Sequence record: MZ170040.1
Origin: Escherichia phage vB_EcoM_FJ1
DNA length: 64,000 nucleotides
Reading direction: 5' to 3' (one strand)
Shown: piece by piece, positions 1 to 64,000 of the stretch
How positions within the stretch are numbered: the first letter of the stretch is position 1
Layout of the letters: the number at the start of each line of letters is the position of its first letter
The notes under the pieces: model-generated
Database searches by the model: none
Told to the model about the DNA's origin: nothing
Seen by the model: only the letters and a program-made list of their open reading frames with translations
Made by a program: the position numbers and the translations under genes

Positions 1-38
1 TTTAGCGTTCATTTTGTGTTCCTCCGTAGTTGATAGTT

Positions 39-70
39 GTATAGTACCACAGAGGAACGGTCTTGTAAAC
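39..70 (-). promoter_or_regulatory. T4-type early promoter (-35 GTTTAC, extended -10 TGGTACTAT)
   Basis: Conserved block TTGATAGTTGTATAGTACCA...GTAAAC on plus strand; drives a gene starting near nt 12 and running off the window. Confidence 0.55.
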
Positions 71-72
71 AA

Positions 73-375
73 CTAAAAGAAACTTCTTTCACAATTTTTT
101 CCACTGAACCATGCGCTCACTGCTTTCTTAGTCTCAGGAGCAGTATTATCCATAAACCATTCAAAGGCAGCCTTTTTATGATTCTGGAGGGCTTCTCGGG
201 CTTTAATCTGCTCACGGTCTATTAACACTAACATATGAGCCTTTCTTGTCACCAAGGGCTTCTTATGATTCTTGGAGTATTCCCAGTCATTTGTCCAACG
301 CATTGTCGTTGCGAACTGATGAACCGCGTCTTTAATTTTAGTTTCGTAAATTTCACGAGCCTTTGAGTATAACAT
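73..375 (-). CDS. hypothetical early protein (~100 aa)
   Basis: Track ORF 73..387 trimmed to internal ATG preceded by GGAGG; no recognisable motif. Confidence 0.45.
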   Translation of the reverse strand: MLYSKAREIYETKIKDAVHQFATTMRWTNDWEYSKNHKKPLVTRKAHMLVLIDREQIKAREALQNHKKAAFEWFMDNTAPETKKAVSAWFSGKNCERSFF

Positions 376-477
376 CACTACCTCCATTTACCAGTTTAAT
401 TCTAGTCATCTTTTTGATGGCAGTCCATATAATCTATTTCTGAACTGCCTTTTTGTCTTAGAAGGCCTCTTATGAAT

Positions 478-1446
478 TTATTTCAGAAGAGTAACCTCAG
501 CGATTTCTTGCCAACCGTTTTTGTCGGTCATAATAAAGTCAGCAAGATAAAGTGCAGTACGCAGTGAAACATTGCGTAAACGGTTAACATTGACTTTCAT
601 CCATGATAATGCTTTATAAGTTTCTTCATCAGAAAGACCGCGCTTTTGCATCATGTCGGTTGAAAGAATAACATCTTCAACCCTGACCATAATTTCTTCA
701 TTAGTGTGAACACCCAAATCTAAATAAACTGAGCGGGACACTAATGCTTGTAAATGTGGAGCAAGTTTAGTACCACGGTCTAATTCGCGGTCAATGTCAA
801 CGTTTGTGATAAAAACAATCGTTCCTTTAAATTCAAACTCACGCTCAATGCCTTTTTCTTCTAAGTAAGAAGATGCAGTGCTCCAGCAGACTTTACGGGT
901 CTCTCCGGTGTCCAGAGCGGCTTTTAGAAGATTAAGAATGTCCATATCAGAGAAAACATCCACATCATCAATCAAAAGGACAGAATTCTCTTCACGATTA
1001 TTCCAAAGCTGTTCATAAAGACCGATACCAGAGATTTTACCGTTAATGCTTTTATATTCAATGTATCCAATATCATTTGCTTTATTTAAAGCTTTATCTA
1101 AAGAATACGTTTTACCAATACCCGCCGCACCAGAGATAATTAATGAACGAATATTTCCATTAATAATACCATTCGTCATCATTCCCATAACATTAAATCT
1201 TTTATTAATGCGGGTTTTCATATCTTCATACGATTCTTTAACTTCTTCAACTTTTACACCATCATATGAAATGTCTGATTTGTAAACCCAAACACCGCGA
1301 CGTTTACCGTCAATTTCAACAAAAACTTTACCATCTCCTTGTGCATCTACCGGAGCATTATCTGGGAACCATTCGCCTAAGAGCTCAAAAGTTCCAGAGA
1401 TTTCTTTACCGAAGTAGATACCCTTATTGATAGTTACAGTTTTCAT
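478..1446 (-). CDS. P-loop NTPase (AAA-like), unknown function
   Basis: 322 aa; Walker A GAAGIGKT, Walker B LLIDDVD; AGGAG SD; sits in T4 nrdC/mobD-equivalent accessory region. Confidence 0.8.
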   Translation of the reverse strand: MKTVTINKGIYFGKEISGTFELLGEWFPDNAPVDAQGDGKVFVEIDGKRRGVWVYKSDISYDGVKVEEVKESYEDMKTRINKRFNVMGMMTNGIINGNIRSLIISGAAGIGKTYSLDKALNKANDIGYIEYKSINGKISGIGLYEQLWNNREENSVLLIDDVDVFSDMDILNLLKAALDTGETRKVCWSTASSYLEEKGIEREFEFKGTIVFITNVDIDRELDRGTKLAPHLQALVSRSVYLDLGVHTNEEIMVRVEDVILSTDMMQKRGLSDEETYKALSWMKVNVNRLRNVSLRTALYLADFIMTDKNGWQEIAEVTLLK

Positions 1447-1503
1447 TTTATTCTCCTTTGATTTGATAGGACTACTATAACATAGTCCTATCAGTTTGTA
1501 TAC

Positions 1504-1704
1504 TTATTTTGACATTTCTTCGATGTCACGACGATACCCGTCACGAACTTCACGAAGAGCTTCAAGGCCACACATAGGCTCGATACCAGTAATGTGAACT
1601 TGATTAATCTGATACTCTACATCTTCTAACTGAGCGAAAACATAACGACGTTCAGCTGCACAACCAGATTTAGCTTTACCGAAACGTTTATTCAAAGTAG
1701 TCAT
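1504..1704 (-). CDS. hypothetical small protein (66 aa)
   Basis: ATG with GGAG SD, early promoter immediately upstream. Confidence 0.55.
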   Translation of the reverse strand: MTTLNKRFGKAKSGCAAERRYVFAQLEDVEYQINQVHITGIEPMCGLEALREVRDGYRRDIEEMSK

Positions 1705-1740
1705 TTTGTATCTCCAATTTACTCATTTGTTTTGATAGGT

Positions 1741-1773
1741 CTATAGTATCAACAACTACAGACCATGTAAACA
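1741..1773 (-). promoter_or_regulatory. T4-type early promoter
   Basis: GTTTAC box and TACTATAG -10 upstream of 1504..1704. Confidence 0.5.
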
Positions 1774-1775
1774 AT

Positions 1776-2039
1776 TTATTTTAATTTTCGCCAAATTTTT
1801 ACTGCTTCTCGCCTCGATACTTCTACGGCGCCAAGTTCTATAGCTTTTTGACGACGACTTGCACGTAAGTCATAATGTTTAATGCGTTTATCTTGAAACC
1901 AAGAACGTTTCATTCCTATTGCTTCTGCCATTTCGTGAAGCTCTTCAATATCTCCATCAGTGAACATATGACAATTTTTAGTTGGATGACCGCGAAGTTT
2001 CCATCCATGATTCATTAAAACATCTACGTAAACTGTCAT
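1776..2039 (-). CDS. hypothetical protein (87 aa)
   Basis: ORF track; start overlaps stop of upstream small ORF (ATGA). Confidence 0.6.
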   Translation of the reverse strand: MTVYVDVLMNHGWKLRGHPTKNCHMFTDGDIEELHEMAEAIGMKRSWFQDKRIKHYDLRASRRQKAIELGAVEVSRREAVKIWRKLK

Positions 2040-2185
2040 TGATTCTTCTCCAAATAAGTTTCGATAATTTTCTGGGCGAGATAAACCGCGTTATCTTCAG
2101 TTGCGTCTTCTAAGAAACTTTCAAAACACTCTGAAATTTCTTCTGTATCAATCAACTTTTTTACTTCAATTGGTGTAATTTTCAT
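2036..2185 (-). CDS. hypothetical small protein (~49 aa, MKITPIEVKK...)
   Basis: Hand-translated; not in ORF track (<60 aa); downstream of early promoter, ATGA coupling to next gene. Confidence 0.35.
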   Translation of the reverse strand: MKITPIEVKKLIDTEEISECFESFLEDATEDNAVYLAQKIIETYLEKNQ

Positions 2186-2219
2186 TTTGTTTTCCGTTTA
2201 AGTGTTTGTTTTGATAGTT

Positions 2220-2252
2220 GTATAGTACCATAAAGCTTTATGCTTGTAAACA
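2220..2252 (-). promoter_or_regulatory. T4-type early promoter
   Basis: Same conserved block (TTGATAGTTGTATAGTACCA...GTAAAC), upstream of the small ORF at 2185. Confidence 0.6.
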
Positions 2253-2271
2253 GTTTTGTGAAAAATTTTTG

Positions 2272-2300
2272 AAATAAAAAAGGGAGCCCGAAGGCTCCCT
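2272..2300 (-). terminator. rho-independent terminator
   Basis: Hairpin GGGAGCC-CGAA-GGCTCCC followed by U-run on minus strand, right after the NTase gene stop. Confidence 0.7.
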
Positions 2301-2301
2301 A

Positions 2302-3315
2302 TCATTTATAATAGCTTCGGTGGTTTTCAAGATAAACCTTCTCAAGGAAGTCATCCCAGAAACCCATGTCTACTTTTTGCTGCATACCGTTCTTAGAAGC
2401 TTCAGTAGATGCTGCTTCTACTTGATCGACCACATCTTCCAAAAACTCTTGAACTGTTTTAAATGGATGTTTACCCAACTTCACGTCGAGAATAAATGGA
2501 GCATCTTGGAGTGGATAAACCAAGTCACCAGTTTTGTAAATTTCCAATAGTTGGAGTCCACCACGGCAGGCATGGCTCAGAGCTTTCCAGTCAATGCCTT
2601 CATTGGCTTCGGCCTTACGAGCGCGTTCACCGTATTCAGCATCTAATTTGTTCAGTGACTGCTTAAGCTCAATAAGAGAAAGCGTTGTCTGATATTTACG
2701 ACCCAACACAGTGTAGAACATTTGTGGGCCTGTTTTCTCATGATTATGGAACACCCATTCACAGAATTCGTTTTCTGGAAGACGATGCTTAATATCTTCA
2801 ACTTTAGTACGACGCTGCTTAATAGAACCATCTTCTTGGTAATCAATCCATTGCTCAGGGATTTGATTAACTACTTTCAATACATCACGTAATGCAGCCA
2901 AACGAGAACCCTTGACGCCATATTTAGAAGCTTGCTTACGGACATATCCTAAATAGGATTTCATGTTAGTCGTATAAAAACGAGAACGGTTGTCTTGAAT
3001 AAACTTCCACACATCAGGCAAATCAGATTTAACCACTAGTTCAGGTGGAGTGTGAAGCATATCCAATGCTACGGTTTCACCATCTGCTGCTAATTTAAAG
3101 AAATATTTAAGACTGTATAGTTCATGGTCAATATCATCTTTAGTGTTTTTAGATGATGTGTTGTTAGTGTTTTTACTCATATGCTCTTTAACATTTCCGA
3201 TAAGAATATCGCGAGCAGGAGGAACAAAGATTTCTTTAAAATCTACATCAGATTCTGGGGTAGAAGTTCCATAAAGATGACTACCAAAATAGCTTTTCAT
3301 TACTGTTTTCATCAT
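2302..3315 (-). CDS. Pol-beta-superfamily nucleotidyltransferase-fold protein, unknown function
   Basis: 337 aa; N-terminal YFGSHLYGTSTPESDVDF (GS...DxD) plus later VALDML acidic motif; ATGA overlap with upstream membrane-protein gene; terminator hairpin just downstream. Confidence 0.8.
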   Translation of the reverse strand: MMKTVMKSYFGSHLYGTSTPESDVDFKEIFVPPARDILIGNVKEHMSKNTNNTSSKNTKDDIDHELYSLKYFFKLAADGETVALDMLHTPPELVVKSDLPDVWKFIQDNRSRFYTTNMKSYLGYVRKQASKYGVKGSRLAALRDVLKVVNQIPEQWIDYQEDGSIKQRRTKVEDIKHRLPENEFCEWVFHNHEKTGPQMFYTVLGRKYQTTLSLIELKQSLNKLDAEYGERARKAEANEGIDWKALSHACRGGLQLLEIYKTGDLVYPLQDAPFILDVKLGKHPFKTVQEFLEDVVDQVEAASTEASKNGMQQKVDMGFWDDFLEKVYLENHRSYYK

Positions 3316-3785
3316 TCAGCCTTATATTCAATAACAGGACATACTTTAGCTTTACGAGCTTTTAAAAATTCGACGATAATCGATTTCTTAGGTTGAATAG
3401 GAGGTAAACCTTTATACGCCCTATCAATATTTTCTACGTGTAAAGCATAATCCTTTTTCCATTTATAATCTTTATATTTTTCACGCAGTTGTGCAGGAAT
3501 AACAAATGAACCGATAATAAGTAAAACAAGCAAAATGGCAAGTATAAATGCTGATGGAATAAGAGTCCATAAACTACCAAAAATAAGCCATTTCTGCATG
3601 ATTTCTGCGCAGATAATAGTTAGACCTACGAGTATAGTACATCCGAAAAAAGAAACGAAAAATGTAGGAATAACAATAGACCAAAAATACGCGCACAGTG
3701 TCTTAGGTCGTTGCCATTCATCGTTAAACAATTTGAATAATTTATAGTGCCAAGAGTTTTCATTAATAATCATAATTATAATCAT
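3312..3785 (-). CDS. multi-pass membrane protein (157 aa)
   Basis: Three to four hydrophobic segments; ATGA coupling on both sides. Confidence 0.7.
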   Translation of the reverse strand: MIIIMIINENSWHYKLFKLFNDEWQRPKTLCAYFWSIVIPTFFVSFFGCTILVGLTIICAEIMQKWLIFGSLWTLIPSAFILAILLVLLIIGSFVIPAQLREKYKDYKWKKDYALHVENIDRAYKGLPPIQPKKSIIVEFLKARKAKVCPVIEYKAE

Positions 3786-4303
3786 CCTTTCATTGAAGGC
3801 GTAACGGTTGTTAAATACTTAATCATAGCTTCAGCTTCTGATTTTGATAATGAAATTTCTCCATTGTTTTGACGAATAGAAATAAAATCCGGATGACGGT
3901 CACCACCGGCTTTTAAAACACACATATAAGTATCAGTTTCATCTTCAATATTTGAAATGATTGAAGCAGTTCCACACGAATGTGGTTTTTGATAAATCAA
4001 TACAGCTTTTCTTCCACCATTTGACTGTTCATAAACTTTTAATACATCAAACAAATCACTTCTTTTATCAATAGCTAAAATGTTGTTTTCATCTTCAATG
4101 TTAAATCCTTCGGATACTTCATAAAGTGTCACCCATAAATCACCTATATCGATAGTAGCATTTTCCTTTCCATGACTTTCAAGAGCATGACAAATTTTCT
4201 TGATTTCGTCATAACTCATTTTAATAATATCATCTCCTTGACTAAGAAAGATGTCATTTTTAAATTCAACACGAATTAAACCGCTTCCACTTGAAATAAA
4301 CAT
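3782..4303 (-). CDS. hypothetical protein, paralog of 4310..4852
   Basis: 173 aa; shares GFNIE(D/S)E core and KYL..V.P(S/T)M C-terminus with neighbour. Confidence 0.75.
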   Translation of the reverse strand: MFISSGSGLIRVEFKNDIFLSQGDDIIKMSYDEIKKICHALESHGKENATIDIGDLWVTLYEVSEGFNIEDENNILAIDKRSDLFDVLKVYEQSNGGRKAVLIYQKPHSCGTASIISNIEDETDTYMCVLKAGGDRHPDFISIRQNNGEISLSKSEAEAMIKYLTTVTPSMKG

Positions 4304-4309
4304 ATTTCC

Positions 4310-4852
4310 TCACTTTGAAATCATAGTTGGAATGACAGAATCAAGATAAGTCTTTAACGCAATAGCTTCGTCTTTGGTAAATGTGACAATATGCGCTCGA
4401 AAATCATCAATTTGACGAATAGTTAAGACATCTCCATCTTCATAACATTTTGATACATTTAAAACAGTTTCATCATTCTGATCGCACTGATCGCAAGCGT
4501 TAGTAATAATAGCATTGCAATTTTTAAGCCATTTTAAACTATGTTTTCTTTCATTAGAATAATAAAAATATTTAATGTAAGTTATAAAATTATCCCAATT
4601 ATTAATTGATAAGCATATTGACTCGCTTTCAATGTTAAATCCTGGGCATAAAGAATAGAAATGAATTTTATGCTCATCATTAATGCTTACAATTTTATCA
4701 GTGTAAGGTTTTTCAATTTGGGTTAAATGAATAATTTCGCTAGGCGTAAAATATAGCATATCGTCTTCTTGCGTCAAACGATACATATTATTTACTTTTT
4801 CTATAGCCAATTCACCAAAAAATGAACTAACTTCTAATACTAATCGTTTCAT
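4310..4852 (-). CDS. hypothetical protein, paralog of 3782..4303
   Basis: 180 aa; AAGGA SD; tandem duplicate of downstream gene. Confidence 0.75.
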   Translation of the reverse strand: MKRLVLEVSSFFGELAIEKVNNMYRLTQEDDMLYFTPSEIIHLTQIEKPYTDKIVSINDEHKIHFYSLCPGFNIESESICLSINNWDNFITYIKYFYYSNERKHSLKWLKNCNAIITNACDQCDQNDETVLNVSKCYEDGDVLTIRQIDDFRAHIVTFTKDEAIALKTYLDSVIPTMISK

Positions 4853-4853
4853 A

Positions 4854-5120
4854 TTAATCCTTTTTATTTGCGCTGATTTGTTCTAAAATTTTAGAGTATT
4901 CCTTTGTATCAGATTTACGTACAATTGATACACTATAAGGCATACTATCGGTGTCTTTTATAAAGCGTTCCAAATGACACTCTAACAAAATTTCTGGATT
5001 ATAAATCGTGTACATCAAATTACCTGTTGCTCCACGATATTGGCAGATTTCTACTGATTGAACACCATTCCATAATTTTGTTAAAACTAAGTCACCTACT
5101 TCTAATTTAGGAAAACTCAT
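4854..5120 (-). CDS. hypothetical protein (~88 aa)
   Basis: Track ORF starts at TTG; trimmed to ATG (MSFPKL...) with GGTGA SD. Confidence 0.55.
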   Translation of the reverse strand: MSFPKLEVGDLVLTKLWNGVQSVEICQYRGATGNLMYTIYNPEILLECHLERFIKDTDSMPYSVSIVRKSDTKEYSKILEQISANKKD

Positions 5121-5121
5121 A

Positions 5122-5307
5122 TTATTCACCAATTAAAGTTTCAATATAAGAATCAAGATTTACTTTAGCTTCTTCCATAAGAGTTTTGTATTTAATCTTG
5201 TTAGCATGTCCGGAGAAAGCTGATTCATCAATAATTGTTGATGTATGAACAGCTTTACTATACGTCTCAATTAATTCTCTTAATTTAAAAGCCTGCTCAC
5301 TTGTCAT
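5122..5307 (-). CDS. hypothetical small protein (61 aa)
   Basis: ORF track; ATG; start overlaps stop of an upstream 34-aa ORF. Confidence 0.55.
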   Translation of the reverse strand: MTSEQAFKLRELIETYSKAVHTSTIIDESAFSGHANKIKYKTLMEEAKVNLDSYIETLIGE

Positions 5308-5438
5308 TACATACTCCTTTGAATAATATCAATAATGTTGTTCACCAGATTATAAGTAAACATTGGGTAATTATATTGAATCATCACATACACAACAAAC
5401 AAAACTTTCATTCTCTTCTCCTTGGCAGTTGACAAGAT

Positions 5439-5470
5439 TACTATACCATAACCTTGCCAACTTGTAAACC
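5439..5470 (-). promoter_or_regulatory. T4-type early promoter
   Basis: GTTTACA -35 and TGGTATAGT extended -10 on minus strand, flanked by inverted repeat TTGGCA/TGCCAA. Confidence 0.5.
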
Positions 5471-5471
5471 A

Positions 5472-5645
5472 TTAAATGACGTTTTCAATAAAATTCTGAA
5501 GCTTTGTGTGAGCATCAACCATGATTTTCATTTCTTCTTTGGCGAAAGCTGTACCTCTTTCCCGAGCAGAATACTCATAGTCAGAAACTGCGTTAGCATA
5601 TTCTTCAATTAGTTTCATTAAAAACATCTGCTTTTCAGTTTTCAT
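5472..5645 (-). CDS. hypothetical small protein (~57 aa, MKTEKQMFLMK...)
   Basis: Hand-translated; AGGTGGA SD; not in ORF track; approximate coordinates. Confidence 0.4.
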   Translation of the reverse strand: MKTEKQMFLMKLIEEYANAVSDYEYSARERGTAFAKEEMKIMVDAHTKLQNFIENVI

Positions 5646-5829
5646 TATTCCACCTAATCATTTCAAGATATTGAACTAACTTAGCTTTAGATTTATCCAA
5701 ATCCTTTTTAGCTGCTGCTATACCTTCGTATGAATATCCTTCACAGTGCTCAACTGCTAATTGATATGAATCTATTTCAATATCACGTGCTAATTTAATG
5801 ATTTTTTCAAACTGTTCGCGTGTTAGCAT
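5635..5829 (-). CDS. hypothetical small protein (64 aa)
   Basis: ORF track; part of a tightly packed small-gene array. Confidence 0.55.
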   Translation of the reverse strand: MLTREQFEKIIKLARDIEIDSYQLAVEHCEGYSYEGIAAAKKDLDKSKAKLVQYLEMIRWNNEN

Positions 5830-5831
5830 AC

Positions 5832-6035
5832 TTAAACTCTCGTATTATGATCGATAATTTCATCAAGAAACATATCTAACGCTTCTACAGCATTATTAAC
5901 TTTATCTTCAAGTTCTTCAATACTTTTATTTGCAATTCCTGACGAAAACCAAGCAAAGTCACTAAGTTCCTCATCTGCTTTACGAATTAAAGCTACCAAT
6001 TCCTTAATTTTATCCGCTTGTTCGATACTAATCAT
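5832..6035 (-). CDS. hypothetical small protein (~67 aa)
   Basis: Track ORF starts at GTG; trimmed to ATG overlapping upstream stop (TAATG). Confidence 0.5.
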   Translation of the reverse strand: MISIEQADKIKELVALIRKADEELSDFAWFSSGIANKSIEELEDKVNNAVEALDMFLDEIIDHNTRV

Positions 6036-6223
6036 TATTCTACCACATATGAAAGAGAGAATATTGCACACGCCATGTGAGTTGCAACTTCATCACACAT
6101 ATTATAACGTTTCTTAAGAAGTTCTACAAGTTCTTCACTAGTAACTTCATCCATGTCGACGAAAAAATCACCATTAATGATGACGTAGATATTTCCTTCT
6201 TGATTAAGTGCTTCAATTTTCAT
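6035..6223 (-). CDS. hypothetical small acidic protein (~62 aa)
   Basis: Trimmed to ATG with GAGGAG SD; early promoter just upstream. Confidence 0.55.
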
Positions 6224-6249
6224 GATGTTCTCCTCTTTATCTGATAGTT

Positions 6250-6282
6250 GTATAGTATCACAGCTCAAATGGAAAGTAAACC
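6250..6282 (-). promoter_or_regulatory. T4-type early promoter
   Basis: Conserved block CTGATAGTTGTATAGTATCA...GTAAAC upstream of 6035..6223. Confidence 0.6.
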
Positions 6283-6290
6283 GGTAAAAT

Positions 6291-6314
6291 GAAAAAAGTC
6301 TCCCGAAGGAGACT
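6291..6314 (-). terminator. rho-independent terminator
   Basis: Hairpin AGTCTCC-CGAA-GGAGACT then U6 on minus strand, after rI.-1. Confidence 0.7.
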
Positions 6315-6318
6315 AACG

Positions 6319-6705
6319 TTATTCGAGGGAAAGAAGATACTTACTCTGGTAAAACATTCCAGTAATATCATCTATCGTGCTTTGGATGGCTGGAGGCATT
6401 TCTTTATAAATGCTGTTAGATTGGTCTAGTATGCGATCAATCATTTTAATTGTGTCGGTAGGAAGTTTACTAGCATCTGGAATTGAAGGTGTGTATTTTC
6501 TACCAGAATACCCCAAATATTGCTCACCAAATTTATCAATCAAATCTGGCAACTCGGAGAAAATAAAATCGTATGCTTTGTGTCTAGCATAACTTTTAGT
6601 TTCAAAATGTGCAGAATGAAAATAAGCTTGTGCAGCCATTAATAAACCTAAGTATTCATCTGCCTTTGAAGGTTTTCCACTTTGTGAAAAGTCGCTGAAT
6701 TTCAT
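6319..6705 (-). CDS. rI.-1-like conserved hypothetical protein
   Basis: 128 aa, immediately downstream of rI with ATGA overlap, as in T4; terminator follows. Confidence 0.7.
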
Positions 6706-6995
6706 TCAGTCTCCAATTTAATGTTCATAATTCTAGCGTATGATTGTGCCATCTCCGCGCCTCGTTCTATACATTCAAAATCAGAAGAGCACGGGTCATT
6801 TTTATAGGTCGTTCTCATAAAACTATAGAATTGTTCAGACGATTCTACGCTTTTATTTTCAAAAAGCATATAAACGTGCCTAATACCAGATTCCATAAAT
6901 TTATCAAAATGAGGATCGACATTCGCTTCAATCGGTGGAGATAAAGCAAACGCTAATCCTAGCATGGCAAATAGTGCCGTTGCTTTTAAGGCCAT
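6702..6995 (-). CDS. rI: lysis inhibition regulator RI (periplasmic antiholin)
   Basis: 97 aa; N-terminal signal-anchor MALKATALFAMLGLAFALSP; near-identical to T4 RI as recalled; adjacent to tk. Confidence 0.9.
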   Translation of the reverse strand: MALKATALFAMLGLAFALSPPIEANVDPHFDKFMESGIRHVYMLFENKSVESSEQFYSFMRTTYKNDPCSSDFECIERGAEMAQSYARIMNIKLETE

Positions 6996-7007
6996 AAAGG
7001 CCTCCTA

Positions 7008-7220
7008 TCATTTTTGTCCTGTATTTACTTTATGCCGATGCACGGCCTTAACTTTATCAAGGTATTTTTCAAAATTTCGCAATCTAGTATAGTCTGCCGG
7101 AGATTGGTTGAGTGATACTTCTCGACGCAAAGCTGAAATGATATTTCCAACTTCCCTACGAATTTCATCTAATTGAAGAACAGTAAGATTGCGAAGTTGC
7201 TTTTCAGTTAATTGTAGCAT
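7008..7220 (-). CDS. rI.1-like small protein (70 aa)
   Basis: Between tk and rI; TATAAATA box on minus strand ~25 nt upstream. Confidence 0.6.
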
Positions 7221-7245
7221 ATATACCCCTTTAGTTAGATAAACC

Positions 7246-7253
7246 TATTTATA
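7246..7253 (-). promoter_or_regulatory. T4 late promoter box (TATAAATA)
   Basis: Exact TATAAATA on minus strand ~25 nt upstream of 7008..7220 start. Confidence 0.5.
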
Positions 7254-7262
7254 ACTTTTGCA

Positions 7263-7844
7263 CTAACCGAGTTTTTTAGTTAATTCATTCCAATGTTTTC
7301 TACACAAAGAAACATAAATTTCATCACCAATACAGATTTGATTACCTTCTTTAACTGGTGTTCCATCTTCCATTAATCGAGCTGTCATAATCGCTTTTTT
7401 ACCACAATGACAAACTGCCTTTAGTTCAATAAGTTTATCTGCAATCGCTAAAAGTTCTTTAGAACCTTCAAACAATTTTCCAGCGAAATCAGTCCTTAAT
7501 CCATAAGCCATAACAGGAACATTATATGTATCAACAATTCGGCTCAATTGATGCACCTGTTCAGTTTTTAAAAACTGAGCTTCATCTACAAATACGCAAT
7601 GAATATCTTTTTGTGCTTCAGCCCATTTATAGAACTCGAAAATATCCATATCATCTGTAATAATATTCGCTTCCTGCTTAATTCCAATGCGAGAAACGAC
7701 TTCACAGACAGAATCGCGAGTATCAATAGCAGGCTTAAGAACTAATACACTCATTCCACGTTCTTTATAATTATGTGCAGCAGTCAAAAGAGAAGCAGAT
7801 TTTCCAGCATTCATTGCTGCATAAGTAAAAATTAAACTCGCCAT
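7263..7844 (-). CDS. tk: thymidine kinase
   Basis: 193 aa; P-loop NAGKSASLL; zinc-ribbon CHCGKKA...C; same length as T4 Tk. Confidence 0.95.
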   Translation of the reverse strand: MASLIFTYAAMNAGKSASLLTAAHNYKERGMSVLVLKPAIDTRDSVCEVVSRIGIKQEANIITDDMDIFEFYKWAEAQKDIHCVFVDEAQFLKTEQVHQLSRIVDTYNVPVMAYGLRTDFAGKLFEGSKELLAIADKLIELKAVCHCGKKAIMTARLMEDGTPVKEGNQICIGDEIYVSLCRKHWNELTKKLG

Positions 7845-7853
7845 ATCACCTTC

Positions 7854-8045
7854 TTAAAGCGTATTCACATAAGCTATTAATTCATTTTCTTTCTTATCAA
7901 ACCGATCAGCAAATTCTTCCTGCTGTTCGGGAGATAGCGGGCCGTATTCATCATAAAAGGTGTTTGCTTCTGTATGCTCATCTAGAAGTTCATGGATAAG
8001 CTCAAACAATTTATCTTTTTGTTCTTTACTCAGACTCATAACCAT
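7854..8045 (-). CDS. hypothetical small acidic protein (63 aa)
   Basis: ORF track; AAGGTGA SD; tk.x position. Confidence 0.5.
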   Translation of the reverse strand: MVMSLSKEQKDKLFELIHELLDEHTEANTFYDEYGPLSPEQQEEFADRFDKKENELIAYVNTL

Positions 8046-8248
8046 GTCACCTTTAAGCAGTATTCTTCTACATGCTGTTTACGACCTTTCTTATCAATAA
8101 AGGTATATTCAACGAATGTTCCAATGTAGTCTTTATCTACATCATGTGGACTATTAATTGGACATTTAGTACGGCAAATGCGTTCCCATTGACGAATAAT
8201 TACTGCCTTATTCTTTGGGTCATACGGATGTGGATAATGTATATTCAT
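8036..8248 (-). CDS. hypothetical small protein (~70 aa)
   Basis: Trimmed from TTG to ATG; ATGA coupling with macro-domain gene. Confidence 0.45.
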   Translation of the reverse strand: MNIHYPHPYDPKNKAVIIRQWERICRTKCPINSPHDVDKDYIGTFVEYTFIDKKGRKQHVEEYCLKVTWL

Positions 8249-8712
8249 AATAACGGTTCCCAATCAACAATCACAATTTCTAATTTAGAGGAATATGTAT
8301 CTAAAATCCCCTCAATAATATCCCAGTTCCCTTTACCTATGCCTGCTCCAATCCTAGGCATATAGATTGTAGGTTTAATCAGTTTATTTTCACCAAACTC
8401 ATTTAATTCTAACATACAATTCATTAAAGCGGAATACTCAAAATTTGGCCCTGGTTGAAATTGAGTATAAAGATTAAAGCAGTAAGCTTTATGAGTCCTA
8501 AAGTATTTTTCATAGACTGAGTAAGAACCGAGTTTAGTTACATCGCCCCATTCTGTCTGTAATTTATCAGCTTCCAAAATTTTAGGGAAAGCTTTGGTTA
8601 ATTGACCCGCTACGCCTGAACCCATAGTATGAAAACAATTGCATCCATGCGCAATATTTTTACCTTCAGCGAAAAGGGCGACAATATCGCCCTTGATATA
8701 TTTTACAATCAT
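8245..8712 (-). CDS. macro-domain (ADP-ribose binding/processing) protein
   Basis: 155 aa; GDIV...NIAHGCNCFHTMGSGVAGQ resembles macro-domain N..N / GGGV signature. Confidence 0.7.
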   Translation of the reverse strand: MIVKYIKGDIVALFAEGKNIAHGCNCFHTMGSGVAGQLTKAFPKILEADKLQTEWGDVTKLGSYSVYEKYFRTHKAYCFNLYTQFQPGPNFEYSALMNCMLELNEFGENKLIKPTIYMPRIGAGIGKGNWDIIEGILDTYSSKLEIVIVDWEPLL

Positions 8713-9056
8713 CTAGTACTCAATCCTCGATTATAAGAATCTACCAAACGGTCAACCATTGAATGACAAGCGGCTTTATCTTTCTCCTCCGCAACTGAAC
8801 ATTCTAAGGTATTCCACTTTTTAGCATATCGTTTTAATAATGTATCGTTTTTGTATCTACTTGATTTATCTCTTTCTCCGTCTTTATATGCATATATTAA
8901 TTTCTGTGCAAATTCAGCTTGACATGCTTTATTTTTCCCACAATAATCTGCCGCAGTGCGGTTTACATATTCTCTAATTTCAGTATATGATGTATCTGCT
9001 AACGCAGAAGCAGAAAATGAAATTAATCCTATACATAAAACCAAAATTTTAGTCAT
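8709..9056 (-). CDS. small secreted protein (signal peptide), vs-position
   Basis: 115 aa; N-terminal MTKILVLCIGLISFSASALA; four Cys; occupies T4 vs locus position. Confidence 0.6.
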   Translation of the reverse strand: MTKILVLCIGLISFSASALADTSYTEIREYVNRTAADYCGKNKACQAEFAQKLIYAYKDGERDKSSRYKNDTLLKRYAKKWNTLECSVAEEKDKAACHSMVDRLVDSYNRGLSTR

Positions 9057-9594
9057 TTACTATTTCCAAAAGTTTATTATTTTTAAGGTAATTAGCCTTT
9101 TCTAGGACTTCAGAAGCATATTTAGAACCAGCTTTAACATTCCATCCCGAATTATAAGAGGATATTGCCTTTCTTATATCACCCTTATGTATATTTAACC
9201 AATAAGAAAGTTCAATGTACGCCCAGGAAGCTGAATTGGACCGTTTATTCAACATTCTTTTTATTTCAGCATCGGTCATATTATAACCAAGTTCCTTAAC
9301 TCTCGCTCGCATAGTAGGCAAATAATTTTGGAACATTCCGTAGGCGTGATGCTTTGGTTTAGATTTTAAATTAACTCCGCCAGAGCTTTCTTGCCATAAA
9401 ATGGCTGCCATTATATGACCTAATCCGCTCTTGTGGATATTTTTGTGTGTTTTATATTTTCCATCCTTAGAAAATTGTTCCCCGAATTGATACGCGTAAC
9501 GCATGTTATCGAGTTGGACATTACTGAAAGTATGCTCGGAGCTATGTGCCATCATTGAAATGGCCAATAGACCAGCGAGTAGTGCTTTTCTCAT
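9049..9594 (-). CDS. secreted protein with lytic-transglycosylase-like motif (vs.1-position)
   Basis: 181 aa; signal peptide MRKALLAGLLAISMMAHS; ESSGG...YGMFQ resembles SLT catalytic motif. Confidence 0.6.
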   Translation of the reverse strand: MRKALLAGLLAISMMAHSSEHTFSNVQLDNMRYAYQFGEQFSKDGKYKTHKNIHKSGLGHIMAAILWQESSGGVNLKSKPKHHAYGMFQNYLPTMRARVKELGYNMTDAEIKRMLNKRSNSASWAYIELSYWLNIHKGDIRKAISSYNSGWNVKAGSKYASEVLEKANYLKNNKLLEIVND

Positions 9595-9601
9595 GCTTAC
9601 C

Positions 9602-10063
9602 TCATTGAGTTTTAATTACTGCTTTAGAAGCCTTTCCTGGTAAACGACGACTGTTGATAATTGCCATCCTGCATTGAAGTGACGGGTTTTTGAACTTCTC
9701 ATTAGGCTTACAAACCGTAAATCCAAGCCAAAGATTTCCATCTGTAATTTCCAAACGCCCAGGACGATATTCAACCCCATCAATAAAATCCTCGTCAATG
9801 TCAGGACGCGGAGGCATACTCAGGAATTCATTAACTTCTAAAACATGGTCTTTTATTTTATGGAATAATTCAAAAACGTATGTCTCATCAATCTCCCGTT
9901 GAATTGCGCGATCAAGAAGATGCTGAGAATATTTTAGATGAAACGATGAGACTCCTGCTGCTTTTGATGCCTCACGAATCTCATTGTTAATTTGACGAAA
10001 CTCCGACTCAAAGTGACGACGAAGCTTATTTCGACGGATAAAAACTTCTGTATTGATAGTCAT
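9602..10063 (-). CDS. regB: RegB site-specific endoribonuclease
   Basis: 153 aa; near-identical to T4 RegB as recalled; strong early promoter (GTTTAC / TGGTATAAT) upstream. Confidence 0.92.
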   Translation of the reverse strand: MTINTEVFIRRNKLRRHFESEFRQINNEIREASKAAGVSSFHLKYSQHLLDRAIQREIDETYVFELFHKIKDHVLEVNEFLSMPPRPDIDEDFIDGVEYRPGRLEITDGNLWLGFTVCKPNEKFKNPSLQCRMAIINSRRLPGKASKAVIKTQ

Positions 10064-10090
10064 GTTATTCTCCTCTTAACTGATAGAAAA

Positions 10091-10121
10091 ATTATACCAC
10101 AGTCAAGAGGAAAAGTAAACA
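10091..10121 (-). promoter_or_regulatory. T4-type early promoter for regB
   Basis: Minus strand GTTTAC -35 and near-consensus TGGTATAAT extended -10, ~30 nt upstream of regB ATG. Confidence 0.7.
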
Positions 10122-10122
10122 G

Positions 10123-10401
10123 TTATTCTTTAAATCTAATCAATTTATTCATAGACTTTGAAACTTCTGCACGAACCTCATGTAGATTTTTGAGCTGTTC
10201 AAGACGCTGCTCATAGTAAGCAATTTCATCTTCTTCGAGACAGTCCTGTGAATCTTCTTTAAGATAACGTGCATAGTCCTGGAAAGCTTTACGGACTACT
10301 TCCTGGAAGTCATCAAGACTTTGAATTTTCTTAGGAGCAACAGATACACGACGAGGGGCAGTATAATACTCATAACCAAACCCTGCGCTTAATTGAGCCA
10401 T
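10123..10401 (-). CDS. hypothetical small protein (~92 aa)
   Basis: Track ORF starts at GTG; trimmed to ATG overlapping upstream stop. Confidence 0.5.
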
Positions 10402-10667
10402 TAGTATTTTTCCTCTGGTTGGAACACAGCACGGCAAGCCCACATACTGGCTTCTTTGAGTTTCGTTTTAGCAATAGTTAACTGATCGAGGCTTTCGGCG
10501 TAATTCTTCGCGAGTTCATCATCTTCACAGCTATCAAATGCTTCCCAGAATTCATCATATAAAGCATCAAAGATAAGCCCTAAACGAACTTCAGCATCTT
10601 TGATAGCATTCACTTTACTGATTTTATCGTCAGTATGTGGTTTATAACCTTTAATGTCTTCAATCAT
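10401..10667 (-). CDS. hypothetical small acidic protein (88 aa)
   Basis: ORF track; translationally coupled chain; vs.3-vs.5 position. Confidence 0.55.
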
Positions 10668-10881
10668 ATTTTACTTCCTCACCTGTTCCCAAATCATATT
10701 CAACTAAACGAATAGGTTCATGAATGCCATATCCTTGAACAGAAATTTCTGTCGTAGGATAAATTCCATTAATATCACCCATGTTCCATGCTTCGTTAAA
10801 TTGCTGTTCGCCTGAATTACTAAACCACTCGGCGAAAGCATTTAGCACATCTTCAGAACCTTCAATAATTATCTTTGCCAT
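10660..10881 (-). CDS. hypothetical small acidic protein (73 aa)
   Basis: ORF track; overlaps neighbours. Confidence 0.5.
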   Translation of the reverse strand: MAKIIIEGSEDVLNAFAEWFSNSGEQQFNEAWNMGDINGIYPTTEISVQGYGIHEPIRLVEYDLGTGEEVKYD

Positions 10882-11243
10882 TACAAACTCTCGGTGAAGG
10901 TACGAGCGATAACGTCGCGCTGCTGTTCCGGAGTCAGAGAGTTAAAGCGAACTGCATAACCGGATACACGGATGGTCAGCTGCGGATATTTTTCCGGATG
11001 CTTAACTGCATCTTCCAGAGTTTCACGACGCAGAACGTTAACGTTCAGGTGTTGACCACCTTCAATTTTAACTGTAGGCTGTTGCTCAATTTCAATTTCA
11101 CGGGCATGCAAACCGTAGAAAATTTCTGGGTCTACAAAAGAGTCCTCTTTAAAGGTTTTAGAGACAATAATTCGTGCTTGAATACCATCTTCAAAATAAA
11201 TAGTACCTTTATGTGTGCCTTCAAGAATTTGATATGCTTTCAT
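10881..11243 (-). CDS. autonomous glycyl-radical cofactor (GrcA/YfiD-like)
   Basis: 120 aa; C-terminus ...[29 protein letters not shown] carries the glycyl-radical motif and matches E. coli GrcA as recalled. Confidence 0.85.
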
Positions 11244-11250
11244 ATAAACC

Positions 11251-11580
11251 TCAATTAGAAAATAAATTTATCCAAGATTGTTCTTTGATTAAAAATGGCT
11301 CAGAATCATATGCCATTAAACTCTGTGTGATTAGTCCTTTAAAAGGCCCATCAATAAATTCCATGGTAAAATATGGAATTTTATTCATTAGCCGTGCATT
11401 AGGAGCAGTACACAAAACTCTGCATCCTTTGAATACGCCTTTTTGTAATTTGTATTGCTTAGGATAAAATTCGCTCAAGACGTTGTTATTTGCCAAAATT
11501 TCAAAATGATTCACCAATTTATTTTTAATAGTTTTTGGCGAAAAATAAAGATATTCGAAAAGCTGAGTGTCTGTCATCAT
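11251..11580 (-). CDS. hypothetical protein (109 aa)
   Basis: ORF track; ATG; overlaps upstream stop. Confidence 0.55.
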
Positions 11581-12164
11581 TGCATTCCGATTACGAAAAA
11601 CTGTGGACGAGTAATACCATCAATGCAACATTTAATATTACAGCAGCAGTGTACAGTGTCAATATGGACACTATAAATCTTATCCATATCAGGAGATTTG
11701 ACAGGCTCATCAATTATATACAAAATTCGCGAAAGCGATAAACCTCTGAACTTGCTTCCTTTATTACCAATAAAACTGCGCACAGAATCAGTAAATAAAC
11801 GAAAACGTATATCATCATTAGAATAACGCGAAAATTCCTTTTTAATGTTATTTGCAGAAATTTTAGCGTAAGCTGAAGTATTAGAAAGAACAATAACTGT
11901 TCCGCCATCATACAACCAATTAGCAGCAAAGTTAGTCACAGCAATTGATTTACCAGATTGACGTCCACCATCTAGTCGAAGTGTGCAATACTGTTTGAGT
12001 AAGTCTTCAAATGGTGGGATATAATCGTTTTTACAAATTTCTTCTACTCTAGCATCAGAATGGTGTGTAAAAGCATTCATCAGGGATAGATAAGGACCAG
12101 TTAAAAATGTTCTCATTTTGTTATCTCTAAATTTGGGCCATTCCGTGGCGCGTGAATTGTCCAT
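11577..12164 (-). CDS. P-loop-containing protein with Cys-rich C-terminus
   Basis: 195 aa; Walker A-like GGRQSGKS, Walker B-like LYIIDE, C-terminal HCCCNIKCC. Confidence 0.6.
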   Translation of the reverse strand: MDNSRATEWPKFRDNKMRTFLTGPYLSLMNAFTHHSDARVEEICKNDYIPPFEDLLKQYCTLRLDGGRQSGKSIAVTNFAANWLYDGGTVIVLSNTSAYAKISANNIKKEFSRYSNDDIRFRLFTDSVRSFIGNKGSKFRGLSLSRILYIIDEPVKSPDMDKIYSVHIDTVHCCCNIKCCIDGITRPQFFVIGMQ

Positions 12165-12269
12165 TTCTGTATTTACCCATTACCGCGCTTGGGCTCGACC
12201 TTATTACAGGTTGGCGGGAATCCCTCACAGAATCATGAGGTCCAGCTTGTTCCCATATTTCTTATTTGC

Positions 12270-12743
12270 TTATTTGAATGATTTAACGTACTGAATAGAA
12301 CCCTTACTATTCACAAAGGCAATTTTACCATTTTTATTATACATGGTAGCAGTACGCTGATAACCATAGGTTTGTTTACCAGATTGATAACCAACTAATG
12401 CAAAATTATCTTCACCCATTTTATTCTGTTTAGCGCGAATGCGTTCATGACCATGTGCCATAAGAACCTTAGCATCACCAGTTGCAATGGATCGACGAGT
12501 TTTTTCATCTTCAACTGCATTAACAAAGTCGTCAAATGAATCAAATTTAGCATGAGATTTATTATACAATTTTCCATCTACTGCATAATTATATCCCTGT
12601 ACATCCATCTCAACTTCTGTACCATCATCCAATACAGCAGTAATTTTTTGACCTTTTTTAAATTTCAAAAGATCAGTAAAAGATTCAGCAATAATTTGAG
12701 AATTAATAGCTGCTTCAGTGATAAATTCTTGATATGTTTTCAT
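12270..12743 (-). CDS. internal-protein-like (capsid-targeted) protein
   Basis: 157 aa; N-terminus MKTYQEFITEA matches T4 IP capsid-targeting sequence (MKTYQEFIAEA) incl. gp21 cleavage context; 10 nt downstream of denV. Confidence 0.75.
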   Translation of the reverse strand: MKTYQEFITEAAINSQIIAESFTDLLKFKKGQKITAVLDDGTEVEMDVQGYNYAVDGKLYNKSHAKFDSFDDFVNAVEDEKTRRSIATGDAKVLMAHGHERIRAKQNKMGEDNFALVGYQSGKQTYGYQRTATMYNKNGKIAFVNSKGSIQYVKSFK

Positions 12744-12752
12744 GGGTTTCCT

Positions 12753-13169
12753 TTAAATGTAAATATTTTTGCCGTAATACTTGTACCAGTGTGGCTTCAT
12801 TAAAATTTTTTCATCAAGTCGTTGTTGACTCAATTTAATAGCTGATTTGCATGGATTATAATCATTTTTCCATTCTATTGGAATATCGCTGATGTCAGGA
12901 ACTTCAGTATCTTTTATACTGAACCCGCGTTTTAAGCATTCCGTTATAATGTCTAATTGACGCTTTCGCAAAAATTCTAACTTATCGTAAAAGAACGTAA
13001 CATGGCCAGAACCTAAAATAAACTCGGAAGATATTTTAAAATCTTTAACGCGCTTACCGTTTGCCACATGCTTACGAACTATACCAAAAACACGCGGCAA
13101 TTCACGGTATTCTGCGATTAAATGTTGATCAGCAAGTTCAGATACTAAAGTCAAATTAATACGAGTCAT
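12753..13169 (-). CDS. denV: endonuclease V (pyrimidine-dimer DNA glycosylase)
   Basis: 138 aa; [17 protein letters not shown]...; near-identical to T4 DenV as recalled. Confidence 0.95.
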
Positions 13170-13192
13170 TTTATCCCTCCAAGTAACTGTGA

Positions 13193-13225
13193 ATATACTA
13201 TCACAATTCTAGGAGAAAGTAAACA
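13193..13225 (-). promoter_or_regulatory. T4-type early promoter upstream of denV
   Basis: GTTTAC box and TGATAGTAT -10 between e stop and denV start. Confidence 0.55.
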
Positions 13226-13228
13226 ACT

Positions 13229-14197
<969 letters not shown>

Positions 14198-14216
<19 letters not shown>

Positions 14217-14686
14217 TCGGTGATAAAATTATTTAAATTTTGAGTATATTTCTTTTCATCAAAAATCTTTTGCTGCCTACGTAAACGCCATGGCATTTCA
14301 ATGAACGTGTACCATATCCCAGATAATATTGCTGCTGTAAAAATATTAACAAGTATGGTTAAAATAATCCAATCTCCCGTTCTGTCTACTGGACTTTCTC
14401 CAAAGAAGCAAAATACAAATGATGTCACAGGAAAACTAATAATATACCACAGAATCATAATCTTATCTGTGAACCAATCAGTGTTCGTTAATTTAGCGCG
14501 ACCATTATGAATACACACGAATTTATCATCTGTTGCAGTAGATGGCTTAACTGGTTGATATCCCATTCTAAACTCCCTAATCAGCAAATTTTTCATATCT
14601 TCGGAACAGCCATTCCAGTCAACTCTATCAACTGAAATGCCATCATCCCCATCATCTAAATCATACCAGCGAGTTTTTAAAATCAT
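14198..14686 (-). CDS. membrane protein, member of a 4-gene paralogous family
   Basis: 162 aa; two TM segments; C-terminal FITECRKLK motif shared with neighbours. Confidence 0.65.
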
Positions 14687-15045
14687 TTGATTTTCCTACA
14701 ATCATTCACGAATTCTTTCATTGATTCATTTTCAATATAAGACATGTAGTTATTATATTCTTTTAATTGTATTTTGTAATCCTTTTTTCTTTGCCAATTT
14801 ATTTTAAAATTATCATAATGAAAATATAAAATAATACCAAAGAATGAAAATAATGAAATTGCTATAGTATAATGAAGTTCACTCCAAACTTCTGTTATAT
14901 TTACTGTGCCGTCGATGTTTAAAATAAGACAGTCAATTAACAATCCAAAAAGACTACCCGCAAGAGCTGCAGCCAACGCCACAGCAAAAATTAAAAATGA
15001 CTCAGAAAACGAATATTTGACTTTATTTAGTTTTGGCTTTTGCAT
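14683..15045 (-). CDS. membrane protein, paralogous family
   Basis: 120 aa; two TM segments; C-terminal EFVNDCRKIK. Confidence 0.65.
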   Translation of the reverse strand: MQKPKLNKVKYSFSESFLIFAVALAAALAGSLFGLLIDCLILNIDGTVNITEVWSELHYTIAISLFSFFGIILYFHYDNFKINWQRKKDYKIQLKEYNNYMSYIENESMKEFVNDCRKIK

Positions 15046-15419
15046 CGTGATTCCTTAACAAATTTCATAATTTCATCAAATTCATACGCGGCAAGTTTAA
15101 GCTGATGTTCCTTTTTAATCTTTTTACACTGTGCTTTCCAATCACGTACACGTTTACGATAATGTCTTCCTTGATACCAATATCCTATCCAATTTACAGG
15201 TACTAATAAAAGTGGAACTATTAATGGAAGAATTAGCATTAACACAAGTATTTCGCCAGAATCAATATCAGTCATAACATCTAAAACACCTCCAATAATC
15301 AATAGAATTACAAATGATATGAGTATAACAGGACCTATTAACACATCAGTAGAAATTATCTGACGCTTTAATTCATACTTTAAGGGTTTACTTGGAAGAT
15401 ACATTGATGGCTTTGACAT
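15027..15419 (-). CDS. membrane protein, paralogous family
   Basis: Trimmed from TTG to ATG (MSKPSMYL...); two TM segments; C-terminal KFVKESRCK. Confidence 0.6.
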   Translation of the reverse strand: MSKPSMYLPSKPLKYELKRQIISTDVLIGPVILISFVILLIIGGVLDVMTDIDSGEILVLMLILPLIVPLLLVPVNWIGYWYQGRHYRKRVRDWKAQCKKIKKEHQLKLAAYEFDEIMKFVKESRCKSQN

Positions 15420-15996
15420 ATTCTCTACATTCCTTAACAAATTTTTCTAATAATAAATCGCTTTCAAAATTGGGATTTTCTACGAATTTATCAAAAAGAT
15501 CATCAACAATATTCAAGATATTTCTTTTACTAAGAATACGTTTATTTTCATGTTTCGTTTCAGAATCAACTATAAGAGTAAAGAAATATTTCTTTCCCTG
15601 AAATTTTACCGTAGTATCAATATAGAATAAATTTGACTTTTGTAAATTACGTTTAAACCATGCGTCACTTAAACTATAAACACCGAGATAATCAAAATCG
15701 TCGTTTAAATAACATACTGTCCATTCAGGAGAAATGAAATCAGTAAATTCAACATCAAAATCACACGTCAATGAATGAATTGATTCAATACTGTTAATAA
15801 GTATTCCAGGACGTATTAAAGACTTTTTACCTCTGGAAAATCTTCCAGAAAGACTTTCATCAGTTTCATATGAAGAACCCCAATAATAATTACGTCCTTC
15901 TGCCATACGTTTAAGAGCATTTAGTAATTGGTCTGGAACATCAACTTGTCGTTGGAATTCTTCAAACATTGAATTGAAATCACTTTGCATTTTCAT
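15388..15996 (-). CDS. hypothetical protein sharing C-terminal motif with the membrane-protein family
   Basis: 202 aa; no TM; C-terminal KFVKECREYVK. Confidence 0.65.
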   Translation of the reverse strand: MKMQSDFNSMFEEFQRQVDVPDQLLNALKRMAEGRNYYWGSSYETDESLSGRFSRGKKSLIRPGILINSIESIHSLTCDFDVEFTDFISPEWTVCYLNDDFDYLGVYSLSDAWFKRNLQKSNLFYIDTTVKFQGKKYFFTLIVDSETKHENKRILSKRNILNIVDDLFDKFVENPNFESDLLLEKFVKECREYVKAINVSSK

Positions 15997-16037
15997 TCCT
16001 ATTTACTCCAAGTAATAGGGGCCGAAGCCCCTTATCA

Positions 16038-16631
16038 TTATTTCAGAGAATTAATGTATTCCTGAACATCGGCAGAGGTAGTTTCAACCCCAGAAATATT
16101 ACCATTAAAGGTTTCAACTCGAGCAAGAGTATCTTCAATATCAACCTTAGTCAGTGCTGCAATTTCAACTACATCATCAGCAGTACTAATTCCAAGGGCA
16201 TTTGCTGCACGAGTTTCACGGATATATTCCAATTTAACCGCAAGTTCTTGGCGTGCATCATCTAACTCAACTACTTTCTTGGCGATTTCAATTCGCATTT
16301 CAGCATAACCATCAGCTTTAGTAGTCAACTGCTCAGCTGTTCGACGATATAGCAAGCCGAGTTTAGCATGCATTGTTACATCTTGACCTTCGGAAAGAAG
16401 CTTGCGAATTTCACGCTCTTTTGATTCGGCCTGCTTATTCTTTTCGACAATAAGTTCACGAATACGCTTTTCTTCATTAATAGATTTAACAGAAGCAGTT
16501 TTTAGGTCTTTAATTTTATCAAGCAGTTTTGCTGCTGCGGCAGTATACTGTTCTTCAACAGATAGATTTTTAGCCATAGCAGAACCAAGTTTAGTGCGAA
16601 TAAACTCAACAATTTTCTTCAGTGTGTTCAT
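16038..16631 (-). CDS. coiled-coil protein (weak PspA/IM30-like resemblance)
   Basis: 197 aa; heptad-rich, charged; loose similarity to PspA helical regions (low certainty). Confidence 0.6.
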
Positions 16632-16706
16632 AGTAGTTCCTTAGGTTGATTAAGATTTAAAATCCATGAGAGTATTATACCCTGTTATTTGAGGGATGTA
16701 AACATT

Positions 16707-17105
16707 TTATTTCATTTTTGCGAGGCAGATTTCATTGGCTTCCCATTGAGCTTGCTTAATAATAGCTTTGGATACAGGAACCTTTTGACCATAAGTTTTT
16801 GACGTTGAGAGAACAATATATTTGTTTGCCTCATTATGCCAACCCCATGATTTTTCGCCATGAGTACCTTTAATTACGGCCGACACTTCAACAGAGCATC
16901 CATCAGAACTAATCTTGGTGTCTACAATCCATTCATTTCTCTCGACAGCTTCATTTTCCGATCTCATTTTTTCTTCATACACGGCGGCCCAATCAGTTTT
17001 TGTCAAGCTTAAACTAAGAGCTTTCTCTAATTCTTTGGCAGCCTTTTGTTGTTCGGGTGTTAATGAATTATATAACTCTCGCATTTCTTTATCTTCAATA
17101 TTCAT
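16707..17105 (-). CDS. hypothetical protein (132 aa)
   Basis: ORF track; ATG; e.8 position. Confidence 0.6.
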   Translation of the reverse strand: MNIEDKEMRELYNSLTPEQQKAAKELEKALSLSLTKTDWAAVYEEKMRSENEAVERNEWIVDTKISSDGCSVEVSAVIKGTHGEKSWGWHNEANKYIVLSTSKTYGQKVPVSKAIIKQAQWEANEICLAKMK

Positions 17106-17162
17106 TATGTTCTCCTCAAGTTATAGGCTCATAATATCTCAATCATGAGCCTGTGTACACAA

Positions 17163-17426
17163 TTATTTCATATTATTGAAATATTCTTCTGCGATTTCGT
17201 CGTTATCATGGTAAACTTTAGAAGACAGTTTAACATAACTTTCAGCAGTGAACATGTTAATCACAACCTTTACAGTATACCACTGACCATCTTCATTACC
17301 CATTACTGCGTAAGTTTCAAACATCGGATGGTCAGGACCGATAACTTTAATATCATTCACTGTACGACCAAAATCTTCTGAAACACATTTCATAAAGAAG
17401 TTGAACAGTTCACCGTAATTATCCAT
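17163..17426 (-). CDS. hypothetical small acidic protein (~87 aa)
   Basis: Trimmed from TTG to ATG with GGAGAA SD; early promoter upstream. Confidence 0.55.
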   Translation of the reverse strand: MDNYGELFNFFMKCVSEDFGRTVNDIKVIGPDHPMFETYAVMGNEDGQWYTVKVVINMFTAESYVKLSSKVYHDNDEIAEEYFNNMK

Positions 17427-17467
17427 TTCATTCTCCAAGTTGTTTTCTGTATCAGTAGTTGATAGTT

Positions 17468-17500
17468 GTATAGTACCATGGAAGAACAGAGATGTAAACA
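17468..17500 (-). promoter_or_regulatory. T4-type early promoter
   Basis: Conserved block GTTGATAGTTGTATAGTACCA...GTAAAC upstream of 17163..17426. Confidence 0.6.
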
Positions 17501-17631
17501 GTTTTGTGAAAAAATTTTTAAAAAGTTTTAGGGAATTCTAGGGCAGGGAGGGGAAATCAAAGGATAGGATAATATATTATAAAGGGTATAAACTAAATGA
17601 TGCCTAGAGAGGCCCGGAAAGGCCTAGATAC

Positions 17632-17660
17632 CAAAAAGCCCCAACCTTTTGGTCGGGGCT
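17632..17660 (-). terminator. rho-independent terminator
   Basis: Hairpin AGCCCCAACC-TTTT-GGTCGGGGCT then U5 on minus strand; near-duplicate of the 18188..18216 element. Confidence 0.6.
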
Positions 17661-17848
17661 AAGAATGTTATTTGATTTGTTTAGCAGACCAAATGCGATC
17701 TTTAATAATTTTTTGGATGTCTTCAACATACTCTAGGTCATGAGCATGTGGATTATCTTTGAAACTATGAGCTCGCGCAAGTTTCTGGCCTTCGGTCTTA
17801 ATTATCAAAAGTTCTTTAAGAATTGCTTCATACCTAGAGATAATTCCT

Positions 17849-18142
17849 TTAGCAATATTTTTTTTCTTGTGCTGCTTTAGGGTCAGCCTTAGGAGCAGGT
17901 TTACCTGAAGCCTTTGCAAAAGCAGCTCCAGTAGCAACTAAACTTTTCCAGGCCATACTAACTGCATTTCCCGTAAATCCTTCCGCTTTCATGTCGCGTG
18001 CGAACTGGAATCGCGATTCATCGGAAGCATCTTTATAGGAATATTTACCCGCGGCAATGGCTGCTTTTGCGACAGCTTGAATTTCGGTGCTAGATGCTTC
18101 ATTTAACACCGCTTCATTTAAAAATTGAGCATATGATTTCAT
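17849..18142 (-). CDS. internal-protein-like (capsid-targeted) protein
   Basis: 97 aa; N-terminus MKSYAQFLNEA resembles IP capsid-targeting sequence; Ala/Lys-rich; minus-strand TATAAATA box upstream. Confidence 0.65.
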   Translation of the reverse strand: MKSYAQFLNEAVLNEASSTEIQAVAKAAIAAGKYSYKDASDESRFQFARDMKAEGFTGNAVSMAWKSLVATGAAFAKASGKPAPKADPKAAQEKKYC

Positions 18143-18178
18143 CTTATTTCCTGTTTTAATTCGTGGTTTTAATATACT

Positions 18179-18186
18179 TATTTATA
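18179..18186 (-). promoter_or_regulatory. T4 late promoter box upstream of IP-like gene 17849..18142
   Basis: Exact TATAAATA on minus strand ~36 nt upstream of ATG; late expression fits a packaged internal protein. Confidence 0.5.
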
Positions 18187-18187
18187 C

Positions 18188-18216
18188 TAAAAAGCCCCAA
18201 CCTTTCGGTCGGGGCT
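18188..18216 (-). terminator. rho-independent terminator after RNA C/D-like region
   Basis: Hairpin AGCCCCAACC-TTTC-GGTCGGGGCT then U5 on minus strand. Confidence 0.6.
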
Positions 18217-18220
18217 AAGC

Positions 18221-18480
18221 CTTGCGGCAACCTTGTCGGGGTTCCACCTGCTAAGGCAAGTGTTTGTACGAAACGCCGGGACTTGAACCCGGTTATTAAG
18301 TAGTTGACGCTACTCAATATTTTTAAAAGGCCATATCTCGACCATATCCGAACGTTCCGTCAAAAACGCTACTCGGCTTACGGCAAAGATATTTCCTCGA
18401 ATCGATAATTCGGTGCGCCGTTTCTGCTGTGATGTAAGAGGGCATCAATAAACGCAAAGATTATTAACGCAATTCCTTAC
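18221..18480 (-). ncRNA. structured non-coding RNA region (T4 RNA C / RNA D position), tRNA-like T-arm element
   Basis: No ORF; between tRNA-Arg and a terminator; contains CCGGGTTCAAGTCCCGG (T-arm-like) on minus strand; boundaries approximate. Confidence 0.4.
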
Positions 18481-18530
18481 TCAGGGAGCATCAGTCCGAC
18501 GACTTACCGGTAGCGACCCGGTTTCTTGTC

Positions 18531-18607
<77 letters not shown>

Positions 18608-18610
18608 TAG

Positions 18611-19276
18611 TTAAAATTTCATTTTTCGACCTTTAAACCATCCTTCTGGAATTGGGTCAGTTTTCTTAATACGTTTAGAAACTTTTTCATCTAATGAATG
18701 AATCCACATCATACCAAATTGGGAATTCTTTTCACCTTTTTGGTGATTATTTTTAGCATGAATTTCTTTCATTTTATTAATAGTTTCAAGAGTATGATGC
18801 TTATTTAAAAATCGGCTATTATTTAAAAATTTTTCTTTGTATTCAGGAGTTGACCACAAACGGTTAAATACATTTGAACCATTTTTACGATATTTTTCTT
18901 GAAGTAAAATATCATTTTTAAAACGTGACTTAAACGATTTAGCTCCTTTTAAACTAGCGTCTTTCTTCTGATTTAGCATCTCAGGAATATTTATATGATC
19001 CCATCCACCTTCACCGCCAAGTTTTAAATTATACACATCAGGTCTATTTAAAAACTCTTCTGTGACAATATTTTTCTCGGCTTCAAGCATAGATTCTTTA
19101 TCATCAAAATACTCTAATATTTCTTTAGAAAAATTTTCTATGCCATACTTATCTTGGGCTCTTTTTAATAATTTACCAGAACCCATATATCCATCATCTA
19201 AATTTTCGGTAGAATGCACACCAATATAAATTTTATTATTAATTTTATTTGTTATTTTATAAAGATAAAAATGCAT
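18611..19276 (-). CDS. segB: GIY-YIG homing endonuclease SegB
   Basis: 221 aa from ATG (MHFYLYKITN...IYIGVHS...GYMGSG); inside tRNA cluster as in T4; track ORF 5' extension overlaps a tRNA and is rejected. Confidence 0.8.
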   Translation of the reverse strand: MHFYLYKITNKINNKIYIGVHSTENLDDGYMGSGKLLKRAQDKYGIENFSKEILEYFDDKESMLEAEKNIVTEEFLNRPDVYNLKLGGEGGWDHINIPEMLNQKKDASLKGAKSFKSRFKNDILLQEKYRKNGSNVFNRLWSTPEYKEKFLNNSRFLNKHHTLETINKMKEIHAKNNHQKGEKNSQFGMMWIHSLDEKVSKRIKKTDPIPEGWFKGRKMKF

Positions 19277-19322
19277 ATCAGTCCCTAATAAAGAACTGAG
19301 CGTCTCACGACGAGTCATAAAT

Positions 19323-19409
19323 TGGTGGGGAGTGGTGGAGTCGAACCACCCGAGTCGCAATGACAATGGATTTACAGTCCACACCGCTACCTCTACGGGA
19401 TAACTCCCC
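19323..19409 (-). tRNA. class-II tRNA, anticodon GUA (tRNA-Tyr) - not part of the T4 set
   Basis: 87 nt; acceptor GGGGAGT/ACTCCCC, T-arm GGTGGTTCGACTCCACC, long variable arm, anticodon loop CTGTAAA; encoded CCA. Confidence 0.6.
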
Positions 19410-19418
19410 TAATTAATT

Positions 19419-19495
19419 TGGTGACCCAGACCAGATTTGAACTGGTAACCTTTCCCTTATGAGGGGACTGCTGCTAACCATTGAGCTACAGGGCC
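19419..19495 (-). tRNA. tRNA-Ile (anticodon CAU, lysidine-type; alternatively Met)
   Basis: Anticodon loop CTCATAA; T-loop TTCAAAT; encoded CCA; position matches T4 tRNA-Ile. Confidence 0.6.
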
Positions 19496-19496
19496 T

Positions 19497-19572
19497 TGGT
19501 GCTGATTGACGGAATCGAACCGCCGACCTTCTCATTACAAGTGAGTTGCTCTACCTACTGAGCTAAATCAGC
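19497..19572 (-). tRNA. tRNA-Thr (anticodon UGU)
   Basis: Acceptor GCTGATT/AATCAGC; anticodon loop CTTGTAA; T-loop GGTTCGATTCC; encoded CCA. Confidence 0.75.
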
Positions 19573-19574
19573 AA

Positions 19575-19661
19575 CGGAGGCGATAGGATTTGAACCTATG
19601 AGTCGCCGGAGCGACTGCCGGTTTTCAAGACCGGTGCATTAAACCACTCTGCCACGCCTCC
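19575..19661 (-). tRNA. tRNA-Ser (anticodon UGA)
   Basis: Class II; starts GGAGGCGTGGCAGAG; anticodon loop CTTGAAA; CCA not encoded. Confidence 0.75.
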
Positions 19662-19663
19662 AG

Positions 19664-19737
19664 TCTCCGTGGCAGGATTTGAACCTACGACATTCTGCTC
19701 CCAAAGCAGACGCTCTACCAAACTGAGCTACACGGAG
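19664..19737 (-). tRNA. tRNA-Pro (anticodon UGG)
   Basis: Acceptor CTCCGTG/CACGGAG; anticodon loop TTTGGGA; T-loop GGTTCAAATCC; CCA not encoded. Confidence 0.75.
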
Positions 19738-19747
19738 TAAATTAAAT

Positions 19748-19821
<74 letters not shown>

Positions 19822-19826
19822 AAATT

Positions 19827-19913
19827 TGGTGCGAGAAGTGGGACTCGAACCCACATGGAAATCATTCCGCAGCATTTTAAGTGCTGTGCCTTTACCAATT
19901 TGACCATTCTCGC
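19827..19913 (-). tRNA. tRNA-Leu (anticodon UAA)
   Basis: Class II; matches T4 tRNA-Leu as recalled (GCGAGAA...CTTAAAA...GGTTCGAGTCC...CCA). Confidence 0.85.
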
Positions 19914-19914
19914 G

Positions 19915-19987
19915 CTGGGAATAAAGGACTCGAACCTTTGCATCCTGGAATCAAAATCCAGTGCCTTACCAACTTGGCTAATTCCCA
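19915..19987 (-). tRNA. tRNA-Gln (anticodon UUG)
   Basis: Acceptor TGGGAAT/ATTCCCA; anticodon loop TTTTGAT; T-loop GGTTCGAGTCC; CCA not encoded. Confidence 0.75.
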
Positions 19988-20084
19988 ATTATTAACAAAG
20001 GCTCTCTAACAAGAACCCTTGATGATAGAGGGTATTAATCAGTGCGGTATGAGTTAATAATAACAAATAATTCTTAAAGCATAT

Positions 20085-20372
20085 TTACCATTTATGATGA
20101 TACATACTTACGATGCATTCAAGACCCAAAGGATTCTTGAAAATATCATATTCAAGAGGACCTTTTTCCGTTTCAATAAAGAAATCAAAATTTACTGTAT
20201 TAAATTTACGGTCTTCCTTCACTAATTTAACCTGAGAAGATGAACGGTCAATGTAAACCTTTTCAACTTCAAAACATGTTAAAATGCCATAATCATCAAT
20301 CAAGGCTTTAGCCGCGTCTTGATCATATTTATATCCATTTTCAATGGACGATACTTTCGCATAAAGAATCAT
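20085..20372 (-). CDS. hypothetical protein (~95 aa)
   Basis: Trimmed from TTG to ATG; between tRNA cluster and IP-like gene. Confidence 0.5.
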   Translation of the reverse strand: MILYAKVSSIENGYKYDQDAAKALIDDYGILTCFEVEKVYIDRSSSQVKLVKEDRKFNTVNFDFFIETEKGPLEYDIFKNPLGLECIVSMYHHKW

Positions 20373-20374
20373 TA

Positions 20375-20755
20375 TCAACCTTCATCAACAATAGTATGAG
20401 TGTGGGCATTTACAATTTGCCACCAATCAAAGCGATTAGAACCATACATTGGTTTGTTCTCATTTTCTTTGATAATGTCACGGAGTTCATCTTCGGTAGC
20501 GGCTTTCGCGATTAAATCAGCATATCCACCGCGAGGATAATAATTATCACCTGCAAAAAGTAAAAAGTTCGGTTTAATATTATTGAACTCTTCAAGAGTA
20601 ATAACTTTTCCTGTCGGTTGAACAATCTCTACATATTTATATCCTAATTTTTGAGCAGCATCTACTGCTTCAAGCAAAGTATCATGAGCCCATCCAATTT
20701 GACAACCTGGCTTTTCAGATGGATTAGCCTGATAATCCGCGTACACTTTATACAT
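20375..20755 (-). CDS. hypothetical protein (~126 aa)
   Basis: Trimmed to ATG (MYKVYADYQ...) with AAGGTGA SD. Confidence 0.55.
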   Translation of the reverse strand: MYKVYADYQANPSEKPGCQIGWAHDTLLEAVDAAQKLGYKYVEIVQPTGKVITLEEFNNIKPNFLLFAGDNYYPRGGYADLIAKAATEDELRDIIKENENKPMYGSNRFDWWQIVNAHTHTIVDEG

Positions 20756-20756
20756 T

Positions 20757-20942
20757 CTATTCACCTTTAGAAATTTTATCCATAACGATAGCAATTAAAC
20801 CAATTAAAAATGCTACTACAAGTGAAAACACATTTTCTGCTGTAGTCAATAATCCGCATATAAATCCAACAAACATTGAAAAACTAAAAGCAGAAGCAGA
20901 AATTGCAATAGCAACATTTCGAATTAATTCACAACGTTTCAT
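20757..20942 (-). CDS. small hydrophobic (single/double TM) protein
   Basis: 61 aa, mostly hydrophobic; early promoter immediately upstream. Confidence 0.45.
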   Translation of the reverse strand: MKRCELIRNVAIAISASAFSFSMFVGFICGLLTTAENVFSLVVAFLIGLIAIVMDKISKGE

Positions 20943-20970
20943 TTTATTCTCCTCGGTAGTTGATAGGGTA

Positions 20971-21001
20971 ATAGTATCACAACTAAAACCCTATGTAAAC
21001 A
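20971..21001 (-). promoter_or_regulatory. T4-type early promoter
   Basis: GTTTACA and TGATACTAT upstream of 20757..20942; -10 embedded in inverted repeat. Confidence 0.55.
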
Positions 21002-21018
21002 ACTTTGTGAAATATTTA

Positions 21019-21306
21019 TTACAAAAGATTTTTAGCAATAATCTTGAGATGTGCCGCAGAAATGTGTTTAGCTTTAAACAACGCAGTTTCTTCAGCAGGA
21101 GAGATAACGATTGTAGCACCATCCTTTTTAGCAGACCACCCATCACCTAGGTAAACAGTACCTTTGATTTCTTCGCCATCAACCAGACTAATCATTGGTT
21201 TACCTTCTCGTCCTTTATTTGCTTTAATAACTTCAGAAGTAAGAGTAGCCTCGGTAATGGTAGAAACCGGGGTAGTTGTAGAAGTAAATTCTTTAAATGT
21301 TTTCAT
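21019..21306 (-). CDS. internal-protein-like (capsid-targeted) protein, ipI position
   Basis: 95 aa; N-terminus MKTFKEFTS... resembles IP targeting sequence; located between tRNAs and 57B like T4 ipI; early promoter upstream. Confidence 0.6.
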   Translation of the reverse strand: MKTFKEFTSTTTPVSTITEATLTSEVIKANKGREGKPMISLVDGEEIKGTVYLGDGWSAKKDGATIVISPAEETALFKAKHISAAHLKIIAKNLL

Positions 21307-21336
21307 TTTATTTTCCTAATTAATTTTGATGAGGTA

Positions 21337-21367
21337 ATAGTATCACTACCTCATCAACGTGTAAACA
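21337..21367 (-). promoter_or_regulatory. T4-type early promoter upstream of IP-like gene
   Basis: GTTTACA and TGATACTAT; -10 flanked by 9-bp inverted repeat GATGAGGTA/TACCTCATC. Confidence 0.55.
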
Positions 21368-21378
21368 ACTTTGTGAAA

Positions 21379-22075
<697 letters not shown>

Positions 22076-22076
<1 letters not shown>

Positions 22077-22789
22077 TATAGTACCTTTAGTGTATTTTTA
22101 ATTTTAGAAAAAAGTTCTTCAAGAGAACCATCGTTTGTAATTACTAAATCGCCATCACGAATTGGCAATCCAGCTTCTGTAATATGAGTATCATTGGATT
22201 TTTGACCAGGACGAACTACATGAATTACTGTAGCACCCATCGCCCTAGCCGCATCCATTTCATGATCTTGACGAGTATCAGGAACGATATAATAATCATA
22301 ACCTGAGTTAAATTTATCAAGATAATCTAAAGCAAATAATTTTACCCAATACATGCGGTCGAAGTTATTAACAATCAAATCCGTACCTAGGGCTTGCATC
22401 AGACGACGGACTGACCATTGATCTTCAATATTATTTATAACGTCAGCAATCTTGTTAAATGCTACGAAATTAACTGCGTCATCAAAAACAAACACACCCT
22501 TAATTGGGCTTTTACCGTTAAGATAGCAAAATGCTTGTTCCATAATCGTGATTACTTCTGATTTAGTCAGATTTAAATTAGTCTCACGATCATAGTCAAT
22601 TCCTTCAAACTCTTTACGAGTTAAGCAAGGATAGTCAGTGTTTTCTGCAAATACGCCCCATGCATAAGCCAATGCATCCTTAATAGGACCAGCAAGTTGG
22701 TATTTAACTGCAGAATAATTGCTCATGATAAAATCAGCAGTAGTATCTTTTCCACTACGCTTTACACCGCTTAAAAAGATTAGTTTCAT
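22076..22789 (-). CDS. 1: deoxynucleoside monophosphate kinase
   Basis: From ATG (MKLIFLSGVKRSGKDTT P-loop) with AGGAG SD; track start is an upstream TTG. Confidence 0.95.
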
Positions 22790-22838
22790 GTGTTTCTCCT
22801 CAAATTTAATTAAAATTATAACACACAAAACTGAAGCA

Positions 22839-23369
22839 TTAAACTTCTGCTATAATTTTTCCATCTTTTTCTACTTGAAAATAGGTGTAAGGAATCGTTG
22901 CAGTGCATACTAAAGCCGGGTCTGAATCTTCTGTGTAGCTAAATTCTACTTCAGATAGGTCAGAAACCCAAGGCTTATAAAAATTTATTGACATCACGAT
23001 TTCAGTTTTGCTATTATCTAAGATGTAAAGCGTAATGTACTCAGGACCTGTTTTTTGGGCAGTATTTTCACCTGTAAGATAGTTGCTCGTTCCTAGCATC
23101 CATTCATACATTCCTATCCACGACTTAAGTTCTTCATCAACTATAAATCTCACAATGAGTGGATCATACTCAAATGTAACGCCTGGACGTTGTGCTCGGC
23201 CTAGTCCAAACGGCCCAGTCACGGTATCAGTAACAGGTATTCTAATTCCTGGAATAGGAACTGACTGAGCATTTAAAGTAAAAGCAGATGTAGTATTACT
23301 ATGTGGTATTGATACTACAAAGTTAGTTGTATTTGCTTGGTTAAAAATTTGTTGTAGAGCTTGCGACAT
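22839..23369 (-). CDS. 3: gp3 tail tube terminator / tail completion protein
   Basis: 176 aa from ATG (MSQALQQIFNQ...) with GAGGAA SD; T4 order 1-3-2-4. Confidence 0.9.
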   Translation of the reverse strand: MSQALQQIFNQANTTNFVVSIPHSNTTSAFTLNAQSVPIPGIRIPVTDTVTGPFGLGRAQRPGVTFEYDPLIVRFIVDEELKSWIGMYEWMLGTSNYLTGENTAQKTGPEYITLYILDNSKTEIVMSINFYKPWVSDLSEVEFSYTEDSDPALVCTATIPYTYFQVEKDGKIIAEV

Positions 23370-23475
23370 ATATTCCTCATAATGCTTTATAACTGTTGGT
23401 GGTATAATGGGTCTAAATCCCTTCCATTCAATTCCATTTAGAACAAACAACAGAAAAGAATGGAAGATAATAGAA

Positions 23476-24300
23476 TTAGATATTTGACCAGACTTTGTTT
23501 GCAGAGAAACGTTTTCCTTTTGAAACGAACTGCTGAAGTGGCATCAACACAACGTTCGCCCAGTCTTTCGGGGCGATTTCAACAAGGCTACCCATAATAT
23601 TACCAGGTATATATGCCTTAATCATTTGGTCTGCACCCCTAAATCCTTTCACTTGACTCCAATCAATTTTTAATTTCGTTTTATTAGTAATAGTAGGTGT
23701 ATTTGCATATTGCTTTAAAAGCTCTTCTAGAAACTGTTGACGAGCTTTAGGTGGAATATAGTGCAAGTTCAATCCGTACATTAAATTATGCTTACCTAAA
23801 CCAAGGTAAATTATCAAAGGAAATTTATCCCAGTAAGGAAGAGTTTCCTTGTGTTTAGCATCATAAGCAAAAGCATATATTCGTCCCGGCTGCGGGCGAA
23901 CAACTTTATGTCCTTTTACTTGCTTAATAGTTTCAGCAAACCACTTTCTGGTTTTATTATTAATTGCTGCGCCTTCATTACGAATTTTATCACGCAATGT
24001 TTGCCTGAATGAATTTATCATAAGCAGTTGTCTTTCTTGCTTATTGAGTTTATTCATTGGTTTTGATTCAAGCTTTTGAATCTTTTCAGCTGTTTTAATT
24101 CCTGAAGCATATTTTGACATTGCCGAAGTAAACGTAGAGTATTTGATTCCTCTTTCTTCAGCAAATTGCTTTCCTGTCATTCCTTTTGCTTTGGCCTTTT
24201 TGTATTCAAGACCTATCTGAATCCATTTCTTTTCGTTTAATGATTGCTTAACCTTTGGAACTTGGGGAGTGCTTTCATTAATTATTTGAAAAATAGCCAT
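23476..24300 (-). CDS. 2: gp2 DNA end-protector protein
   Basis: 274 aa, same length and position as T4 gp2. Confidence 0.9.
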
Positions 24301-24752
24301 TATGCCCCCTTAAAGCCAAGAGCTCGTAATCCATCTTCTGTTAGAATTCTAAATTTTATTCCACGCTTTTCAGCTAAAGCTTGCGCTGCTTTCCATTTGT
24401 CGGTATTAACGGAATATGTATAAATTTCATTCATAAATCTTTTCTTCGCTGCAGTTGTTAGATGTGCTGGTTTAACTGGTGGTTGTGTTTCTTTTTTAGG
24501 TTTTATTTCAATAAAAAATTCTTGTCCAGAAGAATCTTTCATCCAAATATCCATGAAGTATCTACGTTTTTTCCCTTCTGCATTACAAAAATAAGGAATT
24601 ACTGCTGTTTCACTACCCCATGCAATAATTTCTGGATTTTTATCTAACCATTCAAAAAAGAATTTTTCCCAATTTGATCTATACGTAATTTTTTTAGGGT
24701 CACCTCTATATTTTGATATATTTTTAGGAACCCATTTTCCAGAATATGCCAT
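24300..24752 (-). CDS. 4: gp4 head completion protein
   Basis: 150 aa; AGGAG SD; minus-strand late promoter upstream. Confidence 0.9.
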
Positions 24753-24763
24753 TGGATTCTCCT

Positions 24764-24771
24764 TATAAATA
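24764..24771 (+). promoter_or_regulatory. T4 late promoter box for gene 53
   Basis: TATAAATA ~28 nt upstream of gene 53 ATG. Confidence 0.65.
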
Positions 24772-24778
24772 GATAATA

Positions 24779-24786
24779 TATTTATA
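24779..24786 (-). promoter_or_regulatory. T4 late promoter box for gene 4 (divergent from the gene 53 promoter)
   Basis: TATAAATA on minus strand ~26 nt upstream of gene 4 ATG. Confidence 0.6.
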
Positions 24787-24799
24787 AACAGGAGGGCCC

Positions 24800-25390
24800 A
24801 TGCTCTTTACATTTTTTGATCCGATTGAATATGCGGCCAAAACGGTGAATAAAAACGCGCCGACTATTCCTATGACAGATATTTTTAGAAACTATAAAGA
24901 CTATTTCAAACGTGCTCTTGCGGGATACCGCTTACGTACTTATTATATTAAAGGTTCACCACGCCCGGAAGAATTAGCAAATGCTATATATGGAAATCCG
25001 CAGTTGTATTGGGTTTTATTGATGTGTAATGATAATTATGATCCGTATTATGGATGGATTACTTCGCAAGAAGCTGCTTATCAAGCATCTATACAAAAAT
25101 ACAAAAACGTAGGTGGAGACCAAATAGTATATCATGTGAATGAGAACGGTGAAAAATTTTATAATTTAATATCATACGATGATAATCCATATGTTTGGTA
25201 TGATAAAGGCGATAAAGCTAGAAAATATCCTCAATATGAAGGAGCGCTTGCTGCGGTCGATACGTATGAAGCGGCTGTTCTTGAAAATGAAAAACTTCGT
25301 CAAATAAAAATAATAGCAAAATCAGACATCAATTCATTTATGAACGACCTTATACGTATAATGGAGAAATCTTATGGAAATGATAAGTAA
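24800..25390 (+). CDS. 53: gp53 baseplate wedge protein
   Basis: 196 aa (same as T4); late promoter upstream; first gene of the rightward late block. Confidence 0.92.
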   Translation: MLFTFFDPIEYAAKTVNKNAPTIPMTDIFRNYKDYFKRALAGYRLRTYYIKGSPRPEELANAIYGNPQLYWVLLMCNDNYDPYYGWITSQEAAYQASIQKYKNVGGDQIVYHVNENGEKFYNLISYDDNPYVWYDKGDKARKYPQYEGALAAVDTYEAAVLENEKLRQIKIIAKSDINSFMNDLIRIMEKSYGNDK

Positions 25391-27101
25391 TAACCTTAAT
25401 TGGTTTGTTGGTGTTGTTGAAGATAGAATGGACCCATTAAAATTAGGTCGTGTTCGTGTTCGTGTGGTTGGTTTGCATCCACCTCAAAGAGCACAAGGTG
25501 ATGTAATGGGTATTCCAACTGAAAAATTACCATGGATGTCAGTTATTCAACCTATAACTTCGGCAGCTATGTCTGGAATTGGAGGTTCCGTTACTGGACC
25601 AGTAGAAGGAACTAGAGTTTATGGTCATTTTTTAGACAAATGGAAAACTAACGGAATTGTCCTTGGCACGTATGGTGGAATAGTTCGCGAAAAACCGAAT
25701 AGACTTGAAGGATTTTCTGACCCAACTGGACAGTATCCTAGACGTTTAGGAAATGATACGAACGTATTAAACCAAGGCGGAGAAGTAGGATATGATTCGT
25801 CTTCTAACATTATCCAAGATAGTAACTTAGACACCGCAATAAATCCCGATGATAGACCACTATCAGAGATTCCAACCGATGATAATCCAAATATGTCAAT
25901 GGCTGACATGCTTCGCCGTGATGAAGGATTAAGACTAAAAGTTTATTGGGATACCGAAGGATATCCTACAATTGGTATTGGTCATCTTATCATGAAGCAG
26001 CCAGTTCGTGATATGGCTCAAATTAATAAAGTTTTATCGAAACAAGTTGGTCGTGAAATTACTGGAAACCCAGGTTCTATTACAATGGAAGAAGCGACGA
26101 CTTTATTTGAACGTGATTTAGCTGATATGCAACGCGACATTAAATCGCATTCTAAAGTTGGCCCAGTTTGGCAGGCAGTTAATCGTTCTCGTCAAATGGC
26201 ATTAGAAAATATGGCATTTCAGATGGGTGTTGGCGGTGTAGCTAAATTTAACACAATGTTAACTGCTATGTTAGCCGGAGATTGGGAAAAAGCATATAAA
26301 GCTGGTCGTGATTCATTGTGGTATCAACAAACAAAAGGCCGTGCATCCCGTGTTACCATGATTATTCTTACGGGGAATTTGGAATCATATGGTGTTGAAG
26401 TGAAAACTCCAGCTAGGTCTTTATCGGCAATGGCTGTGACTGTAGCTAAATCTTCTGACCCTGCTGACCCTCCTATTCCAAATGACTCGAGAATTTTATT
26501 CAAAGAACCAGTTTCTTCATATAAAGGCGAATATCCGTATGTTCATACAATGGAAACTGAAAGCGGACATATTCAGGAATTTGATGATACCCCTGGGCAA
26601 GAACGATATAGATTAGTTCATCCAACTGGAACTTATGAAGAAGTATCACCATCAGGAAGAAGAACAAGAAAAACTGTTGATAATTTGTATGATATAACCA
26701 ACGCTGATGGTAATTTTTTGGTAGCCGGCGATAAAAAGACTAACGTCGGTGGATCAGAAATTTATTACAACATGGATAATCGTCTTCACCAAATAGATGG
26801 AAGCAATACAATATTTGTACGTGGCGATGAAACTAAGACGGTTGAAGGTAATGGAACTATCCTAGTTAAAGGTAATGTTACTATTGTAGTTGAAGGCAAT
26901 GCTGACATTACAGTTAAAGGAGATGCTACCACTTTAGTTGAAGGAAATCAAACTAACACAGTAAATGGAAACCTTTCTTGGAAAGTTGCCGGGACAGTTG
27001 ATTGGGACGTTGGTGGTGATTGGACAGAAAAAATGGCATCTATGAGTTCTATTTCATCTGGTCAATACACAATTGATGGATCGAGGATTGACATTGGCTA
27101 A
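25374..27101 (+). CDS. 5: gp5 baseplate hub / tail lysozyme (cell-puncturing device)
   Basis: 575 aa; lysozyme domain DEGLRLKVYWDTEGYPTIGIGH; C-terminal VxGxxxxx beta-helix repeats. Confidence 0.95.
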   Translation: MEMISNNLNWFVGVVEDRMDPLKLGRVRVRVVGLHPPQRAQGDVMGIPTEKLPWMSVIQPITSAAMSGIGGSVTGPVEGTRVYGHFLDKWKTNGIVLGTYGGIVREKPNRLEGFSDPTGQYPRRLGNDTNVLNQGGEVGYDSSSNIIQDSNLDTAINPDDRPLSEIPTDDNPNMSMADMLRRDEGLRLKVYWDTEGYPTIGIGHLIMKQPVRDMAQINKVLSKQVGREITGNPGSITMEEATTLFERDLADMQRDIKSHSKVGPVWQAVNRSRQMALENMAFQMGVGGVAKFNTMLTAMLAGDWEKAYKAGRDSLWYQQTKGRASRVTMIILTGNLESYGVEVKTPARSLSAMAVTVAKSSDPADPPIPNDSRILFKEPVSSYKGEYPYVHTMETESGHIQEFDDTPGQERYRLVHPTGTYEEVSPSGRRTRKTVDNLYDITNADGNFLVAGDKKTNVGGSEIYYNMDNRLHQIDGSNTIFVRGDETKTVEGNGTILVKGNVTIVVEGNADITVKGDATTLVEGNQTNTVNGNLSWKVAGTVDWDVGGDWTEKMASMSSISSGQYTIDGSRIDIG

Positions 27102-27630
27102 TATACTTCCAATGAGCGCTGATTTAGGAGAATCCATGGAAGGTTCTTCTATCGACGTCACCTTTACCGCTCAATTAGAAACAGGTGAAACGTTAGTATC
27201 TATAAATATAACTAGTTACGAAGAAACTCCTGGGGTTTTAGTAGAAGAAAATCGCTTATATGGAACATATGAATCTGTATTTGGTTTCGGAAATGACGCG
27301 TTGAAATATCGTTTAGGCGATGAATTTAAAACTGCTGCTTCATGGGAAGAACTTCCTACTGATTCTAATACTCAGTTGTATTTGTGGAAAGCTCCCCAAA
27401 ATCTCCAGAAGACATTCACTTACGAAGTAACATTAATATATGACTACCAAGAACAAAGTGAATCTGGAGGTTCTGGCAGTAATTCTAGGTCATCTTCTGA
27501 TACTACTGAACCGGCAGATCCTCCTGCTCCAGTAAGAAAAACTCTCGTTAAAAATTATACTAAAACTATAGTTGGAAATTGGAGTCGTTGGGCTAATAAA
27601 CTGAGAAGCTATGTGTATGAGAGGCCATAA
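27076..27630 (+). CDS. gp5.1-like hypothetical protein
   Basis: ORF between 5 and 5.4; start uncertain (27076 or 27112), no clear SD. Confidence 0.55.
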
Positions 27631-27924
27631 ATGTCAGGATTAAGTTATGATAAGTGTGTTACTGCTGGCCATGAAGCGTGGCCTCCAACAGTTGTGAATG
27701 CTACACAAAGTAAAGTATTCACTGGAGGAATTGCTGTTCTCGTAGCAGGCGATCCAATTACAGAACACACAGAAATTAAAAAGCCATATGAAACACATGG
27801 CGGAGTGACACAACCCAGAACTTCTAAAGTATATGTCACTGGAAAGAAAGCTGTTCAAATGGCTGATCCAATATCATGCGGTGATACTGTGGCTCAGGCA
27901 TCATCTAAAGTATTCATTAAATAG
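27631..27924 (+). CDS. 5.4: gp5.4 PAAR-repeat tail-spike tip protein
   Basis: 97 aa, same length as T4 gp5.4; Cys/His residues consistent with metal-binding tip. Confidence 0.85.
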
Positions 27925-27932
27925 GATTTAAA

Positions 27933-29915
27933 ATGGCAAATACCCCTGTAAATTATCAATTAACAAGAACAGCAAATGCTATTCCCGAGATATTCGTCGG
28001 GGGTACGTTTGCTGAAATAAAACAAAACCTCATTGAATGGCTTAATGGTCAAAATGAATTTTTGGATTATGATTTTGAAGGCTCAAGATTAAACGTTCTG
28101 TGTGACCTTTTGGCTTATAATACGCTGTACATTCAACAGTTTGGTAATGCTGCTGTGTATGAAAGCTTTATGCGTACTGCTAACTTACGAAGTTCAGTTG
28201 TTCAAGCTGCACAAGATAACGGATATTTACCTACTTCAAAATCCGCTGCGCAGACCGAAATTATGTTAACATGCACAGATGCATTGAATAGAAATTACAT
28301 TACTATTCCTCGCGGTACTCGCTTTTTAGCATATGCAAAGGATACTTCTGTTAATCCTTATAACTTTGTATCTACCGAAGATGTTATTGCTATTCGTGAT
28401 AAAAATAACCAATATTTTCCGCGTTTAAAATTAGCCCAGGGGCGTATAGTAAGAACTGAAATCATTTATGATAAGTTAACACCTATTATCATTTATGATA
28501 AAAATATTGATAGAAACCAGGTTAAATTATATGTTGATGGAGCGGAATGGATTAACTGGACGAGAAAGTCAATGGTTCATGCTGGTTCAACATCAACGAT
28601 TTACTATATGCGTGAAACTATTGATGGAAACACTGAATTCTATTTTGGCGAAGGTGAAATTTCTGTTAATGCTTCTGAAGGAGCTTTGACCGCTAATTAT
28701 ATCGGAGGTCTTAAACCTACCCAGAACTCTACGATTGTTATTGAGTACATCAGTACTAACGGTGCAGATGCGAATGGCGCAGTCGGATTTTCATATGCAG
28801 ATACATTAACAAATATAACTGTCATCAATATTAATGAAAATCCAAACGACGACCCAGATTTTGTCGGAGCAGATGGCGGCGGTGATCCAGAAGATATTGA
28901 GCGTATTCGCGAATTGGGTACTATTAAACGCGAAACTCAGCAACGATGCGTAACTGCGACTGACTACGATACATTCGTTTCAGAGAGATTTGGTTCTATT
29001 ATTCAAGCTGTTCAAACTTTCACTGATTCTACTAAACCTGGGTATGCATTTATTGCTGCTAAACCTAAATCAGGACTGTATTTAACTACTGTACAACGTG
29101 AAGATATTAAAAATTATCTCAAAGACTATAATTTAGCTCCTATTACACCATCAATTATTTCTCCTAATTATCTTTTTATTAAGACTAATTTAAAAGTCAC
29201 ATATGCTTTAAATAAGCTGCAAGAATCCGAACAGTGGCTCGAAGGTCAAATAATTGATAAAATTGATCGTTATTATACCGAAGATGTAGAAATTTTTAAC
29301 TCGTCTTTCGCTAAATCTAAGATGTTGACATATGTAGATGATGCAGATCATTCTGTCATTGGTTCATCAGCGACTATTCAAATGGTTCGTGAAGTACAAA
29401 ACTTCTATAAAACGCCTGAAGCGGGTATTAAATACAATAATCAAATAAAAGATCGTTCTATGGAATCTAATACGTTTTCATTTAATTCTGGACGAAAGGT
29501 TGTAAATCCTGATACTGGTTTAGAAGAAGATGTATTATATGACGTTCGTATAGTATCAACAGACCGAGATTCTAAAGGAATTGGTAAAGTTATTATTGGT
29601 CCATTTGCTTCTGGCGATGTTACAGAAAATGAAAACATTCAGCCGTATACAGGCAATGATTTTAATAAATTAGCAAATTCTGATGGACGTGACAAATATT
29701 ATGTTATCGGTGAAATAAATTATCCGGCTGACATGATTTATTGGAATATCGCTAAAATTAATTTAACATCTGAAAAATTTGAAGTTCAGACCATTGAATT
29801 ATATTCTGACCCAACCGATGATGTTATCTTTACTCGCGATGGTTCACTGATTGTATTTGAAAATGACTTACGTCCACAATACTTAACTATCGATTTGGAG
29901 CCTATATCACAATGA
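27933..29915 (+). CDS. 6: gp6 baseplate wedge protein
   Basis: 660 aa (same as T4). Confidence 0.93.
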   Translation: MANTPVNYQLTRTANAIPEIFVGGTFAEIKQNLIEWLNGQNEFLDYDFEGSRLNVLCDLLAYNTLYIQQFGNAAVYESFMRTANLRSSVVQAAQDNGYLPTSKSAAQTEIMLTCTDALNRNYITIPRGTRFLAYAKDTSVNPYNFVSTEDVIAIRDKNNQYFPRLKLAQGRIVRTEIIYDKLTPIIIYDKNIDRNQVKLYVDGAEWINWTRKSMVHAGSTSTIYYMRETIDGNTEFYFGEGEISVNASEGALTANYIGGLKPTQNSTIVIEYISTNGADANGAVGFSYADTLTNITVININENPNDDPDFVGADGGGDPEDIERIRELGTIKRETQQRCVTATDYDTFVSERFGSIIQAVQTFTDSTKPGYAFIAAKPKSGLYLTTVQREDIKNYLKDYNLAPITPSIISPNYLFIKTNLKVTYALNKLQESEQWLEGQIIDKIDRYYTEDVEIFNSSFAKSKMLTYVDDADHSVIGSSATIQMVREVQNFYKTPEAGIKYNNQIKDRSMESNTFSFNSGRKVVNPDTGLEEDVLYDVRIVSTDRDSKGIGKVIIGPFASGDVTENENIQPYTGNDFNKLANSDGRDKYYVIGEINYPADMIYWNIAKINLTSEKFEVQTIELYSDPTDDVIFTRDGSLIVFENDLRPQYLTIDLEPISQ

Positions 29916-32900
29916 CAGTAAAAGCACCTTCAGTCACTAGTCTCAGAATTTCCAAGTTATCCGCAAATCAGGTGCAAGTACGCTGGGATGACGTTGGTGC
30001 TAATTTCTACTATTTTGTAGAAATCGCTGAGACAAAAACAAACTCGGGGGAAAATCTCCCGAGTAATCAATACAGATGGATTAACTTAGGATATACTGCA
30101 AATAACAGCTTCTTTTTTGATGATGCTGATCCATTAACAACATACATTATTAGAGTAGCTACGGCGGCGCAAGATTTTGAGCAGTCTGATTGGATTTATA
30201 CCGAAGAGTTTGAAACTTTTGCTACAAATGCTTATACATTTCAAAACATGATTGAAATGCAATTAGCCAATAAATTCATTCAGGAAAAATTTACTCTTAA
30301 TAATTCTGATTATGTTAATTTTAATAATGATACTATAATGGCTGCATTGATGAATGAATCATTTCAATTCAGCCCATCATATGTTGATGTTTCATCAATA
30401 AGTAATTTTATTATTGGTGAAAATGAATATCATGAAATACAAGGTTCTATTCAACAAGTATGTAAGGATATTAACCGTGTTTATTTGATGGAATCAGAAG
30501 GGATTCTATATCTTTTTGAGCGCTATCAACCCGTAGTTAAAGTATCCAATGATAAAGGACAAACCTGGAAAGCTGTAAAGCTCTTCAATGACCGTGTAGG
30601 ATATCCTTTATCTAAGACAGTATATTACCAATCTGCGAACACAACATACGTTCTAGGATACGACAAGATTTTCTATGGCCGCAAATCTACTGATGTTAGA
30701 TGGTCAGCTGATGATGTCAGATTTAGTTCACAGGATATAACATTTGCTAAACTTGGCGACCAATTACATCTAGGATTTGATGTAGAAATTTTTGCCACTT
30801 ACGCGACTTTGCCAGCGAATGTATACCGCATTGCAGAAGCTATTACTTGCACCGATGATTACATTTACGTTGTCGCCAGAGACAAAGTTAGATACATAAA
30901 AACGAGTAATGCACCTATAGATTCTGATCCATTATCTCCAACATATTCGGAAAGACTTTTTGAACCTGATACAATGACTATAACTGGAAATCCTAAAGCA
31001 GTATGCTATAAAATGGATTCTATCGGTGATAAAGTTTTTGCTCTTATTATTGGTGAAGTTGAAACATTAAATGCCAATCCGAGAACATCAAAAATAATTG
31101 ATTCTGCTGATAAAGGAATATATGTTTTAAATCATGATGAAAAAACATGGAAAAGAGTTTTCGGTAATACCGAAGAAGAAAGAAGACGTATTCAACCCGG
31201 ATATGCGAATATGTCAACTGACGGTAAATTAGTTTCTCTGTCTTCGAGTAATTTTAAATTTTTAAGTGATAACGTTGTTAATGACCCTGAAACTGCTGTA
31301 AAATACCAGTTAATCGGTGCTGTTAAATATGAATTTCCTCGCGAATGGTTAGCTGATAAACATTATCATATGATGGCGTTTATAGCGGATGAAAAATCTG
31401 ATTGGGAGACTTTTACTCCTCAACCGATGAAATACTACGCAGAACCGTTCTTTAACTGGTCTAAAAAATCTAACACTCGTTGTTGGATAAACAACTCTGA
31501 TAGAGCTGTAGTAGTTTATGCGGATTTAAAATACACCAAAGTTATAGAAAATATTCCGGAAACATCACCAGATAGATTAGTTCATGAATACTGGGATGAT
31601 GGTGATTGCACTATAGTAATGCCAAATGTTAAATTTACTGGATTTAAAAAATATGCATCTGGGATGCTTTTCTATAAAGCCTCTGGTGAAATAATTTCTT
31701 ACTATGATTTTAACTATCGCGTGAGAGATACAGTAGAAATTATTTGGAAGCCAACTGAAGTATTTTTAAAAGCATTTTTACAAAACCAAGAGCATGAAAC
31801 TCCTTGGTCGCCTGAAGAAGAGCGTGGATTGGCTGACCCTGATTTAAGACCATTGATTGGCACAATGATGCCTGATTCTTATTTGTTACAGGATTCGAAT
31901 TTTGAGGCATTTTGCGAAGCATATATTCAGTATCTTTCTGATGGATATGGAACTCAGTATAACAATTTACGAAATTTAATTCGTAACAAATATCCACGAG
32001 AAGAGCATGCATGGGAATATTTGTGGTCAGAGATATATAAAAGAAACATCTATTTAAATGCTGACAAACGTGATGCTGTTGCAAGATTTTTCGAATCACG
32101 TAGCTATGATTTTTATTCTACTAAAGGAATTGAAGCATCATACAAATTTCTTTTTAAAGTTCTTTATAATGAAGAAGTTGAAATTGAAATTGAATCTGGG
32201 GCTGGTACTGAATATGATATAATCGTTCAATCTGATTCTTTGACTGAAGACTTAGTAGGACAAACGATTTATACGGCAACAGGAAGATGTAATGTTACTT
32301 ATATAGAAAGAAGCTATTCTAATGGTAAATTGCAATGGACCGTAACTATTCATAATCTTTTAGGACGATTAATTGCTGGTCAAGAAGTTAAAGCAGAAAG
32401 ACTCCCTAGTTTTGAAGGCGAAATTATTCGTGGGGTTAAAGGAAAGGATTTGCTTCAAAATAATATAGACTATATTAATAGAAGTAGATCATACTATGTA
32501 ATGAAAATTAAATCCAATTTACCTTCTTCCCGCTGGAAATCTGACGTTATTCGTTTTGTTCATCCAGTAGGATTTGGATTTATAGCAATTACCCTTTTAA
32601 CGATGTTTATTAATGTTGGTTTAACTCTTAAACACACAGAGACTATAATTAATAAATACAAAAACTATAAATGGGATTCTGGATTGCCTACTGAATATGC
32701 TGATAGAGTAGCTAAATTGACTCCAACTGGTGAAATTGAGCATGATTCGGTAACAGGCGAAGCAATTTATGAGCCTGGCCCAATGGCTGGTGTAGAATAT
32801 CCTCTTCCTGATGACTATAATGCTGAAAATAACAATTCAATATTTCAAGGTCAATTGCCGTCTGAACGACGTAAATTAATGAGTCCTTTATTTGATGCAT

Positions 32901-33010
32901 CTGGAACAACATTTGCGCAATTTAGAGATTTAGTTAATAAACGTCTAAAAGATAATATAGGAAATCCAAGAGACCCTGAAAATCCAACACAGGTTAAAAT
33001 AGATGAATGA
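29912..33010 (+). CDS. 7: gp7 baseplate wedge initiator
   Basis: 1032 aa (same as T4); ATGA overlap with gene 6. Confidence 0.93.
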   Translation: MTVKAPSVTSLRISKLSANQVQVRWDDVGANFYYFVEIAETKTNSGENLPSNQYRWINLGYTANNSFFFDDADPLTTYIIRVATAAQDFEQSDWIYTEEFETFATNAYTFQNMIEMQLANKFIQEKFTLNNSDYVNFNNDTIMAALMNESFQFSPSYVDVSSISNFIIGENEYHEIQGSIQQVCKDINRVYLMESEGILYLFERYQPVVKVSNDKGQTWKAVKLFNDRVGYPLSKTVYYQSANTTYVLGYDKIFYGRKSTDVRWSADDVRFSSQDITFAKLGDQLHLGFDVEIFATYATLPANVYRIAEAITCTDDYIYVVARDKVRYIKTSNAPIDSDPLSPTYSERLFEPDTMTITGNPKAVCYKMDSIGDKVFALIIGEVETLNANPRTSKIIDSADKGIYVLNHDEKTWKRVFGNTEEERRRIQPGYANMSTDGKLVSLSSSNFKFLSDNVVNDPETAVKYQLIGAVKYEFPREWLADKHYHMMAFIADEKSDWETFTPQPMKYYAEPFFNWSKKSNTRCWINNSDRAVVVYADLKYTKVIENIPETSPDRLVHEYWDDGDCTIVMPNVKFTGFKKYASGMLFYKASGEIISYYDFNYRVRDTVEIIWKPTEVFLKAFLQNQEHETPWSPEEERGLADPDLRPLIGTMMPDSYLLQDSNFEAFCEAYIQYLSDGYGTQYNNLRNLIRNKYPREEHAWEYLWSEIYKRNIYLNADKRDAVARFFESRSYDFYSTKGIEASYKFLFKVLYNEEVEIEIESGAGTEYDIIVQSDSLTEDLVGQTIYTATGRCNVTYIERSYSNGKLQWTVTIHNLLGRLIAGQEVKAERLPSFEGEIIRGVKGKDLLQNNIDYINRSRSYYVMKIKSNLPSSRWKSDVIRFVHPVGFGFIAITLLTMFINVGLTLKHTETIINKYKNYKWDSGLPTEYADRVAKLTPTGEIEHDSVTGEAIYEPGPMAGVEYPLPDDYNAENNNSIFQGQLPSERRKLMSPLFDASGTTFAQFRDLVNKRLKDNIGNPRDPENPTQVKIDE

Positions 33011-34007
33011 TTCAAGTGTTATCTATCGTGCGATAGTTACTTCAAAATTTAGAACAGAAAAAATGTTGAATTTTTATAATTCAATTGGAAGTGGTCCGGA
33101 TAAAAACACTATCTTTATCACATTTGGAAGATCAGAACCATGGTCATCAAATGAAAATGAGGTGGGCTTTGCCCCACCTTATCCTACCGATTCTGTATTA
33201 GGCGTAACTGACATGTGGACTCATATGATGGGAACAGTAAAAGTTCTTCCATCAATGCTTGATGCTGTTATTCCTCGCAGAGATTGGGGAGATACTAGAT
33301 ATCCGGATCCATACACATTTAGAATTAACGATATTGTAGTGTGTAACTCAGCTCCTTACAATGCTACTGAATCAGGCGCAGGCTGGTTAGTATATCGTTG
33401 TTTAGATGTTCCTGACACAGGAATGTGTTCAATCGCATCTTTAACTGATAAGGATGAATGCCTTAAGTTAGGTGGAAAATGGACTCCTTCTGCTAGGTCA
33501 ATGACTCCTCCTGAAGGTCGAGGAGATGCTGAAGGAACAATTGAACCTGGAGACGGGTATGTGTGGGAATATCTATTTGAGATTCCGCCTGATGTATCTA
33601 TAAATAGATGCACGAATGAATATATCGTGGTTCCTTGGCCTGAGGAATTAAAAGAAGACCCGACTAGATGGGGATATGAAGATAATCTCACTTGGCAACA
33701 AGATGATTTTGGATTAATTTACCGTGTTAAGGCAAATACTATCCGTTTTAAAGCATATTTAGATTCAGTTTATTTTCCTGAAGCTGCATTGCCAGGAAAT
33801 AAAGGATTTAGACAAATATCAATAATCACGAATCCTCTTGAAGCTAAAGCTCATCCAAATGACCCAAACGTTAAAGCTGAAAAGGATTATTATGATCCGG
33901 AAGATTTAATGAGGCATTCGGGCGAAATGATTTATATGGAAAATAGGCCACCTATTATTATGGCAATGGATCAGACAGAAGAAATCAATATTCTGTTTAC
34001 ATTTTAA
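33003..34007 (+). CDS. 8: gp8 baseplate wedge protein
   Basis: 334 aa (same as T4); terminator hairpin after stop. Confidence 0.93.
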   Translation: MNDSSVIYRAIVTSKFRTEKMLNFYNSIGSGPDKNTIFITFGRSEPWSSNENEVGFAPPYPTDSVLGVTDMWTHMMGTVKVLPSMLDAVIPRRDWGDTRYPDPYTFRINDIVVCNSAPYNATESGAGWLVYRCLDVPDTGMCSIASLTDKDECLKLGGKWTPSARSMTPPEGRGDAEGTIEPGDGYVWEYLFEIPPDVSINRCTNEYIVVPWPEELKEDPTRWGYEDNLTWQQDDFGLIYRVKANTIRFKAYLDSVYFPEAALPGNKGFRQISIITNPLEAKAHPNDPNVKAEKDYYDPEDLMRHSGEMIYMENRPPIIMAMDQTEEINILFTF

Positions 34008-34011
34008 CTTA

Positions 34012-34036
34012 AGGGAGCCCATGGGCTCCCTTTTTC
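34012..34036 (+). terminator. rho-independent terminator after gene 8
   Basis: Palindrome GGGAGCCCATGGGCTCCC followed by TTTTT. Confidence 0.7.
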
Positions 34037-34038
34037 TT

Positions 34039-34046
34039 TATAAATA
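34039..34046 (+). promoter_or_regulatory. T4 late promoter box for gene 9
   Basis: TATAAATA ~24 nt upstream of ATG, just after the gene 8 terminator. Confidence 0.65.
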
Positions 34047-34070
34047 CTATAAACTCATAAGGAAACCGCT

Positions 34071-34937
34071 ATGTTCATTCAAGAACCAAAGAAATTGATT
34101 GATACCGGCGAAATTGGTAACGCTTCTACTGGTGATATCTTATTCGACGGTGGTAATAAAATTAATAGTGATTTTAACGCAATTTATAATGCGTTTGGCG
34201 ATCAACGTAAAATGGCAGTAGCAAATGGAACTGGAGCAGATGGCCAAATTATCCATGCTACTGGATATTATCAAAAACACTCTATTGCAGAGTACGCAAC
34301 TCCAGTAAAAGTTGGCACTAGGCATGATATTGATACCTCTACTGTAGGTGTTAAAGTTATCATTGAAAGAGGCGAACTTGGCGACTGCGTTGAATTTATT
34401 AACTCAAATGGATCTATATCAGTTACTAATCCTTTAACGATTCAAGCGATTGATTCAATTAAAGGTGTTTCTGGTAATTTAGTAGTGACTAGCCCATACA
34501 GTAAAGTTACTTTACGCTGTATTTCATCTGATAATTCTACGTCGGTTTGGAATTATTCTATTGAAAGTATGTTTGGACAAAAGGAATCACCAGCTGAAGG
34601 TACATGGAATATTTCTACATCTGGATCAGTTGATATTCCACTATTTCATCGCACTGAATACAATATGGCTAAATTACTAGTTACATGCCAATCGGTAGAT
34701 GGAAGAAAAATTAAAACAGCAGAAATAAATATTCTTGTGGATACTGTTAATTCAGTGGTCATTTCTTCTGAATATGCTGTCATGCGAGTTGGGAATGAAA
34801 CCGAAGAAGACGAAATCGCTAATATTGCATTTAGTATTAAAGAAAATTACGTAACGGCGACTATAAGTTCTTCAACTGTCGGTATGAGAGCAGCAGTTAA
34901 AGTTATCGCTACGCAGAAAATCGGGGTGGCTCAATAA
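34071..34937 (+). CDS. 9: gp9 baseplate wedge / long tail fiber socket
   Basis: 288 aa (same as T4); late promoter upstream. Confidence 0.93.
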   Translation: MFIQEPKKLIDTGEIGNASTGDILFDGGNKINSDFNAIYNAFGDQRKMAVANGTGADGQIIHATGYYQKHSIAEYATPVKVGTRHDIDTSTVGVKVIIERGELGDCVEFINSNGSISVTNPLTIQAIDSIKGVSGNLVVTSPYSKVTLRCISSDNSTSVWNYSIESMFGQKESPAEGTWNISTSGSVDIPLFHRTEYNMAKLLVTCQSVDGRKIKTAEINILVDTVNSVVISSEYAVMRVGNETEEDEIANIAFSIKENYVTATISSSTVGMRAAVKVIATQKIGVAQ

Positions 34938-36745
34938 TGAAACAAAATATTAATATCGGTAATGTTGTAGATGATGGTACCGGTGACTACCTGCGTAAAG
35001 GTGGTATAAAAATAAATGAAAACTTTGATGAGCTTTATTATGAACTCGGTGATGGTGATGTTCCATATTCAGCTGGTGCCTGGAAAACTTATAATGCTTC
35101 ATCAGGACAAACATTAACAGCAGAATGGGGAAAATCATACGCTATTAATACATCTTCTGGAAGAGTGACTATAAATCTTCCAAAGGGTACAGTTAATGAT
35201 TACAACAAGGTAATTAGAGCCAGAGACGTATTTGCTACATGGAACGTCAACCCAGTTACACTAGTAGCTGCTTCCGGTGATACGATTAAAGGGTCTGCAG
35301 TACCAGTTGAAATTAATGTTCAATTCAGCGATTTAGAACTAGTGTATTGTGCCCCAGGACGTTGGGAATATGTCAAAAATAAACAAATTGACAAAATTAC
35401 CAGTTCAGACATTAGTAATGTAGCTCGTAAAGAATTTTTAGTCGAAGTCCAAGGACAAACAGACTTTTTAGATGTTTTCCGTGGAACCAGTTATAATGTA
35501 AATAACATCAGAGTAAAACATCGTGGTAACGAATTGTATTACGGCGATGTGTTTAGCGAAAACAGTGATTTTGGCTCTCCGGGCGAAAATGAAGGAGAAC
35601 TAGTTCCTCTTGATGGATTTAATATTCGATTAAGACAGCCTTGTAATATTGGTGACACTGTTCAAATTGAAACATTTATGGATGGTGTATCGCAGTGGAG
35701 AAGTTCATATACAAGACGTCAAATTAGATTGTTAGATTCAAAATTAACGTCAAAAACTTCTTTAGAAGGAAGCATTTACGTTACTGATTTATCAACAATG
35801 AAATCAATTCCATTTTCTGCTTTTGGATTAATTCCAGGAGAACCTATTAATCCTAACTCTCTTGAGGTTCGTTTTAATGGAATTTTGCAGGAATTAGCTG
35901 GCACAGTTGGAATGCCATTATTTCATTGTGTTGGTGCCGATTCAGACGATGAAGTAGAATGCTCTGTTTTAGGTGGAACTTGGGAACAATCTCATACCGA
36001 TTATTCAGTTGAAACTGATGAAAATGGCATACCTGAAATTTTACATTTCGATAGAGTATTTGAGCATGGTGACATTATCAATATCACCTGGTTTAATAAT
36101 GATTTGGGTACATTATTAACAAAAGACGAGATTATTGATGAAACTGATAATCTTTATGTATCGCAAGGACCAGGGGTAGATATTTCCGGTGATGTAAATT
36201 TAACAGACTTCGATAAAATTGGTTGGCCAAATGTAGAAGCGGTTCAATCTTATCAACGCGAATTTAATGCTGTTTCAAATATCTTTGATACGATTTATCC
36301 TATTGGAACTATATATGAAAACGCTGTTAATCCAAATAACCCTGTTACATATATGGGATTCGGCTCATGGAAATTATTTGGGCAAGGAAAAGTTTTAGTT
36401 GGATGGAATGAAGATATTTCGGACCCTAACTTTGCTCTAAATAACAACGATTTAGATTCAGGTGGAAATCCTTCGCATACGGCAGGTGGAACAGGTGGTT
36501 CTACTTCTGTTACATTGGAAAATGCTAATCTTCCTGCAACTGAAACAGATGAAGAAGTTCTAATAGTTGATGAAAATGGATCAGTCATTGTTGGTGGGTG
36601 TCAATACGATCCAGATGAATCCGGTCCAATTTACACTAAATACCGTGAAGCTAAAGCATCTACTAACTCTACTCACACTCCGCCAACATCAATAACTAAC
36701 ATTCAACCATATATTACAGTTTATCGTTGGATAAGGATTGCATAA
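34937..36745 (+). CDS. 10: gp10 baseplate wedge / short tail fiber attachment
   Basis: 602 aa (same as T4). Confidence 0.93.
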
Positions 36746-37404
36746 TGAGTTTACTTAATAATAAAGCGGGAGTTATTTCCCGCTTAGCCGATTTTCTTGG
36801 TTTTAGACCTAAAGCTGGTAATATAGATGTAATGAATCGTCAATCAGTTGGGTCAGTGACAATTTCTCAATTAGCGAAAGGTTTTTATGAACCAAACGTA
36901 GAATCAGCTATTAATGATGTTCATAATTTTTCTATAAAAGACATTGGTACAATTATTACTAATAAAACTGGTGTTTCTCCTGAGGGTGTTTCTCAAACTG
37001 ATTATTGGGCATTTTCTGGAACTGTAACAGACGATTCTCTTCCTCCGGGTTCTCCTGTTACAGTATTAGTATTTGGTCTTCCAGTTTCAGCAACAACTGG
37101 AATGACGGCAATTGAGTTTGTTGCAAAAGTTCGTGTTGCCCTTCAAGAAGCTATTGCGTCATTTACTGCTATCAACTCATATAAAGACCATCCAACAGAT
37201 GGTAGTAAATTAGAAGTTACTTATTTAGATAATCAAAAACATGTATTAAGCACATATTCTACATATGGAATAACTATTTCACAGGAAATTATTTCTGAGT
37301 CTAAACCTGGCTACGGTACATGGAATTTATTAGGCGCACAAACTGTAACTTTAGATAATCAGCAGACTCCTACAGTACTTTATCATTTTGAGAGAACAGC
37401 ATGA
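36745..37404 (+). CDS. 11: gp11 baseplate wedge / short tail fiber connector
   Basis: 219 aa from ATG (MSLLNNKAG...), TAATG overlap with gene 10; track start is an upstream TTG. Confidence 0.9.
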
Positions 37405-38984
37405 GTAATAATACATATCAACACGTTTCTAATGAATCTCGTTATGTAAAATTTGATCCAACTGGTACAAATTTTCCGGAAGAGATTACTGATGTTCAGG
37501 CTGCTATAGCAGCCATTTCTCCTGCTGGCGTAAATGGAGTTCCTGATGCATCGTCAACAACAAAGGGAATTTTATTTCTTGCCACTGAACAGGAAGTTAT
37601 AGATGGAACTAATAATACCAAAGCAGTTACACCGGCAACGTTGGCAACAAGATTATCATATCCAAATGCTACCGAAGAAGTTTATGGACTTACACGTTAT
37701 TCAACAGACGATGAAGCTGTAGCTGGTGTTAATAATGAATCATCTATAACTCCGGCTAAATTTACTACAGCAATTAATCACATTTTTGATACACGAATTT
37801 CTTCTGAAAGTTCACTTGGTGTTATTAAGTTATCATCTCTACCGCAAGCATTAGCTGGTGCAGATGATACTACTGCAATGACTCCATTAAAAACACAGCA
37901 GTTAGCTATTAAATTAATTGCGCAAATTGCTCCTTCTGAAACTGCAGCTACCGAATCGGCCCAAGGCGTTGTTCAATTAGCAACAGTAGCGCAAGTTCGT
38001 CAAGGAACTTTAAGAGAAGGCTATGCAATTTCTCCTTATACGTTTATGAATTCATCCGCTACTGAAGAATATAAAGGCGTAATTAAATTAGGAACACAAT
38101 CAGAAGTTAACTCGAATAATGCTTCTGTTGCGGTTACTGGCGCAACTCTTAATGGTCGTGGTTCTACAACGTCAATGAGAGGAGTTGTTAGATTAACAAC
38201 AACGGCCGGTTCACAAAGCGGAGGCGATGCTTCATCAGCACTAGCTTGGAATGCTGACGTTATCCACCAAAGAGGCGGTCAAACTATCAATGGAACACTT
38301 CGCATTAATAACACGCTCACGATAGCTTCAGGCGGAGCAAATATTACCGGTACAGTTAACATGACCGGTGGTTATATTCAAGGTAAGCGTGTCGTAACAC
38401 AAAATGAAATTGATAGAACTATTCCTGTCGGAGCTATTATGATGTGGGCTGCTGATAGTCTTCCTAGTGATGCTTGGCGTTTTTGCCACGGTGGAACTGT
38501 TTCAGCGTCAGATTGTCCATTATATGCTTCTAGAATTGGAACAAGATACGGTGGAAGCTCATCAAATCCTGGATTGCCTGACATGCGTGGTCTTTTTGTT
38601 CGTGGCTCTGGTCGTGGCTCTCACTTAACGAATCCAAATGTTAATGGTAATGACCAATTTGGTAAGCCTAGATTAGGTGTAGGTTGTACCGGTGGATATG
38701 TCGGTGAAGTACAAAAACAGCAGATGTCTTATCATAAACATGCTGGCGGATTTGGTGAATGGGATGATTCTGGGGCATTCGGTAATACCCGTAGATCAAA
38801 TTTTGTTGGTACACGTAAAGGACTTGACTGGGATAACCGTTCATACTTCACCAATGATGGATATGAAATTGACCCAGCATCACAACGAAATTCCAGATAT
38901 ACATTAAATCGTCCTGAATTAATTGGAAATGAAACACGTCCATGGAACATTTCTTTAAACTACATAATTAAGGTAAAAGAATGA
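37401..38984 (+). CDS. 12: gp12 short tail fiber
   Basis: 527 aa (same as T4). Confidence 0.93.
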
Positions 38985-40444
38985 CAGATATTGTACTGAA
39001 TGACTTACCATTCGTTGACGGCCCTCCTGCAGAGGGCCAGAGCCGCATTTCCTGGATTAAAAACGGCGAAGAAATATTAGGAGCTGACACACAATATGGA
39101 AGTGAAGGTTCAATGAATAGACCTACAGTTTCTGTACTAAGAAATGTTGAAGTTCTTGATAAAAACATTGGAATACTTAAAACATCTTTAGAAACCGCAA
39201 ATAGTGATATTAAAACCATCCAGGGCATCTTAGATGTATCTGGTGATATAGAAGCTTTAGCACAAATAAGTATCAATAAAAAGGATATTTCTGACCTCAA
39301 AACGCTAACCAGTGAACATACAGAAATATTAAATGGAACTAATAGTACAGTTGACAACATTCTTGCTGATATTGGTCCATTTAACTCCGAGGCCAACTCT
39401 GTATACAGAACGATCAGAAATGATTTACTGTGGATAAAGCGTGAACTTGGACAATACACAGGTCAAGATATTAATGGTCTTCCTGTTGTAGGAAATCCTA
39501 GCACAGGAATGAAGCATCGCATCATTAATAATACTGATGTCATCACTTCACAGGGAATACGTTTAAGCGAATTAGAAACAAAATTCATTGAATCTGATGT
39601 AGGTTCTTTAACTATTGAAGTTGGTAATCTTCGCGAAGAGCTTGGACCGAAACCACCGTCATTTTCACAAAACATCTACAGTCGTTTAAATGAAATTGAC
39701 ACTAAACAGACAACATTCGAATCTGACATTAGTGCTATTAAGACCTCAATAGGATATCCAGGAAATAATTCGATTATCACGAGTGTTAATACAAACACTG
39801 ATAATATTGCATCTATTAATTTAGAGCTAAATCAAAGTGGAGGTATTAAACAGCGTTTAACAGTTATTGAAACTTCTATTGGCTCAGATGATATTCCTTC
39901 GAGTATTAAAGGTCAAATCAAAGATAATACAACTTCAATCGAATCTCTGAATGGAATCGTCGGTGAAAACACTTCATCTGGTTTAAGAGCGAATGTTTCA
40001 TGGTTAAACCAAATTGTTGGAACTGATTCTAGCGGTGGACAACCTTCTCCTCCTGGGTCTCTTTTAAACCGAGTTTCTACAATTGAAACTTCTGTTTCAG
40101 GCTTGAATAATGATGTTCAAAACCTACAAGTAGAGATTGGTAATAACAGCACAGGAATTAAAGGGCAAGTTGTAGCGTTAAATACTTTAGTAAATGGAAC
40201 TAATCCAAACGGTTCAACAGTCGAAGAACGTGGATTAACCAATTCAATAAAAGCTAACGAAACTAACATTGCATCAGTTACACAAGAAGTGAATACAGCT
40301 AAAGGCAATATATCTTCTTTACAAGGCGATGTTCAAGCTCTCCAAGAAGCCGGTTATATTCCTGAAGCGCCAAGAGATGGGCAAGCTTACGTTCGTAAAG
40401 ACGGCGAATGGGTATTGCTTTCTACCTTTTTATCACCAGCATAA
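38981..40444 (+). CDS. wac: fibritin (whisker antigen control)
   Basis: 487 aa; coiled-coil; C-terminal foldon [27 protein letters not shown]. Confidence 0.95.
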
Positions 40445-40475
40445 CATGGGGCCGCAAGGCCCCAAAGGATTTTAA

Positions 40476-42177
<1,702 letters not shown>

Positions 42178-42218
42178 TAAATATTATAAACTAATTAAAG
42201 CCCAGATTAGGAGAAATC

Positions 42219-45359
<3,141 letters not shown>

Positions 45360-45387
45360 TATTAAAGCATATTAAAGAGGATTAAAA

Positions 45388-47367
45388 ATGACTTTATTAT
45401 CTCCGGGCATTGAGCTCAAAGAAACTACGGTTCAAAGCACCGTGGTTAATAACTCTACTGGTACAGCAGCTTTGGCCGGTAAATTCCAGTGGGGTCCTGC
45501 TTTTCAAATTAAACAGGTTACAAATGAAGTAGATTTAGTTAATACTTTTGGTCAACCAACCGCTGAAACTGCTGACTATTTTATGTCTGCGATGAATTTC
45601 TTGCAGTATGGAAATGACTTACGAGTTGTTCGTGCTGTTGATAGAGATACCGCTAAAAACTCATCGCCAATTGCTGGTAATATTGAATACACAATTTCTA
45701 CCCCAGGTAGTAACTATGCAGTTGGAGATAAAATCACGGTCAAATATGTTTCAGATGATATTGAAACTGAAGGTAAAATTACCGAAGTAGACGCAGATGG
45801 AAAAATTAAGAAAATTAATATTCCTACTGCAAAAATTATCGCTAAAGCGAAAGAAGTCGGTGAATATCCAGCACTAGGTTCTAACTGGACTGCAGAAATT
45901 TCTTCGTCTTCCTCCGGTTTAGCTGCAGTAATAACTCTTGGAAAAATTATTACTGATTCTGGTATTTTATTAGCTGAAATTGAAAATGCTGAAGCTGCTA
46001 TGACAGCGGTTGACTTTCAAACAAATCTTAAAAAATACGGAATTCCAGGAGTAGTAGCTCTTTATCCAGGCGAATTAGGCGATAAAATTGAAATTGAAAT
46101 CGTATCTAAAGCTGACTACGCAAAAGGGGCTTCTGCATTACTCCCAATTTATCCAGGTGGTGGTACTCGTGCATCTACTGCTAAAGCAGTGTTTGGATAT
46201 GGACCACAAACTGATTCACAGTACGCTATTATAGTTCGTCGCAATGATGCTATTGTTCAAAGTGTTGTTCTTTCAACTAAGCGTGGTGAAAAAGATATTT
46301 ACGATAGTAACATTTATATCGATGACTTTTTCGCAAAAGGTGGTTCAGAATATATTTTCGCAACTGCACAAAACTGGCCAGAAGGCTTCTCTGGAATTTT
46401 AACTCTGTCTGGTGGTTTATCATCAAATGCTGAAGTAACAGCAGGAGATTTGATGGAAGCTTGGGACTTCTTTGCTGACCGCGAATCTGTTGATGTTCAG
46501 TTGTTTATTGCGGGTTCTTGTGCCGGTGAATCTTTAGAAACAGCATCTACTGTCCAAAAACACGTCGTTTCAATTGGGGATGCTCGCCAGGATTGCTTAG
46601 TACTGTGCTCACCACCGCGTGAAACTGTAGTTGGAATTCCTGTAACTCGTGCAGTAGATAATTTAGTTAACTGGAGAACTGCGGCAGGTTCATACACTGA
46701 TAATAACTTTAATATCAGTTCAACCTACGCAGCAATTGATGGTAACTATAAGTATCAGTATGACAAATATAATGATGTGAATCGTTGGGTTCCATTAGCA
46801 GCTGATATTGCTGGTTTATGCGCAAGAACTGATAACGTATCTCAGACTTGGATGTCTCCAGCTGGTTATAAGCGTGGCCAGATTCTTAACGTTATTAAAC
46901 TGGCTATTGAAACTCGCCAGGCTCAGCGCGACCGTTTATACCAAGAAGCTATCAACCCGGTAACTGGTACAGGTGGTGATGGTTACGTATTGTATGGTGA
47001 TAAAACAGCTACTTCTGTTCCTTCTCCATTTGATCGTATTAACGTTCGTCGTCTGTTTAATATGTTGAAAACGAACATCGGACGTAGTTCAAAATATCGT
47101 TTGTTCGAATTAAACAACGCGTTTACTCGTTCATCATTCCGCACAGAAACTGCCCAGTACTTACAGGGAATTAAAGCTCTCGGTGGAATTTATGAATATC
47201 GTGTAGTTTGCGATACAACAAATAACACTCCGTCAGTAATTGATAGAAATGAGTTTGTTGCAACATTCTACATCCAACCGGCTAGAAGCATTAACTACAT
47301 TACCTTAAACTTCGTAGCAACTGCTACTGGTGCAGATTTCGATGAGTTAACTGGTCTTGCAGGTTAA
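45388..47367 (+). CDS. 18: tail sheath protein
   Basis: 659 aa (same as T4 gp18); late promoter upstream. Confidence 0.95.
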   Translation: MTLLSPGIELKETTVQSTVVNNSTGTAALAGKFQWGPAFQIKQVTNEVDLVNTFGQPTAETADYFMSAMNFLQYGNDLRVVRAVDRDTAKNSSPIAGNIEYTISTPGSNYAVGDKITVKYVSDDIETEGKITEVDADGKIKKINIPTAKIIAKAKEVGEYPALGSNWTAEISSSSSGLAAVITLGKIITDSGILLAEIENAEAAMTAVDFQTNLKKYGIPGVVALYPGELGDKIEIEIVSKADYAKGASALLPIYPGGGTRASTAKAVFGYGPQTDSQYAIIVRRNDAIVQSVVLSTKRGEKDIYDSNIYIDDFFAKGGSEYIFATAQNWPEGFSGILTLSGGLSSNAEVTAGDLMEAWDFFADRESVDVQLFIAGSCAGESLETASTVQKHVVSIGDARQDCLVLCSPPRETVVGIPVTRAVDNLVNWRTAAGSYTDNNFNISSTYAAIDGNYKYQYDKYNDVNRWVPLAADIAGLCARTDNVSQTWMSPAGYKRGQILNVIKLAIETRQAQRDRLYQEAINPVTGTGGDGYVLYGDKTATSVPSPFDRINVRRLFNMLKTNIGRSSKYRLFELNNAFTRSSFRTETAQYLQGIKALGGIYEYRVVCDTTNNTPSVIDRNEFVATFYIQPARSINYITLNFVATATGADFDELTGLAG

Positions 47368-47402
47368 TACGGTGCATTCTAAAGGCCTGTTTCGGCAGGC
47401 CA

Positions 47403-47410
47403 TATAAATA
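47403..47410 (+). promoter_or_regulatory. T4 late promoter box (distal) for gene 19
   Basis: TATAAATA; second copy at 47462-47469. Confidence 0.55.
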
Positions 47411-47461
47411 CACTATATCCTTAATTCTTTAATTCTATATGCCCTAGGTTAAACATAGGGA

Positions 47462-47469
47462 TATAAATA
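47462..47469 (+). promoter_or_regulatory. T4 late promoter box (proximal) for gene 19
   Basis: TATAAATA ~14 nt upstream of ATG. Confidence 0.6.
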
Positions 47470-47483
47470 CTACAGAGGCTAAT

Positions 47484-47975
47484 ATGTTTGTAGATGATGT
47501 AACACGAGCGTTTGAATCTGGTGATTTTGCTCGACCTAACTTATTCCAAGTAGAAATTTCTTATCTTGGACAAAATTTTACGTTCCAATGTAAAGCTACT
47601 GCTTTACCAGCTGGTATTGTAGAAAAAATTCCAGTCGGATTTATGAACCGTAAAATTAACGTAGCAGGCGATCGTACATTCGATGACTGGACTGTTACAG
47701 TAATGAACGATGAAGCTCATGATGCTCGCCAGAAGTTCGTTGATTGGCAAAGCATTGCTGCGGGACAAGGAAACGAAATTACTGGTGGAAAACCTGCAGA
47801 GTATAAAAAGAGCGCTATCGTTCGTCAATATGCTCGTGACGCTAAAACAGTAACAAAAGAAATTGAAATTAAAGGTCTGTGGCCTACTAACGTGGGTGAA
47901 CTTCAATTAGATTGGGATTCAAACAATGAAATCCAAACCTTTGAAGTAACTCTTGCTCTCGATTATTGGGAATAA
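47484..47975 (+). CDS. 19: tail tube protein
   Basis: 163 aa (same as T4 gp19); two TATAAATA boxes upstream. Confidence 0.95.
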   Translation: MFVDDVTRAFESGDFARPNLFQVEISYLGQNFTFQCKATALPAGIVEKIPVGFMNRKINVAGDRTFDDWTVTVMNDEAHDARQKFVDWQSIAAGQGNEITGGKPAEYKKSAIVRQYARDAKTVTKEIEIKGLWPTNVGELQLDWDSNNEIQTFEVTLALDYWE

Positions 47976-48007
47976 AATGAATGGGGAGAAATCCCCATCC
48001 TGCTTAA

Positions 48008-49632
<1,625 letters not shown>

Positions 49633-49633
<1 letters not shown>

Positions 49634-49887
49634 TGGAAGGTTTAATTGAAGCTATTAAATCAAACGACCTCGTAGCCGCTCGTAAATTATTTGCTGAAGC
49701 CATGGCTGCAAGAACGATTGATTTAATTAAAGAAGAAAAAATTGCTATCGCTCGTAATTTCTTAATTGAAGGTGAAGAACCTGAAGACGAGGATGAAGAT
49801 GAAGATGATGACGAAGATAGCGATGATAAAGACGACAAAAAAGACAAAGACTCTGATGAAGATGACGAAGACGAGGATGATGAATAA
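49633..49887 (+). CDS. 67: gp67 prohead core protein (acidic)
   Basis: 84 aa; long Asp/Glu C-terminal tract; between 20 and 68. Confidence 0.85.
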
Positions 49888-50312
49888 TGCTTCTGATCCC
49901 TGAAACTCATGAATTAGTTCTCGAGAATGTCGAAGCACTTATTCCTGAAGCACAGGGTCGCTTCGACGAATTGTCTTCTGCTTTAAATAAAGACGATATA
50001 AATACAATTGTCGAGAATATGCTTGATGATGAAACTGATTTAGCGGTTGCATTAGCTTCTATTAATGAAAATATGCCGTTAAATGAATTCATCGTTAAAC
50101 ATGTTTCTGCCCGTGGTGAAATTACTCGCACTAAAGATCGCAAAACCCGCGAACGTAATGCATTTCAAACTACCGGGTTGTCTAAAGCAAAACGTAGACA
50201 AATTGCTCGTAAAGCTACCAAAACGAAGATTGCCAATCCAGCAGGTCAATCTCGTGCTCAGCGTAAGCGTAAAAAAGCTCTTAAACGCCGTAAAGCATTA
50301 GGATTAAGCTAA
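49887..50312 (+). CDS. 68: gp68 prohead core protein
   Basis: 141 aa (same as T4); basic C-terminus. Confidence 0.85.
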
Positions 50313-50950
50313 TGAATGAACCCCAATTACTAATTGAAACTTGGGGTCAACCTGGCGAAATTATTGATGGCGTACCAATGCTTGAATCTCATGATGGAAA
50401 AGACTTAGGTTTAAAACCGGGTTTATACATCGAAGGAATATTCATGCAAGCGGAAGTCGTCAATAGAAATAAACGTCTTTATCCAAAACGCATATTAGAA
50501 AAAGCGGTAAAAGACTATATTAATGAGCAAGTTTTAACTAAACAAGCTCTCGGAGAATTAAATCATCCTCCACGCGCTAATGTTGACCCGATGCAAGCCG
50601 CTATCATTATAGAAGATATGTGGTGGAAAGGAAATGACGTATACGGACGAGCTCGTGTTATTGAAGGTGACCATGGTCCTGGAGATAAATTAGCAGCTAA
50701 TATTCGTGCCGGATGGATTCCAGGAGTTTCTTCTCGTGGATTAGGTTCATTGACTGACACAAATAAAGGTTATCGTATCGTAAACGAAGGATTCAAATTA
50801 ACTGTAGGTGTTGATGCAGTATGGGGTCCAAGTGCTCCAGATGCATGGGTAACTCCTAAGGAAATTACCGAATCACAGACGGCGGAAGCCGATACAAGTG
50901 CCGATGACGCCTATATGGCTCTCGCAGAGGCCATGAAAAAAGCGTTATAA
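50312..50950 (+). CDS. 21: gp21 prohead core scaffold / prohead protease
   Basis: 212 aa (same as T4). Confidence 0.93.
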   Translation: MNEPQLLIETWGQPGEIIDGVPMLESHDGKDLGLKPGLYIEGIFMQAEVVNRNKRLYPKRILEKAVKDYINEQVLTKQALGELNHPPRANVDPMQAAIIIEDMWWKGNDVYGRARVIEGDHGPGDKLAANIRAGWIPGVSSRGLGSLTDTNKGYRIVNEGFKLTVGVDAVWGPSAPDAWVTPKEITESQTAEADTSADDAYMALAEAMKKAL

Positions 50951-50953
50951 ATA
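50946..50953 (+). promoter_or_regulatory. T4 late promoter box for gene 22
   Basis: TATAAATA ~27 nt upstream of ATG. Confidence 0.65.
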
Positions 50954-50980
50954 TTATTATCTAAACAACAGGACTACAAA

Positions 50981-51790
50981 ATGCTTAAAGAACAACTGAT
51001 TGCCGAAGCGCAGAAAATTGATGCTTCCGTTGCTCTTGATAGTATTTTCGAATCAGTTAATATTTCTCCGGAAGCAAAAGAAACTTTCGGCACTGTATTC
51101 GAAGCTACCGTCAAGCAGCACGCCGTTAAATTAGCTGAATCTCATATCGCTAAAATTGCTGAAAAAGCAGAAGAAGAAGTAGAAAAAAATAAAGAAGAAG
51201 CCGAAGAAAAAGCTGAGAAGAAAATCGCTGAGCAAGCTTCTAAATTCATTGACCATCTTGCGAAAGAATGGCTCGCTGAAAATAAATTAGCAGTTGATAA
51301 AGGCATCAAAGCCGAACTGTTTGAATCCATGCTCGGTGGATTAAAAGAGCTCTTTGTTGAACACAACGTTGTTGTTCCAGAAGAATCAGTTGATATTGTA
51401 GCTGAAATGGAAGAAGAGCTGCAAGAACATAAAGAAGAATCAGCTCGTCTGTTCGAAGAACTCAATAAGCGTGACGCATATATCAATTATGTGCAGCGTG
51501 AAGTGGCATTGAGCGAAAGTACTAAAGATCTGACTGAGTCTCAAAAAGAAAAAGTCTCTGCTCTGGTCGAAGGTATGGATTATTCAGATGCATTCTCAAG
51601 TAAATTGAGTGCAATCGTAGAAATGGTGAAGAAATCTAATAAAGATGAAAGCACTATTACTGAGAGTATAAATACTCCTGATACTGAAGCAGCCGGACTG
51701 AATTTCGTCACTGAAGCTGTAGAAGATAAAGCTGCACCTGGTGCAGAAGATATTGTAAGTGTATATGCGAAAGTCGCATCTCGTTTCTAA
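50981..51790 (+). CDS. 22: gp22 prohead core scaffold protein
   Basis: 269 aa; Glu/Lys-rich coiled-coil; late promoter upstream. Confidence 0.9.
   Translation: MLKEQLIAEAQKIDASVALDSIFESVNISPEAKETFGTVFEATVKQHAVKLAESHIAKIAEKAEEEVEKNKEEAEEKAEKKIAEQASKFIDHLAKEWLAENKLAVDKGIKAELFESMLGGLKELFVEHNVVVPEESVDIVAEMEEELQEHKEESARLFEELNKRDAYINYVQREVALSESTKDLTESQKEKVSALVEGMDYSDAFSSKLSAIVEMVKKSNKDESTITESINTPDTEAAGLNFVTEAVEDKAAPGAEDIVSVYAKVASRF
51667..51674 (+). promoter_or_regulatory. T4 late promoter box inside gene 22 (P23-like)
   Basis: TATAAATA within the 3' end of gene 22 coding sequence, ~135 nt upstream of gene 23. Confidence 0.5.
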
Positions 51791-51808
51791 TTTTAAAGGT
51801 TAACACAA

Positions 51809-53374
51809 ATGACTATCAAAACTAAAGCTGAACTTTTGAACAAATGGAAGCCATTACTGGAAGGTGAAGGTTTACCGGAAATTGCTAATAGCAAACAAGC
51901 GATTATCGCTAAAATCTTTGAAAACCAGGAAAAAGATTTCCAGACAGCTCCAGAGTACAAAGACGAAAAAATCGCTCAGGCGTTCGGTTCTTTCTTAACA
52001 GAAGCTGAAATCGGTGGTGACCACGGTTACAATGCTACCAACATCGCTGCAGGTCAGACTTCTGGCGCAGTAACCCAGATTGGCCCGGCTGTTATGGGTA
52101 TGGTACGTCGTGCTATTCCTAACCTGATTGCTTTCGATATTTGCGGTGTTCAGCCGATGAACAGCCCGACTGGTCAGGTATTCGCACTGCGCGCAGTATA
52201 TGGTAAAGACCCAATCGCTTCCGGCGCTAAAGAAGCATTCCACCCAATGTATGGTCCAGATGCAATGTTCTCTGGTCAGGGTGCTGCTAAGAAATTCGCT
52301 GCTTTGAAAGCAAATGATACTCTTGAAGTCGGAACTATTTACACTCACTTCTTCCAGGAAACTGGTACAGTATATCTGCAAGCTACAGAAGCTAAACAAA
52401 TTGATTCTACTGCATCTGACGCAGCTAAATTAGATGCTGAAATTAAGAAACAAATGGAAGCTGGTGTACTGGTAGAAATCGCTGAAGGTATGGCTACTTC
52501 TATCGCTGAACTCCAGGAAGGTTTCAATGGCTCTACCGATAACCCATGGAATGAAATGGGCTTCCGTATCGATAAACAAGTTATCGAAGCTAAATCTCGT
52601 CAGCTGAAAGCTGCTTACTCTATTGAATTAGCACAAGACCTCCGCGCTGTTCACGGTATGGATGCTGATGCTGAACTGTCTGGTATTCTGGCTACAGAAA
52701 TTATGCTGGAAATCAACCGTGAAGTTGTTGATTGGATTAACTACTCCGCACAGGTTGGTAAATCTGGTATGACCCTGACTCCGGGTTCTAAAGCTGGTGT
52801 ATTTGACTTCCAGGACCCAATCGATATTCGTGGTGCTCGCTGGGCAGGTGAATCCTTTAAAGCTTTGTTGTTCCAGATTGACAAAGAAGCAGTTGAAATT
52901 GCTCGTCAGACCGGTCGTGGTGAAGGTAACTTCATTATCGCTTCCCGTAACGTAGTTAACGTTCTGGCTTCAGTTGATACCGGCATTTCTTATGCTGCAC
53001 AAGGTCTGGCTACCGGCTTTAACACTGATACTACCAAGTCAGTATTTGCTGGTGTTCTGGGTGGTAAATACCGCGTATATATCGACCAGTATGCTAAACA
53101 GGATTATTTCACTGTAGGTTATAAAGGTCCTAACGAAATGGATGCTGGTATTTACTATGCTCCATATGTAGCTCTGACTCCGCTGCGTGGTTCCGATCCG
53201 AAGAACTTCCAACCGGTAATGGGATTCAAAACTCGTTACGGTATCGGTATCAACCCATTTGCAGAATCCGCTGCTCAGGCTCCGGCTTCTCGCATCCAGA
53301 GCGGTATGCCTTCTATTCTGAATAGCCTTGGTAAAAACGCTTACTTCCGCCGTGTATATGTTAAAGGTATCTAA
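51809..53374 (+). CDS. 23: major capsid protein
   Basis: 521 aa (same as T4 gp23); highly biased codon usage; terminator after stop. Confidence 0.97.
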   Translation: MTIKTKAELLNKWKPLLEGEGLPEIANSKQAIIAKIFENQEKDFQTAPEYKDEKIAQAFGSFLTEAEIGGDHGYNATNIAAGQTSGAVTQIGPAVMGMVRRAIPNLIAFDICGVQPMNSPTGQVFALRAVYGKDPIASGAKEAFHPMYGPDAMFSGQGAAKKFAALKANDTLEVGTIYTHFFQETGTVYLQATEAKQIDSTASDAAKLDAEIKKQMEAGVLVEIAEGMATSIAELQEGFNGSTDNPWNEMGFRIDKQVIEAKSRQLKAAYSIELAQDLRAVHGMDADAELSGILATEIMLEINREVVDWINYSAQVGKSGMTLTPGSKAGVFDFQDPIDIRGARWAGESFKALLFQIDKEAVEIARQTGRGEGNFIIASRNVVNVLASVDTGISYAAQGLATGFNTDTTKSVFAGVLGGKYRVYIDQYAKQDYFTVGYKGPNEMDAGIYYAPYVALTPLRGSDPKNFQPVMGFKTRYGIGINPFAESAAQAPASRIQSGMPSILNSLGKNAYFRRVYVKGI

Positions 53375-53388
53375 TCTTTGACGATTTA

Positions 53389-53420
53389 AGGGACCTTCGG
53401 GTCCCTTTAGTTGTTTTTAT
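53389..53420 (+). terminator. rho-independent terminator after gene 23
   Basis: Hairpin GGGACC-TTCG-GGTCCC followed by T-rich tract. Confidence 0.7.
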
Positions 53421-53422
53421 GG

Positions 53423-53430
53423 TATAAATA
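53423..53430 (+). promoter_or_regulatory. T4 late promoter box for gene 24
   Basis: TATAAATA ~27 nt upstream of ATG, after the gene 23 terminator. Confidence 0.65.
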
Positions 53431-53457
53431 AATCATATAAACCAAAAGGAAAGCGCA

Positions 53458-54741
53458 ATGGCTAAAATCAACGAACTTCTGCGCGAATCAACCACAACGA
53501 ATAGCAACTCAATCGGTCGCCCAAATCTCGTTGCTTTGACTCGCGCTACCACTAAATTAATATATTCTGACATTGTAGCAACGCAAAGAACTAATCAACC
53601 TGTTGCTGCTTTTTATGGTATCAAATACCTTAACCCAGATAACGAATTTACATTTAAAACTGGTGCTACTTATGCTGGCGAAGCTGGATATGTAGACCGA
53701 GAACAAATCACAGAATTAACAGAAGAGTCTAAATTAACTCTCAATAAAGGCGATTTATTCAAATATAATAATATCGTTTATAAAGTATTAGAAGATACAC
53801 CATTTGCTGATATTGAAGAAAGTGATTTAGAATTAGCTCTTCAGATTGCAATTGTTCTTTTAAAGGTTCGTCTATTTTCTGATGCTGCAGTAACAAGCAA
53901 ATTTGAAAGCTCTGATAGTGAAATTGCGGATGCTAGATTCCAGATTAATAAATGGCAAACCGCAGTTAAATCTCGTAAACTTAAAACTGGCATTACAGTT
54001 GAATTAGCACAAGATTTAGAAGCAAATGGATTCGATGCTCCTAATTTCTTGGAAGATTTGCTTGCAACCGAAATGGCAGATGAAATCAATAAAGATATTC
54101 TGCAGTCTTTGATTACAGTATCAAAACGTTATAAAGTTACAGGAATTACTGATACTGGATTCATTGATTTGAGTTATGCATCTGCACCTGAAGCGGGTCG
54201 TTCATTATATCGAATGGTATGTGAAATGGTTTCACATATCCAAAAAGAATCAACTTATACAGCAACGTTCTGTGTTGCTTCAGCTCGTGCTGCTGCGATT
54301 CTTGCTGCATCAGGTTGGTTAAAACATAAACCAGAAGATGATAAATATCTTTCACAAAATGCCTACGGGTTCTTAGCTAACGGTTTACCGCTTTATTGCG
54401 ATACTAACAGCCCATTAGATTATGTAATCGTTGGTGTAGTAGAAAATATCGGTGAAAAAGAAATTGTTGGATCAATTTTCTATGCTCCGTATACAGAAGG
54501 TCTCGACTTAGATGACCCTGAACATGTAGGTGCATTTAAAGTTGTTGTTGACCCAGAAAGTTTGCAGCCATCTATCGGTTTATTAGTTAGATATGCTTTA
54601 TCAGCAAATCCTTACACCGTAGCAAAAGATGAAAAAGAAGCAAGAGTAATTGATGGTGGAGACATGGATAAAATGGCGGGTCGTTCAGATTTGTCTGTTT
54701 TATTAGGTGTTAAGCTACCAAAAATTATCATTGATGAATAA
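53458..54741 (+). CDS. 24: capsid vertex protein
   Basis: 427 aa (same as T4 gp24); follows gene 23 directly with no segD in between. Confidence 0.95.
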   Translation: MAKINELLRESTTTNSNSIGRPNLVALTRATTKLIYSDIVATQRTNQPVAAFYGIKYLNPDNEFTFKTGATYAGEAGYVDREQITELTEESKLTLNKGDLFKYNNIVYKVLEDTPFADIEESDLELALQIAIVLLKVRLFSDAAVTSKFESSDSEIADARFQINKWQTAVKSRKLKTGITVELAQDLEANGFDAPNFLEDLLATEMADEINKDILQSLITVSKRYKVTGITDTGFIDLSYASAPEAGRSLYRMVCEMVSHIQKESTYTATFCVASARAAAILAASGWLKHKPEDDKYLSQNAYGFLANGLPLYCDTNSPLDYVIVGVVENIGEKEIVGSIFYAPYTEGLDLDDPEHVGAFKVVVDPESLQPSIGLLVRYALSANPYTVAKDEKEARVIDGGDMDKMAGRSDLSVLLGVKLPKIIIDE

Positions 54742-54744
54742 AAC

Positions 54745-54770
54745 AAAGGGACCTTTCGGTCCCTTTTTAT
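54745..54770. terminator. bidirectional terminator between gene 24 and rnlB
   Basis: Hairpin AGGGACC-TTTC-GGTCCCT flanked by A-run upstream and T-run downstream. Confidence 0.7.
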
Positions 54771-55775
54771 TTAACTTACCAATTCAATCCAAGCCGGACG
54801 AAGTACATCTTGTACCATTTTAACTAATTCCTTTTTAATCAAAGAAGGATTATCCGCTTGAGTTAGAGTAATACCTTCACGAGAAGTTTCTTCCAAAATA
54901 TCTTGAACAGTTAGTCCCATCACCTTTCCAAAATCTTTTGGACCAATTTCGCCAATTTTAGAAATAACGTTATTTACTCGGTTTAGTGTAACGTAACAAG
55001 CTAAAATCCCCACCAATTTGTTATCAGCTTCTGACAGTTCAACTTTAGCTTTAATAGGCTTATCAGACTTTTTCTTTTCACTAAATTTAGAATTCTTGCA
55101 TTTGATGGCTACACGATTGCGATTAGGCAGCCAAGAAGGATAACAAGGTTTCAATACATATCCTTCAGCGGTAAATACTTCGTCTTTGGCTTCAGCTTTC
55201 CAAACACATTTGTTAGCGTCAATTAAACCTGCATTATCTACGGTAAAATTATAAGACGGAACAACAGAATCCAAATCATTTGGCAATTTAATAAGCTCTT
55301 CAAATTTACCGCGACCTAAAAGTGGAGCCATTTTAAATTTAAATGTATTGCAGAATGATTCCATCATATAATCGTCGACATAAGTCACATCACCACTTTC
55401 TGTAGTGACAATAATGTCAAATACATAAAAATCTTTATCACCATAATCAACATTCTTCTGAATGCCAGGTCCAGCGAATTCGCCAAAGACTTGATAAGAC
55501 ACAACCGCTGAGGTTTCCATAATATCTTGTACTGCTTTAATGGAATCAGCGTAATTCTTTAGAATAATTTCATACCCAAAGAAATCTTCAGCAGGAAGAA
55601 TAGGACCAGTACGTTTAGCGCAAGTTACTTTATCGCGCTCAATAATCAACGAGAAATTTGTACCATGAATCTTTTCACGAGCTACCCATTCGCCGCCAGT
55701 CAATCCCAAGCTATAAAGTTTTTCAATAAATTTAGAGTTGTAATGATTTTCAAGACTGCTATACTTTTTAAACAT
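54771..55775 (-). CDS. rnlB: RNA ligase 2
   Basis: 334 aa; nucleotidyl-lysine motif KIHGTN; same length as T4 Rnl2. Confidence 0.9.
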
Positions 55776-55784
55776 AATTAATCC

Positions 55785-56063
55785 TCAAAATGTAATTTCT
55801 AACCAATCACCATCACGCTGATCACTATTAACTTTAAAGATGAATCCTTCTTTTCTCAGCCAATCACCAATTTCTTCAGTAATCAATTTATCGCGAGCAG
55901 TACAATAATAACTAAAATATGTTTTACCTTGTTCAGCTGCTTTATTAGCAAGTTCCGAAAAATCTTTAATAAAACACTCTAGCTTAAACTGTTTACTTTT
56001 GAATGCTTTTTCGCGTAATTGATTAGCAAAAGATTCATTTTCATAAAGATCATACTGTTCCAT
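55785..56063 (-). CDS. hypothetical protein (24.2 position)
   Basis: 92 aa ORF between rnlB and hoc. Confidence 0.5.
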   Translation of the reverse strand: MEQYDLYENESFANQLREKAFKSKQFKLECFIKDFSELANKAAEQGKTYFSYYCTARDKLITEEIGDWLRKEGFIFKVNSDQRDGDWLEITF

Positions 56064-56265
56064 TTTTCACCTTTTTATTGATATGTCTTTTTCTATAGAC
56101 AACTTTTTCTCGAGTTTCAAATTTATTCTTAGCAGTCATAGCTCGAGCCCATAATACAGCCACCTCTTTTGCCTGTAAGTTCAATTCACGAGCAATTTCA
56201 ATGAATGACTTTCCAGACTCATGGAGAGTAAACACCACAACCTCAGTTCTCATAATCAATCTCAT
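56050..56265 (-). CDS. hypothetical small basic protein (24.3 position)
   Basis: 71 aa ORF, overlaps downstream gene start. Confidence 0.5.
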   Translation of the reverse strand: MRLIMRTEVVVFTLHESGKSFIEIARELNLQAKEVAVLWARAMTAKNKFETREKVVYRKRHINKKVKNGTV

Positions 56266-56319
56266 GTTATCGAGTTGGTGCCATTATATACATCATTTTC
56301 TGAGTGTGTTTTGTGTGCT

Positions 56320-56349
56320 TTCAAAATGAAGAAAGGGGCCGAAGCCCCT
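56320..56349 (-). terminator. putative terminator after hoc
   Basis: Hairpin GGGGCC-GAA-GCCCC with U-rich tail on minus strand. Confidence 0.45.
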
Positions 56350-56354
56350 TATGA

Positions 56355-58349
56355 TTATGGATAGGTATAGATGATACCAGTTTCTAAAGCAGTTTTATGA
56401 ATGATGTATCCATTACGCGATTCTTGGACATCAACTTCTGGATAGTCTTTCATCATCTTCTGAAGAGTGTAACGATGCAGGTAGTATTTACTATCTGGAT
56501 CGTCAGTTTTCCAATCTTTACCTTCTTCGGTCATTTTTTGGATTTCATCCATAACCCACCAACCGCACCAGATGTAAGCTGAAGTGCGATGTGGAAGAGG
56601 ATGAACATAAGGCAATTCACCTTCTGGTTCTGGAGCAACTTTATCAGTTACCTGAACTTGACCTTCTGCTGTGATAGTTTTGCTATCATAATCAGTAGCA
56701 GTAACAGTTGCAGTAACTTCAATAGTTTGACTTCCAATAGATGATGTATCAACAGTGTATACATTAGTTGACCCTTCTACTGGAGAAGAATCTTTCTTCC
56801 ATGAATATTCGATTTGTGCTTCTTCTGGAGCATCCGTAACATTAGCAGTAAATGTAGCCGAAGCATCTTGCTGAACGTTAATAGAAGGAGGAGTCAATGT
56901 AACCCGTGGATTCATTGTTTTCTTATTAACAGTCAATGATACTTCATTAGAAGTAACTTCCTTTTCATTGTAATTTTCTGCAGTTACTTGCGCTACACAC
57001 TTAACTGTTTTAGCTCCAACTGTGGTAGGAGTATAGTTAAATGTAGTAGTAGTTTCTCCATCGACCAGAGAACCGTCAACATACCACTGATACGTAGCAG
57101 ACGCTCCTGGTGGCTGTGAAGCCAAGGCAGCAGTAAATTGAACTGGGGTTCCAATTACTGCTGCAGCAGGATTAGCAGGAGTTACGGCTAACGTAGTTGT
57201 CTGTGTTTTCTTATTAACTGTTAATGATACTTCATTAGAAGTAACTGTTTTTGCGTCATAATCTGTTGCTGTTACTTGCGCTACACATTTAATTCTTTTT
57301 ACTCCACTTGTAGTTGGAGTATAGCTAAATGTAGCAGAAGTCGCTTCACCAATTTGAGAATCATCTACATACCACTGATACGTAGCAGATGCCCCATCAG
57401 GTTGAGAAGCTAAGGCAGCAGTAAATTCAACGGCTGTTCCAATTACTCCTGCTGGAGGACTATCAGGAGTTACAGATAGGGTAGTCGTTTGTGTTTTCTT
57501 GTTAACAGTCAAAGATACTTCATTCGAAGTAACTTCCTTTTCATTGTAATTTTCAGCAGTTACTTGGGCTACGCATTTAATTCTTTTAACCCCACTTGTA
57601 GTTGGAGTGTAATTGAACGTAGCATTAGTTTCTCCACCAACTTGTGAATCATCTACATACCACTGATACGTAGCAGATGCTCCTAGCGGCTGCGAAGCTA
57701 AGGCAGCAGTAAATTGAACTGGGGTTCCAATTACTCCTGCTGGAGGACTATCAGGAGTTACTGCCAAAGTAGTCGTCTGCGTCTTTTTATTAACAGTCAG
57801 TGATACTTCATTAGAAGTAACGCTTAGTGTATCATAATCTGCCGCAGTTACTTGAGCTACACACTTGATTTTTTTAACTCCGCTTGTGTCAGGAGTGTAA
57901 TTGAATGTAGCGTCAGTTGCTTCGTCTACAGGAGAACCGTCAACGTGCCATTGATACGTAGCGTTTGCACCTGATGGCTGTGAAGCTAAGGCAGCGGTAA
58001 ATTGAACTGGGGTTCCAATCACTCCAGCATCAGGGCTACCAGGAGTTACTGCCAACGTAGTTGACTGAGTTTTATTTTGAACTGTGATAGTTGTACTAAT
58101 TTCAGCTGTTTCAGGTTCAGATTCTGCAACTTGATTGGTTGCAACTACTTTAATAGTCTTTTGACCGGCAGGTCCTTTTAGTACATAACTAAAAGTTGCT
58201 GACGTTTCTTCCTGTGGAGCGTCGTCTACAGTCCAAGCATATGTAATAGGTCCATCTCCAGTTTGACCACTGGGTGTAGCAGTAAACTGCTGAGTCTGAT
58301 CTATAACTCCAGTAGGTGTTTTAGGAGTTATATCAACTGTAAAAGTCAT
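56355..58349 (-). CDS. hoc: Hoc (highly immunogenic outer capsid protein), expanded to ~6 Ig-like domains
   Basis: 664 aa; six ~95-aa Ig-like units, four near-identical; C-terminal capsid-binding-like domain; hoc position between rnlB side and inh. Confidence 0.85.
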   Translation of the reverse strand: MTFTVDITPKTPTGVIDQTQQFTATPSGQTGDGPITYAWTVDDAPQEETSATFSYVLKGPAGQKTIKVVATNQVAESEPETAEISTTITVQNKTQSTTLAVTPGSPDAGVIGTPVQFTAALASQPSGANATYQWHVDGSPVDEATDATFNYTPDTSGVKKIKCVAQVTAADYDTLSVTSNEVSLTVNKKTQTTTLAVTPDSPPAGVIGTPVQFTAALASQPLGASATYQWYVDDSQVGGETNATFNYTPTTSGVKRIKCVAQVTAENYNEKEVTSNEVSLTVNKKTQTTTLSVTPDSPPAGVIGTAVEFTAALASQPDGASATYQWYVDDSQIGEATSATFSYTPTTSGVKRIKCVAQVTATDYDAKTVTSNEVSLTVNKKTQTTTLAVTPANPAAAVIGTPVQFTAALASQPPGASATYQWYVDGSLVDGETTTTFNYTPTTVGAKTVKCVAQVTAENYNEKEVTSNEVSLTVNKKTMNPRVTLTPPSINVQQDASATFTANVTDAPEEAQIEYSWKKDSSPVEGSTNVYTVDTSSIGSQTIEVTATVTATDYDSKTITAEGQVQVTDKVAPEPEGELPYVHPLPHRTSAYIWCGWWVMDEIQKMTEEGKDWKTDDPDSKYYLHRYTLQKMMKDYPEVDVQESRNGYIIHKTALETGIIYTYP
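56936..58076 (-). repeat. ~285-bp coding tandem repeats (4 copies) inside hoc
   Basis: DNA-level near-identical units (e.g. ...gatacttcattagaagtaac...gttacttg(c/a)gctacaca(c/t)tt...) each encoding one Ig-like domain. Confidence 0.8.
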
Positions 58350-58358
58350 AAGTTATCC

Positions 58359-59039
58359 TTATTTTAATGTTACGAAAGAAGAATTGCGTGTTTCACGAAT
58401 TAAAACTGATCCGTCACGGTTAATGTAATAAATTAAGCTAAATAAAGTTTGGTGTGCTGACGCATGCTCAAAACTAGTTGGGTGAGATTTCCAATCCGGA
58501 GTTTCAGCAATCCATTGATAAATCCACCAAGGAACAGTGCAGAATCCTGGATTTTTTCCAATCAACTGAAGATTAGGACTAAAGTTTTCCGGAAGAGTAA
58601 ATACAGACGGCTTTTCAGATTCAATAATCTCAGCTACAGCCTGTTCAAACTTTTCTTCAACAAAGGGAGTATCTTCAATCAAAACTGAAGTATTTTCAGG
58701 AATTTTATCCGTTTCTACTACTTCAATTTTAATGTCAGATTTAACCGGAGAATCAATCAGAAGTGCTGCTTCTGGATTGACTTCTTCATCGTCATATTTT
58801 AACCCCTCTGCAGCATCAGCAGCATCAATTAAGTCTTTAATAGATAACCCATCAGTCTCTGGCATAGGTTCACTAGCAAGCTTCTGGAGGGCTTCTTCAA
58901 TATCAACAACGATATTATCAAAAGATTTATTCTTTTTGACCTTTATACCAAACTGTTCAGCATATTCAGCTAATTTAGCTTTAGCTTCTTTATTATCATC
59001 AAGAGCCTTCAGCTCTGCAATATAATCTTTATCTATCAT
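58359..59039 (-). CDS. inh: Inh-like protein (inhibitor of prohead protease gp21)
   Basis: 226 aa acidic protein adjacent to hoc, as T4 inh. Confidence 0.65.
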   Translation of the reverse strand: MIDKDYIAELKALDDNKEAKAKLAEYAEQFGIKVKKNKSFDNIVVDIEEALQKLASEPMPETDGLSIKDLIDAADAAEGLKYDDEEVNPEAALLIDSPVKSDIKIEVVETDKIPENTSVLIEDTPFVEEKFEQAVAEIIESEKPSVFTLPENFSPNLQLIGKNPGFCTVPWWIYQWIAETPDWKSHPTSFEHASAHQTLFSLIYYINRDGSVLIRETRNSSFVTLK

Positions 59040-59052
59040 AATATTTCCTCAG

Positions 59053-59060
59053 TATAAATA
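59053..59060 (+). promoter_or_regulatory. T4 late promoter box upstream of segE-like gene
   Basis: TATAAATA ~28 nt upstream of ATG. Confidence 0.55.
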
Positions 59061-59088
59061 TAGATATATTTATTACTCGGAAAATAGT

Positions 59089-59706
59089 ATGTACCACTTT
59101 GTATATGAAACAACAAATCTAATAAATGGTAAAAAGTATATAGGAAAGCACTCTACTGATGACTTGAATGATGGTTACCTTGGTTCCGGTAAGGCAATTC
59201 AGCAGGCTATAAAGAAATATGGTGAAAACAATTTCTCTAGAACAATACTAAAAGAGTTTAAAACTTCCGAAGAAGCGTACATGTATGAAGAAAAAATTAT
59301 AACTCCTGAACTAATAAAAAGCAAAAATTACTATAATATGAAACCTGGTGGAATTGGTGGAATTGTTATGACTACAGATGTTATAGCAAAGATGAAAGAA
59401 TCTTCCGCTAAAAGATTTGAAAACTCACCGGGCACGGTATTAGGTAAAACTTGTTATACTAATGGAACTAAAAATATTTTTATTAAACCTGGAGAACTTG
59501 TTCCAGAAGGATTTGTAAAAGGGATGGTTCATCCTAATAGAAAGTCCAGAAAAGGATGTAAAGTCAAACCGACTACCACAGGAACTTTTTGGGTCAATAA
59601 TGGCGCAATAAATAAATTAATACAACCAGACGGTATTATTCCCGACGGATTTATTAAAGGTCGTCTCATGAAAAGAGATTCTAAAGGCAAATTTAGTAAG
59701 GCATAA
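59089..59706 (+). CDS. segE: GIY-YIG homing endonuclease (SegE-like)
   Basis: 205 aa; MYHFVYETTNLINGKKYIGKHS...GYLGSG; between inh and uvsW like T4 segE; TATAAATA upstream. Confidence 0.75.
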   Translation: MYHFVYETTNLINGKKYIGKHSTDDLNDGYLGSGKAIQQAIKKYGENNFSRTILKEFKTSEEAYMYEEKIITPELIKSKNYYNMKPGGIGGIVMTTDVIAKMKESSAKRFENSPGTVLGKTCYTNGTKNIFIKPGELVPEGFVKGMVHPNRKSRKGCKVKPTTTGTFWVNNGAINKLIQPDGIIPDGFIKGRLMKRDSKGKFSKA

Positions 59707-59708
59707 TT

Positions 59709-61217
59709 ATGGATATTAAAGTACATTTTCACGACTTCAGTCATGTACGCATCGATTGTGAAGAGAGCACGTTCCACGAATTAAGAGATTTCTTTTCGTT
59801 TGAGGCCGATGGATATAGATTTAATCCTCGCTTCAGATATGGCAACTGGGATGGACGAATCCGTCTTTTAGATTATAATCGTCTTCTTCCATTTGGCTTA
59901 GTCGGGCAAATTAAAAAGTTCTGTGATAACTTTGGCTATAAAGCCTGGATTGACCCGCAAATTAACGAAAAAGAAGAATTATCAAGAAAAGATTTTGATG
60001 AATGGCTTTCTAAATTAGAAATCTATTCAGGAAATAAAAGAATTGAACCGCACTGGTATCAAAAAGATGCAGTGTTCGAAGGATTAGTTAATCGTCGTAG
60101 AATTCTTAATCTTCCAACATCCGCTGGTAAATCTTTAATTCAAGCTTTGCTTGCGCGATATTATTTGGAAAATTATGAAGGTAAAATTCTTATCATTGTT
60201 CCAACAACTGCTCTGACAACTCAGATGGCTGATGACTTCGTCGACTATCGTTTATTCAGTCATGCAATGATAAAGAAAATTGGCGGCGGAGCATCAAAAG
60301 ATGATAAATATAAAAATGATGCACCAGTCGTTGTTGGTACATGGCAAACTGTAGTAAAACAACCGAAAGAATGGTTCTCACAGTTTGGAATGATGATGAA
60401 TGATGAATGCCATCTTGCTACAGGAAAAAGTATTTCATCTATCATATCAGGTTTAAATAACTGTATGTTTAAATTTGGTTTGTCTGGTTCATTACGTGAC
60501 GGCAAAGCCAATATCATGCAGTATGTTGGAATGTTTGGTGAAATATTTAAGCCAGTAACGACCTCTAAATTAATGGAAGATGGACAAGTAACTGAGTTAA
60601 AAATTAATAGTATTTTTCTTCGCTATCCCGATGAGTTCACTACTAAATTAAAGGGAAAAACTTATCAAGAAGAAATAAAAATTATTACTGGGCTTAGTAA
60701 AAGAAATAAATGGATCGCTAAATTAGCTATTAAGCTTGCACAAAAAGATGAAAACGCTTTTGTCATGTTTAAACATGTATCGCATGGTAAAGCTATTTTC
60801 GATTTAATTAAAAATGAATACGATAAAGTTTATTACGTATCAGGGGAAGTTGATACCGAAACCCGCAATATAATGAAAACCTTAGCTGAAAATGGTAAAG
60901 GAATAATTATAGTAGCGAGTTATGGTGTATTTTCTACTGGTATTTCAGTTAAAAATCTGCATCATGTTGTTTTAGCGCACGGCGTTAAATCAAAAATCAT
61001 TGTATTACAAACAATCGGTCGTGTATTACGTAAGCATGGTTCTAAGACAATAGCAACTGTCTGGGACCTCATAGATGATTGTGGCGTTAAGCCAAAATCT
61101 GCTAATACGAAAAAGAAATATGTTCATTTGAACTATCTTTTAAAACACGGCATTGATCGTATTCAGCGCTACGCAGATGAAAAATTTAATTACGTAATGA
61201 AAACAGTTAATTTATAA
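59709..61217 (+). CDS. uvsW: UvsW helicase (SF2)
   Basis: 502 aa; Walker A PTSAGKS, DExH-like MMNDECH. Confidence 0.9.
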   Translation: MDIKVHFHDFSHVRIDCEESTFHELRDFFSFEADGYRFNPRFRYGNWDGRIRLLDYNRLLPFGLVGQIKKFCDNFGYKAWIDPQINEKEELSRKDFDEWLSKLEIYSGNKRIEPHWYQKDAVFEGLVNRRRILNLPTSAGKSLIQALLARYYLENYEGKILIIVPTTALTTQMADDFVDYRLFSHAMIKKIGGGASKDDKYKNDAPVVVGTWQTVVKQPKEWFSQFGMMMNDECHLATGKSISSIISGLNNCMFKFGLSGSLRDGKANIMQYVGMFGEIFKPVTTSKLMEDGQVTELKINSIFLRYPDEFTTKLKGKTYQEEIKIITGLSKRNKWIAKLAIKLAQKDENAFVMFKHVSHGKAIFDLIKNEYDKVYYVSGEVDTETRNIMKTLAENGKGIIIVASYGVFSTGISVKNLHHVVLAHGVKSKIIVLQTIGRVLRKHGSKTIATVWDLIDDCGVKPKSANTKKKYVHLNYLLKHGIDRIQRYADEKFNYVMKTVNL

Positions 61218-61242
61218 GGGCTTCGGCCCTTTGGAGAAAAAG

Positions 61243-61473
61243 ATGTTACTAGGATTTAAACAATTTCTTTATGAAGCTTCTATTGATGAATTTATGGGTA
61301 AAATTGCCTCTTGTCAAACATTAGAAGGTTTAGAAGAACTTGAAGCTTATTATAAGAAAAGAGTCAAAGAAACTGAATTAAAAGATACTGATGACATCTC
61401 TGTAAGAGATGCTTTGGCAGGAAAAAGAGCTGAATTAGAAGATTCAGACGATGAAGTAGAAGAAAGCTTTTAA
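61243..61473 (+). CDS. uvsW.1: UvsW.1 small acidic protein
   Basis: 76 aa from ATG (MLLGFKQFLYEA...); track start is an upstream TTG. Confidence 0.7.
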   Translation: MLLGFKQFLYEASIDEFMGKIASCQTLEGLEELEAYYKKRVKETELKDTDDISVRDALAGKRAELEDSDDEVEESF

Positions 61474-61528
61474 ATTAAAAAAGGCCCAACCAAAAAGGAA
61501 GGGCCAAAACTATAGACTAAAGGTCACA

Positions 61529-61696
61529 CTATAGCAAAAGTTGTGTTTCATTTAATTGTTCTTCCGAACTTTCTGAAACTGGTAGTTCTTTAATGTAATT
61601 ATAGCAAGGCCCAGGATGTACAGGACCTTTGTCTGTTTCAACAACCAATGCAGAATCGATTGGAGTTTTACAGACAACACAAATCTTATCTGACAT
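61529..61696 (-). CDS. uvsY.-2-like small Cys-containing protein (~55 aa)
   Basis: Hand-translated (MSDKICVVCKTPIDSALVVETDKGPVHPGPCYNY...); GAGGAG SD; not in ORF track. Confidence 0.45.
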   Translation of the reverse strand: MSDKICVVCKTPIDSALVVETDKGPVHPGPCYNYIKELPVSESSEEQLNETQLLL

Positions 61697-61724
61697 GATT
61701 GTCTCCTCTGAATTATATATCTAT

Positions 61725-61949
61725 TTATACAACTCTCATATGCATATCAATGCCCATATCTTTAGAATAAAAATACTCATCAAGATACCCGGCAAATTTT
61801 CCTTTAATATAAAGGACATCTTCACCACACGGGTGATCGGCCAGGATACGAATATCCTGACGCTTAAGATTATGCTTTTTCATTAAGAATTGAATTTCCG
61901 TTTCAAATTCTTCTTCATAATTAAAAGCATCATCAATGCTATATCTCAT
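61725..61949 (-). CDS. uvsY.-1-like protein
   Basis: 74 aa; start overlaps uvsY stop. Confidence 0.6.
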   Translation of the reverse strand: MRYSIDDAFNYEEEFETEIQFLMKKHNLKRQDIRILADHPCGEDVLYIKGKFAGYLDEYFYSKDMGIDMHMRVV

Positions 61950-62362
61950 TATTTTCCAGCCTCAAATGCTCGCATGTCTTGAATATGCTTAATAGCAAAT
62001 CCACGCGATTTAATAGCATCAAGAGCTCCGCTACAGAAATCTAATAAAATTCCCCAATATTGTAATGAAGTATCAACCTTTAAAACATCCTTATCAGCTG
62101 ATAGAACTGTTTTCATTTCTGATTTCTCGTAACGATCCATACTAAATTCATCACCATCTCCTCGTCCCGAGTAGTAGTCTAATTTAGCTTTAAGAGCAAC
62201 TTTTTTCTGTGCATCAATTCTAAGCATTTCCTTTTTAATACTTGAATGCTTATTGAGCCATTTACTATATAACATCACATTATTAGCTGCTTCATACTGT
62301 AATTTAGTCGAATCTATAAACACATCTTTCTTCAATTCTTCTTGAAGATCTTCTAATCTCAT
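61949..62362 (-). CDS. uvsY: UvsY recombination mediator
   Basis: 137 aa (same as T4 UvsY). Confidence 0.95.
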   Translation of the reverse strand: MRLEDLQEELKKDVFIDSTKLQYEAANNVMLYSKWLNKHSSIKKEMLRIDAQKKVALKAKLDYYSGRGDGDEFSMDRYEKSEMKTVLSADKDVLKVDTSLQYWGILLDFCSGALDAIKSRGFAIKHIQDMRAFEAGK

Positions 62363-62428
62363 ATTGTTCTCTATTCAATTGTTATTGGATGGACTTAGAT
62401 TCATTATACCACGTTTTAACGTGAAGCA

Positions 62429-62827
62429 TTATACCCTATTACTCGAAGCCAGTTGCAGTTTTATCTGCTCAATATCATCAGGGTTATCGATGACCGAAAA
62501 GCGTATTTCTACTATCAGAGTATAATCATCATAAACTGGTATCACATTAACTGATAATTTATCAATACGTGGCTCATAGTTTCTTACTGCGCTTTCAATA
62601 TTGCGCTCAACTGTGTCAGCAGTAAGAGGAGTCATATTTTCAAAAAGCTGGTCTGATAAATCACATCCAAATTCAGGGTCAAACGGTCTTGAACCTTTTC
62701 TTGTTGTAATAATTCCCAAAAGACTGTTTTTAATTGACCTTAATCCAAGTGATCTGGAAACATCTTTGTTCCAATCCATTTTCATTTCCGGGTCAATATC
62801 AGAATAAAGCTTATTAATATTTGCCAT
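62429..62827 (-). CDS. 25: gp25 baseplate wedge protein
   Basis: 132 aa (same as T4). Confidence 0.93.
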   Translation of the reverse strand: MANINKLYSDIDPEMKMDWNKDVSRSLGLRSIKNSLLGIITTRKGSRPFDPEFGCDLSDQLFENMTPLTADTVERNIESAVRNYEPRIDKLSVNVIPVYDDYTLIVEIRFSVIDNPDDIEQIKLQLASSNRV

Positions 62828-63453
62828 TATAGTAACTCAAAGAACTCTTTGAGGCCTCTTATTACGTGAGCATGGGTTTTTCCACACTCTGGACACTTAA
62901 TTGGAACAGCCAAATAAACGGTAGGTTTTAAAAGCATATCTTTTATAGCTACAATATCTGACTCTGTGATGATAGAATATAAATCTTCCAACTCTTTTTC
63001 ATTTAAGTCTTCAATTGGAATGCTTTCACCGTTAGCATGAATCGTTTCTATACATGATACTATCATGTGGGCTATATTTTTATCATCAAAAATTTTAGGG
63101 TAATGGAACTTAATTTTAATGTCACCTAGTGTATACCAGAGGTCTTCTGGTGCATCTATTTGCGTATGTAATAGATTTATATGGGTTGGTATTTCAGTTC
63201 CACAGGTGCACTTCCAGGAGTTTTCGTGATTAACTTCTCCAAGAGAATGCGCCCATAAATGAATCAACAATAGTTCTGATTCTTGGCGGTTTAAATCTTT
63301 TGCATTTGTGCAGTCTTTGATTAGCTTTTTAACAATTACTTCTACGGAACCATTATTTTTAGCAGTAATAAGTTCTAGATATTCTTTAAGCGTGAATGCG
63401 CGACAATTGATTATTTTAGAACCAACTCTCACATCAAATTTGTATTCATACAT
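62827..63453 (-). CDS. 26: gp26 baseplate hub protein
   Basis: 208 aa (same as T4). Confidence 0.9.
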
Positions 63454-63474
63454 ATTTAGCTCCTTTATTTATCA

Positions 63475-63486
63475 TATTTATAAATA
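63475..63486. promoter_or_regulatory. Overlapping divergent late promoter boxes for genes 26 (minus) and 51 (plus)
   Basis: Sequence TATTTATAAATA contains TATAAATA on both strands between the divergent starts. Confidence 0.55.
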
Positions 63487-63503
63487 GAATAAAAGGAGCA
63501 TCT

Positions 63504-64000
63504 ATGGCAAACATTATTCGTTGTAAATTACCAGATGGTGTTCATCGTTTTAAACCATTTACGGTAGAAGATTATCGAGATTTTTTGTTAGTTCGAAACG
63601 ATATAGAACATCGGTCACCACAAGAACAAAAAGAAATAATTACTGATTTAATTGATGATTATTTTGGAGACTATCCGAAGACTTGGCAACCATTTATATT
63701 TTTGCAGGTATTTGTAGGGTCAATAGGTAAAACAAAAGTACCAGTCACATTCGTATGTCCAAAATGTAAAAAAGAAAAGACAGTTCCATTTGAAATATAT
63801 CAAAAAGAATTAAAGGAACCTGTTTTTGATGTAGCTAATGTTAAAATTAAATTAAAGTTTCCTTCTGAGTTTTATGAAAATAAAGCAAAGATGATTACTG
63901 AAAATATTCATTCCGTTCAAGTAGATGAAATGTGGTATGACTGGAAGGAAATTAGCGAATCAAGTCAAATAGAACTTGTTGATGCCATCGAGATAGAAAC
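63504..64000 (+). CDS. 51: gp51 baseplate hub assembly catalyst (5' part, truncated by window end)
   Basis: ATG with AAGGAG SD, ORF open to window end ([19 protein letters not shown]...); divergent from 26 as in T4. Confidence 0.7.

Follow-up and report, generated by a model that had tools for sequence, protein, structure and literature searches.

The hoc gene of Escherichia phage vB_EcoM_FJ1 encodes a protein of 664 amino acids, compared to 376 in T4, which raises the question of how the additional length arose. The initial annotation, made from the DNA alone, proposed a recent tandem amplification of one immunoglobulin (Ig)-like domain and warned of a possible assembly error. Analysis of the window, the 64,000-nucleotide stretch of vB_EcoM_FJ1 DNA in record MZ170040.1, indicated instead that the repeats are real, old, and part of a copy-number series that is already present in related phages.

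Identification of hoc and its flanking signals

The gene is a single intact open reading frame on the minus strand (positions 56355 to 58349; 664 amino acids plus the stop codon; 70.9 kDa). Both the length and the name given in the initial annotation were confirmed, the latter by Pfam matches, by PHROG 1149 ("Hoc-like head decoration"; E value, 1.5e-173), by the T4 Hoc chains 5vf3 and 8t1x as the PDB matches in a phmmer search (E value, 6.6e-207), and by synteny with T4. The gene order gp23, gp24, rnlB, 24.2, 24.3, hoc, inh, segE, uvsW is that of T4, with hoc, its strand unchanged, located between inh and 24.3 in the head-gene region. An acidic pI of about 4 to 5 is typical of Hoc proteins (PMC10385173), and the calculated values were 4.52 for the window Hoc versus 4.74 for T4 Hoc. 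In GenBank the identical vB_EcoM_FJ1 protein, QYW00228.1, is labelled "hypothetical protein", and Hoc is not mentioned in the paper describing this phage.

A Shine-Dalgarno-like AAGGA (58356 to 58360, minus strand), read from the sequence, is located 6 nucleotides upstream of the hoc ATG and overlaps the stop codon of inh (58359 to 58361). Beginning 5 nucleotides past the hoc stop codon is an intrinsic-terminator-like hairpin, AAGGGGC-TTCG-GCCCCTT with a T-rich tail (56323 to 56350, minus strand). The annotation of Yersinia phage fPS-90 places a "terminator" at the corresponding site. No exact minus-strand match to the T4 late promoter TATAAATA was found just upstream of hoc or inh, and a scan for sigma-70 promoters gave fewer sites than expected by chance.

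Domain layout of the 664-amino-acid protein

All domains are encoded on the minus strand. Ig-like domain 1 (amino acids 1 to 93; 58071 to 58349) is equivalent to T4 Hoc residues 1 to 93 and forms a beta-sandwich in the AlphaFold2 model. It is followed by four PKD/Ig-like units of the T4 domain-2 type, designated A (amino acids 94 to 189; 57783 to 58070), B (190 to 285; 57495 to 57782), C (286 to 381; 57207 to 57494), and D (382 to 477; 56919 to 57206). Unit A has Pfam matches to PKD and BiPBP_C, and units B, C, and D are 99.0%, 97.2%, and 100% identical in nucleotide sequence to units 2, 3, and 4 of phage slur03. The third-type Ig-like domain (amino acids 478 to 573; 56631 to 56918) corresponds to T4 Hoc domain 3, aligning from T4 residue 190 on; Pfam Ig_3 and I-set match amino acids 481 to 565, where AlphaFold2 also predicts a beta-sandwich. 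The capsid-binding domain at the C terminus (amino acids 574 to 664; 56358 to 56630) is near-identical to T4 Hoc residues from about 280 to 376, with 97.1% nucleotide identity. The phmmer alignment paired residues 465 to 664 with residues 177 to 376 of the T4 chain almost without substitutions, and PHROG 21694 covers residues 600 to 664 (E value, 1.4e-41).

Six beta-sandwich domains were predicted by AlphaFold2, with pLDDT blocks mostly of 84 to 94 up to amino acid 570. Matches in the Ig-like string were to PKD (E value, 4.7e-19; four stretches), PKD_3, PKD_4, Ig_2, Ig_3, and I-set, and the top Foldseek matches were multi-Ig ectodomains such as CEA, LILRB3, MDGA1, Dscam, and Sidekick. Because model confidence was low in the C-terminal domain (pLDDT below 50 at amino acids 573 to 599 and 635 to 664), the assignment there relied on sequence identity with the T4 domain of known structure. 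For T4, it is this domain whose structure was determined on the gp23* hexamer (PDB 8t1x and 8t9r; PMC10385173). Hoc of T4-like phages occupies the centre of each gp23* hexamer in the mature capsid as one copy and is dispensable for infectivity, and the near-identity of the anchor suggests that the window Hoc would also bind there. The model and the alignment with T4 Hoc thus agree with the earlier description of six Ig-like domains followed by a capsid-binding C-terminal domain.

T4 Hoc (NP_049793; PDB 5vf3, 8t1x, and 8t9r) has its locus, gene order, and acidity in common with the window protein. Domains 1 and 3 and the C-terminal domain are collinear in the two proteins, and the C-terminal protein sequence is near-identical. 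However, T4 Hoc has one domain-2 cassette and three Ig-like domains, whereas the window Hoc has four cassettes and six Ig-like domains. The T4 protein is shorter with fewer Ig domains, as the initial annotation stated, and the window gene is longer because the domain-2-type Ig-like domain is present four times. It is highly probable (about 0.88) that the gene is a genuine, intact hoc (highly immunogenic outer capsid protein) gene of a Tequatrovirus, with four in-frame 96-amino-acid cassettes of the domain-2 type, A-B-C-D, between domains 1 and 3 and the conserved C-terminal anchor next.

Divergence and age of the repeat units

Tandem Repeats Finder detected 4.0 copies with a period of 288 bp at 56916 to 58073 (score, 1321), and a second repeat search also returned four copies at 288-bp spacing. 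Self-comparison of the protein gave 258 matches at a lag of 96 amino acids compared to roughly 31 to 74 at neighbouring lags, which is far beyond chance. The array is in codon register, with four 96-amino-acid units at amino acids 94 to 477 (56919 to 58070). Across the four units 65 of the 96 columns are invariant, and the segment EVSLTVNKK is unchanged throughout. Pairwise identity ranged from 74.0 to 84.7% for DNA and from 72.9 to 85.4% for protein, with unit A 74 to 79% identical to the other three in nucleotide sequence. The longest exact run common to any two units was 38 nucleotides, a length reached by B and C at unit offset 21 to 58. Variation is higher in the loops (entropy, 0.60 versus 0.26 bits; Mann-Whitney P = 0.02), although loop enrichment of variable positions is modest on the four window units alone (Fisher P = 0.08). 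Thus, the earlier observation of a long hoc with a four-unit tandem array holds, but the units are not near-identical in protein or DNA, and the period is 288 bp rather than about 285 bp.

The repeats might have resulted from recent amplification, in place and in this phage lineage, of a single Ig-like domain into near-identical copies. The perfect register of the array (no insertions or deletions over the 288-bp period) and the conserved framework residues are consistent with such an event, as is the 97% identity of units B and D over a segment near their 3' ends in a sliding-window comparison, which could also be a local gene-conversion tract. However, the units have diverged from each other far more than the phage has from its relatives: the genes flanking hoc are 94 to 97% identical to those of T4, and many phages match a 24-kb block at about 97% identity. 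Each unit is also more similar to its same-position orthologue in slur03 (94 to 100% nucleotide identity) than to the other units in the window; the corresponding values for Sfk20 are 86 to 96%. The presence of orthologous A, B, C, and D at matching positions in both phages indicates that the array is older than the split of these phages. Furthermore, dS between units was 0.56 to 1.43 and dN/dS was 0.10 to 0.29, as expected of old duplicates under purifying selection and not of a recent expansion. Recent amplification was rejected on the divergence between units and dS, and appears very improbable. The cassettes are old paralogues with synonymous sites near saturation, each under purifying selection.

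Tandem repeats are also a classic cause of assembly error, and the vB_EcoM_FJ1 genome was built from short reads only, so that a shorter hoc might have been inflated by mis-assembly of repeat-containing reads. Yet no exact run between units exceeds 38 nucleotides, the genome was read at 2x300 bp and such reads are longer than a whole unit, the open reading frame is intact, and separate assemblies of the slur03, slur08, and slur14 phages and of Sfk20 arrived independently at this order of four units. The short exact runs, the read length, and the independent genomes with a matching array led us to reject an artefact, which is hardly credible. Accordingly, the earlier interpretation can be retained as far as it describes a hoc lengthened by domain-2 repeats that serve as a recombination substrate, but not in its proposals of recent expansion or assembly error.

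Copy number of domain-2 cassettes in Tequatrovirus hoc

Tequatrovirus hoc genes form a copy-number series of one to four cassettes plus a shorter form, with lengths of about 845, 1131 (T4), 1419 (ime09), 1707 (ESh16 and A6-6), and 1995 bp. Among public alleles, one and two cassettes are common, three are uncommon, and four are rare. A sample of 60 spread across the 656 matching phage records contained spans of 1131 to 1132 bp (n = 28), about 1419 bp (n = 21), about 845 bp (n = 4), and 1995 bp (n = 1). The best 120 protein cluster representatives included 80 of 376 to 379 amino acids, 30 of 468 to 472, 9 of 567 to 570, and one of 439. Over both samples, about a third of the hoc genes had two or more units. 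No allele with more than four cassettes appeared in the 40 best megablast records, which spanned at most 1995 bp, or in these 120 representatives, the longest of which has 570 amino acids. This search covered the best-ranked matches, and cluster members were inspected for the window protein's own cluster; the 664-amino-acid relatives are grouped in a 90% cluster under a 570-amino-acid representative and hence are missing from the representative list.

The four-unit order A-B-C-D was also present in three other hoc versions, those of Escherichia phages slur03/slur08/slur14, which have one Hoc protein in common (CUL01697.1 and YP_009180679.1), and of Shigella phage Sfk20 (QPP47207.1). These proteins are 664 amino acids long, like the window Hoc, and carry the RefSeq label "Hoc-like head decoration". 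Over the full 1995 bp, the window hoc is 96.8% identical to that of slur03 and 91.7% identical to that of Sfk20. Of the three known four-cassette versions, the slur one came from cattle slurry, the FJ1 one from a phage used against porcine enterotoxigenic E. coli (ETEC), and the Sfk20 one from the water of a lake in an area with a shigellosis outbreak. The possibility, named in the initial annotation, that homologs routinely have the same domain count was borne out in part: four-unit alleles exist elsewhere but are rare, whereas the multi-unit class is routine.

Over 24 kb, the phages that match the window best have two units (ESh31, slur04, and ECO78) or one unit (ESh18 and Kha5h); hoc copy number is uncoupled from the genome backbone. 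The window has segE at the hoc locus, whereas slur03, Sfk20, and ime09 do not.

Longer Hoc proteins are known from other phages. That of Serratia phage Muldoon has 1174 amino acids and 10 Ig-like domains, and that of Klebsiella phage PMBT63 has one extra domain (PMC10385173, PMC13435897). Like the window Hoc, both combine a conserved C-terminal anchor with a variable-number string of Ig-like domains, but they are distant proteins from other genera, whereas the window gene belongs to an allelic series of one to four cassettes carried by genomes with about 97% identity. The Hoc of phage PNJ-9, another natural variant in domain number, has three domains and lacks domain 3; the window allele has instead gained three domain-2 copies.

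Recombination and the direction of change

The cassette architectures observed were AB, CB, AT, CT, AD, AC, BD, CD, ABD, ACD, ABC, ABT, and ABCD, in which T is a T4-like unit. The initial annotation regarded the locus as prone to length variation by recombination, and the public alleles with one, two, three, or four units and a chimeric unit in the three-unit allele of ESh16 bear this out. Unit 2 of ESh16 matches window unit B at 20 of 21 nucleotides and then enters the 38-nucleotide tract that is identical in B and C, past which it matches C at 227 of 229 nucleotides versus 185 of 229 for B. The crossover therefore lies within the longest identity tract of B and C, the footprint of unequal homologous recombination.

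The window hoc is itself recombinant: domain 1 follows ime09 and ESh16 (98.9% nucleotide identity to both) and is only 86.0% identical to that of slur03, which indicates a mosaic breakpoint. The sequence from unit B to the C terminus is of the slur03 type. Unit D is the last unit in ime09 (96.9% identity) and in ESh16 (99.0%). The cassettes themselves are mosaic, and the lone cassette of T4 is a mosaic of segments matching different window cassettes. Copy number would change when short identical tracts in neighbouring cassettes undergo unequal homologous recombination, probably in the course of the T4 replication cycle, which is highly recombinogenic, and in mixed infections.

Only for the ESh16 allele can the direction of change be read, and there it is a deletion: a single crossover between B and C that removes exactly 288 bp from ABCD explains its three units. 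It is possible, at somewhat below even odds, that among multi-cassette Tequatrovirus hoc genes the four-cassette array came first and the common two- and three-cassette alleles are deletion derivatives, in which case the locus is shrinking, not growing; the alternative is stepwise growth that ends at four cassettes. The ime09 allele, A plus D, is ABCD minus 576 bp, and the order A-B-C-D is retained in most two- and three-unit architectures (AB, AC, AD, BD, CD, ABC, ABD, and ACD). However, CB and the alleles that end in a T4-like unit (AT, CT, and ABT) are not simple subsets of ABCD, the mosaic single unit of T4 is not explained by simple deletion from it, and unequal crossing-over produces reciprocal duplications as well as deletions. 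A further proposal, which we consider unlikely, is that the domain-2 array is a fast-shuffling contingency locus, in which recombination, both unequal and between phages, at short tracts of identity keeps producing fibres of one to four cassettes with varied loops, and in which the number and combination of cassettes are under selection from a niche in the animal gut or on mucosa. If so, fibre length would tune how long the phage stays in mucus, how visible it is to the immune system, or how its particles disperse.

Implications for the Hoc fibre

At roughly 4 to 4.5 nm per added Ig domain, the assumption made here, the fibre on the virion is predicted to be about 30 nm long compared to 18 nm in T4. 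Such a fibre would present the domain-2 surface four times, NEVSLT segment included, which should alter reach, mucin-glycan avidity, antigenicity, and capsid surface charge. In the Hoc of PNJ-9, S183/L184/T185 in domain 2 have been reported as the MUC2-binding site (PMC11853027). These three residues are conserved in every window cassette, as is the NEVSLT segment, the reported MUC2/fucose-binding site of that protein, in all four. By this indirect argument, the cassettes are candidates for adhesion to mucin glycans such as fucosylated MUC2, in the manner of mucus-adherence (BAM) adhesins. The residues of the PNJ-9 "binding site" belong to the domain's final beta-strand, and mutations there may simply unfold the domain.

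The biology is incremental, as the allele is in databases and variation in the number of Hoc Ig domains has been published. The four-cassette hoc is the longest form known for Tequatrovirus, yet it had already been sequenced in other phages. In the literature searched, there were general statements on domain number but no explicit description of the one-to-four-cassette ladder in Tequatrovirus, and slur03, slur14, Sfk20, and FJ1 do not appear in the very short supplementary text available for Fokine et al. 2023.

Hoc serves as the model phage protein for mucus adherence and is widely used as a platform for display. Fibres with one, two, three, or four copies of one Ig-like domain, occurring naturally in phages that are otherwise about 97% identical, form a ready experimental ladder, which could be used to test how mucin binding, persistence in the gut, immunogenicity, and the dispersion of particles depend on fibre length and valency. 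The carrier of this exact Hoc, vB_EcoM_FJ1, is under development against porcine ETEC.

A 664-residue Hoc with four cassettes of one kind

The single intact open reading frame (ORF) at 56355-58349 (minus strand) encodes a 664-aa protein that matched both PHROG 1149, "Hoc-like head decoration" (E = 1.5e-173), and the T4 Hoc chains in the PDB (5vf3, 8t1x, and 8t9r; E = 6.6e-207), with the Pfam domains PKD, PKD_3, PKD_4, Ig_2, Ig_3, and I-set. Its gene neighborhood is that of the T4 head-gene region: gp23 (51809-53374, plus), gp24 (53458-54741, plus), rnlB (54771-55775, minus), 24.2, 24.3, hoc, the adjoining inh (58359-59039, minus), a GIY-YIG homing endonuclease gene matching T4 segE (59089-59706, plus), and uvsW (59709-61217, plus). 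The gap between gp23 and gp24 is only 83 bp (53375-53457), and segD, the homing endonuclease gene at 562-1233 of the T4 locus, is absent there. The 24.3 homologue (56050-56265, minus) is a 71-aa ORF of 216 bp, the length it also has in Sfk20 and ESh16; 24.3 is annotated as 56 aa in T4 and 67 aa in slur03 and ime09, a difference that probably reflects start-codon choice only. A ribosome-binding site (AAGGA) 6 nt upstream of the hoc ATG overlaps the inh stop codon, and a GC-rich hairpin with a UUCG loop and a T-rich tail begins 5 nt 3' of the hoc stop codon, which suggests that hoc is the final cistron of an inh-hoc unit.

The ORF product is identical, residue for residue, to GenBank QYW00228.1 of vB_EcoM_FJ1, a therapeutic candidate against porcine ETEC (PMC10035155). 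QYW00228.1 was deposited as "hypothetical protein," an annotation that could be corrected; the 664-aa proteins of slur03 and slur14 are already "Hoc-like head decoration" in RefSeq. The FJ1 paper makes no mention of Hoc or Ig-like domains.

Tandem Repeats Finder detected 4.0 copies of a 288-bp period at 56916-58073 (score 1321, 79% matches), and a repeat search found four copies at exact 288-bp spacing with 78 to 85% identity to the reference copy. Self-matches of the protein numbered 258 at a lag of 96 aa versus roughly 31 to 74 at neighboring lags. In codon register on the minus strand, the protein consists of D1, equivalent to T4 Hoc domain 1 (aa 1-93, 58071-58349); cassettes A (aa 94-189, 57783-58070), B (aa 190-285, 57495-57782), C (aa 286-381, 57207-57494), and D (aa 382-477, 56919-57206), all of the T4 Hoc domain 2 type; D3, equivalent to T4 domain 3 (aa 478-573, 56631-56918); and a C-terminal domain (aa 574-664, 56358-56630). 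An AlphaFold2 model built with a 39-sequence alignment contained six beta-sandwich domains; most pLDDT blocks up to about aa 570 lay at 84 to 94, and the best Foldseek matches of the model in the PDB were multi-Ig ectodomains. Confidence was low for the C-terminal domain, which needs no model because its alignment to the T4 Hoc capsid-binding domain is almost substitution-free. Thus, the initial annotation of the gene as a hoc with a multiplied domain, comprising six Ig-like units, four of them of one kind, and a capsid-binding domain, was borne out by homology, synteny, repeat structure, and model.

The cassettes are old paralogues

The four central units had also been described as near-identical products of recent expansion, and both parts of that description are wrong. 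Pairwise identity among the four cassettes was 74.0 to 84.7% for DNA and 72.9 to 85.4% for protein, with 65 of 96 residues common to all. Nei-Gojobori estimates between cassettes were 0.56 to 1.43 for dS, 0.07 to 0.17 for dN, and 0.10 to 0.29 for dN/dS. The genes flanking hoc are 94 to 97% identical to those of T4 (inh, 96.6%; rnlB, 93.9%; gp24, 97.0%), and many Tequatrovirus genomes match a 24-kb block of the window at about 97% identity. Positional orthologues of A, B, C, and D were 94.4, 99.0, 97.2, and 100% identical (nucleotide) in slur03 and 85.8, 91.7, 88.2, and 95.5% in Sfk20. The cassettes are old paralogues, and purifying selection has maintained every one of them. Because the orthologues are positional, the A-B-C-D array is older than the divergence of these phages.

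Tandem repeats can raise concern about assembly error, as the initial annotation did, but an artefact is very unlikely here. The longest exact run between any two cassettes is 38 nt; single reads cover a whole cassette, since MZ170040.1 was derived from 2x300-bp MiSeq reads (PMC10035155); the A-B-C-D order was assembled independently in slur03/slur08/slur14 and Sfk20; and the reading frame is intact.

Cassette number varies among related phages

When the window hoc was compared by megablast with 50,697 phage records, 656 had a match, and the matches listed fell on a ladder of spans: 1131 bp for T4 and many other phages, about 1419 bp for phages such as ime09 and HP3, 1707 bp for ESh16, ESh34, and A6-6, and 1995 bp for slur03/08/14 and Sfk20. 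In 60 evenly spaced records from the 656, 28 spans were 1131 to 1132 bp, 21 about 1419 bp, 1 was 1995 bp, and 4 about 845 bp; the remainder were either disrupted genes or matches confined to the C terminus in phages of other genera. Of the top 120 protein cluster representatives, 80 were 376 to 379 aa long, 30 were 468 to 472 aa, 9 were 567 to 570 aa, and 1 was 439 aa; the 664-aa proteins belong to a cluster whose representative is 570 aa long. No Hoc of this type longer than 664 aa was found among the megablast matches and protein clusters listed. Four cassettes are therefore the longest and rarest class seen among these matches, with three distinct 664-aa sequences listed (FJ1, slur03/slur08/slur14, and Sfk20); hoc genes with more than one cassette are common in general.

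Spans of about 842 to 852 bp in EP01, AV111, Jbel, and F2 are one 288-bp step below T4, which suggests alleles with an Ig-like domain missing, a state already reported for PNJ-9. Many public two-cassette genes span 1418 (four records) or 1420 bp (two records) rather than 1419, and the BYEP02 match (two records) spans 1496 bp. Off-length two-cassette genes are annotated as two coding sequences ("Hoc part 1 / part 2," "capsid and scaffold protein x2"); because Hoc is dispensable, these apparent frameshifts could be either sequencing errors or real pseudogenes. In MG010123.1, a 32-kb record labeled "Staphylococcus phage SAJK-IND," there is a T4-type hoc 90% identical to that of the window; the record is probably mislabeled or contaminated.

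Probable shuffling of cassettes by recombination

Each cassette from the 120 representatives and 5 loci was assigned to the nearest window cassette. Multi-cassette architectures were AB, CB, AT, CT, AD, AC, BD, CD, ABD, ACD, ABC, ABT, and ABCD (T, T4-like), and lone cassettes of every type were also found. The single T4 cassette is a patchwork whose segments best match different window cassettes. The ESh16 hoc is exactly 288 bp shorter than the window hoc. Its second cassette starts as B (20/21 nt), passes through the 38-nt tract that is the longest run common to window B and C, and continues as C (227/229 nt versus 185/229 for B). An unequal homologous crossover between B and C would be expected to produce just such a gene, which is the clearest mechanistic evidence. 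The ime09 gene is A plus D, i.e., the array minus 576 bp.

The phages nearest to the window across 24 kb carry either two cassettes (ESh31, slur04, and ECO78) or one (ESh18 and Kha5h), indicating that cassette number is uncoupled from genomic backbone. The window hoc is itself recombinant: its D1 shares 98.9% identity with ime09 and ESh16 versus only 86.0% with slur03, whereas cassette B through the C terminus is 97 to 100% identical to slur03. The adjoining segE is 99.7% identical to T4 segE (nucleotide) versus 94 to 97% in neighboring genes. It is present at the inh/uvsW site in T4 and ESh16; in slur03, Sfk20, ime09, and A6-6, which lack it, uvsW directly follows inh. This pattern suggests a homing element that moved recently, and homing co-conversion could help carry hoc alleles between phages.

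Potential functional significance

T4 Hoc is a fiber of about 180 Å in which a C-terminal anchor, bound at the center of gp23* hexamers, carries three Ig-like domains (PMC10385173). With three extra Ig domains, the fiber would be roughly 30 nm long. In 138 distinct cassettes, predicted loops varied more than strands (0.60 versus 0.26 bits; Mann-Whitney P = 0.02); the loop trend was weaker in the four window cassettes alone (Fisher P = 0.08). One study reported S183/L184/T185 of PNJ-9 Hoc domain 2 as a MUC2/fucose-binding site (PMC11853027). The equivalent residues lie in the NEVSLT segment at the cassette end, which is invariant in all four cassettes, so the fiber may present the reported site four times. 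The published PNJ-9 mutants may simply have misfolded, because these residues are in the last beta-strand. The window Hoc is acidic (pI 4.52 versus 4.74 for T4 Hoc), consistent with the dispersal role proposed for Hoc (PMC10385173).

Hoc variability is well documented. Fokine et al. (2023) described about 650 homologues with Ig-like strings of varying number, up to 10 domains in Serratia phage Muldoon, and noted that Hoc differs greatly even between phages closely related to T4 (PMC10385173). A 2026 paper reported that domain number and organization vary widely, with an extra Ig-like domain in PMBT63 (PMC13435897), and PNJ-9 Hoc lacks domain 3 (PMC11853027). No explicit description of a one-to-four cassette ladder within Tequatrovirus, or of its unequal-crossover footprints, was found in the papers searched. 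These are a descriptive refinement rather than a new kind of thing, of interest mainly because they offer a natural series of lengths and valencies with which to test what Hoc does.
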